Position numbers and translations under genes: made by a program. Shown here piece after piece: positions 1 through 64,000 of a DNA stretch of 64,000 nucleotides (positions are counted from its first letter, which is position 1; every line of letters begins with the position of its first letter). Under the pieces are notes generated by a model. The model saw only the letters and a program-made list of their open reading frames with translations. It was not told the DNA's origin and searched no databases. Source of the stretch: Candidatus Poribacteria bacterium (GTDB taxonomy: Bacteria > Poribacteria > WGA-4E > WGA-3G); NCBI GenBank assembly GCA_965214095.1, contig OZ243938.1, positions 2,880,001-2,944,000 on the forward strand. The letters are read 5' to 3'.

Positions 1-1
1 A

Positions 2-1132
2 CCGACACGCGCAATCGCCAAACAAGCACAAACAGGACCGGCAACAGTGATTATTGAAGGCGTTGCTGTTGGAATGGAATCAACCGCGATTCCAGTTTTA
101 ACCATTATCGCAGCAGTTGCCATTAGTTACTATCTTCCCGGAGGATCAACCGAACCCTTGATGGGACTTTACGGTGTCGGTATTGCTGCTGTCGGCATGC
201 TGGCAACACTCGGTATTACACTTGCCACTGATGCTTACGGACCTATTGCAGATAACGCTGGCGGAAACGCAGAGATGGCAAAACTGGATGAAAGCGTTAG
301 AGAACGCACAGATCAGTTAGATGCACTCGGTAATACAACTGCCGCAACAGGCAAGGGTTTCGCAATCGGTTCAGCCGCACTCACAGCACTTGCACTACTC
401 GCAGCTTATCTTGAAGAAATTCGGCACGGCCTCATCCATTTAGCAGGCAAAGAACAACTCAATATCCCCGGTGAAGGGAATATCAATACTTTAGAAGTTA
501 CGGTGAGCCAATTTATGGATTACTATAATGTCACATTGATGAATCCGCAAGTTCTCATTGGTCTGTTTCTCGGGGCAGTGATGGCATTCTATTTCTGCGC
601 CTTGACGATGAAGGCTGTTGGACGCGCTGCAGGTGCTATGGTAGAAGAAGTTCGTCGTCAATTTCGTGAAAACCCCGGCATTATGAAAGGTGAAGTGAAA
701 CCTGACTACGCACGATGTGTTAGTATTTCTACTGTCGGTGCACAACGTGAGATGATTTATCCATCGCTCATTGCGATTGTTGTGCCTGTTGCTGTCGGAT
801 TACTATTTAATGTTGCAGGCGTACTCGGATTACTCGCGGGCGGGTTGGCAACAGGTTTCGTTTTGGCTATTATGATGGCAAACGCTGGCGGTGCTTGGGA
901 CAACGCGAAAAAGTTTATTGAAGAAGGTAAACATAAAGAAGAATACGGTGAAAAAGGTTCCGAACAGCACAAAGCCACTATTGTTGGGGATACCGTCGGA
1001 GATCCGTTTAAAGACACCTCCGGTCCTTCGCTTAACATCTTGATTAAGTTGATGTCAATGGTTTCTGTTGTGTTTGCTGGCCTCATCGCAAAATATGGTG
1101 GTGTGTTCAGCACTTGGTTAGGTATGCAATAG
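2..1132 (+). CDS. hppA: Membrane-bound cation-translocating pyrophosphatase, K+-dependent type (5' part outside window)
   Basis: Motifs DAYGPIADNAGG, LDALGNTTAA (Ala, not Lys, at the K+-dependence position), GGAWDNAKK and GDTVGDPFKDTSGPSLN; the frame is open from the window start. Na+ versus H+ specificity cannot be read from this fragment. Confidence 0.95.
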   Translation, partial: PTRAIAKQAQTGPATVIIEGVAVGMESTAIPVLTIIAAVAISYYLPGGSTEPLMGLYGVGIAAVGMLATLGITLATDAYGPIADNAGGNAEMAKLDESVRERTDQLDALGNTTAATGKGFAIGSAALTALALLAAYLEEIRHGLIHLAGKEQLNIPGEGNINTLEVTVSQFMDYYNVTLMNPQVLIGLFLGAVMAFYFCALTMKAVGRAAGAMVEEVRRQFRENPGIMKGEVKPDYARCVSISTVGAQREMIYPSLIAIVVPVAVGLLFNVAGVLGLLAGGLATGFVLAIMMANAGGAWDNAKKFIEEGKHKEEYGEKGSEQHKATIVGDTVGDPFKDTSGPSLNILIKLMSMVSVVFAGLIAKYGGVFSTWLGMQ

Positions 1133-1158
1133 TTAGCGTCTGAAAAAGGAATATAAGC

Positions 1159-1674
1159 ATGAAACTGAATTTTTCTATCGGTTTTATTTTGAGTTTGCTG
1201 ATTCTGTTGACAATAGGTTGTCAGCGGTTACAGAATCAGATGAAGGCGGATCCTGATGATACTTCTGTATCCGTTGATGACGTTGATTCGGCTGATATTG
1301 CTTATACAGGAAAAGTTTTCATCGGAGATGCTGAAGACAGATTCGGAACAGACGAATTTGTAGTGAATTCTGCTACCATTACAGATGATACGTTAACTGT
1401 CAGTGTATCTTACAGTGGTGGGTGCGAAACACATGAATTTACCTTAATTGCATCGGAATCTTTCCTTGAATCGTTTCCTGTGCAACTCCATGTTTCCCTT
1501 GCGCACAATGCTAACGGGGACGCATGTGAAGCCTATCCAACTGAAGAATACCAATTTGATCTAACACCGATTAAAAACATGTATCAAGAGGCTTACCGAC
1601 AGGAAGCGGGTACAATCATTTTACGCCTGAAAGACGCACCGAACACAGATCTTGTTTATGAATTCACGATGTAG
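1159..1674 (+). CDS. Putative lipoprotein, hypothetical (possible NigD-like C-terminal beta domain)
   Basis: Hydrophobic N-terminus ending in lipobox LTIG-C; RBS AAGGA; SYSGGC...HEF...HNA...C segment. The domain assignment is tentative. Confidence 0.65.
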   Translation: MKLNFSIGFILSLLILLTIGCQRLQNQMKADPDDTSVSVDDVDSADIAYTGKVFIGDAEDRFGTDEFVVNSATITDDTLTVSVSYSGGCETHEFTLIASESFLESFPVQLHVSLAHNANGDACEAYPTEEYQFDLTPIKNMYQEAYRQEAGTIILRLKDAPNTDLVYEFTM

Positions 1675-1713
1675 TGGAGTGTCCATTCGGACAAGATTAG
1701 TGTAGACAGAACA
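1675..1713. mobile_element. 39-bp TG...CA miniature element (family D) flanked by a GTAG/GTAG 4-bp duplication
   Basis: TGGAGTGTCC...GACAGAACA between gtag (1671-1674) and gtag (1714-1717); related copies at 33637, 49768 and 58478. Confidence 0.6.
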
Positions 1714-1814
1714 GTAGTCATAATTATGTCATAATTATCAAGTCTTGGTATTTTTAGAAAATCATTTTCGTTTCTACGCATCCTTTTTTTAGCATTTAGA
1801 AGGAGAACCAGCCA

Positions 1815-3494
1815 ATGTCCAATAAATTGAAACCCCGTAGTTATGTGATTACCGATGGACCTGACCGTGCCGCCGCACGCACCATGCTTATGTTTGGTGA
1901 TGAAGGACTGACACCAGAAGACCTTGACAAACCGATTATCGGGGTGGCAAATACGTGGATTGAAATCGGTCCCTGTAACTTCCACTTGAGACGACTCGGT
2001 GCAAAGGTCAAACAAGGCATACGCGATGCGGGTGGTACACCTCTGGAATTCAACACCGTCAGTATTTCCGATGGTATTACAATGGGTACAGAGGGGATGA
2101 AGACCTCGCTTATTAGTAGGGAAATCGTAGCTGACTCTATTGAGTTAGTCTCTATTGGCAATATGTTTGATGCTGTTGTAGCACTATGCGGATGCGACAA
2201 AACTGTCCCTGGTACCGTTATGGCATTAGCGCGTTTAGATATTCCATCACTCACATTATACGGCGGATCAATTATGCCCGGTAAATTTCAGGGACGGGAT
2301 GTCACCATTCAAGATGTCTTTGAAGCGGTCGGTCAACATGCGGAAGGCACTATCACAGTAGAGGACTTGGACGATCTGATTAGTAAAGGATGTCCGGGGC
2401 CAGGTGCTTGCGGTGGACAATTCACTGCTAATACAATGGCTACTGCTGTTGAGATGTTGGGTATTGCTCCAATGGGTAGCGGTAGCGTGCCAGCTGCCAT
2501 AGAAGAAAAGGACGATGAGGCATACAAAGCCGGACAACTCGTTATGGATATGCTTGCTGCTGACCGTCGTCCAAGTCAGATTATTACCCGAAAGTCACTT
2601 GAGAATGCTATTACATCAGTTGCTGCGACAGGCGGTTCTACGAATGGTGTTCTCCATCTCCTTGCTATCGCTCACGAAGCGCAAATCCCGTTGACACTTG
2701 AGGACTTCCACACTATTAGTCAGAGAACACCCGTTATGGCAGACTTAAAACCCGGTGGACAGTTTGTCGCTACTGACTTGTATGAAGCGGGTGGGATTCA
2801 GTTCTTAGCAAAACGCCTCGCAGAAGCAGGACTAATCCATACAGATGAACTCACCGTTACAGGGAAAACCATCGGTGAAGAAGCCAACGCTGCCACCGAA
2901 ACCGATGGACAACAAGTTGTCAGAACAGTGGATTCTCCCCTGAAACCGACAGGCGGGTTTGCTATATTGAGAGGCAATCTTGCACCTGACGGATGTGTGA
3001 TCAAGTTAGCAGGTCAGAAAAAAACAATCCATCGCGGTCCGGCACGTATCTTTGAACGTGAAGAGGACACTTTCGCTGCCATAAAAGATGGGAAAATTAA
3101 ACCCGGTGATGTTGTTGTTATCCGATATGAAGGACCTACTGGTGGTCCCGGTATGCGTGAGATGTTAGGTGTGACCGCGGCAATCGTCGGGGCAGGTCTG
3201 AGTGAAGATGTTGCATTAATGACAGATGGCAGATTCTCTGGAGCAACGCACGGCTTCATGATATGCCATGTGGCACCAGAAGCTGCAAAAGGCGGTCCCA
3301 TCGCTATTCTCCAAGAAAACGACGAAATCGTGATTGATGCTGAAGCACGCAGAATTGATGTCACACTCACCGATGCTGAAATTCAAACACGTTTTGAGAA
3401 ATGGACACCTCCCGAACCTCCCTATAAACGCGGCGTGATGGCAAAATATGCCAACTCTGTTTCATCTGCATCTGAAGGTGCTGTGACAGGATAA
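1815..3494 (+). CDS. ilvD: Dihydroxy-acid dehydratase
   Basis: [56 protein letters not shown]; RBS AGGAG. Confidence 0.96.
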
Positions 3495-3633
3495 ATTCAG
3501 TTTATCCCATTCACAAACACAACATACAGTTCAATGCTTTCTATCTGTGGGACAGGTCTACGTGCTTGTCCCTTTGTGGTTAAGCATTAAATCAGAAAAA
3601 CACTTGCAAGATCCTCACTAATTTAGTAAAATA

Positions 3634-3789
3634 ATGTCTGAAAAACAAATGAAACCCGTTATCTGGGTTGGGGATTCTAAAAGGAGGGATCAAAACTCCA
3701 AAAAAGAGATTGATTTGATTCGAGATCGTTTGAATTGGGCAAAAGAACTTGCTCAGGAGCAAAACGAAAATGAGCAAAGAACAAATTGA
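3634..3789 (+). pseudogene. Internally deleted RelE/HigB (Gp49-like) toxin remnant, 51 aa
   Basis: MSEKQMKPVIWVGDSK is joined almost directly to KKEIDLIRDRLNWAKE; GIKTPKK is readable in the adjacent frame. It overlaps the start of an HTH antitoxin in toxin-first order. Confidence 0.7.
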
Positions 3790-4108
3790 ATATGAAATAG
3801 GTAGTGGAAACGTATTCAAGGATTTAGGATTTCCTAATCCTGAGGAAGAACTCTTGAAAGTTCGTGTTGCTTCCCTTATTTACAATATTATTACTAAACG
3901 TGGTTTAAAACGAGGTGAAGCATCCAATATTCTGGGTATCAGTAAGTCTGACCTTTCAACAATTTTGAAAGGTAGACTCGCTGACTGTTCACTTGATCAA
4001 TTGCTATCACTACTTGGAAAATTAGATCACGATATTGAGATCGTGCTACACAAAAGACCTTCCAACACACCACCCGCTGGACTCCGCATATCCACATCCA
4101 CTGATTAA
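3770..4108 (+). CDS. XRE-family HTH antitoxin (HigA-like)
   Basis: GSGNVFKDLGFPNPEE N-terminus followed by an HTH (LKRGEASNILGISKSDLSTILKG); AGGAG upstream of ATG 3770. Confidence 0.85.
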   Translation: MSKEQIEYEIGSGNVFKDLGFPNPEEELLKVRVASLIYNIITKRGLKRGEASNILGISKSDLSTILKGRLADCSLDQLLSLLGKLDHDIEIVLHKRPSNTPPAGLRISTSTD

Positions 4109-4127
4109 TTTCTACCCACATACAATT

Positions 4128-5108
4128 ATGGATAACGAAGCACATATCTTCCACATCCAGACAGAACATAAAGGTAAAAGGTTGGATAGATTCCTAATCA
4201 GTGCAACCGAAGATGTGTCGCGCACCTATCTCCAGAAACTGATACGTGAGGGGGCTGTCACCGTAAACGATAAAGTCTCCAAACAACCGAGTCGGACACT
4301 CCGCGTTGGAGACCAAGTTTGCATTTCGTTTCCCGAATCCCAACCTTTGGAAACTGGACAACCTGAAGATATCCCACTTGACATCCTCTATGAAGATAGC
4401 CATTTAATTGTGTTGAACAAATCCGCAGGGATGCTCGTTCATCCTGCAAGTGGTGTGAATACCGGGACACTCGTCAACGCGCTCCTGGCACACTGCAGCG
4501 ACCTATCTGGCATCGGTGGTGTAGAAAGACCCGGTATTGTCCATAGATTAGACAAAGACACGTCAGGTGTGCTCGTAGTCGCAAAAACAGATGTTGTGCA
4601 TCGTGGATTGTCCGTGCAGTTTGAAAAACATACCATTACCCGTCAATATGTTGCTGTTGTTTGCGGCATTCCATCTGAAGTCATTGGAACGATTGATGCG
4701 CAAATCGCCCGTAGTAGACGTGACCGTCGACGGATGACCACAGTTAAAAACAACGGCAGGCATGCAGTTACGCATTATCAAGTATTAGAAATATACAACA
4801 AATTCTCTCTCGTTCAACTCACATTGGAAACAGGACGGTTACATCAAATACGTGTGCATCTACAGCATATTGGACACCCGGTTGCAGGTGATGCCATCTA
4901 TGGAGGAGAACAACGCGCTATGAACGACGCGGATACACTTCCAATAAAACATGCACTTATACGTCTGAAACGTCAAGCATTGCATGCGCGCACCCTTCAA
5001 TTTGAGCATCCTATCTTGAATGATACTTTGATGTTTTCTGCACCAAAGCCAGCAGATATGCACCGACTTATTGAGGCATTGCGAACATTAACACGAGCGC
5101 ATTTATAG
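4128..5108 (+). CDS. rluD: RluA/RluD-family 23S rRNA pseudouridine synthase
   Basis: S4-like N-terminus (RLDRFL...SR), NKSAGMLVHP, catalytic HRLDKDTSG, TGRxHQIRVH, QALHA. Start set at ATG 4128. Confidence 0.92.
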   Translation: MDNEAHIFHIQTEHKGKRLDRFLISATEDVSRTYLQKLIREGAVTVNDKVSKQPSRTLRVGDQVCISFPESQPLETGQPEDIPLDILYEDSHLIVLNKSAGMLVHPASGVNTGTLVNALLAHCSDLSGIGGVERPGIVHRLDKDTSGVLVVAKTDVVHRGLSVQFEKHTITRQYVAVVCGIPSEVIGTIDAQIARSRRDRRRMTTVKNNGRHAVTHYQVLEIYNKFSLVQLTLETGRLHQIRVHLQHIGHPVAGDAIYGGEQRAMNDADTLPIKHALIRLKRQALHARTLQFEHPILNDTLMFSAPKPADMHRLIEALRTLTRAHL

Positions 5109-5118
5109 GAGAGTGATT

Positions 5119-6105
5119 ATGGAATATGTCAATTTTGGTAAAGCAGGGGTTAAGGTAAGTCCACTCGCTTTAGGATTAGGATTAAGAGGACAAGCAGACG
5201 AAAACGCCGCACAACGTTTGATTGAGCATGCGATTGACAACGGTATCAATCTCATTGATTGTGCAAACATATATGGCCCAATGGATGATCGTGATAATAT
5301 TGGTCGTTCAGAGGTAATTCTCGGTAAAGCAATTAAAGGGAAACGAGATAATGTGGTGATTACTTCCAAAGTCTGCAGCCATATTGGGCAAGGTCCGAAT
5401 GACTATGGGTTATCGCGTTACCACATCATGCGGGAGATAGATCGAACATTGACGCGTATCGGCACTGACCACATTGATGTCTACCTGATTCACGTTCCGG
5501 ACGACACTACACCGCAAGAGGAGACAATCCGTGCATTAGACGATCTCGTGCGTTCTGGTAAGGTGCGATACCTTGGGTGCTGTAATCATCAGGCATGGCA
5601 GGTCTGTAAAGCACTCTGGATTGCGGATAGTATCAACACGACACCTTATATGTGTGTTCAAAATATGTATAACCTCCTTAATCGAGATTTGGAGACTGAG
5701 ATGTTCGGATTGGTGCGTGAGGAGGGTCTTGGCGTGATGAGTTATAGTCCGTTGTCAGTTGGTCTATTGAGTGGTGTCTATTCTCCTGATGAACCGCCAC
5801 CTGATGGCACATTGTGGGCAAGACGTTATCCAGAAGAATATGAACGGCGGATGCGTGGGGCAACGGGAAAGGTAATTGCTACCCTCAAACGGCTTGCAGA
5901 TGCGTTAGGAAAGACACCTGCTCAACTTGCAGTGGCATGGGTTGTATCACACCCCGAAGTCTCCGTGGCTATCAGTGGAAGCGATACGATTGAACAACTG
6001 GACGACACCCTTGGTGGTGTTGGATGGGAATTAGATGCGGCTGTTCGTGAGGAATTAGATGAGGTATCGCTTTCGTTTGTGCGTTTGACCGCACCACCTT
6101 TTTAA
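5119..6105 (+). CDS. Aldo/keto reductase
   Basis: IDCANIYG, SEVILG, DHIDVYLIH, GKVRYLGC, YSPL and QLAVAW motifs; RBS AGGAG at 5107-5111. Confidence 0.92.
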   Translation: MEYVNFGKAGVKVSPLALGLGLRGQADENAAQRLIEHAIDNGINLIDCANIYGPMDDRDNIGRSEVILGKAIKGKRDNVVITSKVCSHIGQGPNDYGLSRYHIMREIDRTLTRIGTDHIDVYLIHVPDDTTPQEETIRALDDLVRSGKVRYLGCCNHQAWQVCKALWIADSINTTPYMCVQNMYNLLNRDLETEMFGLVREEGLGVMSYSPLSVGLLSGVYSPDEPPPDGTLWARRYPEEYERRMRGATGKVIATLKRLADALGKTPAQLAVAWVVSHPEVSVAISGSDTIEQLDDTLGGVGWELDAAVREELDEVSLSFVRLTAPPF

Positions 6106-6128
6106 TGTTTGAGCCAAGAGGTACCCGT

Positions 6129-6165
6129 TATTGAAGGCAAGAACATAGCACCCTTGCCTTCAATA
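6129..6165. terminator. Hairpin between convergent genes, probable bidirectional terminator
   Basis: TATTGAAGGCAAG-N11-CTTGCCTTCAATA, a perfect 13-bp stem. Confidence 0.6.
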
Positions 6166-6173
6166 GTGATTTG

Positions 6174-6974
6174 TTATCTTTTGAGTTTTGCCCAAGTAGT
6201 TGTGAGCTTACCAGATGGTGCGACATCAGCGAGTTCATCAAACCCGTTGTCCATGATTTTCTGAATATCGTCTTCACTGAGAACGGCACCAATGATAGCG
6301 ACTTCGTCAAGGATACCGATGTATCTTCCGGCATACCCGTGTCCGATGAATAGGTTTAGCTCACTGGCTTTGGAATCTCCGCATGGATGTGCTCCACATT
6401 TATTCCATGTTCCGTTTGCTACAACTTCCCCATCTTTATACATTAGATACTGGCGTTTATCAACATCTCTGACATGAGCGATGTGCATCCATTGATCATC
6501 CACGATCGTTCCTACAGGTGGTCTTTGTACTTCTACATAGGGTTCACAATTTCCACCGCAATCACCCCAGTAAAAACTCATCGTACCGTTTACTTCCTGT
6601 GTCAAACAACCTTCGCCACCGAAGGACTTACAGACGATGTTTTTACGCCCCGCAGCAACGTTTTCAGGTTTAGACCAAAAGACAATTGTAACACTCCCAT
6701 CAAATTGAAGCGATTCTGCATTGCCCAAATCAATGTAACCTGACCCATCAAATTCAAGTGCATCCCCATATTTCCCGTCCACCCATTTCAAGTCATTTAC
6801 AAATTCACCATCATGTTCGTTTTCAGTGGAATCTTTGGCAATGTCACCGTTTCCCTCATCGAATTTCCATACACCTATATATGTTTCTGGATCTAACTTA
6901 GCAGAACTCAAAGAGACTAAAAAGCATGTAACGAATACGGTGATTGTAAGAATACATGATAATCTAAGTTTCAT
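6174..6974 (-). CDS. Secreted LamG/concanavalin-like domain protein with C-terminal KLTTTW tail
   Basis: Signal peptide; WKFDEGNG...GKYGDALEFDG...W.HIA...GILDEVAI; ends VAPSGKLTTTWAKLKR. Confidence 0.88.
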   Translation of the reverse strand: MKLRLSCILTITVFVTCFLVSLSSAKLDPETYIGVWKFDEGNGDIAKDSTENEHDGEFVNDLKWVDGKYGDALEFDGSGYIDLGNAESLQFDGSVTIVFWSKPENVAAGRKNIVCKSFGGEGCLTQEVNGTMSFYWGDCGGNCEPYVEVQRPPVGTIVDDQWMHIAHVRDVDKRQYLMYKDGEVVANGTWNKCGAHPCGDSKASELNLFIGHGYAGRYIGILDEVAIIGAVLSEDDIQKIMDNGFDELADVAPSGKLTTTWAKLKR

Positions 6975-7120
6975 CGGTTTTTCTCCTTATAGTTAATTTT
7001 GATGTGAGATCGAAAAATAGGTCTGTTGAAAAGATGAGAACCTATATGGTATTAAGGGGAATGGAATGATCAATACCAAAAAGACTACTCAATGAAACTA
7101 TAGCAATTATTACTAATTTT

Positions 7121-7192
7121 GTCTGAACCAGGATTTTCAGGATTAGTAGATGGACAGGATTATGACTCTGAAGTTTCAGAGTGCTTTTGATA
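7121..7192 (+). repeat. Family A dispersed repeat (GTCTGAACCAGGATTTTCAGGATT...)
   Basis: Near-identical to copies at 9792, 13993, 25537-25620 (inverted) and 37702. Confidence 0.85.
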
Positions 7193-7373
7193 ACAGAAGC
7201 TGCTATGGGACAGAAAAACAACGGACAATCCAAATCAACACCGAATACTCGTATGGTATTCATCGGGGTTGGAAACCCATCTATCAAGAGAAGGTCTTCC
7301 TAAATCTATGTACAAATGATCCAATGTTCGTAGGCGTGCTTTGTAAGTGCGCCTAAGGTTTAGTCAGAAATTC

Positions 7374-9263
7374 CTATTCCTCCCTGTCTGACGAGAGTTC
7401 CCATAGCAACACGGTGCCATCCCAGCTTCCGCTTGCGAGGGTCTTACCATCTGCACTGAAAACAACGCTTGTAACACTACTCGTATGTCCTGTCAACGTC
7501 AAAAGATGTGTGCCTGTTCGCACATCCCAAAGACGGATGGTGTTGTCCCAACTCCCACTTGCGAGTATCTTTCCATCAGGACTAAATACAACACTATCTA
7601 CATTATTCCTATGTCCCACCAAATCCCTAATATATGTCCCTGTCTGCATATCCCACAAGCACACTCTATCGTCCCAACTTCCACTTGCGAGTATCTTTCC
7701 ATCGGGACTAAACGCAACGCCACCGACTCTATGATCATGTGTTATCAATTCGCGAATAGATGCCCCTGTCTGCGCATCCCACAAACGCATGGTACCATCC
7801 CAACTTCCACTTGCCAGTGTCTTTCCATCTGGACTGAAAACTACACTAACGATTTCATCCGTATGTCCTGTGAGTTTCCGAATAGATGTCCCTGATTGCA
7901 TATCCCACAAAAGCAAAGTATTCTCAGCACCTTGACTTGCAAGTATTTTACCATCCGGACTAAATGCAATGCTCTTAATGCCATCCGTATCCTCTTTGAG
8001 TTTTTGCAGGGGTGTACCTGTTTGCACATCCCATATATACACAGTGTCGTCATCTGCTGAATAGCTTGCACTTGCAAGTGTTTTGCCATCTGGACTGAAC
8101 GCTACACAAGATATCTCCCACGTATGTCCTACCAACACATGAAATGGTCGTGCAGTCTCAATATCCCACAAAAGCACGGAATTATCCATCCATCCGCCGC
8201 TTGCAAGTTTAGAACCGTCAGAATTGATCGCTACACACCTAACTCTACTGGTATGACCTGTTGTTAGTTCCCGAAGATGTTCACCCGTGTTCACATCCCA
8301 TAGACACACGGCTTCGCCAATACTGCTTGTTGTAAGTGTCCTACCATCTGGACTGAACGCAATGCTGATGGTATCATCCGTATGCATTTTTAATACCTGT
8401 AGGGATTCCCCGGATTCCACATCCCAAAGACAAACTCTCTTATCCCACACGCCCGCACTTGCAATTGTCTTACCATCCGGACTGAATTCAACATCAACAA
8501 CTCCACCCGCTGTATGTCCTTTCAACGTTCTTAGAGATGCGCCAGTTTCCGTATCCCACAGTCGGACGGTTCTATCCCAGCTTGTACTTGCAAGTATCTT
8601 GCCATTACGACTAAACGCAACTGCCAAGAGATGCTTCTCATGTCCTATGAGAGTTCGTAGAGATTTACCAGTCTGCACTTCCCATAAACGGGCTGTATTA
8701 TCCCAACTGGCACTGGCAATTGTCTTGTCATCAGGACTAATAGCAACACCCCATATCCTTTGCGTGTGTCCTGTAAGTGTCTGCAGTGATGCCCCTGTTC
8801 GCACATCCCATATACGAACCGTAGTATCGTCACTCCCACTCACCAATATCTCTCCATTTGAACTAAACACAACGCTATTTACATCATTGCTGTGTCCAGA
8901 CATTGACATGAGATGCATACCTGTTCTTGCATCCCACAAACGGACAGAAGCATCTTCACTTCCACTCGCAATTGTAAATCCATCTGGACTGAAAGACACG
9001 CTTTTCACTCCAGATGTATGTCCTGTAAGGAGGTTAAGTTCCTCTCCTGTTTGTGCGTCATAAATCCAAATCCCTATACTACTTGCTACTGCTATACGTT
9101 TCCCATCTGGGGAATATGTAATTTCTTTTATTGAACCTTTGCCGAGACGTACCTTTGCGCCATCAGGTAACCCCCATTGTGTGTAATCTTTAGCATAGAT
9201 GCTTGGTGCTAAAAGGGATATTGAAAGCCCAAAAATAAAAACCGAAAACAATAATTTTTTCAC
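7374..9263 (-). CDS. Secreted WD40 repeat protein (probable double beta-propeller)
   Basis: About 14 GH...FSPDG...ASGS.D..V.LWD repeats, signal peptide and LPDGAKVRLGKG cap. Start moved to GTG 9263 (RBS GAAGGA) because the ORF-track ATG at 9296 lies inside a MITE. Confidence 0.92.
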   Translation of the reverse strand: MKKLLFSVFIFGLSISLLAPSIYAKDYTQWGLPDGAKVRLGKGSIKEITYSPDGKRIAVASSIGIWIYDAQTGEELNLLTGHTSGVKSVSFSPDGFTIASGSEDASVRLWDARTGMHLMSMSGHSNDVNSVVFSSNGEILVSGSDDTTVRIWDVRTGASLQTLTGHTQRIWGVAISPDDKTIASASWDNTARLWEVQTGKSLRTLIGHEKHLLAVAFSRNGKILASTSWDRTVRLWDTETGASLRTLKGHTAGGVVDVEFSPDGKTIASAGVWDKRVCLWDVESGESLQVLKMHTDDTISIAFSPDGRTLTTSSIGEAVCLWDVNTGEHLRELTTGHTSRVRCVAINSDGSKLASGGWMDNSVLLWDIETARPFHVLVGHTWEISCVAFSPDGKTLASASYSADDDTVYIWDVQTGTPLQKLKEDTDGIKSIAFSPDGKILASQGAENTLLLWDMQSGTSIRKLTGHTDEIVSVVFSPDGKTLASGSWDGTMRLWDAQTGASIRELITHDHRVGGVAFSPDGKILASGSWDDRVCLWDMQTGTYIRDLVGHRNNVDSVVFSPDGKILASGSWDNTIRLWDVRTGTHLLTLTGHTSSVTSVVFSADGKTLASGSWDGTVLLWELSSDREE

Positions 9264-9281
9264 TATAAATTTGTCCTTCTT

Positions 9282-9419
9282 TATAGTAAAAACCATAATT
9301 ATTTACACACGACGGTAGGTTCGGTTTCCTAACCGAACCGGTGTTTGTTCAGTCTCATAGATAGGGTTAGGAAACCGCATCTACCGGGGAGCGTGCATGT
9401 ATTTTTACATTTTACTATA
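9282..9419 (+). mobile_element. Family B MITE (TATAGT...ACTATA) carrying an inverted pair of GTAG-REP-like hairpins
   Basis: Terminal inverted repeat TATAGTAAAA/TTTTACTATA; copies at 17843-18008 and 37995-38130 (inverted). Confidence 0.8.
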
Positions 9420-9483
9420 AATGTTTTTGCTTGACGGCATTGCCTGTTTACTGTTACGCAGGTAATGGATGCACAAATTGATA

Positions 9484-9586
9484 TATAGTGAATTATAAAT
9501 ATAAGTTGACACTTTCGTCCCACGGTAGGCGAGGTTTCCTAACCTCGCCGATGCAGAGTGTTCAAGTAATTTCAAAATCTACTATA
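9484..9586 (+). mobile_element. Family E 103-bp MITE (TATAGT...ACTATA) carrying REP GTAGGCGAGGTTTCCTAACCTCGCC
   Basis: Same length and nearly the same sequence at 23162-23264 and 52367-52469 (inverted); diverged copy at 39356-39458. Confidence 0.85.
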
Positions 9587-9791
9587 TATGGTAAATAATC
9601 ATTTAGGTTGGTAAGAGATGTTGGATGTGTTTTAGATGGACGGGGTATGTGGATTAGGAAGGACAAACTCATATATTGCTGCAAATATTTTTTATAGGTA
9701 GGGAGAAATGGTGATAGTTTTATTATTTTCTTTGCTTTTAAGTGTGGTTAGGAAACCACACCATGGGTGTCAATTCAGTGAATTCCACTTA

Positions 9792-9885
9792 GTCTGAACC
9801 AGGATTTTCAGGATTAGTAGATGGACAGGATTATGGATCTGAAGTTTCAGAGTGATTTTGATATGATAGGCTGCTCTGATGTTGA
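9792..9885 (+). repeat. Family A dispersed repeat
   Basis: Matches the 7121 and 13993 copies. Confidence 0.85.
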
Positions 9886-9920
9886 AGGGTTTTGTAAGCC
9901 CGTATATTTAGACTTTCAAA

Positions 9921-9945
9921 ATCGGGGTTAGAAACCCCTCCAACA
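9921..9945 (-). repeat. Family F short REP-like palindrome (ATCGGGGTTAGAAACCCCTCCAACA)
   Basis: Copies at 33979-34003, 36094-36117, 39484-39508 and 49711-49736. Confidence 0.8.
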
Positions 9946-9967
9946 AAAGAAAGATGGCTATCATTTT

Positions 9968-11404
9968 CTAATGCATATCTACAGAAAAAATATAACTCAG
10001 TATTGTCACCAAGATATAAATTGCTACTAATACGACTCCAAATGGACGTTTCAATTGGCTTCCTGAAACGAAGATGCCGATTCGGAAGACGATCAGAATA
10101 ATCACCATTGCAGGAAATAGGAATTGGAAGAATTTGCCTGATGCTTGCAAACCTATAGGTGTCGCAGCCGCAGATACACCCGCAACAAAAAGCACATTCA
10201 GAATGTCCGCACCGATTATGTTGCCGACTGCCAACTCACCATGCCCGCGTCTGACTGCTGTGATCGCTGTTACAAGTTCCGGCAACGATGTACCAAATGC
10301 GACTAGGGTTGCTGCTACAATCTCCTCCGGAACATTAAATCTTATTGCAAGTGTTTTCACTGTTGGGATGAGAATTTGCGCGGAAATAACCACAATTGCA
10401 ATTGATCCGATAAGTTTAAATAGGGTAACAAACGTGCTTGATCTCTTGTGTTCTGTTTCTTCATCATTTTCAGGTTCAGGTTCAGACGTGATTGCACCTG
10501 CCCATCGAATAGATTGCCATATATATAAACCTAATAGAATAACGAAAACAATGCCTATGTATTGATGGAGAGTCCCGCCTTGACTGAATACTTTCGCTGG
10601 AGATGACCAAGGAAAACAGGCTAATACCATGAGAATACCAGCACTCACCTGAACATTGGACAAACGGGATGCTAACTCTCTATTGAACGATAAGGGAGCA
10701 ATCAGTGAAGCCAACCCTAAAATCAATCCTGTATCACATATAATTGATCCAACAGCATTGCCAAGAGCAAGTCCCGGTTCTCCTTGTATAGCCGATAGTA
10801 CGGAAACTGCCGCTTCGGGTGTTGTTGTTCCAATACTTACAATTGTCGCACCGATAACAGCCTTGCCTAACCCCCACTGCGAAGATAACACCACCGCCTC
10901 GTCAACAAGCCAATCTGCCCCTTTGCCGAGTGAAAAAAGACACACTGCAACAATCAATAAAAGTGGCAGGATGTGGACATTTCTTATTCTAAATTCCAAC
11001 CAATCTGCTTTGATAAGTCTTGCAAGTTCTGCGACTGCATCTTTGTCTTGCATCAGACTGTGGAAGTCTACGTCATTGAATATTGCTTGGACTCCGTTAT
11101 CTTCTTTTAAAAGCGTTATGAAGTCTTCATCTATTTTATCTGATATTTCCTTTAAATCTTCAGGGTTCGTAAACAATTGGGTTAGATCTTTCTGGATCAA
11201 TACTGTGTGAATTTCTGGTTCCTTAAATTCTTTTAAAGCATCGGACAGAACATTTTTTATTTTATTCTGTTTTAGTGTTTCCTTGTGACTCTCAAGTATC
11301 TTTTCAACCAAAGAGTCATCTTGGCCGACAGCTGATTGTATGACGAAACTCTGTAAAATACAAAACAATATAATTATACAACTGACATAAGTTCGTTTTT
11401 TCAT
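9968..11404 (-). CDS. Calcium/sodium antiporter (YrbG/CaCA family) with extra N-terminal exported domain
   Basis: Alpha repeats IGTTTPE and FGTSLPE; GNAVGS and GNIIGADILN; about 135 extra N-terminal residues including a signal peptide. Confidence 0.92.
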   Translation of the reverse strand: MKKRTYVSCIIILFCILQSFVIQSAVGQDDSLVEKILESHKETLKQNKIKNVLSDALKEFKEPEIHTVLIQKDLTQLFTNPEDLKEISDKIDEDFITLLKEDNGVQAIFNDVDFHSLMQDKDAVAELARLIKADWLEFRIRNVHILPLLLIVAVCLFSLGKGADWLVDEAVVLSSQWGLGKAVIGATIVSIGTTTPEAAVSVLSAIQGEPGLALGNAVGSIICDTGLILGLASLIAPLSFNRELASRLSNVQVSAGILMVLACFPWSSPAKVFSQGGTLHQYIGIVFVILLGLYIWQSIRWAGAITSEPEPENDEETEHKRSSTFVTLFKLIGSIAIVVISAQILIPTVKTLAIRFNVPEEIVAATLVAFGTSLPELVTAITAVRRGHGELAVGNIIGADILNVLFVAGVSAAATPIGLQASGKFFQFLFPAMVIILIVFRIGIFVSGSQLKRPFGVVLVAIYILVTILSYIFSVDMH

Positions 11405-11427
11405 TACTCCTCCGTGTTAGACTGATG

Positions 11428-11555
11428 ATACCAATTCTAACAAATAAAATAGCATTTATGAGGTCTCTGTAAGATGAATGTCCGAGGCGCAATGAATTGC
11501 GCGACTACAAACCAACTATTTCTTTAATGGTCCGTTCTTAATTAGAAATGGTATA
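11428..11555. mobile_element. Family C element (ATACCAATTCTAA...TTAGAAATGGTAT) carrying REP GTAGTCGCGCAATTCATTGCGCCTC
   Basis: Imperfect terminal inverted repeat; the same REP and right end recur at about 17796-18036 and 49736-49838. Confidence 0.65.
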
Positions 11556-11616
11556 AGACATTCTGTGCAAGACAAAGGCGGGGTACAGAGACCCCGCCCT
11601 ACAATCAAATACTGGT

Positions 11617-13824
<2,208 letters not shown>

Positions 13825-13862
13825 CTACATTCTTACTCATCTATTCTTTGAAGTATTCTTCT

Positions 13863-13938
13863 ATTAAGGGCTATTAAGGGTATCCTTAATCAACATTGTA
13901 GGTTTATTAATTATACTTGTTATTGACCTTAATATCAA
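13863..13938 (-). promoter_or_regulatory. sigma70-type promoter of katG with repeated ATTAAGG operator-like half-sites
   Basis: Minus strand TTGATA(13938-13933)-N17-TATAAT(13915-13910); palindrome ATTAAGG-N4-CCTTAAT at 13873-13890. Confidence 0.65.
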
Positions 13939-13992
13939 GTATTTACTTTTTTGGGAGGGTGTGTAAAGTTTTTGCACCATAAACGTTAATTT

Positions 13993-14085
13993 GTCTGAAC
14001 CAAGATTTTCAGGATTAGTAGATTTACAGGATTGTGAGTCTGAAGTTTCAGAGTGCTTTGATAGGATGAGCGGCTCCGATGTTGA
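13993..14085 (+). repeat. Family A dispersed repeat
   Basis: Matches the 7121 and 9792 copies. Confidence 0.85.
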
Positions 14086-14117
14086 TAAACAACATCCAAG
14101 CGGTTTTGAAACGATTA

Positions 14118-17100
14118 TTATTTCTGTGGTATTGCCTTATTGATTGTTAAATCATCAAAAGGTTGTCCGTTTTTGTCCGTAATGCGGAGGATAAAAGCAC
14201 ATGCGCCTTCAACATTACACACCTTCACGAGGATACTGTTCTTACCTTGTTTGAGTGTGACAGGAATGATATATGTATCAAGTCTAACAGCAAAGGTTTT
14301 AGTATGTGTGAATTCCTCTTTGCCGTTTAGCCATAATTTTCCTTGGTCGTCACTATCAAACCTTAGTTGGACTTCACGTTCATCAGGTGAGATAACGGTA
14401 GCGAAGGTGTAGAAGACTTGCCAATCAACATTCTTTTCACCGAGATGGATATAACCGTTTAACCCTGTATCGTTGAACTTTTTCCAACTGACTGGTCCAT
14501 TCTGTCCATCATATTTTGTAGTGAGGTCAATTTCCGTGATGTCTTCGGGTATGTATACAGTATCAAAGCCGGTCCCGCCTGCGTTGTCAAACGGACCAAG
14601 TTCCATCCATGCATCTTCTGTTATGAAACCAGTTTTTTGAATATGCTCATCTGCCTGTTCATGCAGACCATATTCACGATAATATTCGGCTAAACCGAAA
14701 TGTGTACCAATCCAAAGTCTCAGGCTATTGGGTTGATTTGGGTCAAGTTCAGCAATCATATTATCAATTTTTTGGATATACATATCTGCCTTTTCATTTA
14801 TGCCGTTATCCCGATAATATGTAATTAGACTGAGGTAGGCATTTAACTGAAGACTTAGACTTTCTGTCGTAAGGTTTCTCATTAGGATATCTATTTTCTC
14901 AATATGCTCATCTGCTTTCTCATCCATTCCATTATCGTGATAGAATTTAGCGAGAACAAGGTGTGCATTCAATTGGATGCTCCGACTATCTGCAAATGCG
15001 TCAATCAATTTATTTACCATGTCAGCGAAACCTTCTTTACCTTCAATATCTTTACCGATTTTGCCAATTCTTGCGAATAAATGACGGTGAAAACTTGGTG
15101 GTGTAATGACATTCTGTCCTCTCTGATAATCTGCAGCGGATAAGTATTTCACAAATTCCCCATACGCGTGTTCATACCATTCATTAGCGAGATATATCTC
15201 ACCGTTCCACAGGACATGATCAGAGATTTTTGGCTTTTGTGCTGAATGTTCAAGGATTTGTAACACATTTTCAGGTGATTGTTCTTCAGTGGCAGGGTTC
15301 ACATTAGGTTTAAGTTCTTGATTCTCTGCGTATGCATTCCTGATTACTTGATCCCAATCCCACAGTAGAATATTACCGCCTCCAACACTGAGAAGCGTCT
15401 TATGATCTGGTAAAAATATCAAATCTCCCACAGCCACGGAATGTCCATCAAGTGTGATAAGTTTATCTCCGGTCGCTACATCCCACAACCGAATTTTCCC
15501 ACCCCAGTAACCGACAATAAGTACTTTATTATCTGGTGAAAAGATAAATGTATCTCCATCTTCTTCTTCAGAAAAAAGCAATTCCTTAAAGTGAGGTTGT
15601 TTCGCTCTTCCTATGATACGTATCCGTTTCGTACTGCGGACAGCAATTAACGAACTGTCTGAAGAAAATACAAACTGATGTATAGGTTCTCGTTTTTTAT
15701 CGTTATCTGTCAATTCTGGAAAGAAAGAACTTAACTCCGTTCCAGTTTCCGTATCCCACAGTTGTACATGTCCACCTGATGTACCACTGACAATCCTCTC
15801 CCCATCTGGTGAAAATTCTACAGTTCTGATAAAAGGTTTGTCTTCATCGGAATCTTCATCAATGTCTGAGGTAATTATTTCACGTTTTTCACCGGTTTCT
15901 ATATTCAACAAGTAGATTTTATTGACAGCACCTTGTGCTAAGATTTTTCCATCAGGCGAAAACACCTCTCCAACACCCCATGGGAAAGACTTTAGTTCAC
16001 GTCCTGTGTTAACATCATTCAGACGTAGTACCCAATCATTAAAGTGTGGCTTAGTCGGGTCGGTTTGTTTACCGTGATTGAGCAGTTTGGTTCCATCTGG
16101 TGTGAACACATACGTTCTGTAAGTATTCCAATACAAATGTCCCTCAAGTACTGCTTTGATTATAGAAGTTGTTTTTTGAGTATTCTTCAGATCCCAAACA
16201 GTGATTATACCTTTGTTTGATACACTCACAAAACTTGTTCCATCATTTAATGCAGCTGTCGATCTTATCCACATGTGTCCAGTAATTTTGTTCTGTACTG
16301 GTCTTCTTGTCTCAATATCCCAAAATCGGACTGTACCATCGGCACTCCCGCTTGCGAGTGTTTTGCCATCTGGTGAAAAAGTTAATTGTTCAACAATGCT
16401 GAGATGACCTGTGAAGGTAGCAATAAATTCCCCTGTAAGACTGTTCCACAATTTGATAGTACTATCTTCACTACCACAAGCAAGCAGTGAACCGTCTGGA
16501 GAGAATGCCAATGAAGACGGTCTACTGTTCCTCTCGTTCTTCATAGGGTTTCCTACGATCTCTTTTCCATTTTCCGTTGATACACTCCACATGTTCCCTT
16601 CTATAGGCTTTTGTAGAACAATTAACTCTGCTCCTGTGGTTGTATCCCATATTTGTACTGTAGTATCCAGATTTCCAGTAGCGAGTTTTGTTCTGTCTGA
16701 AGAGAATTCCATAGTCAGTGCTTTGTTTGTCTTAGTGAAATAATTAGGCAAACTAACTTCTTTCCCAAATTTCCTAAACGTTGTTAACTTCTTACCTGTC
16801 GTAGTGTCCCACAACTCAATTTTTCCATCATTACTTCCGATAGCGATTCTATCTTCTGTAAGTGCGTAACTTTCAAGGTGCATGTATCCAGGTCTTTTTC
16901 CCAGATTTGTCGTTATCGTCTCTCCAGTTTCTACATCAATCCAATATATGTTTTCTCTTGACATGCTGAGACATACAAGCGTTTTGCTATCATTTGTGAA
17001 CCGCAACGTTTTCGCAGGAGGCAACTCATCTTGTAACGCTACTTTTCTCCCTGTAGTAACTTCCCGTATTTCAATTCCTGTTTCAAGCGGACTCCCACCA

Positions 17101-17639
17101 AAACTGGTGACTGGGTCTCCACCAGCAGATGCCATAAAGCGACCATCAGGTGAATACGCAATTGCTCTACTCATTCCGAGTAATAATGAAATCTCTTCAC
17201 CTGTTGCCACATCGTAAATCCAGACACCGGTATTACTACCCACTACCATTTGTCTGCCATCTGGTGAAAACTGAATTGTTCCCAGTCCTCCCTTTCCCAG
17301 ACGCATTTTCGCTCCTTTTGGCAGATTCCATTGTGGATAATTCTCCATTTTATTTTCTTCATCTGCGTCTACAGATGGTGGTTGTGTATTATCAGGTTGT
17401 TTTTTAGTAACAGGATTTTCTTGTTGCGCGAAAGCATTTCCTTGGAATAGTGCAAAATTATTGCCTTTTCCAAAACCTAACATCATTAACACTACCACGC
17501 AGGAAACGGTAGCGGTTAACCATGGGACAAATGGATTACTTGTAGATGGGGCAACAGGTTTTGTTTGTGAAATCTCACACATGATTTTGTCAGTAAGATT
17601 TGGTGTGATTTTGAATTTTGCTAATGCTTTTCTTATCAT
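14118..17639 (-). CDS. Membrane-anchored WD40 repeat protein with helical region and C-terminal 'LGPFDN' beta-sandwich-like domain; probably 5'-truncated
   Basis: TM segment near residues 37-57, LPKGAKMRLGKG cap and WD40 repeats; the C-terminal domain is homologous to those of 40527-49724 and 49977-52102. Confidence 0.85.
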   Translation of the reverse strand: MIRKALAKFKITPNLTDKIMCEISQTKPVAPSTSNPFVPWLTATVSCVVVLMMLGFGKGNNFALFQGNAFAQQENPVTKKQPDNTQPPSVDADEENKMENYPQWNLPKGAKMRLGKGGLGTIQFSPDGRQMVVGSNTGVWIYDVATGEEISLLLGMSRAIAYSPDGRFMASAGGDPVTSFGGSPLETGIEIREVTTGRKVALQDELPPAKTLRFTNDSKTLVCLSMSRENIYWIDVETGETITTNLGKRPGYMHLESYALTEDRIAIGSNDGKIELWDTTTGKKLTTFRKFGKEVSLPNYFTKTNKALTMEFSSDRTKLATGNLDTTVQIWDTTTGAELIVLQKPIEGNMWSVSTENGKEIVGNPMKNERNSRPSSLAFSPDGSLLACGSEDSTIKLWNSLTGEFIATFTGHLSIVEQLTFSPDGKTLASGSADGTVRFWDIETRRPVQNKITGHMWIRSTAALNDGTSFVSVSNKGIITVWDLKNTQKTTSIIKAVLEGHLYWNTYRTYVFTPDGTKLLNHGKQTDPTKPHFNDWVLRLNDVNTGRELKSFPWGVGEVFSPDGKILAQGAVNKIYLLNIETGEKREIITSDIDEDSDEDKPFIRTVEFSPDGERIVSGTSGGHVQLWDTETGTELSSFFPELTDNDKKREPIHQFVFSSDSSLIAVRSTKRIRIIGRAKQPHFKELLFSEEEDGDTFIFSPDNKVLIVGYWGGKIRLWDVATGDKLITLDGHSVAVGDLIFLPDHKTLLSVGGGNILLWDWDQVIRNAYAENQELKPNVNPATEEQSPENVLQILEHSAQKPKISDHVLWNGEIYLANEWYEHAYGEFVKYLSAADYQRGQNVITPPSFHRHLFARIGKIGKDIEGKEGFADMVNKLIDAFADSRSIQLNAHLVLAKFYHDNGMDEKADEHIEKIDILMRNLTTESLSLQLNAYLSLITYYRDNGINEKADMYIQKIDNMIAELDPNQPNSLRLWIGTHFGLAEYYREYGLHEQADEHIQKTGFITEDAWMELGPFDNAGGTGFDTVYIPEDITEIDLTTKYDGQNGPVSWKKFNDTGLNGYIHLGEKNVDWQVFYTFATVISPDEREVQLRFDSDDQGKLWLNGKEEFTHTKTFAVRLDTYIIPVTLKQGKNSILVKVCNVEGACAFILRITDKNGQPFDDLTINKAIPQK

Positions 17640-17842
17640 GGTTCGTGCTTCCTCAAACTTTGTTTTTTGGGGTTAAGGTGACTGTATACGGTCTATGTTA
17701 GTATACGTAGAACTCACCTTTTGTCTGAATCGCGGAATAAGAGGTGTCTCACAGTTTTGGTCAACATGGGTGATTATATGGTAGATTTCAGAGCAAATGT
17801 AAGAGGCGCAATGAATTGCGCGACTACGAACGTGTTTTTTGT

Positions 17843-18008
17843 TATAGTTAAAACCGTAATTATTTACACACTACGGTAGGTTCGGTTTCCTAACCGAACC
17901 GGTGTTTGTTCAGTCTCGTAGTCAGGCAGAATGCGCGTATGGCATTCTGCATTGGTTAGTAAACCGCATCTACTGGGAAGTGTGCACGGATTTTTACATT
18001 TCGCTATA
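17843..18008 (+). mobile_element. Family B MITE with an extra REP-like hairpin, nested in a family C element
   Basis: Aligns to 9282-9419 with an added GCAGAATGC...GCATTCTGC hairpin; flanked by the family C REP (17803-17827) and right end (about 18024-18036). Confidence 0.75.
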
Positions 18009-18057
18009 ATGAGAATCGATCAATTAGAAATGGTATTATATATGTATTGAAAAAGCA

Positions 18058-18137
18058 AAGGTGCTGCCTAACAAATGGTATGGTATAGTGCTGATGATTG
18101 CAGCTTCCACCTATCAATTGTTATTAGACAACACCTT
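18058..18137 (-). terminator. Long imperfect stem-loop 3' of the ferredoxin cluster
   Basis: Minus-strand AAGGTGTTGTCTAA pairs with TTAGGCAGCACCTT (14 bp, two G-U pairs), followed by TGCTTTTT. Confidence 0.55.
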
Positions 18138-18172
18138 AGTTTTGACTTACATTCTGTCAATTCGGTGTTATT

Positions 18173-18436
18173 TTACTCGAAATAGTCAGCGTTGATTTCA
18201 ATGAAATGCTCCCATTCCTCTGGAACATCTTCTTCCATGAAGATAGCCTCAACGGGACATTCCGGTTCACACACGCCACAATCGATGCATTCTTCGGGAT
18301 CAATATAGAGCATTTCAACTTCTTCAAAGTCGTCAGGTGCATCTGTTGGATGTGGGTGAATGCAATCTACTGGACACACATCAACACAAGAACTGTCTTT
18401 TTCGTCAATGCAAGGTTCGCAAATTACATAGGTCAT
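18173..18436 (-). CDS. 7Fe-type ([3Fe-4S]+[4Fe-4S]) ferredoxin, copy 3
   Basis: C-X7-C-X3-CP and CxxCxxCxxxCP motifs; FdxA-like MTYVI...YIDPEECIDCGVCEPECPVEAIF; RBS AGGAG. Confidence 0.93.
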   Translation of the reverse strand: MTYVICEPCIDEKDSSCVDVCPVDCIHPHPTDAPDDFEEVEMLYIDPEECIDCGVCEPECPVEAIFMEEDVPEEWEHFIEINADYFE

Positions 18437-18478
18437 ATTGTAGTTCTCCTTTCAAGTGATATAAGATAATTTTTTCAC

Positions 18479-18757
18479 TTAAACACTGGGTTGTTGTTCG
18501 TAATAATCAGCGTTTATTTTTATGTAATGCTCCCATTTTTCGGGAACATCCTCATCAAGAAATATAGCCTCCACAGGACATTCCAGTTCACACACGCCAC
18601 ATTCAATACATGTATCCGGGTCAATAAAGAGTTGGTTTACACCTTCAAAATCGTCTGCTTCATACTCAGGGATTGGTCTTATGGATTCACAGGGGCAGAC
18701 ATCTACACAAGAAGCGTCTTTTTCGTCAATACAAGGTTCACAAATTACATAAGTCAC
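18479..18757 (-). CDS. 7Fe-type ferredoxin, copy 2
   Basis: Same motifs; CPCESI replaces CPVDCI; GTG start with AGGAG RBS. Confidence 0.92.
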   Translation of the reverse strand: MTYVICEPCIDEKDASCVDVCPCESIRPIPEYEADDFEGVNQLFIDPDTCIECGVCELECPVEAIFLDEDVPEKWEHYIKINADYYEQQPSV

Positions 18758-18809
18758 TGTGTGCTCTCCTATTATTATATACTATTTTCCTAATTTGTCA
18801 AATAAATGT

Positions 18810-19076
18810 TTATTCTTGAAAGTAATCAGCGTTTATTTCTATGAAATGTTCCCACTCTTCTGGCACTTCATCATCTACAAAAATTGCTTCAACAGGACAT
18901 TCTGGAACACAAGCATGGCAGTCAATGCATTCTTCTGGGTCAATGTAAAGTTGTTCTACTTCTTCAAATTTGTCTGGGTCTCCATCTTTCATTGGGTGAA
19001 TGCACTCAACTGGACACACCTCAGCACAAATATGGTCTTTTACGTCAATACATGGTTCGCAAATTACATAAGTCAT
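18810..19076 (-). CDS. 7Fe-type ferredoxin, copy 1
   Basis: Same motifs (CIDCHACVPECP); RBS AGGAG. Confidence 0.93.
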   Translation of the reverse strand: MTYVICEPCIDVKDHICAEVCPVECIHPMKDGDPDKFEEVEQLYIDPEECIDCHACVPECPVEAIFVDDEVPEEWEHFIEINADYFQE

Positions 19077-19169
19077 TTTCTATTCTCCTTTTATATGTTT
19101 GCTAATTACATTCGTTTATATTAGGTTGAATTCTGCATGCGATTATTTCCGACAAGGCAATGTATATGT

Positions 19170-19913
19170 TCAAATCAGTGGTAGAGCAGTATTCACTTGA
19201 GCAGAATGCCAATGTAATTTCTTGTTCTCAACGTCATTAGAGTAAGTATAACCACCTTGAACAAAACGGATACCTACCATTATCTCTAACCGCATAGCAA
19301 TTTCCTTCACCTCGGCGATATCTATTTCCACGTCTTTATCTTTCTCAACAAAAAAACCATTATGGAGTAAGCGGACTTGTAACCCATGTTCTTTCAGTGA
19401 AGTTGCCAGACGATTTGCTAATGTTTCTACATCAGAATACTGAAGTTCAGCACCGTCTTTCTGATTATATAAACTAAATCCGTTATGACGCACTTCAACG
19501 TGTAAACCTTCTTTTTCTACCAGCAATTCCAGTTGGGTCATATCCTCATCACGATAGATGATTCCCTCATTTGCCAAAACTTGCAATTCATACTCACGAT
19601 CAACTACTTTCAAGGGAAGTGTCCGTTCTGCGATTAAGGATGTGAGTATTTCCTTTATTTCTGGTGCACGATGTGTTTCTAATGCAAGACAAGTTATCGC
19701 ATCTTCCATATTGGACGTAGTTCTTCCAACGGAAATAGAATGACTCTTTCCACAACCGTTCATCCATTGCTTTATTATTTTGTCCATACCTTCTTGTGTT
19801 TCTTGAAAAGCATTGTCACTAACCAATTGTGGACCACTATTATAAGCAACGATTGATAGTCCAAGTTCATTGATTAGATTGTCTATTACTTTTTTGACAT
19901 CATTTGGATTCAT
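19170..19913 (-). CDS. Hypothetical protein, 'MNPNDVK' paralog 4 (247 aa)
   Basis: RBS GAGGA; aligns end-to-end with 20870-21613; HNGF motifs and IAEVKE.A.RL...GI C-terminal segment. Confidence 0.85.
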   Translation of the reverse strand: MNPNDVKKVIDNLINELGLSIVAYNSGPQLVSDNAFQETQEGMDKIIKQWMNGCGKSHSISVGRTTSNMEDAITCLALETHRAPEIKEILTSLIAERTLPLKVVDREYELQVLANEGIIYRDEDMTQLELLVEKEGLHVEVRHNGFSLYNQKDGAELQYSDVETLANRLATSLKEHGLQVRLLHNGFFVEKDKDVEIDIAEVKEIAMRLEIMVGIRFVQGGYTYSNDVENKKLHWHSAQVNTALPLI

Positions 19914-19945
19914 GGTTCGTCCTCTTGCTGCAAAGTTTGTTTCGT

Positions 19946-20782
19946 TTAATAAGGGCGCGAAGTAAAGAGAGTTACAGTATTCCAGTTTATTTCAGATGTC
20001 CATTCGGGTTTTACATCCTTTTCAGGCCCCATACCATAACCACTTGCGGAGTATGCAATACCTGTCATTAACATTAAACGGGATGCCAATTCCTTTACCT
20101 CCGCGATATCTACTTCATCTTCTTGGTTCTTCTCTAAATTGAAACCATTCTGAATTAATCTCACTTGCGTTCCGGACTTTTCTATTACCGAATGCAAACG
20201 ATCTACTATTTTCTGAACCTTTGAGAATTGGATGTCAGGAGAACCATTCTCTGTTCGCGTTAAATCAAAACCACCATGGTAAACTGGAACGTTTATGTCT
20301 TCTTTTTTAAGTAAGGTTTCTAATTCAATCATTTCCTCATCACGGTAGTTCTTTACATCAGCAAGAATAAACACATGAAACCCACGATAGAATATTTCAA
20401 GTGGTAAATCTCGTTCTGCAATTAAGGTTTTCAAGATCTCCCTCACTTCTGAAATTCGTTGTGTGTCTGAAGCGAAGTATTCTATTTCTTCACAAATCTC
20501 AGATATAGTTTTTCCTATAGAGATATGGTGGTTTCTATGGTTTTTGTATAAACCGAAAAATTCCCTAGTCTTAGCAAACCATTCTTGCACTGCTTGAGGA
20601 ATTTCGTCGTTTTCATCTCTATCCAGATCCATCCACAGTTGAAGTATATTCTCCAGCCGTTCTCTTGAAACTACCGATTCGTCTTTGCTCACCAATAAAG
20701 GACCGCAATTGAACAGTGTAACGGGTAAGGCAAAATCGCTAATTGAAGATTTCAGTAATTTCTTAACATCATTTGGATTCAT
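19946..20782 (-). CDS. Hypothetical protein, 'MNPNDVK' paralog 3 (278 aa, with an insertion of about 30 aa)
   Basis: RBS GAGGA; shared motifs LIAERDLPL, YRDEEM, YHGGF and IAEVKELA.RL. Confidence 0.85.
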   Translation of the reverse strand: MNPNDVKKLLKSSISDFALPVTLFNCGPLLVSKDESVVSRERLENILQLWMDLDRDENDEIPQAVQEWFAKTREFFGLYKNHRNHHISIGKTISEICEEIEYFASDTQRISEVREILKTLIAERDLPLEIFYRGFHVFILADVKNYRDEEMIELETLLKKEDINVPVYHGGFDLTRTENGSPDIQFSKVQKIVDRLHSVIEKSGTQVRLIQNGFNLEKNQEDEVDIAEVKELASRLMLMTGIAYSASGYGMGPEKDVKPEWTSEINWNTVTLFTSRPY

Positions 20783-20839
20783 GGTTTATCCTCTTTTGAT
20801 AGATTGTTGTTCTTAAGCTTTGAGTCGTTCAGATCAACA

Positions 20840-20868
20840 TGAATGTGAATTCCGTACCTGAGTTGACA
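20840..20868 (-). promoter_or_regulatory. Weaker candidate ECF promoter (GTCAAC-N16-CATTCA)
   Basis: Same AAC-N16-CATTC geometry as the two strong copies; intergenic, upstream of paralog 3. Confidence 0.4.
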
Positions 20869-20869
20869 A

Positions 20870-21613
20870 CTATGGCAAAGCAGTATTTATATCTGCATGT
20901 GTCCAGTGGATTTTTGTATCCAAGCCTGGCACTTTGTACCCGTAGTCTCCTTGGATATATCGGATACCTACCATAACACCTAATCGATATGTGAGTTCCT
21001 TCACTTCTGCAATCTCTATTGCGTCTTCTTGACTTTTGATCAGTTTAAAACCATCATGGAGTAAATATACATGTAGTCCGTGTCTTACCAAAAGAGACGC
21101 GAGATGATTTGCCAATGTATTGACTGCCGACAACATTACCTCAGGTCTATCTTCCTTCTGGCGTAAACTAAAGCCGCTATGACGTACTGGAATATCTAAA
21201 CCTTCCTCCTCCAAATATGTTTCCAGTGTTATCATATTTTCACTCCGATAGTCTATCCCTTCATCAGTTAGAATTTCTAATCGAAAACCTCTATCAACAA
21301 CAGTCAAAGGCAGTGCTTGCTCAGCAATTAGAGATTTCAATATATCCCATACCTCTGTTGTGCGATGTGTGTCTAAAGCAAGACACTTTGTTGCATCATC
21401 TCTCTTTTGCATAGGCAGTCCTACAGAAATGACCCAACTACAGTTATGTTTATTAGACCAGAAATTTAACAGATTCTTTACTCGTGATCGAGTTGAATAA
21501 CTTCCTGGACCGAAAATCAAAACAGGTCCATTGTGAGAAACAGACACATGGATAGGTAGATTGAGTTCAGCGATTAGAGTGTTTACAATTTCATAAACCT
21601 TGTTTGGATTCAC
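20870..21613 (-). CDS. Hypothetical protein, 'MNPNDVK' paralog 2 (247 aa)
   Basis: GTG start with AGGAG RBS; CLALDTHR, RHSGF, LHDGF and IAEVKEL motifs. Confidence 0.85.
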   Translation of the reverse strand: MNPNKVYEIVNTLIAELNLPIHVSVSHNGPVLIFGPGSYSTRSRVKNLLNFWSNKHNCSWVISVGLPMQKRDDATKCLALDTHRTTEVWDILKSLIAEQALPLTVVDRGFRLEILTDEGIDYRSENMITLETYLEEEGLDIPVRHSGFSLRQKEDRPEVMLSAVNTLANHLASLLVRHGLHVYLLHDGFKLIKSQEDAIEIAEVKELTYRLGVMVGIRYIQGDYGYKVPGLDTKIHWTHADINTALP

Positions 21614-21671
21614 AATTCTGTCTCCTTTCTTTCAATCAGCATTGTTGTCAAATTTAGTGATACAGATCAAT

Positions 21672-22382
21672 TCAACGTCTGGGGAACCGCCATAATGAAA
21701 TACGGATATTTGCACCTGTACACTTTGTAGTTTTGAATGTATCCTCAGAGGTAGGTGTATTGTATGAATCCAGGACATAATTGATACCCGTGGCATCATC
21801 AATCCGTTTCGCAATTTTTCTCACTTCTGAGATAGGTATATTGGCTTCGGTAGATTTCTCTAATCTAAATCCACGATGAAACAATTTTACCTTGATGTTT
21901 TTCTCATTTAATTTTGTCTCAAAGTAATTCGTTACTTTTTTAAGTGCTTCAAGTAGTCCCTCAGTGTCCTGTTTTTTCTCTAATCTAAATCCACCGTGTA
22001 GAATTTTAACTGGATAACGCGTTGTGTCATTCTTATCCAATGAAACTAATCGAAAACCTTGATTAGTATTGCAGATAGGTAATTTCTGTTCTGCTATGAT
22101 GGATTCAATAAGTGCTTCTACCTTAAATGAATCCAACAATTCAATCGTAACTGCGTCAGGATCGGTTTTGGAATAGAATTCCATGATATCTTCTCTACCC
22201 GGATGACGCGTGTAAAACTTTCCGTCTTTGTTCCATTGATGGATTACATCTTTGATGCGACCTTCTGTCGTATTATCAGATGTAGAGGGATTTTGAGATG
22301 GAACTATATCAATTAATTCCATCGGAATCCCTTCCTGAACAATTAAGGTCTTTAGCAATTCCTTGACATCATTCGGTGTCAT
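21672..22382 (-). CDS. Hypothetical protein, divergent 'MTPNDVK' paralog 1 (236 aa)
   Basis: RBS AGGAG; IIAEQKLP, HGGFRLEK/HRGFRLEK and ISEVRKIA.RI...TGI.Y. Confidence 0.8.
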   Translation of the reverse strand: MTPNDVKELLKTLIVQEGIPMELIDIVPSQNPSTSDNTTEGRIKDVIHQWNKDGKFYTRHPGREDIMEFYSKTDPDAVTIELLDSFKVEALIESIIAEQKLPICNTNQGFRLVSLDKNDTTRYPVKILHGGFRLEKKQDTEGLLEALKKVTNYFETKLNEKNIKVKLFHRGFRLEKSTEANIPISEVRKIAKRIDDATGINYVLDSYNTPTSEDTFKTTKCTGANIRISLWRFPRR

Positions 22383-22400
22383 GTGCGTGCTCCTTTTAGA

Positions 22401-22432
22401 GTAAGAATGTAATTCGATTGAAAAGGTTACAT
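22401..22432 (-). promoter_or_regulatory. Candidate ECF sigma promoter upstream of the paralog array
   Basis: Minus strand ATGTAACCTTT...TACATTCTTAC (TGTAAC-N16-CATTCT); same motif and spacing as 23309-23340. Confidence 0.7.
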
Positions 22433-22439
22433 CATAATC

Positions 22440-23054
22440 TCATTTTGTTTTCTGCGTTGCCTCTTTCCTAAAAATATTATCAAAATCACCGGGATATTCT
22501 TCCTTCATCCAAGCGACAACTTTTTTCTTGGCACGATGCAAGCGAACTTTCGTTGCCGACACTGTTATTTCCAGCTTTTTTGCTATTTCTTCCAAAGTCA
22601 TTTTGGGATTGGCGAGTTTCAATTCAAACACATCCTGTTCGGAAATTGGTAGTCGTTGTGACAGGGCATAGACAATCTCCATCTGTTCTTTTGCGATGAG
22701 GCGATAGATTGGTGAACGATGCTCAAGGTCTACCAAATATGCTTCTGGATTTCCTTCAATTGAACCGATTTCAAGTTTTCTCTGCTCTTTACGGAAGTGT
22801 GCTGCAATGAGTTGATGCGCGATGCTATACAACCAACTGGAAAAACTTTTGGGATTCCGAAGTGTGCTGAGATTCTGATGCACCTTAATAAATGTCTCTT
22901 GTACAAGGTCTTGCGCGGTTTCCCAATTGCCAACCCGTCTATAGAAGAAACTGAGAAGTGGACCTTCGTAACGGTGATAAAGGATTTCAAATGCTCCATC
23001 ATCATCAACGTCTAAATTTTGATGTACCAATTCTTCATCGTGGTAATCTTCCAT
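22440..23054 (-). CDS. ECF-type sigma-70 factor
   Basis: Region 2 (AFEILYHRY...AQDLVQETFIKV...FSSWLYSIA) and region 4 HTH (TLEEIAKKLEITVSATKVRLHRAKK); 204 aa with no long extension. Confidence 0.93.
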   Translation of the reverse strand: MEDYHDEELVHQNLDVDDDGAFEILYHRYEGPLLSFFYRRVGNWETAQDLVQETFIKVHQNLSTLRNPKSFSSWLYSIAHQLIAAHFRKEQRKLEIGSIEGNPEAYLVDLEHRSPIYRLIAKEQMEIVYALSQRLPISEQDVFELKLANPKMTLEEIAKKLEITVSATKVRLHRAKKKVVAWMKEEYPGDFDNIFRKEATQKTK

Positions 23055-23161
23055 AACATCACACCTATTGGGCTGTTAATCTAAAAATCGGGAATCGGAG
23101 TTCCCACCTGCAATACACAAGAGTCTGTAGGAGCGATCTCCGAATCGCAACCTACTACTGT

Positions 23162-23264
23162 TGTAGTGAATTATAAATATAAGTTGACACTTTCGCCCCA
23201 CGGTAGGCGAGGTTTCCTAACCTCGCCGATGCAGAGTGTTCAAGTAATTTCAAAATCTACTATA
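23162..23264 (+). mobile_element. Family E 103-bp MITE in the putative 5' leader of the ECF sigma gene
   Basis: Two differences from 9484-9586. Confidence 0.85.
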
Positions 23265-23308
23265 ATGAGACACATGCTTATTGTAAAGTTAGCAAAATGA
23301 TTTTATAT

Positions 23309-23340
23309 GTAAGAATGTATATCGGATAGAAAGGTTACAT
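23309..23340 (-). promoter_or_regulatory. Candidate autoregulatory ECF sigma promoter
   Basis: Minus strand ATGTAACCTTTCTATCCGATATACATTCTTAC. Confidence 0.7.
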
Positions 23341-23395
23341 ATTTGCGATAAATTTTAACAGAGTTCAGACAAAAATCCGCTATTCAGAAAATATC

Positions 23396-23424
23396 TTGCA
23401 TTTTCAAACAAAATAGGATATATT
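23396..23424 (+). promoter_or_regulatory. sigma70-type promoter
   Basis: TTGCAT-N17-TATATT about 30 nt upstream of ATG 23456. Confidence 0.5.
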
Positions 23425-23455
23425 AAACAACAGAAACACAAATCGGAAAACACGA

Positions 23456-24453
23456 ATGAAAGCAGTTTTTAAAATCATAATTATCCTACTCTCCCCTGCC
23501 TTGCCCACGCAGGTGTCGTCAAAACAATCTACTTCTATCCCAAAGACAGAACACCGCAGGCAGACATAAACGACACATTAGACTCCTATATGAAAACCGC
23601 CCAAGCCTTCTTCGCCACAGTGCAGGAAACCCACGGATACAATAGGAAAACCTTCACATTAGAAACGGGAGTAGACGGCAAAGTCTCTGTCACTCACTTT
23701 GAAGGCGCGTTTGACCTCGCTTGAAATCACAGACACAACTTTTCCAATCTCCATTTTGATGAGTTTGAGCAGAACCAACATAGGAATATGCTGATCGGAT
23801 TTGCGGGGTTTTCCTTGAAGTTGAGCAATCCTGAGGGTTTCTTAGTGGATGTCATCGGAAATCTGGATGGTGACCCCAGCACAAAGGATGAACCCGCTTG
23901 GCAGATGCCCAGTTGGCACTGCGACGAACAGTGCGCGCACTTCGTTGATGCGGCGTTATGCGACTGAGACGCTCCTGCCGTTGGATGGCACTGACCTCAA
24001 CAGTTGGAGACGCACTGCCGATTTTCCGTTAGCGGTTAGAACATACTGGGGCAGCGCAACCGACATCGGCAATCCCGGCTATAGAGGCAGCGGCACCTTA
24101 CCCGTCACCCTCTCCACCTTCCGTGCCGATCTCACCCACAAAGGCGCGATACTGTCGTGGACAACGGAATCGGAGATTGACAACGCAGGGTTCCATATCC
24201 TCCGCAGTGAGACGCGAGACGGCGTATTCAAAGTCATTACATCCAAGTTGATTCAAGGTGCAGGCACTACCGCTAAACGCAGCAGTTACACGTGGACAGA
24301 CACCACTATCCGTCCCAACACGCGGTATTATTATCGGATAGAGGATGTGTCATTTGCAGGTATTCGGCAAGTATCTGGGAGTGTTAGGTTGCGGGGTTTT
24401 GTCAGTCCGAGTGAAGGGATCTCACCTCATGGGCAGCAATTAAACAGCGGTAA
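23456..24453 (+). pseudogene. Decayed secreted multidomain protein (signal peptide, N-terminal fragment, 'LPVTLSTFRA' C-terminal domain, sorting-like tail)
   Basis: Frameshift in the signal peptide; VVKTIYFYPKDRTPQ...FDLA*; the same frame resumes to GFSLKL...DVIGNLDG; frameshift at about 23910; tail LTSWAAIKQR* out of frame at 24421-24453. Confidence 0.7.
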
Positions 24454-24592
24454 GTCTCCGCTTGATTTCACCTCTTCATAGTAGTAGGCACGCTCCGCGT
24501 GCCGTTCTTACATTGTGCCGTTCTTACATTCAGCTCCAGCGGGGCAGCATGCGCGTGTAACATGCTGCATGAGGTGTATCAAATACACAACT

Positions 24593-25519
24593 TTACCGCA
24601 TCTTACCATCCTTAAACCGTGCAATAGCCCCGCGTTCAGCAAGTTCTGCTTTCGCATAATGTGCCGGCATCTGAGACGACTTCCACCGACCCGCCACCTG
24701 CATATCAACAACAGTCGCACCCGCAGAAGCAAGCGACATCGCAGAACCCACACGTAACGAATGCCCAGAAATAAACCCTTCAACGCCTGCATTTAATGCC
24801 CGTTTTTGAATGATACGTCGCGCAGAATGATCGTGCAACCTATTTTGCTGAATATGTCCACCACGGCGAATCTGCCTGAACAACGCACCGCTCTCAACAC
24901 CGCGCCCCTCAAGATATTTTGCCAGAATGATCCGTGTTCTATCACACACATACAGACTATCGCCGCGCCCCTCTTGGTCAGACTTTGATGTGTGAACTGT
25001 CAACGTCCTATCCCCCAAGTCTTCAACATCCACCGCCACCACCTCACTGATACGCAACAGGCAATCGCTCATCAGACGTATCATCCCAGAGTCTCGCAAG
25101 CCGGCAAGCGTGCCATCGGTTTCAGCCTGAATACAGACGCGTTCCACATCTTGCCAAATCAGACCATCCACCTGTCCGCGTCCCCTTGCTTTACCATCGC
25201 GTCGGATACCCGCCAAAGTTGCGTTTGTGATCGGCATCGCAAAATCCCCACCGACCTCGTGTTTCAACTGCCATTTCACTGCAGCTACCACCTGCGAAAT
25301 CGTTGATGGAGATTTCCCATTTTCGTGCAGTTCAGTCAGATACGCAGCCAGCAAACCATCGGACAACGTCTCACCTGCGGGTTTCCAATTTTCAATCGCT
25401 TGCAGTGCACGTTGATATGCCTTCTTCGTATTATCCGCAATACTGGAATGTATCAGATTTTTGATTTTCGGTCGTATTTCATCGATGGATGATTGTCGTT
25501 TCTCAAGAGCTGTTTCCAT
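24593..25519 (-). CDS. Tyrosine recombinase, Cre-like subgroup
   Basis: N-terminal core-binding domain (NTKKAY...SPSTISQVVAAV); catalytic LRISE, SKSDQ, GHSLRVG, AGRW (Trp as in Cre) and HYA. Confidence 0.92.
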   Translation of the reverse strand: METALEKRQSSIDEIRPKIKNLIHSSIADNTKKAYQRALQAIENWKPAGETLSDGLLAAYLTELHENGKSPSTISQVVAAVKWQLKHEVGGDFAMPITNATLAGIRRDGKARGRGQVDGLIWQDVERVCIQAETDGTLAGLRDSGMIRLMSDCLLRISEVVAVDVEDLGDRTLTVHTSKSDQEGRGDSLYVCDRTRIILAKYLEGRGVESGALFRQIRRGGHIQQNRLHDHSARRIIQKRALNAGVEGFISGHSLRVGSAMSLASAGATVVDMQVAGRWKSSQMPAHYAKAELAERGAIARFKDGKMR

Positions 25520-25536
25520 TTAAATCACCAAAGAAT

Positions 25537-25620
25537 AAACGTCAACTTGTGAATAGGAACTTTGGAGAGCCAAACTCATAATCCTGTCCATCTACCAATC
25601 CTGAAAATCCTGGTTCAGAC
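25537..25620 (-). repeat. Family A dispersed repeat (inverted)
   Basis: The reverse complement matches 37702-37785, including the GAGTTTGGCTCTCCAAAGTTCC interior. Confidence 0.85.
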
Positions 25621-25626
25621 AACCCG

Positions 25627-25914
25627 TCACGCAATGGGTGGCTTGCCCCTACGTTCAAACAATTCATTCAACGCATCTCCAAGGATCTCCTGAAGGTTCT
25701 TGTCCTCCTCCGCAGCAATCACGCGTAACTGCCGATGTACCTCTGGCGAAAAATATCCTGAGATATTCTTCTTCCCACGCCGTGAAGGTGCAACATTCTC
25801 CTTATGTTTCGTATCGTTAGACACAGACTCTATCGTTGTTGCAGAATCTGCAACCTGCTGTTGAACCTCATTATCCTTGATAACATCCGCCGGATTCACC
25901 TTCTTTTTAGACAT
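25627..25914 (-). CDS. Ribbon-helix-helix protein, probable ParG-like centromere-binding partner
   Basis: Low-complexity N-terminal half plus KNISGYFSPEVHRQLRVIAAEEDKNLQEILGDALNELF; directly downstream of the parA remnant; RBS AGGAGG. Confidence 0.75.
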   Translation of the reverse strand: MSKKKVNPADVIKDNEVQQQVADSATTIESVSNDTKHKENVAPSRRGKKNISGYFSPEVHRQLRVIAAEEDKNLQEILGDALNELFERRGKPPIA

Positions 25915-25966
25915 AATGTCCTCCTAAATCATCAAAAAGAAGGGTGCGGCATAACACCGCACCGCC

Positions 25967-26128
25967 TCATCTAACCAACCTACAACCCCATTTCGCGGCA
26001 CTTGACTGCGGGTCAAGGTCAAGCAAAACGGTCAAATGTCCTGCCGTCTCCGCTGCAACAGCGAGGTTCGTCGCAAGCGTTGTTTTCCCTGTTCCCCCTT
26101 TACGTGACAATATCGCAAGCGTCTTCAT
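25967..26128 (-). pseudogene. parA: Truncated ParA-family ATPase (53 aa)
   Basis: MKTLAILSRKGGTGKTTLATNLAVAA...VLLDLDPQSSAAKW contains the deviant Walker A and A' motifs; the homology ends at a GTAG-started sequence; RBS AAGGAG. Confidence 0.85.
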
Positions 26129-26143
26129 CAGTTCTCCTTATGT

Positions 26144-26224
26144 GTGGACATGTGAGCCGCGCTTAAATGTAACTAACGCTTGCATGAAAGGAGTAGTTAC
26201 ATGAAAGATATGCTTACATGAAAG
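26144..26224. repeat. Five 13-bp iterons at exact 17-bp spacing, putative parS/operator
   Basis: gtggacatgtgag (26144), gcttaaatgtaac (26161), gcttgcatgaaag (26178), agttacatgaaag (26195), gcttacatgaaag (26212). Confidence 0.7.
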
Positions 26225-26284
26225 CAACCTGTCAGATTCAGCCAATTCCCACGATAGGCAACACTTCCACAATAGGAAATCGCG

Positions 26285-27058
26285 CTATTTCATAAAACGC
26301 CATTTTAGGTTCGCCCAAGTCGTTGCCAACTTATCGCGCGGGGTTACAGAAAGCACTTTTTCAACCCCGATCTCCATCAACTCCTGTATTTCTTTTTGAG
26401 TACGTTCGATGTTAGAAATCCGCACATCATCCAATATACCATCAAGATATGGATTCGCACCGCGACCCAACCATACTACATTATCATTTGGGGCAATTTC
26501 CCCACCTATCTCCTTTTCGTTATCCAACTTACCATCAATATAAAGCTTACCGACACCAGTCTCCGAATCGTAAGTACCGGCAATATGTACCCATTTAGAA
26601 ATCGGTAAATCTACGTCACTCAAAACAGCCGCTCCCCCATTCGCTCTGGTGACTCTGAGTTCTGCTTTCCGATTGTCGCGGGGTCCTACTTTGTATGTTG
26701 ACCCTTTCGTGACACCAGTACCCCCGGAAACTGATTCTGCTCTCAAAAATAACCACATTTCCACGGTTACAGCTTCAACCAAATCAAGGGAGACATCGTC
26801 AGCGATTTCCACAAAATCTTCCTGTGCCTCACCACCGAAATCCAGACCACGACGAAATTTACCATTACGCCACTCAGCACCCATGATTTTGCCATCGTTT
26901 CCATTACCAGAAAGGTCTTTCACCACATCGCCATCAATGGATTCAAATGTATACAGAAGCACAGTGTGTCTATCTTGAGCAAAGGTTGGTTGGCTGATAA
27001 TACAGAAAAACAGTATCACTAGTATCAACCAATTTTTTATATCTATTAAGTTATACAT
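26285..27058 (-). CDS. Secreted LamG domain protein with C-terminal KLATTW tail
   Basis: Signal peptide; KDLSGNGNDG, WVHIAGTYD, LYIDG, GILDDVRIS; ends VTPRDKLATTWANLKWRFMK. Confidence 0.88.
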   Translation of the reverse strand: MYNLIDIKNWLILVILFFCIISQPTFAQDRHTVLLYTFESIDGDVVKDLSGNGNDGKIMGAEWRNGKFRRGLDFGGEAQEDFVEIADDVSLDLVEAVTVEMWLFLRAESVSGGTGVTKGSTYKVGPRDNRKAELRVTRANGGAAVLSDVDLPISKWVHIAGTYDSETGVGKLYIDGKLDNEKEIGGEIAPNDNVVWLGRGANPYLDGILDDVRISNIERTQKEIQELMEIGVEKVLSVTPRDKLATTWANLKWRFMK

Positions 27059-27235
27059 GGATAGTCTCCTTGTAGAACAATATGCTCTTGTTTGGTTCTG
27101 CAGTCTGCAGACAATTCCATCTTACAAAAGCTAATTCTGAATTTTATTAAAATGATACTCTTTCATAAGTTAACATTAAGTCACACTTTTATCAAGTAAA
27201 TACATGTGAATAAAGTGTGTAAAGTTCTTGCACCA

Positions 27236-28214
27236 TCAACAATAGTTTATCAGGTGATAAATGTCGTTTATACTATTATTTATTGGTGTAGCGGTCAGTA
27301 GATAGAGTGCTTTTTCTTTGGCAATATCCATCAATAACTTACCACGGTTGGAGCTTGCATTCCGAAAATGGTGTGCTTCATCTATGAGAATTACATCTAC
27401 CCGTTCCTGAAAATGCTCAAGATCATCTTCACTGATACCTCCCTTACGACCAAAGTCTGTATGCAGTTTATGATCGTAGTGATCTCTAAGCAAACGTCTA
27501 TATTTTGACTTTTTGGTATTGTGAGAGTGTTTGGTAAATTACGGATTCGTTTTCTTCCCAATCGTCAGCAGGTTTTTCGCGTCCTTCAAAATATGCGTGA
27601 AGTGCTTTTGCATAGATAGTAAAAGGCGGATGTTTTTTGAGGTGTCGTTCAATAGTGCGTAGCAGCTCTGCTTTAACTTCGGTTCCTTCCTCCCAACGTT
27701 CCTCGTACCATTTACGAAGTTTTCCAATATGTGTGTCATCGGTAATGAAAGTGTTTAATTCGACGTTTTAGGTAAGACCAGGTGTAGTAAAGTTTGAACT
27801 ACCGACGGTAGAAAAATTGACAGGACTTGAAGGTTCGGCTTGCATCAAATTGAGTTTTGCATGGAATTTTGCATTGTCATATATGCGAATCAGGATTCTT
27901 CCACGTCGAATTGCAGTGCGAACATCCGCAAGTCCTTGTAGGGTATCATCCTTTTCTTTTACGGATTCTAAGTTTTCCTCGGTAACTTTTTGCAATGCTT
28001 CAATAAGATGTTCCTTTGTCCGCCTTGACGTTTCGTCTCCCATAATGATTAGAATCCCGTCAAGGTGTTGCCACGTTTTTCCGAGTGATAAGAACGCACC
28101 GATTTCAAATGTACCTGTCGCTATATCTAAGTTGACACTTTTCAATATAAGGGTTTCAAGGACTTTTAGGAGTGTATTATCATTTACATTATCAATTATT
28201 GTTGGTATCTGCAT
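27236..28214 (-). pseudogene. Decayed phospholipase-D-like nuclease/SNF2 helicase fusion
   Basis: FHAK...GSSNFT PLD motif; in-frame TAA (PGLT*NVELN) with the frame continuing to YQK; then, after a deletion removing motif I, DEAHHFRN and LTATPINN; 3' truncated. Confidence 0.85.
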
Positions 28215-28277
28215 GCACATCTCACTTTTTGTATAGTTTATTTAGTAAATCATACAAAATGAAATTTGTTAAGCAAT

Positions 28278-29480
28278 TTATTGGGTGTGTATGTAAGCAT
28301 CCAACAAACCCGTATCAATATCCACACCGAAACCAGGAGCATCCTTGACTGTGAAAAACCCATCACGAGGAGAAGGACGTAAAAGACGATACAACTCGTT
28401 TTCAACATCATTACGGGAGGGACCAAATGTCTCCGCCATACACGGCATCGGTAGGCATGCCGTGAGATGCAACCCCCACGGTGTGCCTGCTTGATGCAGC
28501 CACGTCGGTATGTGCTGATCGGCAGCTTCGCGGGCAATACGCAAGCATTCTGTAAATCCACCTGCCCAACTCACATCCGGTTGAATCATGTCGGCTGCAT
28601 TCCATCGTAGCAGTTCACGGAAGCCGTACCGTGTGAATTCATGTTCACCAGAGACAATCCATGTCGGATCAATTTCTTTCACTAACTGTGCCATACCAGC
28701 ATAATCGTCAAGCGGTATCGGTTCCTCAATCCATTTGAGATTGAGATCAGCGGTTTCGTTAGCGAAACGGAGGGTGTAGTCTACATCCCAACGGAGATAG
28801 ATGTCTGTCATGAGTTCTACATTGGAACCGATGACATGACGTGCTGTGTGTATCATCTCAAGATTTTGATGGAAACCATCTTCGCCTTCAGCGAGACCGT
28901 TTCTCAGTGGGAGTTTGCAGGCAGTGAACCCGTTCTCAGCATAATAGCCAATATCTGCGCCTGTTGCATACGCAGGTATTTGAAGCAGCGGTGTATCTGT
29001 GAAAAGACTAAAAACAGGTGCATCTAATATCTTTCCACATAGGTCTACGAGGGCAAGTTCTATCCCGCTTAATGCATAGATGACGAGTCCGCGCCGTCCA
29101 TAAATTGAGGTGACGTGATATAGGTGTTCCCAAATATCCTCTACATCAAATGGGTCGCGTCCGAGCACAAAGTGTTGCAGATGTTTGTCAATAATCATTG
29201 CCCCTGCAAGTCCTCCGCCACCAAGACCGTATCCTTTGAGACCTTTATCAGTTGTAATCTCTACGATGAGCGCGCCTGCTTGTGCTGCAAAAGGTCCACG
29301 CCAATCTACATGGGCATTCTTGGGAGTTGTTTGTCTCGGTATTTCACCTTTGGCAAAGCCGAGAGTCGGCATAGCACGCGGGTTTAGGTTGACGTTCCAA
29401 GTGCGGATACCTGCTACTACGTGCTGTGTTGTAGCACGTGTTTTCCATTCTGTGCTAAGAGTGTTTTCGTTGTTCTGCAT
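28278..29480 (-). CDS. Mandelate racemase/enolase-superfamily sugar-acid dehydratase (L-rhamnonate dehydratase-like)
   Basis: YGRRG..IYALSGIELAL.DL.GK, PAYATG, KLPL, metal ligands D, E (WIEEP) and E (SGEHEFTRYGF), QPDVSW.GG. Confidence 0.85.
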   Translation of the reverse strand: MQNNENTLSTEWKTRATTQHVVAGIRTWNVNLNPRAMPTLGFAKGEIPRQTTPKNAHVDWRGPFAAQAGALIVEITTDKGLKGYGLGGGGLAGAMIIDKHLQHFVLGRDPFDVEDIWEHLYHVTSIYGRRGLVIYALSGIELALVDLCGKILDAPVFSLFTDTPLLQIPAYATGADIGYYAENGFTACKLPLRNGLAEGEDGFHQNLEMIHTARHVIGSNVELMTDIYLRWDVDYTLRFANETADLNLKWIEEPIPLDDYAGMAQLVKEIDPTWIVSGEHEFTRYGFRELLRWNAADMIQPDVSWAGGFTECLRIAREAADQHIPTWLHQAGTPWGLHLTACLPMPCMAETFGPSRNDVENELYRLLRPSPRDGFFTVKDAPGFGVDIDTGLLDAYIHTQ

Positions 29481-29522
29481 AATTTTTCCCTATAGCTCGT
29501 ATATAGTGGTTAATCTCGAAAA

Positions 29523-31475
29523 TCAACGTGGTAGGGCATGATACCCGATACCAGTAAAGAAACCGATCAACATCCAGATTGCTACCATCACATACTCCCC
29601 GAAGATTAAGCCAAAAGCAATTGGACGAATCTTACGATATGTCAACGGACCACCGAATTTAAGAGCAAAGTATTTTATACCCCATCCAATCATAATGGAA
29701 GACCATAGATGGAACGAGGGATATGTCGCACCTAATAGGTAGCCAATCGGATGGAGTGACCACCAGACGAAGCTTTGACGCATCCAGAGCATAAAGCCGG
29801 TGAAACCTGCTCCTGCGATCATACTGTAGACTTCAAGCCAGTTTGTTTCTGATGGAAACTGTATGAGTTTGTTCGTTCTATTGAAATATGCCCGTGGTGC
29901 ATTTACAAAGGGCCAACTCTGAAGGAACAGCGCGCCTTTGTCATAAACCAGTGTCAATGTCGCATAAACAGAAACCAACACCGCAACAACGATAGAGATG
30001 GCGAGAATCGGTACGATGCGTCTACGGACAAGATTAACTTCATCGGCTGCCTTGAAACTGTGCAGGAAGTTTGGCATCATGAATTCACCCCAATCCCGCA
30101 GGAACGTCCGCTGGAAACTGAGAACAGCCAGGCTTTTTTGTCCCATTGCACCTGAGCCGACCGTAAAATTGATGTAGTCGGATGGGAAGAAAGGGGCTTG
30201 CACAAGGAGTAGACCACCATTTACCACCATCCATGATAACACAACAGATGTGATGAAGATGGAAAGTAAAACGACAAACGCTACCCACGCAGTTATGCCG
30301 GCAAACATAAAAAATCCAACGAGTGTAGCAAACCCAAGCAGAAAACCGAGGAGTGCTAAACGATATGGGATAGGTTCATCAGAATCGTCAACCGTTCGAC
30401 TTTCAGTTGTGGCACGTAAGCCGAATGTCTTCCTGATAATAGATGCAATATGTTCCCGTCCACCCCAGAAAACAGCAGGTACAAAGACAAGAAACCCTCC
30501 CATGACCTGACGGCTACAACTTGCCCACGGTCCCAGTCCGAAACTGGTTGCACTCATGATGATATATTGTAATTTGAAAAACAGGAAGAAGAACCAGAGA
30601 CTGAATGACACTTCAAGCGTAAGCAACGCAGCCACCCCGATAACCGAGAAATAGATTGCAATGTTCATCGCTGGCCACATTCCGAGCGTATGCCACGGCT
30701 TTTCTGTGAAGGCGCGGTGGATGTTGTATAACAAAGGTATTTCTGGGACGTTTGGAAAGTGTGCGTGCATACCGTTGAGAAAATGTATCAGCACAGGAAA
30801 TGCCATGCCTGCCCACAACAACTTGTTCTTGAAGAATGCGTTAAGCAGCGTGCCACGTTCAGGTTCCGCAGCGAGCTGCACCGGAATCTGGACTAAGGGA
30901 AATGAGAACCTTTCACGTTCTATCCACTGTTTACGTAGGATTGTGGCAAGGCAGATGGTTGTGAAATAGAAGACGAGAACAAATAAACCCCATATCAGCA
31001 ACGGTTTGATCCATGGTGACCACGGCACGCCACCCCCTGCTGAAAGTCCTTCATAGAAATCTGTTACCGCTTGTGTATCCGTGACTACCATCCACTCTGG
31101 TATGTGGGGTTGTAGTGTTTCTGCCCAATCGTTTTCTGGAGTTGTGAAATAACTGAGTGCTACAAGGCATGGCAGCAAGAACTGGAGCAGCCCCATTGAT
31201 GGAATGCCGACTGCGACAATCAGCATCATCCAGATGACTGTCAGTTCCAGAGCGGAGAACGAAAAGCGACTGCTTCGTGTCAGTAGACGTAGTGGGAGGT
31301 TGACAACGAAAACGAGTAGGAGTAACCCGAAGATGGAACCGACAGGGAGGTGATTACCCGATATCTTTGAGTTTTCCAGAAAGTAGTTGTTGTAAGGGGT
31401 GATTGCACAGATTGCCCCGACTAAGAATAGTCCTACAAGGATGGCAGAGAATCGGATTTTGGGGCGGCGTGACAT
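29523..31475 (-). CDS. Polytopic membrane protein, DUF6785/DUF6784-like putative transporter
   Basis: 650 aa with many TM segments; LRKQWIERERFSFPLVQIP and WWSLHPIGY motifs. Confidence 0.7.
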   Translation of the reverse strand: MSRRPKIRFSAILVGLFLVGAICAITPYNNYFLENSKISGNHLPVGSIFGLLLLVFVVNLPLRLLTRSSRFSFSALELTVIWMMLIVAVGIPSMGLLQFLLPCLVALSYFTTPENDWAETLQPHIPEWMVVTDTQAVTDFYEGLSAGGGVPWSPWIKPLLIWGLFVLVFYFTTICLATILRKQWIERERFSFPLVQIPVQLAAEPERGTLLNAFFKNKLLWAGMAFPVLIHFLNGMHAHFPNVPEIPLLYNIHRAFTEKPWHTLGMWPAMNIAIYFSVIGVAALLTLEVSFSLWFFFLFFKLQYIIMSATSFGLGPWASCSRQVMGGFLVFVPAVFWGGREHIASIIRKTFGLRATTESRTVDDSDEPIPYRLALLGFLLGFATLVGFFMFAGITAWVAFVVLLSIFITSVVLSWMVVNGGLLLVQAPFFPSDYINFTVGSGAMGQKSLAVLSFQRTFLRDWGEFMMPNFLHSFKAADEVNLVRRRIVPILAISIVVAVLVSVYATLTLVYDKGALFLQSWPFVNAPRAYFNRTNKLIQFPSETNWLEVYSMIAGAGFTGFMLWMRQSFVWWSLHPIGYLLGATYPSFHLWSSIMIGWGIKYFALKFGGPLTYRKIRPIAFGLIFGEYVMVAIWMLIGFFTGIGYHALPR

Positions 31476-31614
31476 TTTGGTTTTTCTCTGTTTTAGGCGA
31501 CCTTGGGACTAAGGAGCATTTGTAAGGTCACGATTCGGAGATCGCTCCTACAAGAGATGGATTTCCTTCGTAGGAGGGAACTCCGATACCCGACTATTCT
31601 TCCAGTTTCCTATC

Positions 31615-33075
31615 TTACTCTCCTTCAGGTTCGTCACGAAGGACAGGATTATAGAGGCAGAGCTCAGCGTCTACGATTCTGCCATCAGGTAAGGTATAGG
31701 CGTTCGGTGTGCCTCTACCCCACGATGCTTTCCAATCTTTGCTGCGTTCTTTATCTATTTCCTTCTGTTGTTCAACATCTTCCCATTCAAATCCGCTCAT
31801 GAGTTGTTCATGTAGAGATGCTTCCAATTCACTGAGTTCAGGTTTTCCAGTCAGATTTTCAAATTCCTCGGGGTCGTTTTCCAAATCAAACAGGATGGAC
31901 TCGTCTTCAGGGAAAGCGACATATTTGTACCGAGGCGTTCTCAACATCCGCATTGGGCCGGTTGTTTGGGGTGCCCAATATTCGCTGATGGCAGTGTTTC
32001 GCCACCCATCAACATTTCCGGACATCAGATTTGACAGGTCTGAACCGTCTAAACCATTGGGGATAGGAATGTCTGCCCTTGCACATAAGGTTGGGAATAG
32101 GTCATTTAATTCGACAGGTGCGTTGACACGTCTGCCGTGTGTGTCTTCTGATCGTGTATCGTGGATAATGAGTGGCACGCGTGCTGCTGCCTCATAATAA
32201 CTGGATTTCCACCATTGTCCATGCTCACCCGCCATCTCACCGTGGTCGGTGGTATAAACAATGATTGTATTGTCTAAGAACCCATCACGTTCCAAGATAG
32301 TCAGTAAATCACCGACACATTCATCAAGAAATTCACAGCAGGCATAATAAGCGGCACGTGCCTTTCGAGTTTCTTCCTCATCAATAGCTGCAGTGTTGAA
32401 GTTTTTTCGCAGTCCTTCCGCAAAGCGATGTGTCTGTTCCAAATGTCCTGGCGGGATGTTTGGCATGTCTATGTTGTCAGGATAGTATTTGTCCAGAAGT
32501 CTTTTTGGAGCAGTCAACGGGAAATGCGGACGACTATAACTTGCAAGTAAGAACCACGGCTGGTCATCAGGTTGTGACCGAATATATTCAATTGTTTCTT
32601 CATTGACCACCCGTTCTTGCAGTAGGCTTGTTGGGATTTGTGTGACACCTGCATCCTTTGTGCGATTTTGGTTGCCACTGAGTGGGTCGCGTTGATGTCC
32701 CGCATTCCCACGCAGATCCCCATAAGGACGGGATTGGAAGCCGTGATTTTGTTCTTTTCCACCGAAGTGCATTTTTCCAACGAGTGCTGTAGCATACCCG
32801 TGTTCTGCGAAATGTGCAGGCATTGTTAGATGTTCAGGGAATAAGATTGAACCGTTATTCCATGCGGAGCATCGGCGAGCGTATTTTCCTGTGAGCATGC
32901 ACATCCGTGAAGGTGTGCAGAGCGGGAATTGGCAGTATGCGGCATCAAAATAGTTGCCTGCTGCTGCAAGGCGATCAAGGTGGGGTGTTTGGACAATATC
33001 GTTGCCTTCAAGTCCGATGGCGTGTGGACTGTGTTCATCACTTTGAAGAAATAGGATATTCGGTTTTTGTGCCAT
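31615..33075 (-). CDS. Cys-type (formylglycine) sulfatase, choline-sulfatase-like
   Basis: PNILFLQSDEH, CTPSR, GKMHF, PHFP, TTDHGEM and LFDLENDP.E; no signal peptide. Confidence 0.93.
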   Translation of the reverse strand: MAQKPNILFLQSDEHSPHAIGLEGNDIVQTPHLDRLAAAGNYFDAAYCQFPLCTPSRMCMLTGKYARRCSAWNNGSILFPEHLTMPAHFAEHGYATALVGKMHFGGKEQNHGFQSRPYGDLRGNAGHQRDPLSGNQNRTKDAGVTQIPTSLLQERVVNEETIEYIRSQPDDQPWFLLASYSRPHFPLTAPKRLLDKYYPDNIDMPNIPPGHLEQTHRFAEGLRKNFNTAAIDEEETRKARAAYYACCEFLDECVGDLLTILERDGFLDNTIIVYTTDHGEMAGEHGQWWKSSYYEAAARVPLIIHDTRSEDTHGRRVNAPVELNDLFPTLCARADIPIPNGLDGSDLSNLMSGNVDGWRNTAISEYWAPQTTGPMRMLRTPRYKYVAFPEDESILFDLENDPEEFENLTGKPELSELEASLHEQLMSGFEWEDVEQQKEIDKERSKDWKASWGRGTPNAYTLPDGRIVDAELCLYNPVLRDEPEGE

Positions 33076-33276
33076 ACTGTGGTCATCTCCTTATCTTGAG
33101 GACAATTCTGAGTTGATCTGTATTGCGATACATTTTGGAAGATATTCTTTGTGGGTATTCTATCTCTTTAGTTTACAGGAATATTCTATGTAATTCAAGC
33201 GGAAATATGACATGGCAGGTTTATTTAGTTTTCGATTTTTCTTGTCCTTTTTTCACAAATGCTAAATGCCTCAAGC

Positions 33277-34003
33277 CGGTAGGTTCGGTTTCCTAACCGC
33301 ACCTCAGCAATCTAACAAAGGTAGGCGAGGTTTCCTAACCTCGCCGACGTAGAGTGTTTAAGTAATTTCAAAATCTACTATAAGTCAATAATTTACCATA
33401 AACATTCAGATCGTAAATGATATGCCAATCCTTGCGGAAAGCTCAACCACAATTCACGGTAAGTAATTTTTGTATCCATTTCTCTGTTTCTCAATATAGG
33501 GTGTACTAAAGATTTGAAAAACGCAAACATCCGATAAACCCGATACCTACGCAATTTAGTCAAAATTACAGATGTTCACTTTTTTAGTACCCACCCCTAA
33601 TTTGATACCTATAATTTATTGTCAAATTACAACTATTGGTTTGTCTACCTTAATTTTAAGGGTAATATGATCGTAGGGGCGAGGTCACCTCGCCCTCTTC
33701 CAAATCACATACCTGTAATTTTAGAGTGGACACTCCATTATTGCTTACCAAAATATCCGATATTTACTCAATTTACGTTAAATTACTAATTGGTAAAATT
33801 GGTAATTTTTTGATCGGAAAAACCCAGTCATAGACAGGATCCGTGTACAGAAAAAATTACCAATTGCCTAAAAGTATCAACACTAAGCAAGTTTCAATAT
33901 TAAATGTGCACATTGTCCATTGATAGCGGGCGGGGAAACCCCGCCCCTACGAACGCGGTAGCATCATCTGCCGAAAAAATCGGGGGTGGAAACCCCTCCA
34001 ACA
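33277..34003. repeat. Intergenic cluster of REP hairpins and MITE fragments
   Basis: Family B REP (33277), half family E element (33320-33382), family D element (33637-33737), inverted repeat ATTGGTAATTTTTT/AAAAAATTACCAAT (about 33798-33864), REP at about 33928-33950 and family F (33979). Confidence 0.7.
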
Positions 34004-34052
34004 TGAGATGAGGTGCTTAATTGTGCCTAATGTTCAATGTGATCCAAGTATC

Positions 34053-36089
34053 TCAATGTGGGGGTGTTGCTTTTAGTTTGCCAACCCCCATCTGAATTGC
34101 AGGGAGGACGGTGTTTGAGATGTTTGCGGTATAATCAAAGATAGTCCAGCCGGACGCGCCTAAGAATCGAGCGAGGTGTATCTGACCAACCACTGCATCG
34201 GGGGTTAGGAGTGAATTGGACGCAGTTGCACCGATACCAGGATAGATTGCGACATCTTTTGGCATAAGGTCAAGTTGATTTTCTAACAGGTCGGTAAAAT
34301 ACTTGGAGTCTTCGGTGTAGTTCATCGGACAAACGAAGTCTATATATCCCGCTTTTGCCCATGCAATCCAATCCTGTCCAATGGAGGTTACGCATGAAGG
34401 GTAGCCACCAAAGACAGCAGTTGAAATCTTGATGTCAGGTTTTATGGTCTTCGCTCTTTTGTGGATTAAACGGACTAATCGGGTAATCTGTTGTGCACGC
34501 CAGTCAATATAAGCTTGACCATGTTCTCCCGATTTTGGTAAAACGGATGCGGGGAAGTCTTTGATGACTTGTCTGGTAGCGAGTGTAAATCTTTTTTTAC
34601 ATTCTTGGCAGAAGCAGGCACGGCTGCCCGGATATCGGATATAATCCAGATGGATACCATCAACATCGTAGTTCTGGACGATTTCTATGATAGTGTTTAG
34701 TTCTAACTTGACATTTTCTGGATGTGATGGACAGAGCCAGTTGATCGTTTCGCTTTTATCAGATACTTGCGTGCGACCTTCCTTTTGCATTTTCTCTGCA
34801 AATTCCTTCGGTGCACCTTCCAAATTCCATGTTATTTTCCATACGTGAACTTCCATATTGTGTTTGTGTGCGGCTTCCACGCACTGCGCGATTTGATCGC
34901 CGTATTGTTTGAACTTATTGCTCTGAGGCAACACTTTGCTATCGTAATGTGCTACACCTGCCCATGCCATATTTGGGAGAATCATGTTGATGCCAGCAAT
35001 GGCTAATTCTTTTATGGAACGTTCCCAATCCCCTGGATATGCCCCCAGACCAGAATGATTCCACAACCCGCGTCCTTCTGTTGCATCGCTGTGATGAGAT
35101 AGATTATATGCTTTTGATAATGCATCGTGGCTTTGACGTGCTGCTGTCATAGAGGCGTGATATTCTTTTTGTGCGTATTTTGTCCGTGCTTGTGTTGTCA
35201 ATGTTTTTCCTGATTGTAATGCCTCTCTTGCTTCAGAAACTTCACCGAATGCTACAAATTTGGTTAGGTGATTCAGATTGTTGATATGTCCAACAGTGGT
35301 CATTCCATCCAATTCGCGTTTTGCGATTGCATGCTGAAATTCTGGTACGAGATGACCGAGAAGTGCTGCGAGGAGTTGCGTTTTTGTTTGGATATCGTCA
35401 GGTAGAAAGACATGGCTGAAAAACGCGCCTTTATTGTTTAGAAAGAGAGCGGGATGACCTGCCGGTTGTCCATCTTTATTGTGCCAATGTCCGATAATTC
35501 TTGTTTCTGGATCTGTTGATTCTGCTACTGTGATGTTCCACGAAGTCTGCCGCACAGATTTTGGGATTCCTAATACTTCTGGTGCATCAATTTGAACGGA
35601 TGCGAACTGTCCTGGGGGGTCTGCGCGTAACCATTTTATGCTACGTAGATTCATAAGTTGTGCGATTTCATCGGCGAGATTATAGGTTACAAATAGTTTC
35701 CCACCGCGTTGGACGAAGTTTTTAAGAAGACTAGCAGTTTCAGGTCTGATCTTGGGGTTCAAGGGAAGGATTATCAACCGATATGGATTGGCTGAGGTCT
35801 CTTTTAGACGTGAGTCGTTGGCAGCGGTTGCCTCATCCATTTGGACTGCGGAAAAACCGAAACTACTGAGCATACGTACGAACCGTTTGCTGACTGTTCG
35901 GGCATAGTTAACATCACCTTCTGGAACACCAGATGCTGTTGATGGTAAGAGGATGGCGATATCTGATTGTTGTGCGGCGGTATCGGTTAATACGCCTGCG
36001 GAACATAAAAGGATTATGATGAGTGCAAGTATTATGTTCTTAGGAAAGATGTTGAAACCTGTTTTTTGAAATGGCATGTTTAGATCCAT
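34053..36089 (-). CDS. GH10-like (DUF187, YddW/DigH-like) glycosyl hydrolase with N-terminal accessory domain
   Basis: AH..NMEVHVW, WLCPSHP, YDVDGIHLDYIRYP and QDW..W...GYIDFVCPMNY; N-terminal hydrophobic segment; start codon uncertain. Confidence 0.85.
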   Translation of the reverse strand: MDLNMPFQKTGFNIFPKNIILALIIILLCSAGVLTDTAAQQSDIAILLPSTASGVPEGDVNYARTVSKRFVRMLSSFGFSAVQMDEATAANDSRLKETSANPYRLIILPLNPKIRPETASLLKNFVQRGGKLFVTYNLADEIAQLMNLRSIKWLRADPPGQFASVQIDAPEVLGIPKSVRQTSWNITVAESTDPETRIIGHWHNKDGQPAGHPALFLNNKGAFFSHVFLPDDIQTKTQLLAALLGHLVPEFQHAIAKRELDGMTTVGHINNLNHLTKFVAFGEVSEAREALQSGKTLTTQARTKYAQKEYHASMTAARQSHDALSKAYNLSHHSDATEGRGLWNHSGLGAYPGDWERSIKELAIAGINMILPNMAWAGVAHYDSKVLPQSNKFKQYGDQIAQCVEAAHKHNMEVHVWKITWNLEGAPKEFAEKMQKEGRTQVSDKSETINWLCPSHPENVKLELNTIIEIVQNYDVDGIHLDYIRYPGSRACFCQECKKRFTLATRQVIKDFPASVLPKSGEHGQAYIDWRAQQITRLVRLIHKRAKTIKPDIKISTAVFGGYPSCVTSIGQDWIAWAKAGYIDFVCPMNYTEDSKYFTDLLENQLDLMPKDVAIYPGIGATASNSLLTPDAVVGQIHLARFLGASGWTIFDYTANISNTVLPAIQMGVGKLKATPPH

Positions 36090-36130
36090 GAGTATCGGGG
36101 TAAGAAACCCTCCAACAATTGGGAAATGGG

Positions 36131-37540
36131 TTAACGTTTCGTTGCTGCAAAAAACTTGGGGTTTTGTTTAGTGTTCTTGCTAATTTGTTGCGTGTTTCCC
36201 AAGAACTTTTCAACGCCTCTGACGATAGCATCTGTGAGTTTTTGTTGATATGCATCGGATGTAAGTTTCTTGCCTTCAGTTGGATTCGTTACAAAACCTG
36301 TTTCAATCAGGATGGCAGGGACACGTGTTCCGATAAGCACGACAAAACGTGCATGTTTAACGCCACGATCTGTTGCACCTGTTGCTGTGACCAATTCTCG
36401 TTGCACATGTGTTGCTAATCTGCGACTATCCTCACTCTTACTTTCTACGATCAATCCTTTCAACAGCGATTCCAATTCTTGAATACTATATCCTGAGTTT
36501 GCGTTTTCGCGTGCTGCGATGAGTTCAGATTCTTTGTCTGTGCTGGTAACATCCAAATAATAGGTTTCAATTCCGTGCGCGCTTGAATTTCCACTTGCAT
36601 TTGCATGAATGCTCAAAAATAGATCTGCCTTGTTTTTTGTGGCGTAAGTCGTTCTTTCTTTTAGTGGTATGTATCGGTCAGTGTCCCGTGTCAGTAGTAC
36701 TGTATAACCTTTTGCCGTTAATATAGCCCCTACTTTCTTTGAAATGCTGAGTGCGATGGGTTTTTCAAATAGATTACCTGCCCCGATTCCACCGGGGTCT
36801 TTGCCACCGTGTCCTGCATCAATGACAATCGTTTTCGCGGATAAACCGAATTCTTGTGTGAGAGTGCCAGGAGTTAACGGGTTTGTGTTGGTTTCGTCAG
36901 GTTTTGGAATGACTACTGGTTTCGGTTGTGGTGTAGATGTTTTCTGAGGAGATTTTAATGTTTCAAGTTCTTCAGTTGCGGTGTTTACGATTTCCTTTTG
37001 TTTTGCAGTTTCAATGATGTCTACATAAAGGGTTTCAGCGCGTGTTTCGTATCCCTCATCTGCATAAGTTCGTCCTAAAGCCAACTTTGCATTTGCTGCA
37101 ACATCTGATTCTGCATATCGGTCAATAACAATCTGGTAGTGGTGTGCTGCACGTGCGGTGTCGCCAATCAGTGTGTAGCATTGCGCAAGCCAATAGTGTG
37201 CTTGCGGTAATTGTTTTGAATCTGAATATGTGTAAATCAGTCTTCTGAAGGCGGAGATGGCGCGTTGCGGTGCTTCTGTATCTCCTGCTTTGATACACCA
37301 CACCCAGCTGGATGCGATTGCATATTGTGTTGCATCTGCAGTGTCGCTTTCAGTATCTGAGCGAAGATGGTGCTCAAGTTCTGTTATGAGGGTATGCCAC
37401 TCCTCAAGGGTTGCCTGTTTCTCTCCGCTCGTATAATCGTAGTGGCGATTTGCTAAATCATTATAACTAATTGTAGTGGCACATCCGGTGAGTAGTATTA
37501 TGAATAAGAGTATAATTGTCCATAGGTAACAAGGTCTCAC
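36131..37540 (-). CDS. Lipoprotein N-acetylmuramoyl-L-alanine amidase (Amidase_3) with N-terminal TPR domain
   Basis: Lipobox LTG-C; TPR-like helices; IDAGHGGKDPG, EK, SIHAN, ARENA and LIETGF. Confidence 0.92.
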   Translation of the reverse strand: MRPCYLWTIILLFIILLTGCATTISYNDLANRHYDYTSGEKQATLEEWHTLITELEHHLRSDTESDTADATQYAIASSWVWCIKAGDTEAPQRAISAFRRLIYTYSDSKQLPQAHYWLAQCYTLIGDTARAAHHYQIVIDRYAESDVAANAKLALGRTYADEGYETRAETLYVDIIETAKQKEIVNTATEELETLKSPQKTSTPQPKPVVIPKPDETNTNPLTPGTLTQEFGLSAKTIVIDAGHGGKDPGGIGAGNLFEKPIALSISKKVGAILTAKGYTVLLTRDTDRYIPLKERTTYATKNKADLFLSIHANASGNSSAHGIETYYLDVTSTDKESELIAARENANSGYSIQELESLLKGLIVESKSEDSRRLATHVQRELVTATGATDRGVKHARFVVLIGTRVPAILIETGFVTNPTEGKKLTSDAYQQKLTDAIVRGVEKFLGNTQQISKNTKQNPKFFAATKR

Positions 37541-37701
37541 TGTTTTTCTCCTCCGCTTGTTTTTATTTGAAGTCGTCCGTGGACTTTACTTCTGGTAAGC
37601 GGGTATATGTATGTCTTTGTCCTTCTTAATATTTTCTATCATGATTTAAAACGAAAAGATGGGTGGTTTCGTTACTAAAATGGTTTGTGAGGACTCTAAT
37701 T

Positions 37702-37860
37702 GTCTGAACCAGGATTTTCAGGATTAGTAGATTCACAGGATTATGAGTTTGGCTCTCCAAAGTTCCTATTCCCAAGTTGACGTTCATTTTTTGGATGAGA
37801 TTTTGATGTTTCAGACTCTTATCCTGAAAATCCTATAATCCTGTAAATCCTGGTTCAGAC
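37702..37860. mobile_element. Complete family A element with about 40-bp terminal inverted repeats
   Basis: Starts GTCTGAACCAGGATTT and ends AAATCCTGGTTCAGAC. Confidence 0.8.
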
Positions 37861-37900
37861 AAGTGACAAAAACTTTACACACCCCGAATGCAATTTCAGA

Positions 37901-37930
37901 TTGACATAGGATTATAAGGTGTAGTACAAT
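37901..37930 (+). promoter_or_regulatory. sigma70-type promoter upstream of the PhyH gene
   Basis: TTGACA-N18-TACAAT. Confidence 0.5.
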
Positions 37931-37994
37931 AATTCACAAGTATATTTCATGTCGTATAACATCTCTATTCGCTCTATAACCACTCACACGTATT

Positions 37995-38130
37995 TATAGT
38001 GAAATGTAAAAATACGTGCACATCCCCGGTAGATGCGGTTTCCTAACCGCATCTATGAGCCTGAACAAACACCGGTTCGGTTAGGAAACCGAACCTACCG
38101 TCGTGTGTAAATAATTATATTTTTACTATA
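37995..38130 (-). mobile_element. Family B MITE (inverted)
   Basis: The reverse complement aligns with 9282-9419. Confidence 0.82.
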
Positions 38131-38190
38131 ATTGATTTATATCTGAAGAATGATGTGAATATTCACGTCTAACGATAACTGGGATAAGTA

Positions 38191-39009
38191 ATGGCATTTC
38201 AACTTCAAGATTATATGGTGAATGAATACCTCTCGCGAGGTTACCTTGTTTTTCGTGGGATTGTTCCAACCGCTTTACTGACGGATTTACGTCGGGAAGC
38301 GGAGAAGGCACGAGACTTAGCACATAAACTTAATGGTCCTCAGACACAACGGATTCAGCCACTTTCTAACTATGGTGATGACTTAGATTTGAAACCCTTT
38401 TATGACTATACGGAATTACCTGAACTTCGAGATGCTGTGCAGCAACTACTTGGAGACGACTATACGCATGGACATGTAGACATAATGGGTTTGCTTGTTG
38501 AGCCACTTGAACATCCTTGGCATATCGGTTGGCATCGTGATGGTGTGGTAGAGGTGCCACCTGAAGCGCGTGATGAAACTGTAGTCGCTAAACTTGCAGA
38601 AGTGTGGCATGATCTCCGTCATTTTAATCAGGTAAATTGTGCGATTTATGCGGATTCTTGCACTTGGTTTGTTCCGGGTAGCCATCTACGGCAATGGGAC
38701 ATGCCGGGTGAAGAACAATCTACGGGTAATCCTGCGTTGCGTAAACCTGCTGAAGGGCAATCTAATGTGGAAGCGGAACGGTTTTGTTTGGAACATTGTC
38801 AGCAATTTCCTGGTGCTGTTCAGGTCCATTTGGGACCTGGAGACTTTATGATCTATCGTAATTTGGCATGGCACACAGGCAACTATATCACTTATCAACC
38901 GCGCGCGACAATCCACGATGTTGTTCGATATAATGGTGATAAAGATTGGATAGATTGGCAGCAGACAAAGATTGATGCTGTTAATCGTTGGAAAGAAAAA
39001 GAAAAATAG
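38191..39009 (+). CDS. Phytanoyl-CoA dioxygenase (PhyH)-family Fe(II)/2-oxoglutarate dioxygenase
   Basis: GYLVFRG, WHRD, VPGSH and LGPGD...WHTG give the HxD...H triad. Confidence 0.88.
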   Translation: MAFQLQDYMVNEYLSRGYLVFRGIVPTALLTDLRREAEKARDLAHKLNGPQTQRIQPLSNYGDDLDLKPFYDYTELPELRDAVQQLLGDDYTHGHVDIMGLLVEPLEHPWHIGWHRDGVVEVPPEARDETVVAKLAEVWHDLRHFNQVNCAIYADSCTWFVPGSHLRQWDMPGEEQSTGNPALRKPAEGQSNVEAERFCLEHCQQFPGAVQVHLGPGDFMIYRNLAWHTGNYITYQPRATIHDVVRYNGDKDWIDWQQTKIDAVNRWKEKEK

Positions 39010-39052
39010 AATAAATGATTTCACGCAGAATTCAATACATAGGAGACAAAAT

Positions 39053-39154
39053 ATGATGATTGGCCATTGGGAACTCATTATTGTATTCGTAGTTGGTTGC
39101 TTTTTCGTTGGTGCGATACTTTCAGTAGTGGCACTTGCAAAACGTAAAGACTAA
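39053..39154 (+). CDS. 33-aa single-pass membrane peptide, copy 1
   Basis: RBS AGGAG; MMIGHWELIIVFVVGCFFVGAILSVVALAKRKD. Confidence 0.7.
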   Translation: MMIGHWELIIVFVVGCFFVGAILSVVALAKRKD

Positions 39155-39234
39155 TAATTAATAGTAATGGTAAAATCAGAATAAGTTAAAAACATAGAGA
39201 TTTATATTTTCTGTACCAAAAGGAGACAATTAAT

Positions 39235-39336
39235 ATGGGTATTGGTGGTATGGAACTCATTATTGTATTCGTAGTTGGTTGCTTTTTCGTTGGTGCGATA
39301 CTTACAGTAGTGGCACTTATAAAACGTAAACAGTAA
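39235..39336 (+). CDS. 33-aa single-pass membrane peptide, copy 2 (not in ORF track)
   Basis: RBS AGGAG; MGIGGMELIIVFVVGCFFVGAILTVVALIKRKQ. Confidence 0.72.
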   Translation: MGIGGMELIIVFVVGCFFVGAILTVVALIKRKQ

Positions 39337-39355
39337 GAGATACATAACCTACGAC

Positions 39356-39458
39356 TATAGTGAAGCATAGAATTATATCTACACTTTCTATCAACGGTAG
39401 GCGAGGTTTCCTAACCTCGCCTCAGCAATGTGTAGAATTAATTCAATAATTTACCATA
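39356..39458 (+). mobile_element. Diverged family E 103-bp MITE
   Basis: TATAGTGAA...TTTACCATA ends, identical central REP and the same length as the other family E copies. Confidence 0.7.
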
Positions 39459-39518
39459 ATATAGTGAACTCACGTTATATTCAATCGGGGTTGGAAACCC
39501 CTCCAACAAGAGGATATT

Positions 39519-40334
39519 ATGGAGCAGAAATTTACAATAGAACCACCTGGCGAAGTTAAAGACCACCCGTTTCCGCCAACCCGACCTGATATAAAGATAG
39601 TTGAAAGTTCGGATAAAATACATGAGGTAGATTGTCAGGAGTTGCAGTGGTGGTTGATGATTCCAAAGATGGGTGAACGTTGTATGTGGGCAGAATATGA
39701 TGGTGAAACACAGCAATTGGATGCTGTGACTGAGATGATACCGACGATGCCTGCAATTATACGGGGTATTGACTGCGTTGAAGTCCAGTTCAAGGAATAC
39801 CTTGCGAATGATTGGCCTCCAGCTCCAGATTTGATGTATGTTACGATTGATGAGACGCACACGAGATGGATTTCAGTTGTAATGACCTTAGATGGTAGAA
39901 GGATTTACAATACAATTGGAGAGGACTTTTTTGAAGACCAATGGGGACCTGATGGTAAACGCCATATTGTTGATGACGGACGGTATGAATTACAATCCGA
40001 TGGATCCTACAAAACCACAGATGGCGTAGGGATAGGTGCTGGAACGTATGATGTGACGATAGGTGAGAATACCTTTCACTGTCTCCGTGTTTTAGAGCCA
40101 GATCTAACCGCTGAACATGGCGGGGAAATGTGTGAAGTATATATAGAAGAGGGTGGTCGTACCGTTTTCTTTAGACGGTATGATGGACGATATTTACGTG
40201 GTGATTTGCTCGAAAAGTTTCCAAACAATCGTCGTATTGTGATTGATGACATCACCTATATCCATAGTAATTGTACAGGTTGGTTTCACGATACAATTAC
40301 GTTGGCATCACTTGGCATAACTGGTAATGAATAA
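39519..40334 (+). CDS. Hypothetical cytoplasmic protein (271 aa)
   Basis: RBS GAGGA; acidic, beta-rich-looking protein; no motif identified with confidence. Confidence 0.8.
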   Translation: MEQKFTIEPPGEVKDHPFPPTRPDIKIVESSDKIHEVDCQELQWWLMIPKMGERCMWAEYDGETQQLDAVTEMIPTMPAIIRGIDCVEVQFKEYLANDWPPAPDLMYVTIDETHTRWISVVMTLDGRRIYNTIGEDFFEDQWGPDGKRHIVDDGRYELQSDGSYKTTDGVGIGAGTYDVTIGENTFHCLRVLEPDLTAEHGGEMCEVYIEEGGRTVFFRRYDGRYLRGDLLEKFPNNRRIVIDDITYIHSNCTGWFHDTITLASLGITGNE

Positions 40335-40526
40335 ATAGAATAGTTCTTACACAAAATTCTTGATTTTTTCAATAATTCAGACAAAGGCGGGGCACAGAGA
40401 CCTCGCACTACAATGTGTAGGCAGAAATAGTCCTATCCTTTCTAACAAATACGTCTCAAATATTATATAAACCACATTCACCATTTTTCCATGTAAGAAA
40501 TACGTATAACTCAAGGAGAATGCCCG

Positions 40527-43500
40527 ATGTTAGTCAAAAAACACATAATCTTGCTCAGTGTCTTTTCAATATTTTTTTCAGGACTATTCTTTGTCACCCT
40601 AAGTTTTTCACAAGATGAAGCGACTGATGAAAAAATTATTGAACGATACAAGTTGATGCTCATTCGGAAACCGAAAGAGGGGAGTACGTTTGATAGACTT
40701 TATCAGTTTTATCTTGAGGGATCGGGTTTAGAAGCGATGGTCTCTGATTATCAATCGGAGGCACAGGCAAAGCCTAACGATCCGAACATTCAACTCATCT
40801 TGGGGCATATATACAAACGACTGGGTAAGGACAAGGAAGCCTTGACTGCGTATCAACGCGCTGTGGAACTCTCACAGAATGATTATTATGCACATTTTGC
40901 GTTAGGTCAGTTGTATGTTATACTCCGACAACATGAAGATGCTATTAGTGAATTGACGAAAGCAACATCGTTATCAGAACAGGCACAGACTATCTCTCCC
41001 GAAGAATTGACAGATATTTACAAGACATTGGGGCATGCGTATTTTAGCCGTGATATGTTAGATGAAGCGATTAAGGCATGGGAAAAGATTTCTGAACTTG
41101 ATCCTGACGATATCTTTGCACGAATAGAACTTGCTGATCTGTTTCGTGAACAGGAGTTGTATCCTCAAGCCATTGCACAATATGAAGAAATCATAAATCT
41201 TAAGAAAGATGACACATATCGTAAATGTCTGAGTATGCGAGAGATTGGTAAAATCCACGAAGAATCGGGTGAATATCAGAAGGCGTTGCAACAATATGAT
41301 GCGGCGTTAGACCTGACCGCACAAGGTAATTGGCTGAGAAAAGACTTGCAATACAGGATTATTGCCATATATTCGGCAGATGCTAATTGGAAAGATTTGA
41401 TTGTTTATTATGATGGTAAACTTGAGACAAATCCGAATGATCCAGAGACTCTGGGACTACTTGCAGCAGCATATATTGAAAATCAGCAGCTTGAGGAAAG
41501 CATTGATACCTATAAGAAAGGATTGACGCTTGCCCCAACCGATACCAGTCTCCGTCTCAACCTGATAGGTGCGCTTCGTGATGCGGAAAAGTTTGCAGAA
41601 GCGGCTGCGGAATATGAAGCACTTAGTGAACAGCACCCTGATGACATCGGAATATATCGTGAACTTGGCAAATTGTATTTGCAGCTTGAAAATGAAGAAA
41701 AGGCGAAGGGAGTCTATCAACGTCTGATTGATCGTGATCCAGAGAGTGCTAACATCTACATCACCCTTGCTGAAATATACACTGGTCACGAATGGCTTGA
41801 AGATGCGGTGGCTGCATATCAAAAGGCAACGGAACTTGATCCGGATAATCTCGATTATTTTGAGTATTATGGGGACTTTTACTATAGACAAGGTGAAAGT
41901 CCGAAGGCGATTGAAACATGGAATCGGATGGTTGCAGACACTAAAAGCACTGCTGAGAACTATGACCGTTTGGCACGTCTGCTTGAAACCAAGAAGTTTT
42001 CAGACGAAGCAATTGATGCAAGTAGAAAAGCAGTAGAACTGATGCCAGAGACTTATCGTTTCAGAGAGTCGTTAGCCAAAAGACTGATGAACAATGAGCT
42101 GTATGATGAGGCACTCTTAGAATATACGGAAGCGATGAAGCTTGCACCGAATGCGTTTTTTGCTGAACAGATGGACGATAAACGGATTGAACTCTATAAA
42201 CGGCAGGGAACACTTGTAAAAAGAATAGAAGAGATAGAAACAGAACTTGAAAAACCAGAACTTGCTGATAACGATAAATTTGCACAACAGAAACGGCTTG
42301 CCAAGATGTATCTGAAGTTAGGTAATACGACCTACGCGTTGGAAATACTTTTGGAAGCAAAGAAACTACAACCCGATGATATAAATGTCAATCGTTGGGC
42401 AGCGAATATCTATGTAAAACAGGGAAGACGTGATGAAGCGATTAACATTTACCGACATCTAACGAATATTGATAACACAAATGCGCGTGAGTATTATTCT
42501 AATATAGCGAAAACCTATCTGGAAACTCTGGATTTTGAGGCGGCTAAGGAAGCTGCGAAACAGGTCGTTGCGCATAGTCCGCGTAATCCGGAGGGACATC
42601 ATTTGTTGGCGCAAATTGCTTCACAATCCGGTGATTACGACACATCTATAGATAGTTTTAAACAAGCAATTCGTTTGCGACCGGAAGCGATTGATATCCG
42701 TAGAGAATTGGCACTACTTTATCACAATTCAGGTGACTTTAGACTTGCAATCGCACAGTATTGGCGTTGTTGGAATCTCAGCGACAATATCAGTGATAAG
42801 CTTAGTTTTATTGAACCACTTGGAGAAGCATATTATAGTTTAGGTAGGCGGACGGAACTCTCGGAAAGATTGAAACAGATGGCTAAATCGAATACATCTG
42901 GTATTGCATCGGTCTTAGCACTTGCCCAAGTCTATCGTGATGAAGGCGATCTATCAAGTGCGCGGTTTCAGCTTGCACGCGCATTAGATCAGCGACGAGA
43001 GAACCCAGAACTATTATATCAACTTGTTGGCATAAGTTTAGACCTTGGTGATATTGAGGAAGCTTTAAGTTACCAACAGCAACTTGTCAAAGCAGATCCC
43101 GATCCTATTCATCAGCAAAAACTTGGTGAACTGTTGTTTGATGTTGGACGCGAACAAGAAGCCGTACAAACATGGTCAAAAGTGTTGCATCAAAAGAAGC
43201 ATACACTTGATGCAGAAATCAGACTCGCAAAGTTATTGATTAGGCACGGGTTAATGGAGGAAGCATTCTTTGCACTTGACAATGCAGCGGAAAAGATAAC
43301 CGGGGACGATGCATATATTGGGTTGTATCAAATTGGTGCTACTTTGGTTGAGATAAGCGAACCTGAAAAAGCGTTACCATACTTCCAACAAATCGTAGAG
43401 ATGTCAAAACCTGCACAGGATATAAGTTTTGCTACAACAAAGAAAAAATCAAGAACTACTAATACGAATCCCAATTCCTTTTATGGACCACCTGGGATAA

Positions 43501-46500
43501 ATATGAACAAACTTCATCTCGCAACCAATCTCTCATACCGTGTGCAACCTCAGCAGTATTCTTCAAGAAATGTTTCTCCATGGGTTCCAACCACATTTGA
43601 AGAAGCACAGGCTGCCGCACTTGTGCAGGTGAAGTCGATTTTGGACGATCTCGGTCAGTTGGATGACATGTTTGCTCAGTATGAGGAAAAAGTAACTGCG
43701 AATCCCAAGGATATCCAAACGCTTGAACTGTTAGCACAACTATACATTTTGATGAAGAATCAAGAAAAAACAGATGAGGTATTGGATAAGTTGTTAGCAG
43801 CCTCCCCTGATAATTTAGTATATCAGGGCATCAAGTTGAGAAATATGGTAGCACAACAACAGACCAGTCATGAATCCTTTACAGATCAACTTGGCAAGAT
43901 GACAGGTTTGTCGGAAGATGGCAAGAATTGGTATCAGGTTGAATATGCATCCTTTTTTCTCAATAGAAGCACACCTGATGATGCTGAGCAATTATTGGAT
44001 AAACTTGAGGAGATGGATGTGCTTCAACTCAGTAATAGCCATAAGTTGATCGATTTATTTATGAAAAAAGGTAGAGCGGAAACAGCAGAAAGAATGTTGT
44101 CCGAACTTGCAGCAACTAAAACTGCACACTTCTCACATCAATATACCCGAATTTATGAATCAGTCACTAACACATATCTCAGCAAAGGGGATCCAGACAA
44201 AGCAATAGAATACTTTTGGAAGTATATTGAAAAGACCAATCCAACAGTGTCCAATACAAGGTATATAGCAAATTTGACTTATTCCACCTATTCGAGCAGC
44301 CAGACGTATCAAGCCAATTTCCCATCACCGACATCGTACTATACTCAGACACGGTTGGATTTTCTGCAAAAGTTTTTCAATAAAATATGGATCAAAGAAC
44401 AACAAGAGCTATTCTACACATCATTGGAGGATAAGTATAATGGTGCTGAAGGTAGAAATCGTATCTATCCAGCATTAGCAATTAGTTATTGTAAATGGTG
44501 GGATGGAAAACGCGACAAAGCACTTGAGGTACTACATAATTTACAAACAGAATTTCCGGATGACTTATCCCTAAAGATGAATACTATATTTGTTTCAATT
44601 CAATCTGGGAAACACAATCTTGCATTAGAAGTTGTGAAGGAACTTATTCATGCGGATCCAAAGAATCTGAATCAATATTACGATTTGACATTACAAATTG
44701 CGATGTATACAGGCGATTCTTCTGTAGTGCGTGATTTGATGAAAAACATCTTGAACTCTCCGACAAGTGTGCAGCAGCTTCACAATTTCTCACAGAAATT
44801 ACAGAGTGCGGGATTCACGCAATATGCTGTTGCTGTCTCTCAAAAAGCGATGGATTTAGCTTTGAGAGAAAGGGATCCGAGTTTTTTGAGAAAGTTTAGT
44901 ACTCATTTAAACGATTTAGGTCGTGGACAGGATGCTGCGCGTTTAACGCAACGTGCCGTTAAGTTAGAAAACTTGAAAGTCTTGTCTGGACAAACAATGC
45001 CGAACCTGAATATTCGATCGGTAACGCTTTCTCCTAAACGGTTAAAGATGATTCAGGATCGTGAGGCTAAATTAGTCAAAATAGTCGAACAGAATCCGAA
45101 ATCATTCAAAGCGCAGTCCAATTTAGCTGCGTTCTACGCAAGTAGAAATCAGGTGCAGAAAGCTATACAAACATATCAAACAGCACTTGAACTGCGTCCC
45201 AATGATAGCACGTTACGTAATCAATTTGCAGACATGTTACGGCGAGTCGGAGAAGTTAAAAAAGCAGTTGAACAATATACGTATCTACTCAAGAACAACA
45301 TCTCCAGTTCACAATACAGTTACTATCATTACGAATATATCATAGAAACATTTATCCAAGCAGGCGAAATAAACAAACTCATTTCGGTTGCGAAAGAAAT
45401 GGTTGCGAAGAATCAAGGTTCTGGACGTAGTCATGAATTTGTTCGTAGGATTACTCAGCATTTTAGAAACAACAACAATAATGTCAAACCATTGATAGAG
45501 ATTTACGAAAAATCACTCGAGTCTGGATCAGAGACTTATTTTTATGACTTAGTTTCAGCATATATGTCTACCGGCAATCGTGATAAAGCAAAGCAACTAT
45601 TAGTAGGTAAACTCAAGACCGGACCAGCGGAAAGCCAAGTAAATGTGGTACTTAGGTTATCTGATTTAGATGAAGGTTTAGATGATTTGAAGAATTTGGC
45701 AAAAGAATATGAAGAGAAGTTTCCTATGGATACTGCTAAATCTTCTATGTTATATCTACTTACTATCTTAAAAATAGCAACAAATGACTTAGAGGGGTCA
45801 GATATATATGTAGAAAAACTGTTGAAGAATAAATCCAATAATACTGGATCGTATTGGCTCCATACGATTGCTGACGCATATCAGGACAAAGGGGATTCAG
45901 ACCGTCAACAACGTATACTTGAGGCTGCCATTGAAACCGTAGATCTAAATAATACCGGTCGACTATCAAGCACCTACCAATCGCTTGGTAAAATCTACGC
46001 AGATAAAGGTGAGAAAGAGAAAGCGAAGAAAGCCATTCGAAAGATGGGTAATCTCCGACTGATGCGTAGTGGTGGTGCTCGTTTTTATGATAAAGATTCG
46101 GTCGCGCGCACTTACATGGAACACGGTTTGTATGACGATGCGGAAGTGCTGTTGATAGAAGTCATCAACGACTTATCTGCACAATCATATTACCGTGAAC
46201 GTGCTCAAGAACAATTAGCGACAATCAGAGTCAGACGGGGTGATACAGACAATGGATTGAAAAACACAATGGATGATATGAACCTTGCCTTACTCCGTAC
46301 AAGAGCACAAGAAGAAAAAAGAAGGAGAAACTATTACGAGGCAATTAGAATCTACGAGCAGATAGTCAAAAAATCACCAGACGACCTTGGTTCGCGTGCT
46401 GAACTTGCTTCTCTTTACACCCTACAGAATGAACAAGATAAAGCAATTGAGATGTGGGACGCTCTGCTAAAAGTTGATCCTGCCAATACAAAATATCAGG

Positions 46501-49500
46501 ATGGACTTGTGGCTGCCTACAAAGTGGCAAATAGAATTGATGATGCGATTAAGTTTGCCCAAGGATATATACAAGAGAATCCAGATACTGGTCTACACCA
46601 TACTCGACTTGCAGATTTATATGCATTCAATGGACAGATTGACGATGCGATCACAACTTATAAAAAGGCGATAGAGCTCTCCCCGAGTGACGCTAAATCA
46701 CATGAGGAATTAGCCAAGATCTATGAGGAGAACAGAAACTATGATGCTGCGGAAAAGTCGTATAATGATGCCCTAAAATTCTCAGCACCAGGGAGTAATC
46801 AAGCGGAGTTAAGACAGAATTTGATGAAGATTTATCAACGGCAAGGAAAATTAGAGGAGATATTGAAACAAGCAGAAGAGCAGGGGACACTGACTTTTGA
46901 TATGCAACGTGAAAGAGCACGGATATATCAAAATAGTGGAAATATGACAAAAGCCGTGAGTGCCTACCAAAAGGCTTTAGGAATGACAGCAGACAAGTAT
47001 GCCCGCGGTGATATTCAACGACAATTGATCAACATCCATTCTAAACTTGGTAAATTAGAGGAATATCTGAAGGAAACAGAGAAACAAGGAATGGTATCTT
47101 TTGAAATGCAGAAGGAGATTGCACGGTTATATCAAAATAAACGTGAATATGGTAAAGCGGCAGATGCTTACAAGAAAGCTGCGCAAATGACTACACAATC
47201 TTATGAGCGGCAAGAACTTGAACGGCAGATGTTGCAACTTTATCGTCAGTCCGGAAAGTTAGAACAATATTTGAAAGATATGGAAAAGGACGGTACACTC
47301 TCCGCTAATATGCAGGTTGAGCTTGCAAAATACTACAGTTCACGTGGACAATCCGAAAAAGCAATAGAAGCATATCAGAAGGCGAACAATATGACAGATA
47401 GCGACCAAGAGGAAATATCAAATCTAATGATGAATGAATTTGTTAAACTTGATAAAACTGACAAAGCAATAGAAATATATGAAAGTCTCATTAGCAATTC
47501 CTCAGAAAGTCAGTCAGTTAGGTATTACAGCGGATCCTCTGGTTTCCGAATACAATCTGAAAAAGAACAAGCACGTGAATCATTGATTAACGTCTTTAAA
47601 CGCAATAGAAAACTTAACGAACTTGAGAAGGTTTACAGTGCTAAGTTGGAAAAGGAACCGAATGATACAGACATTCTTATTGTTCTTGCGGAAATACATA
47701 GGACTTCTAACAAACATGAAAAAGCTGCCGAAGTCTATCAGAAGCTATCCAAATTAGAACCAGAGAATGTTCGCAATTACTTTTATGCTGCTGCGTCTCT
47801 GGAAAAAGATGGACAGAAAGAACAGGCGCAAAGGTTGATAGAACAAGGGAATAATGCACTTTCGTCAAGACCAGACAATAAAGATTCCATGTTATTATGT
47901 ACGCTTGGTTCTATCTGCTATGAAAACAAAATGTATGAACCGGCAATTACATTGTTCAAAGAAGCAGCTAAAGTGAATGAGTTGACCGGTATCAATAGCA
48001 ATATAAGATGGCAACAAGAGAATATATATGATGTGCTTGGCAAAAGTTATATGGAAACCAAGCAGTATGAGGAAGCAGTTGAGGCGTTTCAGCATAAACT
48101 GAAACTTACGACACATGATCATTCCAGAGAGAGAATTGAAAAGGCAATTAAAGCAGCTTATGATGCAGGGAATCTCCACGAGAAACATATTCCAAAGCAG
48201 TTGGAAAAGGTAAAACAGAATCCGAATGATGTCAATGCAAGAATTACACTTGCTGAGAGTTACGTGTCAAGTGAGAGGTATGACGAGGCAATCGTGCAGT
48301 ATGAGAAGATCAGCGAATTGCAACCGAACTCTCCGAAATGGCACAAAACTGTCGGAGATTTATATGGAAATACTAAACAGGCTAACAACACAGAATGGCT
48401 ACAGAAAGCTGCAGCTGCTTATGAGAAAGCCATTGTCCTTAATCCTAATTCGTATGAATTCTATGACACTTTAGGAAAGTTGTATGCGGAAAACGGGGAT
48501 TCTACAAAAGCCGAAGCAGTCTATATGAGAGCACTGAATGCATCCCACAATCCTGCAGAACATGATAAGGTCGTCAATGCCATTTTGGAACTTGATAAGT
48601 CATATAGGGAATTGGACAAACGGCTTGAGAAACTTGAAGAACTCAATACAAAAAAACACCATAGCACACTTTTACATAAACTATTGGGTGATACCTATTT
48701 AGCTTCAGGTGATACGGAAAAAGCCTCTGTATCCTATAAGCAATGGTTGGCGATAGTGAAAAATGAAAGTGAGAAAAGTAATCGTGCGATGGCATTACAT
48801 CAACTTGCTGAACATCTGTTAAACACAAACAAACTACCGGAGATTGCATTAGAGGCAGCAAAGCATGCAACGCAATCCAGATCGGATGCAACCTATTTTT
48901 CAACATTAGGCAACGCTTATCTGGTCAATGAACAATATGCAAATGCATTTGAACAATTTGAACGAAGTCTTGATCTTATGAATCAATCTGGAGGTTTGCG
49001 CGGTAACAAGTTAGAACCTTTATTGAGACGTATTTCACAAGCGAGCGAAAATATGCAAGATAAATCTCGGTATCAGGAACTGATGGGTAAATTAGTTGAT
49101 TCAATCCCGACTGATGTTGACACTGAACTTGGAACTATTTTGTTATTGGCAGATTTCTGCCGTGAACTCAATTTGGCTGATAAAGCGAAGGTATTCATGC
49201 AGAAAACAGGATTTTTCCCTGAAACTGCTTGGTTAACACTCGGTCCGTTTGACAATGCTAACGGTGCTGGATATAGTACTGCTTTCATTCCTGAAGAACA
49301 GACGCAAATTGATAAGACCGCAGAATATGATGGGGTAACAGGTAAGATAAAATGGGTCAAAAGTTCTGATGAGATCTTTGATGGGTTCTCCGACTTTGGT
49401 ATGTATGAGCAATTCTATGCTGCTTATGCCTGGATTTCATTTACATCCCCTGAAGAGAGGGAAGCTGAAATCCGATTTGACAGTGATGACCAAGGTAAAG

Positions 49501-49724
49501 TGTATCTGAATGGAAAAAAAGTATATGCACATAGAAGAACACGTGGAGCACAAATTGACCGACGCACGATACCTGTAACGCTTGTTGCAGGAGAAAACAC
49601 AATACTTGTCAAAGTCTGTAATGAATCTCTACCGTGGGGATTCTATTTGCGCATTACGGATACGGATGGAGATCCGTTTGATGATTTGAAAGTTGTAGAT
49701 ACTGAGATGAATCGGCGGGATTAG
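40527..49724 (+). CDS. Giant secreted TPR repeat protein (3065 aa) with C-terminal 'LGPFDN' domain
   Basis: Signal peptide (SFS-QD); dozens of TPR-like repeats (A..AY.KA.EL.P); C-terminal domain shared with two other genes. Confidence 0.92.
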   Translation: MLVKKHIILLSVFSIFFSGLFFVTLSFSQDEATDEKIIERYKLMLIRKPKEGSTFDRLYQFYLEGSGLEAMVSDYQSEAQAKPNDPNIQLILGHIYKRLGKDKEALTAYQRAVELSQNDYYAHFALGQLYVILRQHEDAISELTKATSLSEQAQTISPEELTDIYKTLGHAYFSRDMLDEAIKAWEKISELDPDDIFARIELADLFREQELYPQAIAQYEEIINLKKDDTYRKCLSMREIGKIHEESGEYQKALQQYDAALDLTAQGNWLRKDLQYRIIAIYSADANWKDLIVYYDGKLETNPNDPETLGLLAAAYIENQQLEESIDTYKKGLTLAPTDTSLRLNLIGALRDAEKFAEAAAEYEALSEQHPDDIGIYRELGKLYLQLENEEKAKGVYQRLIDRDPESANIYITLAEIYTGHEWLEDAVAAYQKATELDPDNLDYFEYYGDFYYRQGESPKAIETWNRMVADTKSTAENYDRLARLLETKKFSDEAIDASRKAVELMPETYRFRESLAKRLMNNELYDEALLEYTEAMKLAPNAFFAEQMDDKRIELYKRQGTLVKRIEEIETELEKPELADNDKFAQQKRLAKMYLKLGNTTYALEILLEAKKLQPDDINVNRWAANIYVKQGRRDEAINIYRHLTNIDNTNAREYYSNIAKTYLETLDFEAAKEAAKQVVAHSPRNPEGHHLLAQIASQSGDYDTSIDSFKQAIRLRPEAIDIRRELALLYHNSGDFRLAIAQYWRCWNLSDNISDKLSFIEPLGEAYYSLGRRTELSERLKQMAKSNTSGIASVLALAQVYRDEGDLSSARFQLARALDQRRENPELLYQLVGISLDLGDIEEALSYQQQLVKADPDPIHQQKLGELLFDVGREQEAVQTWSKVLHQKKHTLDAEIRLAKLLIRHGLMEEAFFALDNAAEKITGDDAYIGLYQIGATLVEISEPEKALPYFQQIVEMSKPAQDISFATTKKKSRTTNTNPNSFYGPPGINMNKLHLATNLSYRVQPQQYSSRNVSPWVPTTFEEAQAAALVQVKSILDDLGQLDDMFAQYEEKVTANPKDIQTLELLAQLYILMKNQEKTDEVLDKLLAASPDNLVYQGIKLRNMVAQQQTSHESFTDQLGKMTGLSEDGKNWYQVEYASFFLNRSTPDDAEQLLDKLEEMDVLQLSNSHKLIDLFMKKGRAETAERMLSELAATKTAHFSHQYTRIYESVTNTYLSKGDPDKAIEYFWKYIEKTNPTVSNTRYIANLTYSTYSSSQTYQANFPSPTSYYTQTRLDFLQKFFNKIWIKEQQELFYTSLEDKYNGAEGRNRIYPALAISYCKWWDGKRDKALEVLHNLQTEFPDDLSLKMNTIFVSIQSGKHNLALEVVKELIHADPKNLNQYYDLTLQIAMYTGDSSVVRDLMKNILNSPTSVQQLHNFSQKLQSAGFTQYAVAVSQKAMDLALRERDPSFLRKFSTHLNDLGRGQDAARLTQRAVKLENLKVLSGQTMPNLNIRSVTLSPKRLKMIQDREAKLVKIVEQNPKSFKAQSNLAAFYASRNQVQKAIQTYQTALELRPNDSTLRNQFADMLRRVGEVKKAVEQYTYLLKNNISSSQYSYYHYEYIIETFIQAGEINKLISVAKEMVAKNQGSGRSHEFVRRITQHFRNNNNNVKPLIEIYEKSLESGSETYFYDLVSAYMSTGNRDKAKQLLVGKLKTGPAESQVNVVLRLSDLDEGLDDLKNLAKEYEEKFPMDTAKSSMLYLLTILKIATNDLEGSDIYVEKLLKNKSNNTGSYWLHTIADAYQDKGDSDRQQRILEAAIETVDLNNTGRLSSTYQSLGKIYADKGEKEKAKKAIRKMGNLRLMRSGGARFYDKDSVARTYMEHGLYDDAEVLLIEVINDLSAQSYYRERAQEQLATIRVRRGDTDNGLKNTMDDMNLALLRTRAQEEKRRRNYYEAIRIYEQIVKKSPDDLGSRAELASLYTLQNEQDKAIEMWDALLKVDPANTKYQDGLVAAYKVANRIDDAIKFAQGYIQENPDTGLHHTRLADLYAFNGQIDDAITTYKKAIELSPSDAKSHEELAKIYEENRNYDAAEKSYNDALKFSAPGSNQAELRQNLMKIYQRQGKLEEILKQAEEQGTLTFDMQRERARIYQNSGNMTKAVSAYQKALGMTADKYARGDIQRQLINIHSKLGKLEEYLKETEKQGMVSFEMQKEIARLYQNKREYGKAADAYKKAAQMTTQSYERQELERQMLQLYRQSGKLEQYLKDMEKDGTLSANMQVELAKYYSSRGQSEKAIEAYQKANNMTDSDQEEISNLMMNEFVKLDKTDKAIEIYESLISNSSESQSVRYYSGSSGFRIQSEKEQARESLINVFKRNRKLNELEKVYSAKLEKEPNDTDILIVLAEIHRTSNKHEKAAEVYQKLSKLEPENVRNYFYAAASLEKDGQKEQAQRLIEQGNNALSSRPDNKDSMLLCTLGSICYENKMYEPAITLFKEAAKVNELTGINSNIRWQQENIYDVLGKSYMETKQYEEAVEAFQHKLKLTTHDHSRERIEKAIKAAYDAGNLHEKHIPKQLEKVKQNPNDVNARITLAESYVSSERYDEAIVQYEKISELQPNSPKWHKTVGDLYGNTKQANNTEWLQKAAAAYEKAIVLNPNSYEFYDTLGKLYAENGDSTKAEAVYMRALNASHNPAEHDKVVNAILELDKSYRELDKRLEKLEELNTKKHHSTLLHKLLGDTYLASGDTEKASVSYKQWLAIVKNESEKSNRAMALHQLAEHLLNTNKLPEIALEAAKHATQSRSDATYFSTLGNAYLVNEQYANAFEQFERSLDLMNQSGGLRGNKLEPLLRRISQASENMQDKSRYQELMGKLVDSIPTDVDTELGTILLLADFCRELNLADKAKVFMQKTGFFPETAWLTLGPFDNANGAGYSTAFIPEEQTQIDKTAEYDGVTGKIKWVKSSDEIFDGFSDFGMYEQFYAAYAWISFTSPEEREAEIRFDSDDQGKVYLNGKKVYAHRRTRGAQIDRRTIPVTLVAGENTILVKVCNESLPWGFYLRITDTDGDPFDDLKVVDTEMNRRD

Positions 49725-49767
49725 AACCCTCCAACAATGTAAGAGGCGCAATGAATTGCGCGACTAC

Positions 49768-49800
49768 TGTTCTGTCTACAGTGTCCGAATGGACACTCCA
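49768..49800. mobile_element. 33-bp family D element inserted at the CTAC end of a family C REP
   Basis: ctac[TGTTCTGTC...GACACTCCA]ctac. Confidence 0.65.
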
Positions 49801-49976
49801 CTACAAACGCTTTCTTTGTTAATAATTAGAAATTGAATAACCCACGAAACTGCATCCGAAAATGTGTATATGTAATTATACACACTACAATTATTGTGTC
49901 CTACAAACCCTATGAAGACGGCATTCAACGTCAACACAAAAACATGATACATATCGTAATCTCAAGGAGGAATTAG

Positions 49977-52102
49977 GTGACAAAATACAACAAAATAAAC
50001 ATCTATTGTCTACTAACAATCCTCATCTTTAGTTTCAGTTTCTCATTACCATCTTTTTCACAGGATAATGAGGTCAGTGAAAATATTGAAGATGTGATTG
50101 ATGTAGCGTTAGATTTAGACGGTGAGTTGAGTTACGTAGAAATTGATGACAGCAAATTATTAAATAAAATTAACGGACAAGTAACGGTGTGTGCTTGGAT
50201 TAAGGCGACAAACTTTCCTACCAGATATCTTCCGGTTATATACAAGGGGGATGAACGACTGCCCGGTATCACAAACCGTAGTTTTGTGATGTATCTACGC
50301 CATGATGGTGCGTTGCAATTCGCTTCTTCACCTGATGGAGAAAATGAGAAGTATATCTTCTCACCAAGGGGAGCAGTCAGTCTCAATAAATGGCATCACG
50401 TCGCAGGTGTTGTTGACACGACGCGAAATATTATCAGTGTCTATGTTGATGGTGTGGTAGCAGGTTATAGAGATTTTGGTCGAAACAGAAGATTTTATGA
50501 AAGTACACTACCATTAAAAATCGGTGGTACACATGAAGATACTAATCATAACCATAGATCGTTTGTCGGACAGATTGATGAGGTAAGTGTGTGGGACGTT
50601 GCCTTGACTGAAGAGCAAATCCACAACTTTATGAAGAACCGTTTGACAGGGGATGAAAGAGGATTAGTCGGTTATTGGAAATTTGATAAACAGAATGATG
50701 GTGAAATTTCCGATATGACCCATAATAAACTCAATGGGAAGTTAGTTGAAAACGCAAGATTAGTAGATTACATCCGTCCTATTCCAATAGGACTAAATCC
50801 AGAACAGCTTGAAAAACAAACAATCCTATATGAAAAAGCACTCAAACGTGGAACAGTTTCTTATGAGATATACAGCACACTTGCTGAAATATATCTCAAA
50901 ACAGGACGTATGGCTGAAGCGGAAAAAATATACGGACAGTCTTTAGAGGTGGATCTCAGACAGTCTGAACATGATGAGGCAATGAAATCACTTTGGCAAT
51001 TATACGATAGTGCGGGTAAAGAAAAAGCATTTATCACACTATTAGAAAAGTTGAAACAGAATATGCCAAAGAGTTCAGTCTTGTTTGAACTCTTAGGTGA
51101 GGCATACACTAAAGTTGGTGACAAACAGAATGCTAAAGATGCCTACTCACAATGGATCAATCTGCGAAAAGATGAAGTTTTTGAGCAAGAGCCGTCATCT
51201 GCATATTATGAACTTGCGGATAAACTTCTTGAGAAAAACATATTTCCTGAAATCGCGTTGGAGTTGGTTTTAAATGCAGCAGATGTTGAACTGGACAGAG
51301 ATTACATATTAGTGCTTGCACATGCATTCGTCGCGAATGAACAGTATGATGAAGCATCCCGACTCATAAAGAACATTTATGACATGTCTTATCTAGCTCT
51401 TGTTGAACGGAAGTTATTAACACGGGTTGTGAAAGCAGGTAAAAATGTCAAGGATAAAGAAGGTTATGAGAATATGTTGAATGAACTCATAGAATCTTTG
51501 TCAGACAATTTACGTTCTCAACTGCATACAATGCTTGTTTTGGCACAAACCTATCAGGAAACCGGAGAACACGAAAAGGCTGATGCTCTTATTCGGAAAA
51601 CAGGATTTATTACCGAAGATGCATGGTTGGTTCTTGGACCTTTTGATAACTCGGATGGGATAGGCTACAATACGCAGTATATCACAGAAAACTTGCCGAT
51701 GATTGATACTACTAAAGAATATGAAGGCAAAAATGGGAAGGTGCGTTGGCAAAAAACAAAGAACATTTCACTCTTAGGAGATATCCGTTTGGGCAAAGAG
51801 AGTGAATGGACTGTTGCGTATACTTTTGCGACGATACATTCACCTGAGGAACGTGAAGTTGAATTCCGATTTGACTCTGACGATCAAGGCAAAATCTGGG
51901 TCAACGGTATTGATGTTTTCAGGCATACCAAGACGTTTACTGCGGAAATTGACAATTTCAAGTTTCCTGTAAAACTGAATGCGGGTTAAATAGTGTTCTC
52001 GTTAAGGTATGTCAAGAGACAGGTGGCTGGGGATTTTATCTGCGGATAACCGATAAAGACGGTAATACTTATGATGATTTAGATTTCATGAAAGTAGAGT
52101 AA
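49977..52102 (+). pseudogene. Secreted LamG-TPR-'LGPFDN' domain protein with a 1-nt frameshift near the 3' end
   Basis: The ORF stops at 51989 (LNAG*), but the adjacent frame continues NSVLVKVCQETGGWGFYLRITDKDG..DDLDFMKVE* to 52102, matching the paralog C-termini. Could be a sequencing error. Confidence 0.8.
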
Positions 52103-52120
52103 AGAGTGTAGGTGTTTTTT

Positions 52121-52346
52121 GTAGGTTGGGTTTCATGCCTTGATCTAACCATAAGCGTCACTTTAGCATCCTTCCAAGTACCGGTAGGTTCGGTTTCCTA
52201 ACCGAACCGGCTTTGTGCCAAATACCTTTATAGAGGTTCTCGCACAGGTTCCGTGCGGTTAGGAAACCGAACCTACCGGCCTGGGGAAAACGCCTAATTT
52301 ACACTAAATTGACGCCTATGGGTTTCGTGCCTTGACCTAACCTACA
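52121..52346. mobile_element. Nested element: 169-bp inverted-repeat-bounded insert with a REP pair, between 23-bp direct repeats of another REP
   Basis: Direct repeats at 52128-52150 and 52320-52342 (2 mismatches); insert 52151-52319 has ends ATAAGCGTCA/TGACGCCTAT. Confidence 0.7.
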
Positions 52347-52366
52347 ACAGATTCACCAAACTTATA

Positions 52367-52469
52367 TATAGTAGATTTTGAAATTACTTGAACACTCAGC
52401 ATCGGCGAGGTTAGGAAACCTCGCCTACCGTGGGTCGCGGATGTCAACTTATATTTATAATTCACTATA
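52367..52469 (-). mobile_element. Family E 103-bp MITE (inverted)
   Basis: The reverse complement aligns with 9484-9586. Confidence 0.85.
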
Positions 52470-52505
52470 AGAGCAATAATTCAACTCATTAGGAGATATT
52501 TTTAA

Positions 52506-55500
52506 ATGACATGTTCAAAATTGTCTTTCTGCATTGTAATTTTCATGTTTATCACAGTAGGTGCTTTCATTTCAGGAAGTGAAGCGCAAGACACCGAAGA
52601 AAATAATACACCTCTCCAAGAATTCATCAACGAAACACAAATGTTAGTACGGCGGAACCAATTAGAGGAAGCAATAGAAATCTACGAAAGAATAGTGATA
52701 GCAGCACCTGATGACTATATATCTCTATTAGAACTCGCGACGCTTTACTCACGCACAAATCAACACGAAAGCGCGGCACAAACCTATAGCAAACTGCTTG
52801 CTTTTGACACAGAAAATATAACTTATCAAGATGGACTTGTTCGCAGCTTACAAGCTGCTGGTAAATACGACGAGGCACTTGATCTCGCGCAGTCATACAT
52901 TCAAACAGATCCGACAGTAGGCGAACACTACGCACGACTCGCAAGACTCTATGAAGTTGAGGGTAATGAACATGCTGCCATCGCTAACTATAATAAAGCA
53001 ATTGAAATGGCAGCCGGTGATAAACAAACGTATCTTATGCTCGCAAGACTCTATTTTCTCAATGAAGACATAGATGCGGCTGAAATGGCATTGAAGAATG
53101 CCATTCTATCAACCACTTCCGCATCAGCGCGACAAGATATTGAACGACAATTGATCAGTTTCTATCGCTATCATGGGAATTTAGGAGAGAAGTTACAACA
53201 AGCTGAAAATGATGGGACAATCACATTCCAGATGCTGAAAGTCCTCGCCGAATACTACCACAAAGCCGGAAAACTGGACAATGCTGTTAGTGTCTATAAG
53301 CGAGCACACGATATGACAAACAGTTCTTCTGAGAAAGATAAAATCACCACTGAATTGTCTAAGATATATCTGGCTCTCGGTGATATGGATTCAGTAGTAG
53401 AAGCTTATGAAACAGAGGCGAATTTGTCTATAAACAGTAAAATATTGTCTTACACTTCTGAAAGAATTACAGTGACATCGGCAAAAATTGCAGTGATATA
53501 CAAATTTGAGACTGTACGCGATTCATTGATTGGTGCTTTTAAAAGCCAAGATAAACTTGAAGTGTTAAAAACACATTATGAAGGTAAACTTAGAGAAAAC
53601 AAAGAGAATCCTGTTGCCCTAACAATATTGGCGAGGATATATTGGAATGAAAGGGATTATCAAAAAGCTGCTGAAATGTATGAAGCACTTGGCAAACCAG
53701 ATGCTCACAATGTCCGTTACTATTATTATGCTGCAGCTGCATTAAAAAGAAACAAACAACCTGATTTAGTCAAAGAGATGCTCAACCAAGCTACAAATGC
53801 CCTTGCAGCCTGTAGTGAAAAAGATGATCCGTGGTTTCTTGGCACACTTGCAACAATCTGCAATGAAAATAGGATGTTTGAACCAGCAATTGAACTCTCC
53901 AAAGATGCGATTGATAAGAGTGATATCATTGCAGATAGTAGGATTCTGGATACTTTGCATGGAATACTTGCGAAGAGTTATCGTGAGACAAAACAGTACG
54001 AAGAAGCTCTTGACATGTATCAGGTAATGGCAAGTGAAAACAGCAGTAGTAACATACGAAATAGGGCAAATAACGCGATCCGGGAAATCATCAAAGAGGG
54101 AAAACTATATGAAAGATTGATACCGGAACAACTGAAGAATGTCGTAGAAAACCCTAACAATCCAGAGATGATGTTGGAACTCGCGGAGAGTTATGAAGCC
54201 ATAGATAGTATCAAAGAAGCAATTGAACAGTATGAAAAACTTGTGGTACTGGAACCTGAAAATAGTTTTTGGTACAGAAAGTTAGGGGATCTGTATCAAA
54301 AAGTGGATCTTGAGATAGACGGAGTAATTGAAAGCAAGGCTCTTAGTTTAGATGGAGATGGGAGCTACGTGGAAATCGTAGACAGTGAGATGATTAACAA
54401 TATCTCTGAACAAGTAACGATATCTGCATGGATCAAACCAACAGATTTTCCAAACACCTGTACGACTGTACTTTTCAAAGGTAACAAACGAACGCCTAAT
54501 CTTACGCATCGTCAATTCGCGCTCTGGTTGTTTGATGAAGGTCTCGCTTATTTTGACGCATCCCCTGACGGTATTTTCATAAGATGGATTGCCTCTGCAA
54601 GTGAATCTATCCAAAAAGATCAATGGTACCACGTATCAGGAACCATTGATGCCAAGAATGACAGCATAAAGTTATATCTAAACGGTGCTGAAGTCAGTAG
54701 CAGTAATTTTAAGGGGAAAAACAAATTGACTAAGACCACACTGCCATTGCGAATCGGTTGTTCACATGAAGAAGAAATATCTGAGCATGCATCATTTGCT
54801 GGACTAATTGATGAAGTGCGGATTTGGAACATCGTGCGCACTGAAAATCAAATTCGTTCCGATATGAATAGGCAGCTGAAAGGAGATGAATCCGGTTTAG
54901 TGGGATATTGGAAATTTGATGCAGAAACTGAAGGACGCGTATCCGATAGTTCACTCAATAAGAATGATGGCAAACTTGTTGGAAATGCTAAACTTGAACC
55001 TTACAGTCGTCCAATTTTGGCAAGTATAAAGGCTGATAACTTGACCAAGGCTGCATCCTACTATGAAAAAGCGATTGAACTCAGACCAACTCTATACCAG
55101 TATTATGATCGGTTAGCAAAATTATATATGGATCAGAACCAGAAATCCGATGCTGCATTTGTATATCTACGTGCATTAGACGCACCTTTTGGACAATCAA
55201 CCCATGAAGCATTAATTCGCGCAATCTCCGATCTTTACGCTGATGACGGGCAAGTGGACAAACTTATTGCTATTCTTGAGGAAGTAAAACCGAAAATGGA
55301 GGAGAGCGTGGCCCTGCACAGACTTTTAGGTGATTTCTACAAGAAAACAGGTGATTTTGAGAAAGCTGAAATTGTAAACGCGAAGTGGTTGAAATTGAGA
55401 GAGCAAGAGGTGAATATTCAGGATGCAAGTTACCAACGTTGGTTTGCTGAAGAACTTCTTGCAAAAGGAATATATTCAGAAACATCACTAAAATATGCGA

Positions 55501-55778
55501 CACGGGCGATACAAGACAATGCGGGAATTAGTTATCACTTCCCACTGACACTTGGACGTGCGTATGTTGCGAATGATCGCTATGATGATGCGCTGAGATA
55601 TTTCAAATATGCGCTAAGTATTCTCTCAGCCAATGATTCACTGGATGATTATTGGAAAAAAGTCGCTGATGCACGTAAGAATGCAAACGACAAAGAACGT
55701 TACACCCAAATGTTAGATGCGTTGAAAAATTCCGTTCCGTCGGAATACGCAAGTTCGGTGCAAATGTCTGCCAATTGA
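52506..55778 (+). CDS. Secreted TPR protein with inserted LamG domain (1090 aa)
   Basis: Signal peptide (SEA-QD); TPR repeats homologous to the C-terminal third of the 3065-aa protein; LamG (ALSLDGDG...DEVRIW...LVGYWKFD). Confidence 0.9.
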   Translation: MTCSKLSFCIVIFMFITVGAFISGSEAQDTEENNTPLQEFINETQMLVRRNQLEEAIEIYERIVIAAPDDYISLLELATLYSRTNQHESAAQTYSKLLAFDTENITYQDGLVRSLQAAGKYDEALDLAQSYIQTDPTVGEHYARLARLYEVEGNEHAAIANYNKAIEMAAGDKQTYLMLARLYFLNEDIDAAEMALKNAILSTTSASARQDIERQLISFYRYHGNLGEKLQQAENDGTITFQMLKVLAEYYHKAGKLDNAVSVYKRAHDMTNSSSEKDKITTELSKIYLALGDMDSVVEAYETEANLSINSKILSYTSERITVTSAKIAVIYKFETVRDSLIGAFKSQDKLEVLKTHYEGKLRENKENPVALTILARIYWNERDYQKAAEMYEALGKPDAHNVRYYYYAAAALKRNKQPDLVKEMLNQATNALAACSEKDDPWFLGTLATICNENRMFEPAIELSKDAIDKSDIIADSRILDTLHGILAKSYRETKQYEEALDMYQVMASENSSSNIRNRANNAIREIIKEGKLYERLIPEQLKNVVENPNNPEMMLELAESYEAIDSIKEAIEQYEKLVVLEPENSFWYRKLGDLYQKVDLEIDGVIESKALSLDGDGSYVEIVDSEMINNISEQVTISAWIKPTDFPNTCTTVLFKGNKRTPNLTHRQFALWLFDEGLAYFDASPDGIFIRWIASASESIQKDQWYHVSGTIDAKNDSIKLYLNGAEVSSSNFKGKNKLTKTTLPLRIGCSHEEEISEHASFAGLIDEVRIWNIVRTENQIRSDMNRQLKGDESGLVGYWKFDAETEGRVSDSSLNKNDGKLVGNAKLEPYSRPILASIKADNLTKAASYYEKAIELRPTLYQYYDRLAKLYMDQNQKSDAAFVYLRALDAPFGQSTHEALIRAISDLYADDGQVDKLIAILEEVKPKMEESVALHRLLGDFYKKTGDFEKAEIVNAKWLKLREQEVNIQDASYQRWFAEELLAKGIYSETSLKYATRAIQDNAGISYHFPLTLGRAYVANDRYDDALRYFKYALSILSANDSLDDYWKKVADARKNANDKERYTQMLDALKNSVPSEYASSVQMSAN

Positions 55779-55824
55779 TGATTTAGATTTCATGAAGGTA
55801 AAATAAAATGTGTAGGAAATAATT

Positions 55825-58443
55825 ATGAAATATCTATTGACACTTTTTCTTATTATCTTTGTAATATTCGGTTGTTCATCCAGCGAATATATGGAAATAT
55901 CGGATGAAAACTTAGCTGCAGCGATACGTGACAGTCTCGGATTATATCAAAACGACACTATCACACGCCGTCAACTAAGTAAACTAACAAAACTATCTGG
56001 ACCACAAAGAAATATAAAAGACATAAGTGGCTTGCAGTATGCTAAACATTTAAGTGCTTTGGAACTCTATGGTAATCAAATCCATGATATTTCTCCACTT
56101 GCAGATTTGAAGAAACTAACCAGGTTGAATCTGGGTAACAATAATATCACAGATATTTCTCCACTAAATGGGTTGAAAGAACTTACTTACTTATCACTTG
56201 AACAGAATCAAATCCACGACATTCAACCTATTGAAAACCTGAGTAAACTCAAGTATCTATTTATTGAGCAGAATCTAATAAAAGACCTTTCGCAAGAACA
56301 ACATCTTCCTGTTACCAATGCTGTTGAGAATACCACACTGCTACACCCATCGGTAAAAGTGAATCAATATAATACGCAGATTAGTCTACCCGATGGAGCC
56401 ATTGCACGCCTTGGAAAAGGAGGTATCAACGTCTTGCGCTTTTCTCCTGATGGAACGATGCTTGCAGTCGGGACTGATATAAGGGTGTGGCTATATGACA
56501 GGAAATCAGGTAAGGAGAAACCATTACGGAAGAATTCCATCGGTCAGTCCAATGCATTGGTATTCTCTACGAATGGACGCATCCTCGCAAGTGGTGGTTC
56601 CTCAAATCCTATAGTTCAATTGTGGGATCTCTCAACAGGTCAACAACTTCCAAACATTTCCTTGCCAATATCAAGCAATTTACATCTGATGAACAAGAGA
56701 GATGTTGTTTATGAAAAATGTGTCGCTGCATTGGCGTTTCCTAAGAATTTTAGTGCTCTTCTGAGTCTTAGTTATAAAGGAAATTTTAACAATTGGGATA
56801 TTACCACAGGCAAAGAACTATCAAAACATCGTACGGATTTTGATTATGAAGGTGTATTGGCACTCTCACAAGACGGTAGCAAATTTGCTTGTGGATATTG
56901 GAATGGAAAGATATGGACAGGAGATGCTACCACAGGTAAACTAAAGAATAAACTCAACGGACATGGTAGAAGAATAAAGTTTCTTTCAAAGAATACAAAA
57001 TATCGTCGTGTTCGTGCATTGGCATACTCACCAGATTCTAGATTCTTAGCAAGCGGCAGTGAAGATAAAACAATAAAGATTTGGAGTACGAAAAAATATA
57101 AAAAACACGCCACTCTCAAAGGGCATACAGGATGGGTATCTGCACTCGCCTTTTCTGAAGATGGCAAATATATCGCCAGCGGGGACACGGAGAGCAACGT
57201 TCATCTTTGGGATGTCCATAAGAAACGAAGGATTGCCATTTTCAAGGGACACACAAACGGCATCCTTGCTATGACGTTTTCCCCTGATGGAAAGACACTT
57301 GCTACCGGCAGTGCTGATGGAACTATACGGTTTTGGGATGTCAACACTCAAGAAGCAGAATCCATCTTTACTACTGGACATACAGAATGGGTCAGAGATA
57401 TATCATTTTCTCCTGATAGCACAAAGGTCTCTACTGCATATTATAATGCAACAGCAGAAAGATGGGATGTTAAGACAACAAGTCAACTGGATGTTTTCAA
57501 TATAAATCCGCAGAAAATTTCTTATGCAGTTGCATTATCACCCGATGGTTCACATCTTGCATGTCACAATATTGAAGGCAATATCACTTTCAATGTTGAT
57601 GGTTGGGAGACAGTGATTGAATATTATAATACTGATAAAATGCGATTATGGAATCTTGATACCAAGAAAGAACTTCCATCTATTCCAGATGTATTTGGAG
57701 ACATGGCATTTTCGCCTGACAACAAGATTCTTGCTTGTAAGAGTATACAGGATATATCACCGTGGCATAAAACCACAGATAGTGAAGTTGGAAGAAGAGG
57801 CTTAAGTATGGTAGTAGGGCGGAGTAAAGAGATTCTAATAACTGAAGTTAGGACAGGAACAGAATTACACCGTTTTCATGTGGGAAAACGTGGAGGACCG
57901 CTTAGTGGGGGAGGATTAAGAGAAAAAATATCATTGATGTTCTCACCTGAGGGAAGCCTACTGGCAGCGGGAGGTATGATTTGGGATGTGGATACGTGGG
58001 AACAACTTCATAAATTCACATCAGAATACGCCGCAATCATGGCATTTTCAAAAGACATTCATACCCTTGCTGTCGAGAATAATGTAGTGACAGACAAAGA
58101 TATCCAATTGTGGAATTTTTTTACTCCTGATCAGCCACAGAGTTTACATACTATTGATTTACCAACAACAATTGAAAATAGAGCCTTAACAATTTCACCT
58201 AATGGATCAATACTTGTTGAATCAACGAAAATGGGATACGACACATATTGTGAAGCAAACATATCATTATGGGATGTAAATACAGGTGAAAAATTGTTGG
58301 CACTTCCAGGACACACTGAACCAATTACAAAGTTGGAATTTTCTCACGATGGCAAAACGCTTGCAAGTGGTTCTAAAGATGGCACTGTGCTGTTGTGGGA
58401 CTGGAAAAAAATCTATGCAAAAATCAAACCCGATGATAGATAA
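55825..58443 (+). CDS. Lipoprotein with internalin-like LRRs and WD40 repeats
   Basis: Lipobox IFG-C; ISDENLAAAIR cap; about 5 LxxLxLxxNxIxDIxPL repeats; LPDGAIARLGKG; WD40 repeats. Confidence 0.9.
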   Translation: MKYLLTLFLIIFVIFGCSSSEYMEISDENLAAAIRDSLGLYQNDTITRRQLSKLTKLSGPQRNIKDISGLQYAKHLSALELYGNQIHDISPLADLKKLTRLNLGNNNITDISPLNGLKELTYLSLEQNQIHDIQPIENLSKLKYLFIEQNLIKDLSQEQHLPVTNAVENTTLLHPSVKVNQYNTQISLPDGAIARLGKGGINVLRFSPDGTMLAVGTDIRVWLYDRKSGKEKPLRKNSIGQSNALVFSTNGRILASGGSSNPIVQLWDLSTGQQLPNISLPISSNLHLMNKRDVVYEKCVAALAFPKNFSALLSLSYKGNFNNWDITTGKELSKHRTDFDYEGVLALSQDGSKFACGYWNGKIWTGDATTGKLKNKLNGHGRRIKFLSKNTKYRRVRALAYSPDSRFLASGSEDKTIKIWSTKKYKKHATLKGHTGWVSALAFSEDGKYIASGDTESNVHLWDVHKKRRIAIFKGHTNGILAMTFSPDGKTLATGSADGTIRFWDVNTQEAESIFTTGHTEWVRDISFSPDSTKVSTAYYNATAERWDVKTTSQLDVFNINPQKISYAVALSPDGSHLACHNIEGNITFNVDGWETVIEYYNTDKMRLWNLDTKKELPSIPDVFGDMAFSPDNKILACKSIQDISPWHKTTDSEVGRRGLSMVVGRSKEILITEVRTGTELHRFHVGKRGGPLSGGGLREKISLMFSPEGSLLAAGGMIWDVDTWEQLHKFTSEYAAIMAFSKDIHTLAVENNVVTDKDIQLWNFFTPDQPQSLHTIDLPTTIENRALTISPNGSILVESTKMGYDTYCEANISLWDVNTGEKLLALPGHTEPITKLEFSHDGKTLASGSKDGTVLLWDWKKIYAKIKPDDR

Positions 58444-58477
58444 TGCAGTTTTCAAACCACACTACATTGATAAATAG

Positions 58478-58600
58478 TGTTCTGTCTACACTAATCTTGT
58501 AGGTCGGGTAGAGGCACGAAACCCGACATGCAGCCATTTATCTCAATATAGTCGGGTTTCGTGCCTCTACCCGACCTACAATGTCCGAATGGACACTCCA
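58478..58600. mobile_element. Family D element containing a REP doublet (REPIN-like)
   Basis: The 39-bp family D sequence is split by TGTAGGTCGGGTAGAGGCACGAAACCCGAC...GTCGGGTTTCGTGCCTCTACCCGACCTACA (58498-58580). Confidence 0.75.
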
Positions 58601-58622
58601 TTAGTCACTCTTAGGAGGGAAA

Positions 58623-61600
58623 ATGAAGCAACTATCTATAATACTCTTAGTCTTACTCTCAATTTCTATTCTGAATTGCTCACAACCCAATCAGTCTGCA
58701 GAATACGTAGACATATCCGATGAAAACTTGGCAGAAGTAATACGGACTAAATTAGAATTACTTCCTCATGAACCAATCCCAATAAAACAACTATCAGAAC
58801 TAACTGAACTCACAATTCCTGCACAACAAGAAATAAAAAACCTAAAAGGATTAGAAAACGCAACTGGTTTGACAAAACTGCAGATATATTCAAATTATGA
58901 AATCAGAAACCTATCTCCACTTGCAAACTTAACAGAATTGAGAGAGTTAAGTGTCTTCACCAACAAAGTCAGTAACCTTAAACCACTTAGAAACCTGTCG
59001 AAATTAACAGTGTTAAGCTTTCAGCGGAATAGAATAAGTAACCTTAAACCCCTTGAAAAGTTGACGAATCTTGAGGTGCTATATATCAGTCAAAACCCAA
59101 TTAGTGATCTTACACCTCTTAAAAACTTGAAAAACCTGAAAACTTTGTGGCTCGCGGAAAACTCAAAGTTAAGGGACATTAGTCCAATTGCAGAACTTAC
59201 ACAACTTACAGGTTTAACCTTAGATAAAATAGAAATAAAGGATCTTTCGCCCATAGCTGCATTGAAAGATTTGACTACGTTAAGGCTCAACGATAACTAC
59301 ATCAACGATATAACGCCACTCTCAGAATTAACAAACCTTACGGAATTACACATATACCATAATCAGGTGAAAGACATCTCACCACTTGCTGGATTGGCAG
59401 ACTTGACGACATTACATCTTCATAGTTCAATCCATGATATAACGCCTCTTAAGGGACTAACAAAACTTACCCAATTAATGCTATATGCAAATTATATAAA
59501 AGACATTACACCGCTTTCAGGATTAACAAATCTCACGGAACTCAGACTTGAAGACAATCAAATAACCGATATCACGCCTCTTGAAGCCTTAACAGATCTT
59601 ACTCTACTATGGCTTTATAAGAATCAGATTAGCGATATAAATCCACTTCACGGTATGACCAAGCTTGTTTCATTAGATCTGTACAGAAACAACATACAAG
59701 ATATTTCACCACTTACTGGCATGACAGAACTGAAGGGACTTTTTCTCGGAGGGAATGATATCACAAGCATTGAACCACTCAGAGATCTAACACAACTTAC
59801 ACATTTAGGACTCGCATATAACAGCATAGAAGACATCAGTCCAATTGAGAATTTTCAGTTGTTAGAATACTTGAAGTTAAGACAAAATCCGGTCAGAGAT
59901 TTTACCCCACTTGAGAAACTACGACAAAATATTCCAGACTTACATCAACCAGTACCGAAACATATTAGACGAACAAGATCTGTGCGTTCTGTTTATGAAC
60001 GACATGAGACACAAGCTGGTTTGCCTGCGGGTGCCATTGCACGTCTCGGTAAAGGTGGCATCAATGTCATGCAGTTTTCTCCCGATGGAAAGAAACTTGC
60101 AGTCGGCACTGACGTTGGCCTGAAGATGTACGATGTAACCACTGGAAATGAAATAGATGTGCCAAGTAAGATTGTTGCAGAGGTCAACGCACTTGCATTT
60201 TCACAGGATAGCAGTATGCTTGCATGTGGTGGTGCCTCAAATCCAGTGATACAATTATGGAATCTACAAAATGGAACTCAATTGCCTTCCATTCCAATTC
60301 CTTATGAGGGTAGGACAAATAGCAGACCTATTTATTCTGTTAGTGCTTTGGCTTTTTCAAACAACAATGCAAAACTTATAAACGTGAGTGGTGATGGGAA
60401 AGTATCTCATTGGGACATTTCAACAAGCAGCAATACACCTATGGTTGATTACTATCGTTATGCAAGAAGTAAAGTGATTGCAATTTCGACTGATGGTAGC
60501 AATTTTGCCAACGGACTTCATGATGGCAAAGTCCAGCTTTGGGATTCATCGAAAGAAAAACCGTTAGCAACTTTCAAAGGACATTCACGCGGTCTCGGTA
60601 TTTTCAAGATTTTCAAAAAGAAGAACAGTATTCGTCAACAGGTTGATGTTACAGCCTTAGCCTTTTCACTTGATGGAGAACTGTTGGCAAGCGGTAGTAA
60701 GGACAAGACGGTTCGCCTGTGGGAAACCAAAAACCGAAAAAGCGTACAGACATTTGAAGGACATACAGGTTGGATTACATCAGTCGCATTTTCAAATGAC
60801 AGCAATATACTTGCCAGCGGTGATACAAGCAGCAATCTCAGATTGTGGGATACGAATAGTGGAGAAGAACTGAAATCACTTCAAGGTCACAGAAATACCA
60901 TAGTTGCATTGACTTTCGCACCTGATAATAAAACACTTGCCAGTGGCAGTGCAGACGGAACAATACGTTTTTGGGATGTCAACGACAGCGAAGAGACTTC
61001 TGTCTTTACTACCGGTCATACAGAATCTGTGATGGTAGGCGCGTTCTCCTCAGACAGTACAACCTTCACAGCTGCAATGTTCAACGGCACCGTCCAGAAA
61101 TATGATATTAAGACACTGAAAGAACTTTCCTCTTTCGTAGCAAACAAACATAACATAACTGACAGTGTGGTGCTTTCACCTGATGCTTCTCTCTATGCAA
61201 GTCAAAGTGTAGAAAAGTCAGTAGCATTCAATATGTATGGTACTAAAACTGATATAACTTATGATGCAAATCCGGATCGAAGCGAATTATCTTTGTGGGA
61301 TTTAAGCACAGGTGAACAACTACCCGCACAGCAACCTGCAGAAGATATGGTTTTTTCACCAAATAACAAATATGTTGCCCGGATCACTTCAGATAACGTT
61401 ATTGTTTCTGATGTGCGTAACGGCGACGAATTCTTCAGATATGAAACCAATTCTAACTCGGTACTTTTCTCACCTGACAGCGCGCTTCTTGTTACTGGTT
61501 CAAGTTTTTCTGACACTTCTGAGGTATGGAATGTTAAAAGAAAGCAGAAACTTGCATCATTCAGTAGGAACAACAGACCAATTGCATTTACACCAGATGG

Positions 61601-61985
61601 TAATATACTTGCCTGCACTAACAACTATGATATTGCCTTATGGGATCTTAGTATTCCAACTGAACCGTTGGTTATTGGATCATTAGATTCAGCCTATACC
61701 TATAAGAAAGTTGTAACCTTTTCTCCTGATGGTACAATTTGGGTTGAAGCACATTATCTCATGGATAAATGGTTCTGTGAAGCACAGATTCAACTAAAGG
61801 AGTCGGTAACAGATAATATACTCTTAACACTTTATGGTCATACTGAACCAATAAATGCCTTAGCCTTTTCACCTGATGGAGAAACACTTGCAAGTGGTTC
61901 TGAAGATGGTACTGTGTTATTATGGGATTGGGATAACATACTAAACGATATCCGATTCAATAATAGATTGACGCATGACAGATAA
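58623..61985 (+). CDS. Probable lipoprotein with internalin-like LRRs and WD40 repeats
   Basis: ILN-C after a hydrophobic stretch; about 16 22-aa LRRs; LPAGAIARLGKG; WD40 repeats; RBS AGGAGG. Confidence 0.9.
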   Translation: MKQLSIILLVLLSISILNCSQPNQSAEYVDISDENLAEVIRTKLELLPHEPIPIKQLSELTELTIPAQQEIKNLKGLENATGLTKLQIYSNYEIRNLSPLANLTELRELSVFTNKVSNLKPLRNLSKLTVLSFQRNRISNLKPLEKLTNLEVLYISQNPISDLTPLKNLKNLKTLWLAENSKLRDISPIAELTQLTGLTLDKIEIKDLSPIAALKDLTTLRLNDNYINDITPLSELTNLTELHIYHNQVKDISPLAGLADLTTLHLHSSIHDITPLKGLTKLTQLMLYANYIKDITPLSGLTNLTELRLEDNQITDITPLEALTDLTLLWLYKNQISDINPLHGMTKLVSLDLYRNNIQDISPLTGMTELKGLFLGGNDITSIEPLRDLTQLTHLGLAYNSIEDISPIENFQLLEYLKLRQNPVRDFTPLEKLRQNIPDLHQPVPKHIRRTRSVRSVYERHETQAGLPAGAIARLGKGGINVMQFSPDGKKLAVGTDVGLKMYDVTTGNEIDVPSKIVAEVNALAFSQDSSMLACGGASNPVIQLWNLQNGTQLPSIPIPYEGRTNSRPIYSVSALAFSNNNAKLINVSGDGKVSHWDISTSSNTPMVDYYRYARSKVIAISTDGSNFANGLHDGKVQLWDSSKEKPLATFKGHSRGLGIFKIFKKKNSIRQQVDVTALAFSLDGELLASGSKDKTVRLWETKNRKSVQTFEGHTGWITSVAFSNDSNILASGDTSSNLRLWDTNSGEELKSLQGHRNTIVALTFAPDNKTLASGSADGTIRFWDVNDSEETSVFTTGHTESVMVGAFSSDSTTFTAAMFNGTVQKYDIKTLKELSSFVANKHNITDSVVLSPDASLYASQSVEKSVAFNMYGTKTDITYDANPDRSELSLWDLSTGEQLPAQQPAEDMVFSPNNKYVARITSDNVIVSDVRNGDEFFRYETNSNSVLFSPDSALLVTGSSFSDTSEVWNVKRKQKLASFSRNNRPIAFTPDGNILACTNNYDIALWDLSIPTEPLVIGSLDSAYTYKKVVTFSPDGTIWVEAHYLMDKWFCEAQIQLKESVTDNILLTLYGHTEPINALAFSPDGETLASGSEDGTVLLWDWDNILNDIRFNNRLTHDR

Positions 61986-62008
61986 CAACAAAACAGCGAG
62001 ACAAAGAA

Positions 62009-64000
62009 ATGATTAAAAAACACCTATCAATAATCACTATACTTATAGTGTTCGTGACGATTCAGTCTATCCAAGCACAAACAAAACTCTTGAGAGGACT
62101 ACCCGATGATGCCATTGCACGACTTGGAAAAGGTGGTATCAATGTTATACAATTTTCACCTGATGGAACGCATCTTGCTGTTGGAACTGATATCGGTGTA
62201 CGACTGTATAATGTTGCAACAAAACAAGAAATATCGCTCCCTAACAGAATCGTTGGACAGATCAACACTATAGCCTTTTCAAAAGAGGGACGTATACTCG
62301 CTTGCGGTGGATATTTTAATCCTATAATCCAGTTATGGGATATAGAGTTCGGAGTGGAACTTCCATCGCTACAATCATCAAAACCCCAGGCTTATATCGA
62401 GTGGGAACATTTTCCCATACATTCGGTCATCGCATTGGCTTTTTCAGAGAATGGAAGAACACTTGTTGGTGTAGATTATGAAGGACTGTTCACATACTGG
62501 GATATAAACTCACAACAGATAGAATCAGAACAGCGACAATATACCATTTTGGATATATACGCATCCACATTATCACAGGATGGACGCACGTTCATTACTG
62601 GCAGAGAAAATGGTGAAATCTCAATATGGAATACACAGACAGGTAGCAGAGATGCAATTCTCAAAGGACACAAACCCTTTTTTAAATGGTCAAAACGCAA
62701 TCCGAGAATACGTGCATTGGCATTCTCACCTGATAGAACTACATTTGCAAGTGGGAGTAAAGACAAGACTGTGCGTCTGTGGGATACAGAACGTCGTAAA
62801 AGGAAAGCAACGTTGAAAGGTCATAAGGCTTGGGTCACTGCAATTGCTTTTTCCCATAATGGAGATACAGTGGCAAGCGGTGATTCGAATGGACATATCA
62901 GGATTTGGGATACACGAAGAAAGCGTTTGAAGACAAAACTTGATAGTCATACAAATAGTATCATTTCGCTTGCATTCTCACCAGATGGGAGAATATTTGC
63001 AAGTGGGAGTGCAGATGGAACGATCCAACTATGGGATTCCAATTCCTGGAAAGAACCTGTTACTTTGGATACCGATTATACAGAGTTGGTCAGAGCAATA
63101 GCATTCTCACCTGACAATACAACTGTCTCTACAGCAATGTATAATAATACAGTGCAGAAATACGATGCGCAGACAGGAGACTTGTTATCCAATTTCAATA
63201 AGGCAAACCAACAGACAACATACTCAGTTGCGATATCACCTGATGCAAGCCTACTTGCCTGCCATCCGGTCCAAGGAAATATCGTTTTCAATGCAAAGGA
63301 AAAATGGCACATGGAATATAGGTATCAGGGACACGAGAAAATCCAAGTGTGGGATTTAGATACAGGTCAAGAACTTCCTACAATAATGAATGCTTTTGGT
63401 AGGATGGTGTTTACCCCTGATAGTAATTATATCTCTTGTACTTCATCTGAAGGGGTTGAGGTTTGGGTCTCTTGGACCTCCTTAGGATCTTATTCTTATG
63501 GAAGTGACGATGGAATCTATCTTTGGAATGTAAGAACTGGGGATAAGCTATATCATTTGGAACAAAAGGATATGTATGAATCCGAGTCTATGGCTATTTC
63601 TCCTGACGGTACTAAACTTGTTACACCCGGAGATAGCCGCAGGTTTGGAACACTTATATGGAATATTGAGAAGTCTGATGAACCTATTTCACTCGCTGAG
63701 GATGCTGATGCCGCGGCTTTTTCACCCGATGGTGCAATCCTTGCAACAACACGGAATTTTGATAAACATTTATGGGATACTGAAACGGGGGAGATGTTGC
63801 GTGAAATTCGTCCCCGAGGACCGAATGCAGCGGAAGGGAGGAATATAACCTTCTCACCTGAAGGTTCATTAATCCTTGTTTCAAAAGTCGAACCTATAAT
63901 GCCATTTCCATCAGATTTCATTGAAATCATTGACGTTGTTTCGGGCAAAACTTTACGCTCCCTTCCTGGCCATACAGAACCTATTGAAACATTGGTTTTC
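62009..64000 (+). CDS. Secreted WD40 repeat protein, paralog of the two preceding genes without LRRs (runs off window)
   Basis: MIKKHLSIITILIVFVTIQSIQA-QTKLLRGLPDDAIARLGKGGIN...; the frame is consistent with ...LPGHTEPIETLVF at the window end; absent from the ORF track because it has no stop. Confidence 0.88.
   Translation, partial: MIKKHLSIITILIVFVTIQSIQAQTKLLRGLPDDAIARLGKGGINVIQFSPDGTHLAVGTDIGVRLYNVATKQEISLPNRIVGQINTIAFSKEGRILACGGYFNPIIQLWDIEFGVELPSLQSSKPQAYIEWEHFPIHSVIALAFSENGRTLVGVDYEGLFTYWDINSQQIESEQRQYTILDIYASTLSQDGRTFITGRENGEISIWNTQTGSRDAILKGHKPFFKWSKRNPRIRALAFSPDRTTFASGSKDKTVRLWDTERRKRKATLKGHKAWVTAIAFSHNGDTVASGDSNGHIRIWDTRRKRLKTKLDSHTNSIISLAFSPDGRIFASGSADGTIQLWDSNSWKEPVTLDTDYTELVRAIAFSPDNTTVSTAMYNNTVQKYDAQTGDLLSNFNKANQQTTYSVAISPDASLLACHPVQGNIVFNAKEKWHMEYRYQGHEKIQVWDLDTGQELPTIMNAFGRMVFTPDSNYISCTSSEGVEVWVSWTSLGSYSYGSDDGIYLWNVRTGDKLYHLEQKDMYESESMAISPDGTKLVTPGDSRRFGTLIWNIEKSDEPISLAEDADAAAFSPDGAILATTRNFDKHLWDTETGEMLREIRPRGPNAAEGRNITFSPEGSLILVSKVEPIMPFPSDFIEIIDVVSGKTLRSLPGHTEPIETLVF

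Follow-up and report, generated by a model that had tools for sequence, protein, structure and literature searches.

The excerpts of the cited papers on which the following comparison draws describe ECF sigma factors that 'usually autoregulate' (PMC7826278). In Bacillus subtilis (B. subtilis), the ECF promoters of sigma-W, -X, -M and -V are given as tGAAACnTTTt, a spacer of 16 nucleotides and a −10 of CGTA, CGTC or CGAC, and this type of sigma operon is autoregulated (PMC5758882). The ECF16 group, which includes Caulobacter SigF, Bradyrhizobium EcfF and Brucella BcrS, is described with the promoter tGTAACc-N16-CGAA (PMC3420878, PMC3511200). ECF16 regulons are small and have oxidative or metal stress as their themes, and EcfF and BcrS are autoregulated (PMC3420878, PMC3511200, PMC8315932). 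For ECF231, a group found mostly in Bacteroidetes, a −35 of TGTAACCTT and a −10 of GTTTCCAC have been predicted (PMC7826278).

Here, we analysed a locus of a Candidatus Poribacteria genome in a window of 64,000 nucleotides, the window being the whole stretch of DNA that was analysed. The locus holds an ECF sigma gene and two promoter-like sites, P1 and P2, which we read, with a probability of about 0.83, as promoters recognised by the sigma factor encoded between them. As in the B. subtilis-type promoters, the candidate −35 contains AAC, is followed by a T-tract and stands at an equal distance from the −10, and the sigma operon would likewise be autoregulated (PMC5758882). Unlike in those systems, the −35 has GTAAC in place of GAAAC, the −10 is CATTCTTA without CGT, the sigma gene is not followed by a membrane anti-sigma gene, and an internal second promoter-like site begins 8 nt past the sigma stop codon. 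As far as ECF16 is described in these excerpts, the −35 (TGTAACC) is identical and the spacing nearly equal, and the −35 alone fits: the −10 is CATT and not CGAA, and ECF16 pairs with a six-helix DUF1109 anti-sigma (NrsF/OsrA), whereas the neighbouring genes here have no DUF1109 match. Moreover, the studied ECF16 members are alphaproteobacterial. The −35 string of ECF231 is also identical, including its CTT, whereas the −10 differs (PMC7826278). By its description, ECF231 has adhesins nearby and, at position +1, an anti-sigma that combines a zinc finger and a HEAT repeat with a single membrane helix, while position +1 is taken here by par1, which encodes a soluble orphan protein without such domains.

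The sigma gene and sites P1 and P2

The sigma gene, its leader and the two sites are arranged as follows.

23309..23340, minus strand: P1, upstream ECF-type promoter-like site, read from the sequence (matrix score 50.9 bits)
23055..23308, minus strand: leader between P1 and the sigma ATG, with a repeat and a hairpin inside
23163-23263: MITE-like, hairpin-forming repeat of 101 nt in this leader
23106-23089: terminator-like hairpin in this leader
22440..23054, minus strand: ECF (group 4) sigma factor gene, 204 aa, recognised by Pfam, TIGR02937 and a structure-profile match
22401..22432, minus strand: P2, internal ECF-type promoter-like site, read from the sequence (matrix score 55.8 bits)

With its 204 aa, the encoded protein has the length of about 200 aa expected of an ECF sigma factor and comprises the sigma-2 and sigma-4 domains only. 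Sigma70_r2 was found at residues 25-92 (Pfam, E 2.4e-18) and Sigma70_r4_2 at residues 127-178 (E 4.7e-08). The protein scores 84.5 bits with TIGR02937, for which the cut-off is 42.9, and below the cut-off of every NCBIfam equivalog model. Its profile aligns over residues 3-181 with the solved structures of SigW and sigma-E, SigW being the best solved-structure match (E 8.6e-14). Pfam and NCBIfam searches with the neighbouring genes gave no match to zf-HC2, RskA, DUF1109 or another anti-sigma. The candidate promoter of the sigma gene itself, P1, has the AAC expected for ECF in its putative −35, TGTAAC.

Read on the minus strand, the two 32-mers are ATGTAACCTTTCTATCCGATATACATTCTTAC for P1 (23340-23309) and ATGTAACCTTTTCAATCGAATTACATTCTTAC for P2 (22432-22401). 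They agree at 26 of the 32 positions, with positions 1-11 and 23-32 identical and the spacing equal, just as the original prediction had described them, with conserved ends and a diverged middle. In P1, the −35 and the T-tract form TGTAACCTTT at 23339-23330, and the −10 with the stretch towards the start site forms CATTCTTAC at 23317-23309. Counted from the end of CATTC, the distance is 258 nt from P1 to the sigma ATG (23054) and 22 nt from P2 to the par1 ATG.

In the 5.2-Mb genome there are two copies of the extended core, TGTAACCTTT-N12-CATTCTTAC, where 1e-4 would be expected. The bare 11-base core TGTAAC-N16-CATTC is not enriched, as its 4 matches stand against 3.6 predicted from base composition. 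Because it occurs at the chance rate, this 11-base motif is unfit to define a regulon, the use for which it had been proposed. A weight matrix built from related sites was scanned over 10.49 million genome positions; P2 and P1 scored 55.8 and 50.9 bits, the next best position scored 14.3, and this regulon scan of the 5.2-Mb genome gave no site other than these two. The genome's own redoxin or Mrp homologs have no site within 500 nt upstream.

The −10 of ECF promoters usually carries CGT. At all sites of the present motif the −10 region is CATTCTTA, which lacks the CGT that is common, though not universal, among ECF promoters; the atypical CATT that had been predicted in its place lies at a position that fits the ECF spacing. 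Literature searches on Poribacteria sigma factors, at the level of titles and abstracts, and on ECF sigma factors with TGTAAC gave no description of the motif. The strings CATTC and ATTCT have 0 occurrences in the portion of the ECF classification supplement that was consulted (PMC7826278). Rfam gave zero matches at E <= 0.1 over positions 17500-24000.

In relatives, the leader has a length of 56-258 nt, and it lacks conservation. Some contigs from RNA libraries join 23162 straight to 23264, skipping the repeat.

The par array, the ferredoxin genes and RNA contigs

The genes downstream of P2, and two strings that lie between them, are listed below.

21672..22382, minus strand: par1, 236 aa, orphan alpha/beta protein, the first gene past P2
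20870-21613, minus strand: par2, diverged par1 paralog
20840..20867, minus strand: 'weaker' GTCAAC-N16-CATTCA string between par2 and par3, not supported as a site
19946-20782, minus strand: par3, diverged par1 paralog
19170-19913, minus strand: par4, diverged par1 paralog
18810-19076, minus strand: fdx1, FdxA-like ferredoxin (Pfam Fer4 families)
18774..18801, minus strand: TTGACA-N16-TATAAT site between fdx1 and fdx2, matching at 12 of 12 consensus positions
18479-18757, minus strand: fdx2, FdxA-like ferredoxin (Pfam Fer4 families)
18173-18436, minus strand: fdx3, FdxA-like ferredoxin (Pfam Fer4 families)

Every locus with a full-length sigma gene has par1 past P2. The protein belongs to no Pfam or NCBIfam family, and the family it forms comprises no more than 14 representative clusters in a set of 1.84 billion proteins. 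The AlphaFold model of par1 (pLDDT 77) is a mixed alpha/beta structure of helices and strands, unlike the helical anti-sigma domain. A Foldseek search with this model gave zero matches in the PDB at E <= 0.001, and the ESM Atlas gave no usable match. The hits of a wide VIA search were generic alpha/beta domains (best Z 6.8), none of them a clear match to a fold. The paralogs par2 to par4 (19170..21613) lie on the same strand as par1, separated by gaps of 32-87 nt, and 1 to 9 par-family matches per genome were counted among relatives. The weaker site that had been noted before the third paralog fell away, as its core-matrix score is negative and 2,660,467 of 10,490,064 positions score as well or better. 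As a third site it was rejected too: over 103 internal intergenic gaps from 21 genomes, AAC-N16-CAT is found 3 times, against 2.9 in shuffles. Among these 103 gaps, the only one with a site of the P1/P2 type precedes a second par1 copy in one genome, G008.

All 20 relatives carry the ferredoxin genes after their par array, three of them except in G009, which has two. The matches of fdx1-3 to FdxA models are under the curated cut-off. The −10 of the TTGACA/TATAAT site ends 16 nt ahead of the fdx2 start codon, and a TTGACA-N16-18-TATAAT-like counterpart with at most one mismatch lies just upstream of fdx2 in 21 of 21 genomes. Control of fdx2 and fdx3 by the sigma factor is therefore uncertain. 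The proposal that the sigma drives the paralog and ferredoxin array is partly supported, P2 being placed ahead of the par genes, and is in doubt for these two ferredoxin genes. Since the lineage also uses TTGACA/TATAAT, the P1/P2 motif is not its housekeeping promoter.

For relatives, RNA-library contigs assembled from four runs of one study cover the sigma, par1 and ferredoxin genes; such contigs show presence only, and not starts, ends or strand. One contig bridges sigma to par1 and another a par gene to fdx1-3, and some extend over the −10 box or over P1 as a whole. Two par1 contigs end 5-6 nt upstream of CATTC, inside the strain-variable spacer where assemblies break. Zero contigs from these four runs cover par2 to par4, which does not imply that these genes are silent.

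Conservation of the sites and their probable reader

In each of the 21 loci examined in the genus, a site lies upstream of the sigma operon and a second one before par1. Exactly two exact sense sites and zero antisense ones were counted in 21 of 21, with a third site in G008 that precedes its second par1 copy. The distance from P2 to the par1 ATG is 21-23 nt in 22 of 22 sites, and in a genome with a 951-nt insertion (G018), P2 still adjoins par1. Furthermore, an exact counterpart of P1 is present in all six loci of the genera g9 and g18 that have a full-length sigma gene. Among the upstream sites, the flanks have a mean pairwise identity of 0.31 and the spacer one of 0.62; positions 7-10 (CTTT, after TGTAAC) and 28-30 (TTA), which the search pattern had left free, reach about 1.00. 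The extended core is kept in more than 60 genomes, over a sigma divergence down to about 61% identity, and 19 bases are invariant across three genera.

A strict 14-base pattern matched 39 of 40 genomes of the genus, and its reversed control none of the 40. At the level of the order, it was found in 36 of 37 genomes of g1, in 27 of 60 of the sister genus g9 and in 0 of 53 of other genera, and the reversed control gave 1 match among the 151 genomes. When the 60 g9 genomes were scored for both motif and sigma, 26 had both, 33 had neither, none had the sigma alone and one had the motif alone. This last genome (G130) has a decayed locus with a 92-residue sigma fragment. The par family occurs in this set of genomes as well (71 of 112). 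Motif, sigma and orphan par family are gained and lost together, in counts over related genomes that are not independent. Because the three are kept or lost as one block, co-occurrence cannot fully separate a motif read by this sigma from one that is merely part of the same module.

The sites exist, have no equal elsewhere in the genome, show conservation as a bipartite element, always lie in the sense direction and are found together with the sigma. Since they are near-identical, flank the sigma gene and are kept in dozens of related genomes, they are very probably the sigma's own promoters. In this the core of the original prediction holds: the motif behaves like a bipartite sense promoter of fixed spacing that is tied to the sigma, with copies ahead of the sigma operon and the paralog array; it extends over three genera and co-occurs with the sigma.

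Further matches to the pattern in the genus (16 examined) lie outside ORFs of at least 80 aa in 15 cases, and 15 belong to sigma-bearing genomes. The exception is G004, whose single site precedes a redoxin gene and in which no sigma ortholog was found at E <= 1e-45. The recurrent sites outside the locus precede redoxin, Mrp/NUBPL and WD40 genes and one small unassigned gene, and 4 of 5 further sites in g9 precede a WD40 gene. Together with the ferredoxins, this cargo of redoxin-domain proteins, an Mrp/NUBPL Fe-S carrier and WD40 proteins in relatives gives a loose hint of a response to redox or Fe-S stress.

The G004 site also suits the view that P1 and P2 are real promoters read by another sigma factor, of which the local one would be a mere target. 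The studied genome has 45 ECF-like matches, and overlapping ECF promoter recognition is documented in the pertinent part of a B. subtilis study (PMC5758882). However, the motif was not found in genomes that lack this sigma and have many other ECFs (33 of g9, 6 of g10-g12 and 47 of other families), and G004 is the only genome without the sigma that has a site outside the locus. Moreover, the section of the ECF classification that deals with autoregulation has a conserved site immediately ahead of an ECF gene as its accepted signature (PMC7826278). We consider a different reader improbable.

It is very unlikely that the element serves not as a promoter but as an operator bound by a regulator, or as a site of recombination or cassette exchange in the par array. 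The varying number of par-family matches (1 to 9) would suit such a role, as would the tyrosine recombinase gene upstream in the studied genome and the 19 invariant bases, more than many ECF promoters conserve. However, the two halves of P1 and P2 are neither palindromic nor direct repeats and fit an ECF −35, T-tract form and spacing. The element is always in the sense direction, upstream of the par1 ATG and ribosome-binding site at its constant distance of 21-23 nt, and it is missing between the variable paralogs, G008 excepted. The recombinase was also set aside because the integrase occurs in the studied genome alone and in 0 of 20 regions of relatives. That the likeness of the 32-mers is due to chance, or is a functionless relic of local duplication, can practically be dismissed: the bare 11-base motif does occur at its chance rate, but the extended core is far above its own and is kept in more than 60 genomes while the flanks fall to an identity of 0.31.

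The proposed circuit and its meaning

We infer that the local sigma factor reads both sites, and the start of transcription and the autoregulatory feedback are derived in the same way. Domain 4 of the sigma would bind the −35, TGTAAC(C), and then the T-tract proximal to it. Domain 2 would bind CATT(CTTA), exactly at the place of CGT in other ECF promoters, N16 past the AAC hexamer. Transcription would be expected to start within or just past the conserved TTAC. From P1, the sigma would activate its own gene in a positive feedback, which the 101-nt repeat and the terminator-like hairpin could weaken in the studied genome. In many relatives, P1 would also drive one or two TPR-redoxin genes located ahead of the sigma gene. 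P2 would give par1 and the later par paralogs, and probably fdx1, a start of their own that depends on the sigma and leaves a leader of about 15 nt, and transcripts from P1 probably read through into the par genes and the first ferredoxin gene. An autoregulated ECF sigma with an internal promoter follows textbook circuit logic; the −10 box is unusual.

A more far-reaching reading, which we regard as rather unlikely, is that of an undescribed ECF group confined to one Candidatus Poribacteria family. Its sigma would read a non-CGT −10 (CATTCTTA) and have no classical anti-sigma, and par1 would be a new soluble sigma regulator with its own sigma-dependent promoter. If so, a negative feedback loop would be closed, and the variable par array with its redoxin, ferredoxin and WD40 cargo would constitute a symbiont-specific redox or host-interface response.

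An ECF −10 without CGT at the canonical spacing is a small data point on how sigma domain 2 reads DNA. The 19 bases that are invariant over three genera suit heterologous reporter tests, and the sigma with its promoter could be used as an orthogonal switch. Since Poribacteria, as uncultured symbionts of sponges, have no genetics, their regulatory circuits are readable from sequence only. Here, comparative genomics alone defines a sigma, a promoter and a cargo, giving a testable sigma/promoter pair, and it connects an orphan protein family specific to the lineage with redoxin-domain proteins, ferredoxins and WD40 proteins.

Gene content of the sigma locus and its two promoter-like sites

The ECF sigma gene, four orphan paralogs (par1 to par4) and three ferredoxin genes (fdx1 to fdx3) form one same-strand gene run on the minus strand of the window, which corresponds to C1:2880001-2944000 of a genome of 5.25 Mb with 41% G+C. 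The features of the region are as follows.

23089-23106, minus strand: hairpin resembling a terminator, with a T-run, located 35 nt ahead of the sigma start codon and 3' of a MITE-like repeat
22440-23054, minus strand: ECF sigma gene, 204 amino acids, with Sigma70_r2 and Sigma70_r4_2 (Pfam)
21672-22382, minus strand: par1, diverged paralog family
20870-21613, minus strand: par2, diverged paralog family
19946-20782, minus strand: par3, diverged paralog family
19170-19913, minus strand: par4, diverged paralog family
18173-19076, minus strand: three FdxA-like ferredoxin genes, fdx1 to fdx3
18774-18801, minus strand: TTGACA-N16-TATAAT site, 12/12, between fdx1 and fdx2

Of the NCBIfam models, the sigma factor passes only that of the ECF superfamily, TIGR02937 (84.5 bits versus a cut-off of 42.9); its scores for all narrower models stay below their cut-offs. 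No anti-sigma factor was recognised with Pfam or NCBIfam. The par proteins have no Pfam match above threshold, and their family comprises only 14 representative clusters (E <= 0.001) among 1.84 billion proteins. The AlphaFold model of par1, the universal +1 gene of the sigma gene, is alpha/beta (pLDDT 77, pTM 0.77), and structure searches with it returned no convincing match. Possible candidates for restraining the sigma are par1 and the TPR-redoxin encoded ahead of sigma in some relatives.

The original prediction placed TGTAAC-N16-CATTCT promoters on both sides of the sigma gene, and two 32-mers are found on the minus strand exactly at these positions, P1 upstream of it (23340-23309) and P2 before par1 (22432-22401). 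At 26 of 32 positions the two have the same base, including all of the first 11 and last 10, and their spacing is equal. The bare 11-base motif TGTAAC-N16-CATTC, proposed for delimiting the regulon, is not enriched in the genome (4 matches versus 3.6 expected from composition), and neither the T-tract nor the TTA is present in the two of these matches that fall outside the locus. For the extended core, TGTAACCTTT-N12-CATTCTTAC, two occurrences are found where 1e-4 are expected. With a full weight matrix of 42 columns, built on 38 distinct related sites, P2 and P1 score 55.8 and 50.9 bits, while the next best of 10.49 million genome positions reaches 14.3; restricted to both conserved blocks, the matrix gives 38.2 and 37.2 for the two sites versus 11.8 for the next best. 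Since only P1 and P2 stand out in these scans, the full-motif regulon here consists of just two sites, and the genome has no extra-locus site like those of its relatives. The weaker GTCAAC-N16-CATTCA string before par3 (20840-20867, minus strand) is attributable to chance.

Conservation and distribution of the sites

A sigma ortholog is present in 23 of the 24 same-genus genomes drawn, at 77-94% identity. The sites were compared in 12.6-kb regions of 20 same-genus genomes plus our own (n=21). Each region has two sense-strand matches to TGTAAC-N16-CATTC and no antisense match, except that G008 has a third sense match, ahead of a second par1 copy; no locus among the 21 was lost by the exact-pattern search. 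Because this pattern was used for finding the sites, positions 1-6 and 23-27 could not vary, and the evidence of conservation lies in the positions that it left free. Among the upstream sites, pairwise identity is about 1.00 at positions 7-10 (CTTT, after TGTAAC) and 28-30 (TTA), 0.62 in the spacer and 0.31 in the flanks. The par1-proximal site lies at a constant distance, CATTC to ATG being 21-23 nt in 22/22 sites. The distance from the upstream site to the sigma gene ranges from 56 to about 2,900 nt; at the longer distances, the interval holds one or two genes whose products, of about 435 aa, combine TPR repeats with a thioredoxin-fold domain of the Redoxin/AhpC-TSA type (Pfam E 1e-24 to 1e-26). 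In G018 (L061, G018:C43), sigma and par1 are separated by an insertion of 951 nt that has repeated GC-rich hairpin-like units at its flanks; its ORF, judged by eye, looks like an IS200-type transposase, and P2 still adjoins par1, with one mismatch.

A strict 14-base pattern, TGTAACCT-N14-CATTCT, with 0.06 matches expected per genome, is found in 39 of 40 genus genomes (reversed control 0/40), and a same-strand pair on one contig in 36 of the 40 by manual count of the listing. Across the order it matches 64 of 151 genomes, with one match for the reversed control. By genus, it is present in 36/37 genomes of our own genus (g1), 27/60 of the sister genus (g9) and 0/6 of three other genera (g10-g12), and in 0/47 genomes of three other families. 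Within the family, 70 of 112 genomes have the sigma ortholog (E <= 1e-45). Motif and sigma were scored together in 60 g9 genomes: both are present in 26 and both absent in 33, sigma never occurs by itself, and the motif does so once, in G130; this genome carries a decayed locus with a redoxin fragment and a 92-residue sigma fragment, without P2 or par1. Within g1, G004 retains a single site, which precedes a redoxin gene, and no sigma ortholog was found there; both motif and sigma are absent from G042 (73% complete). A profile search placed the par family in 71 of the 112 genomes, namely the same 70 with sigma plus the G130 fragment, always at the sigma locus. The full-length-sigma loci of g9 (five) and of a further genus, g18 (one), share the order P1, optional redoxin gene, sigma, P2, par1, par paralog and ferredoxins. 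Because the relatives are non-independent and the block is acquired or lost as a unit, these counts describe a closely linked module and not a large number of independent trials.

Further pattern matches occur in the genus, 15 of the 16 examined lying outside ORFs of at least 80 aa. The recurrent ones lie ahead of redoxin genes (a double-redoxin gene of 810 aa in G018 and G055, one of 435 aa in G004), an Mrp/NUBPL Fe-S P-loop NTPase gene (Pfam PF10609, E 1e-104; G018, G043, G023), a gene for a 118-123-aa protein without family (G015, G043) and a WD40 gene (G008, G054). Extra matches in G010 and G011, and one string common to G012, G049 and G053, look like chance. A WD40-repeat gene also follows four of five third sites examined in g9.

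In the window, a gene for a 1173-aa WD40-repeat protein (14118-17639, minus strand) follows the ferredoxins. Several relatives (e.g. at loci L028, L034 and L036) have a second ECF-like sigma gene ahead of the WD40 gene, about 30% identical to the studied sigma; none was found in the 533-nt gap before the WD40 gene of our genome. Many ECF-like domains in the genus sit in open frames of 900-1300 aa, which suggests that the sigma domains are fused to very long C-terminal regions or continue into them. Just upstream of P1 is a tyrosine recombinase (phage-integrase family) gene (24593-25519, minus strand), an insertion specific to our genome, as the 12.6-kb regions of the 20 relatives have no counterpart. 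A second contig of the assembly (C2, 32,066 bases) has 64% G+C versus 41% for the main chromosome and may be foreign or mis-binned.

Kind of element and neighbouring signals

The halves of P1 and P2 are neither palindromic nor repeats of each other, their orientation is always sense and their spacing is fixed. Published ECF promoters have an AAC-containing -35 with a proximal T-tract (tGAAACnTTTt) and a -10, usually CGT, sixteen bases past the hexamer (PMC5758882, excerpt). Judged by sequence, P1 and P2 are of this form in the AAC -35, the T-tract and the spacing. The ECF16 promoter, tGTAACc-N16-CGAA, has a -35 equal to the TGTAACC of P1 and P2 but a different -10 (PMC3420878, PMC3511200 and PMC8315932, excerpts); likewise, the predicted ECF231 motif TGTAACCTT matches their -35 and differs in the -10 (PMC7826278 supplement, excerpt). 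Neither CATTC nor ATTCT occurs as a string in the examined part of that supplement. According to the excerpt of the classification paper, ECFs usually autoregulate, so their promoters are predictable from upstream conservation (PMC7826278). Rfam gave no match in the region, and a literature search found no description of this sigma/promoter system.

The motif is not the general promoter of the lineage, because canonical TTGACA/TATAAT sites are also present. The one before fdx2 recurs, with no more than one mismatch, in 21/21 genomes, so fdx2 and fdx3 may be expressed independently, and the claim that the sigma drives the ferredoxin array has to be qualified for these two genes. The -10 of this site ends 16 nt before the GTG start codon, which would make its transcript almost leaderless, and 3 nt before AGGAG; this closeness to both leaves its activity uncertain.

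In our genome, a MITE-like repeat makes up 101 of the 258 bases of the sigma leader (23163-23263). With a minimum length of 90 nt and a minimum identity of 90%, the genome has 96 copies of it, on both strands, including 9486-9585 and 52368-52467 in the window; the repeat forms a long hairpin of -27.7 kcal/mol. At the leader position it is missing from some RNA-library contigs of relatives. The terminator-like hairpin, shared with G021 and missing in the leaders of other relatives, may belong to a further small insertion. As neither the repeat nor this hairpin is conserved, the long gap between P1 and sigma is of recent origin and does not characterise the system. TTTACA-N17-TATAGT (23259-23287, minus strand, 10/12) lies some 20 nt downstream of P1 and by its sequence could be a basal housekeeping promoter for sigma; AACTTTACA recurs in the P1 leaders of G005, G021, G001, G010 and G019.

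Proposed circuit

The sigma factor would bind P1 and P2, with P1 providing positive feedback on sigma. P2 begins 8 nt past the end of the sigma gene, and nothing terminator-like lies in this stretch; P2 would boost the par array, into which P1 transcripts would also read through. Transcription would start in or just after the conserved TTAC, giving par1 a leader of about 15 nt with AAGGAG. RNA-library contigs of relatives, from one study in which DNA may be included and starts are not resolvable, cover the sigma, par1 and ferredoxin genes; one joins sigma to par1 and another a par gene to fdx1-3, which lends the circuit weak support.

The core of the original prediction, an ECF-type autoregulated promoter pair, is, on comparative evidence, very probably right (probability about 0.83). 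The cargo suggests redox or Fe-S stress, into which the WD40 targets do not fit simply. The sigma of these uncultured sponge symbionts would thus be autoregulated like other ECFs, with a -10 that is lineage-specific and departs from CGT, and with an orphan protein family as its cargo.
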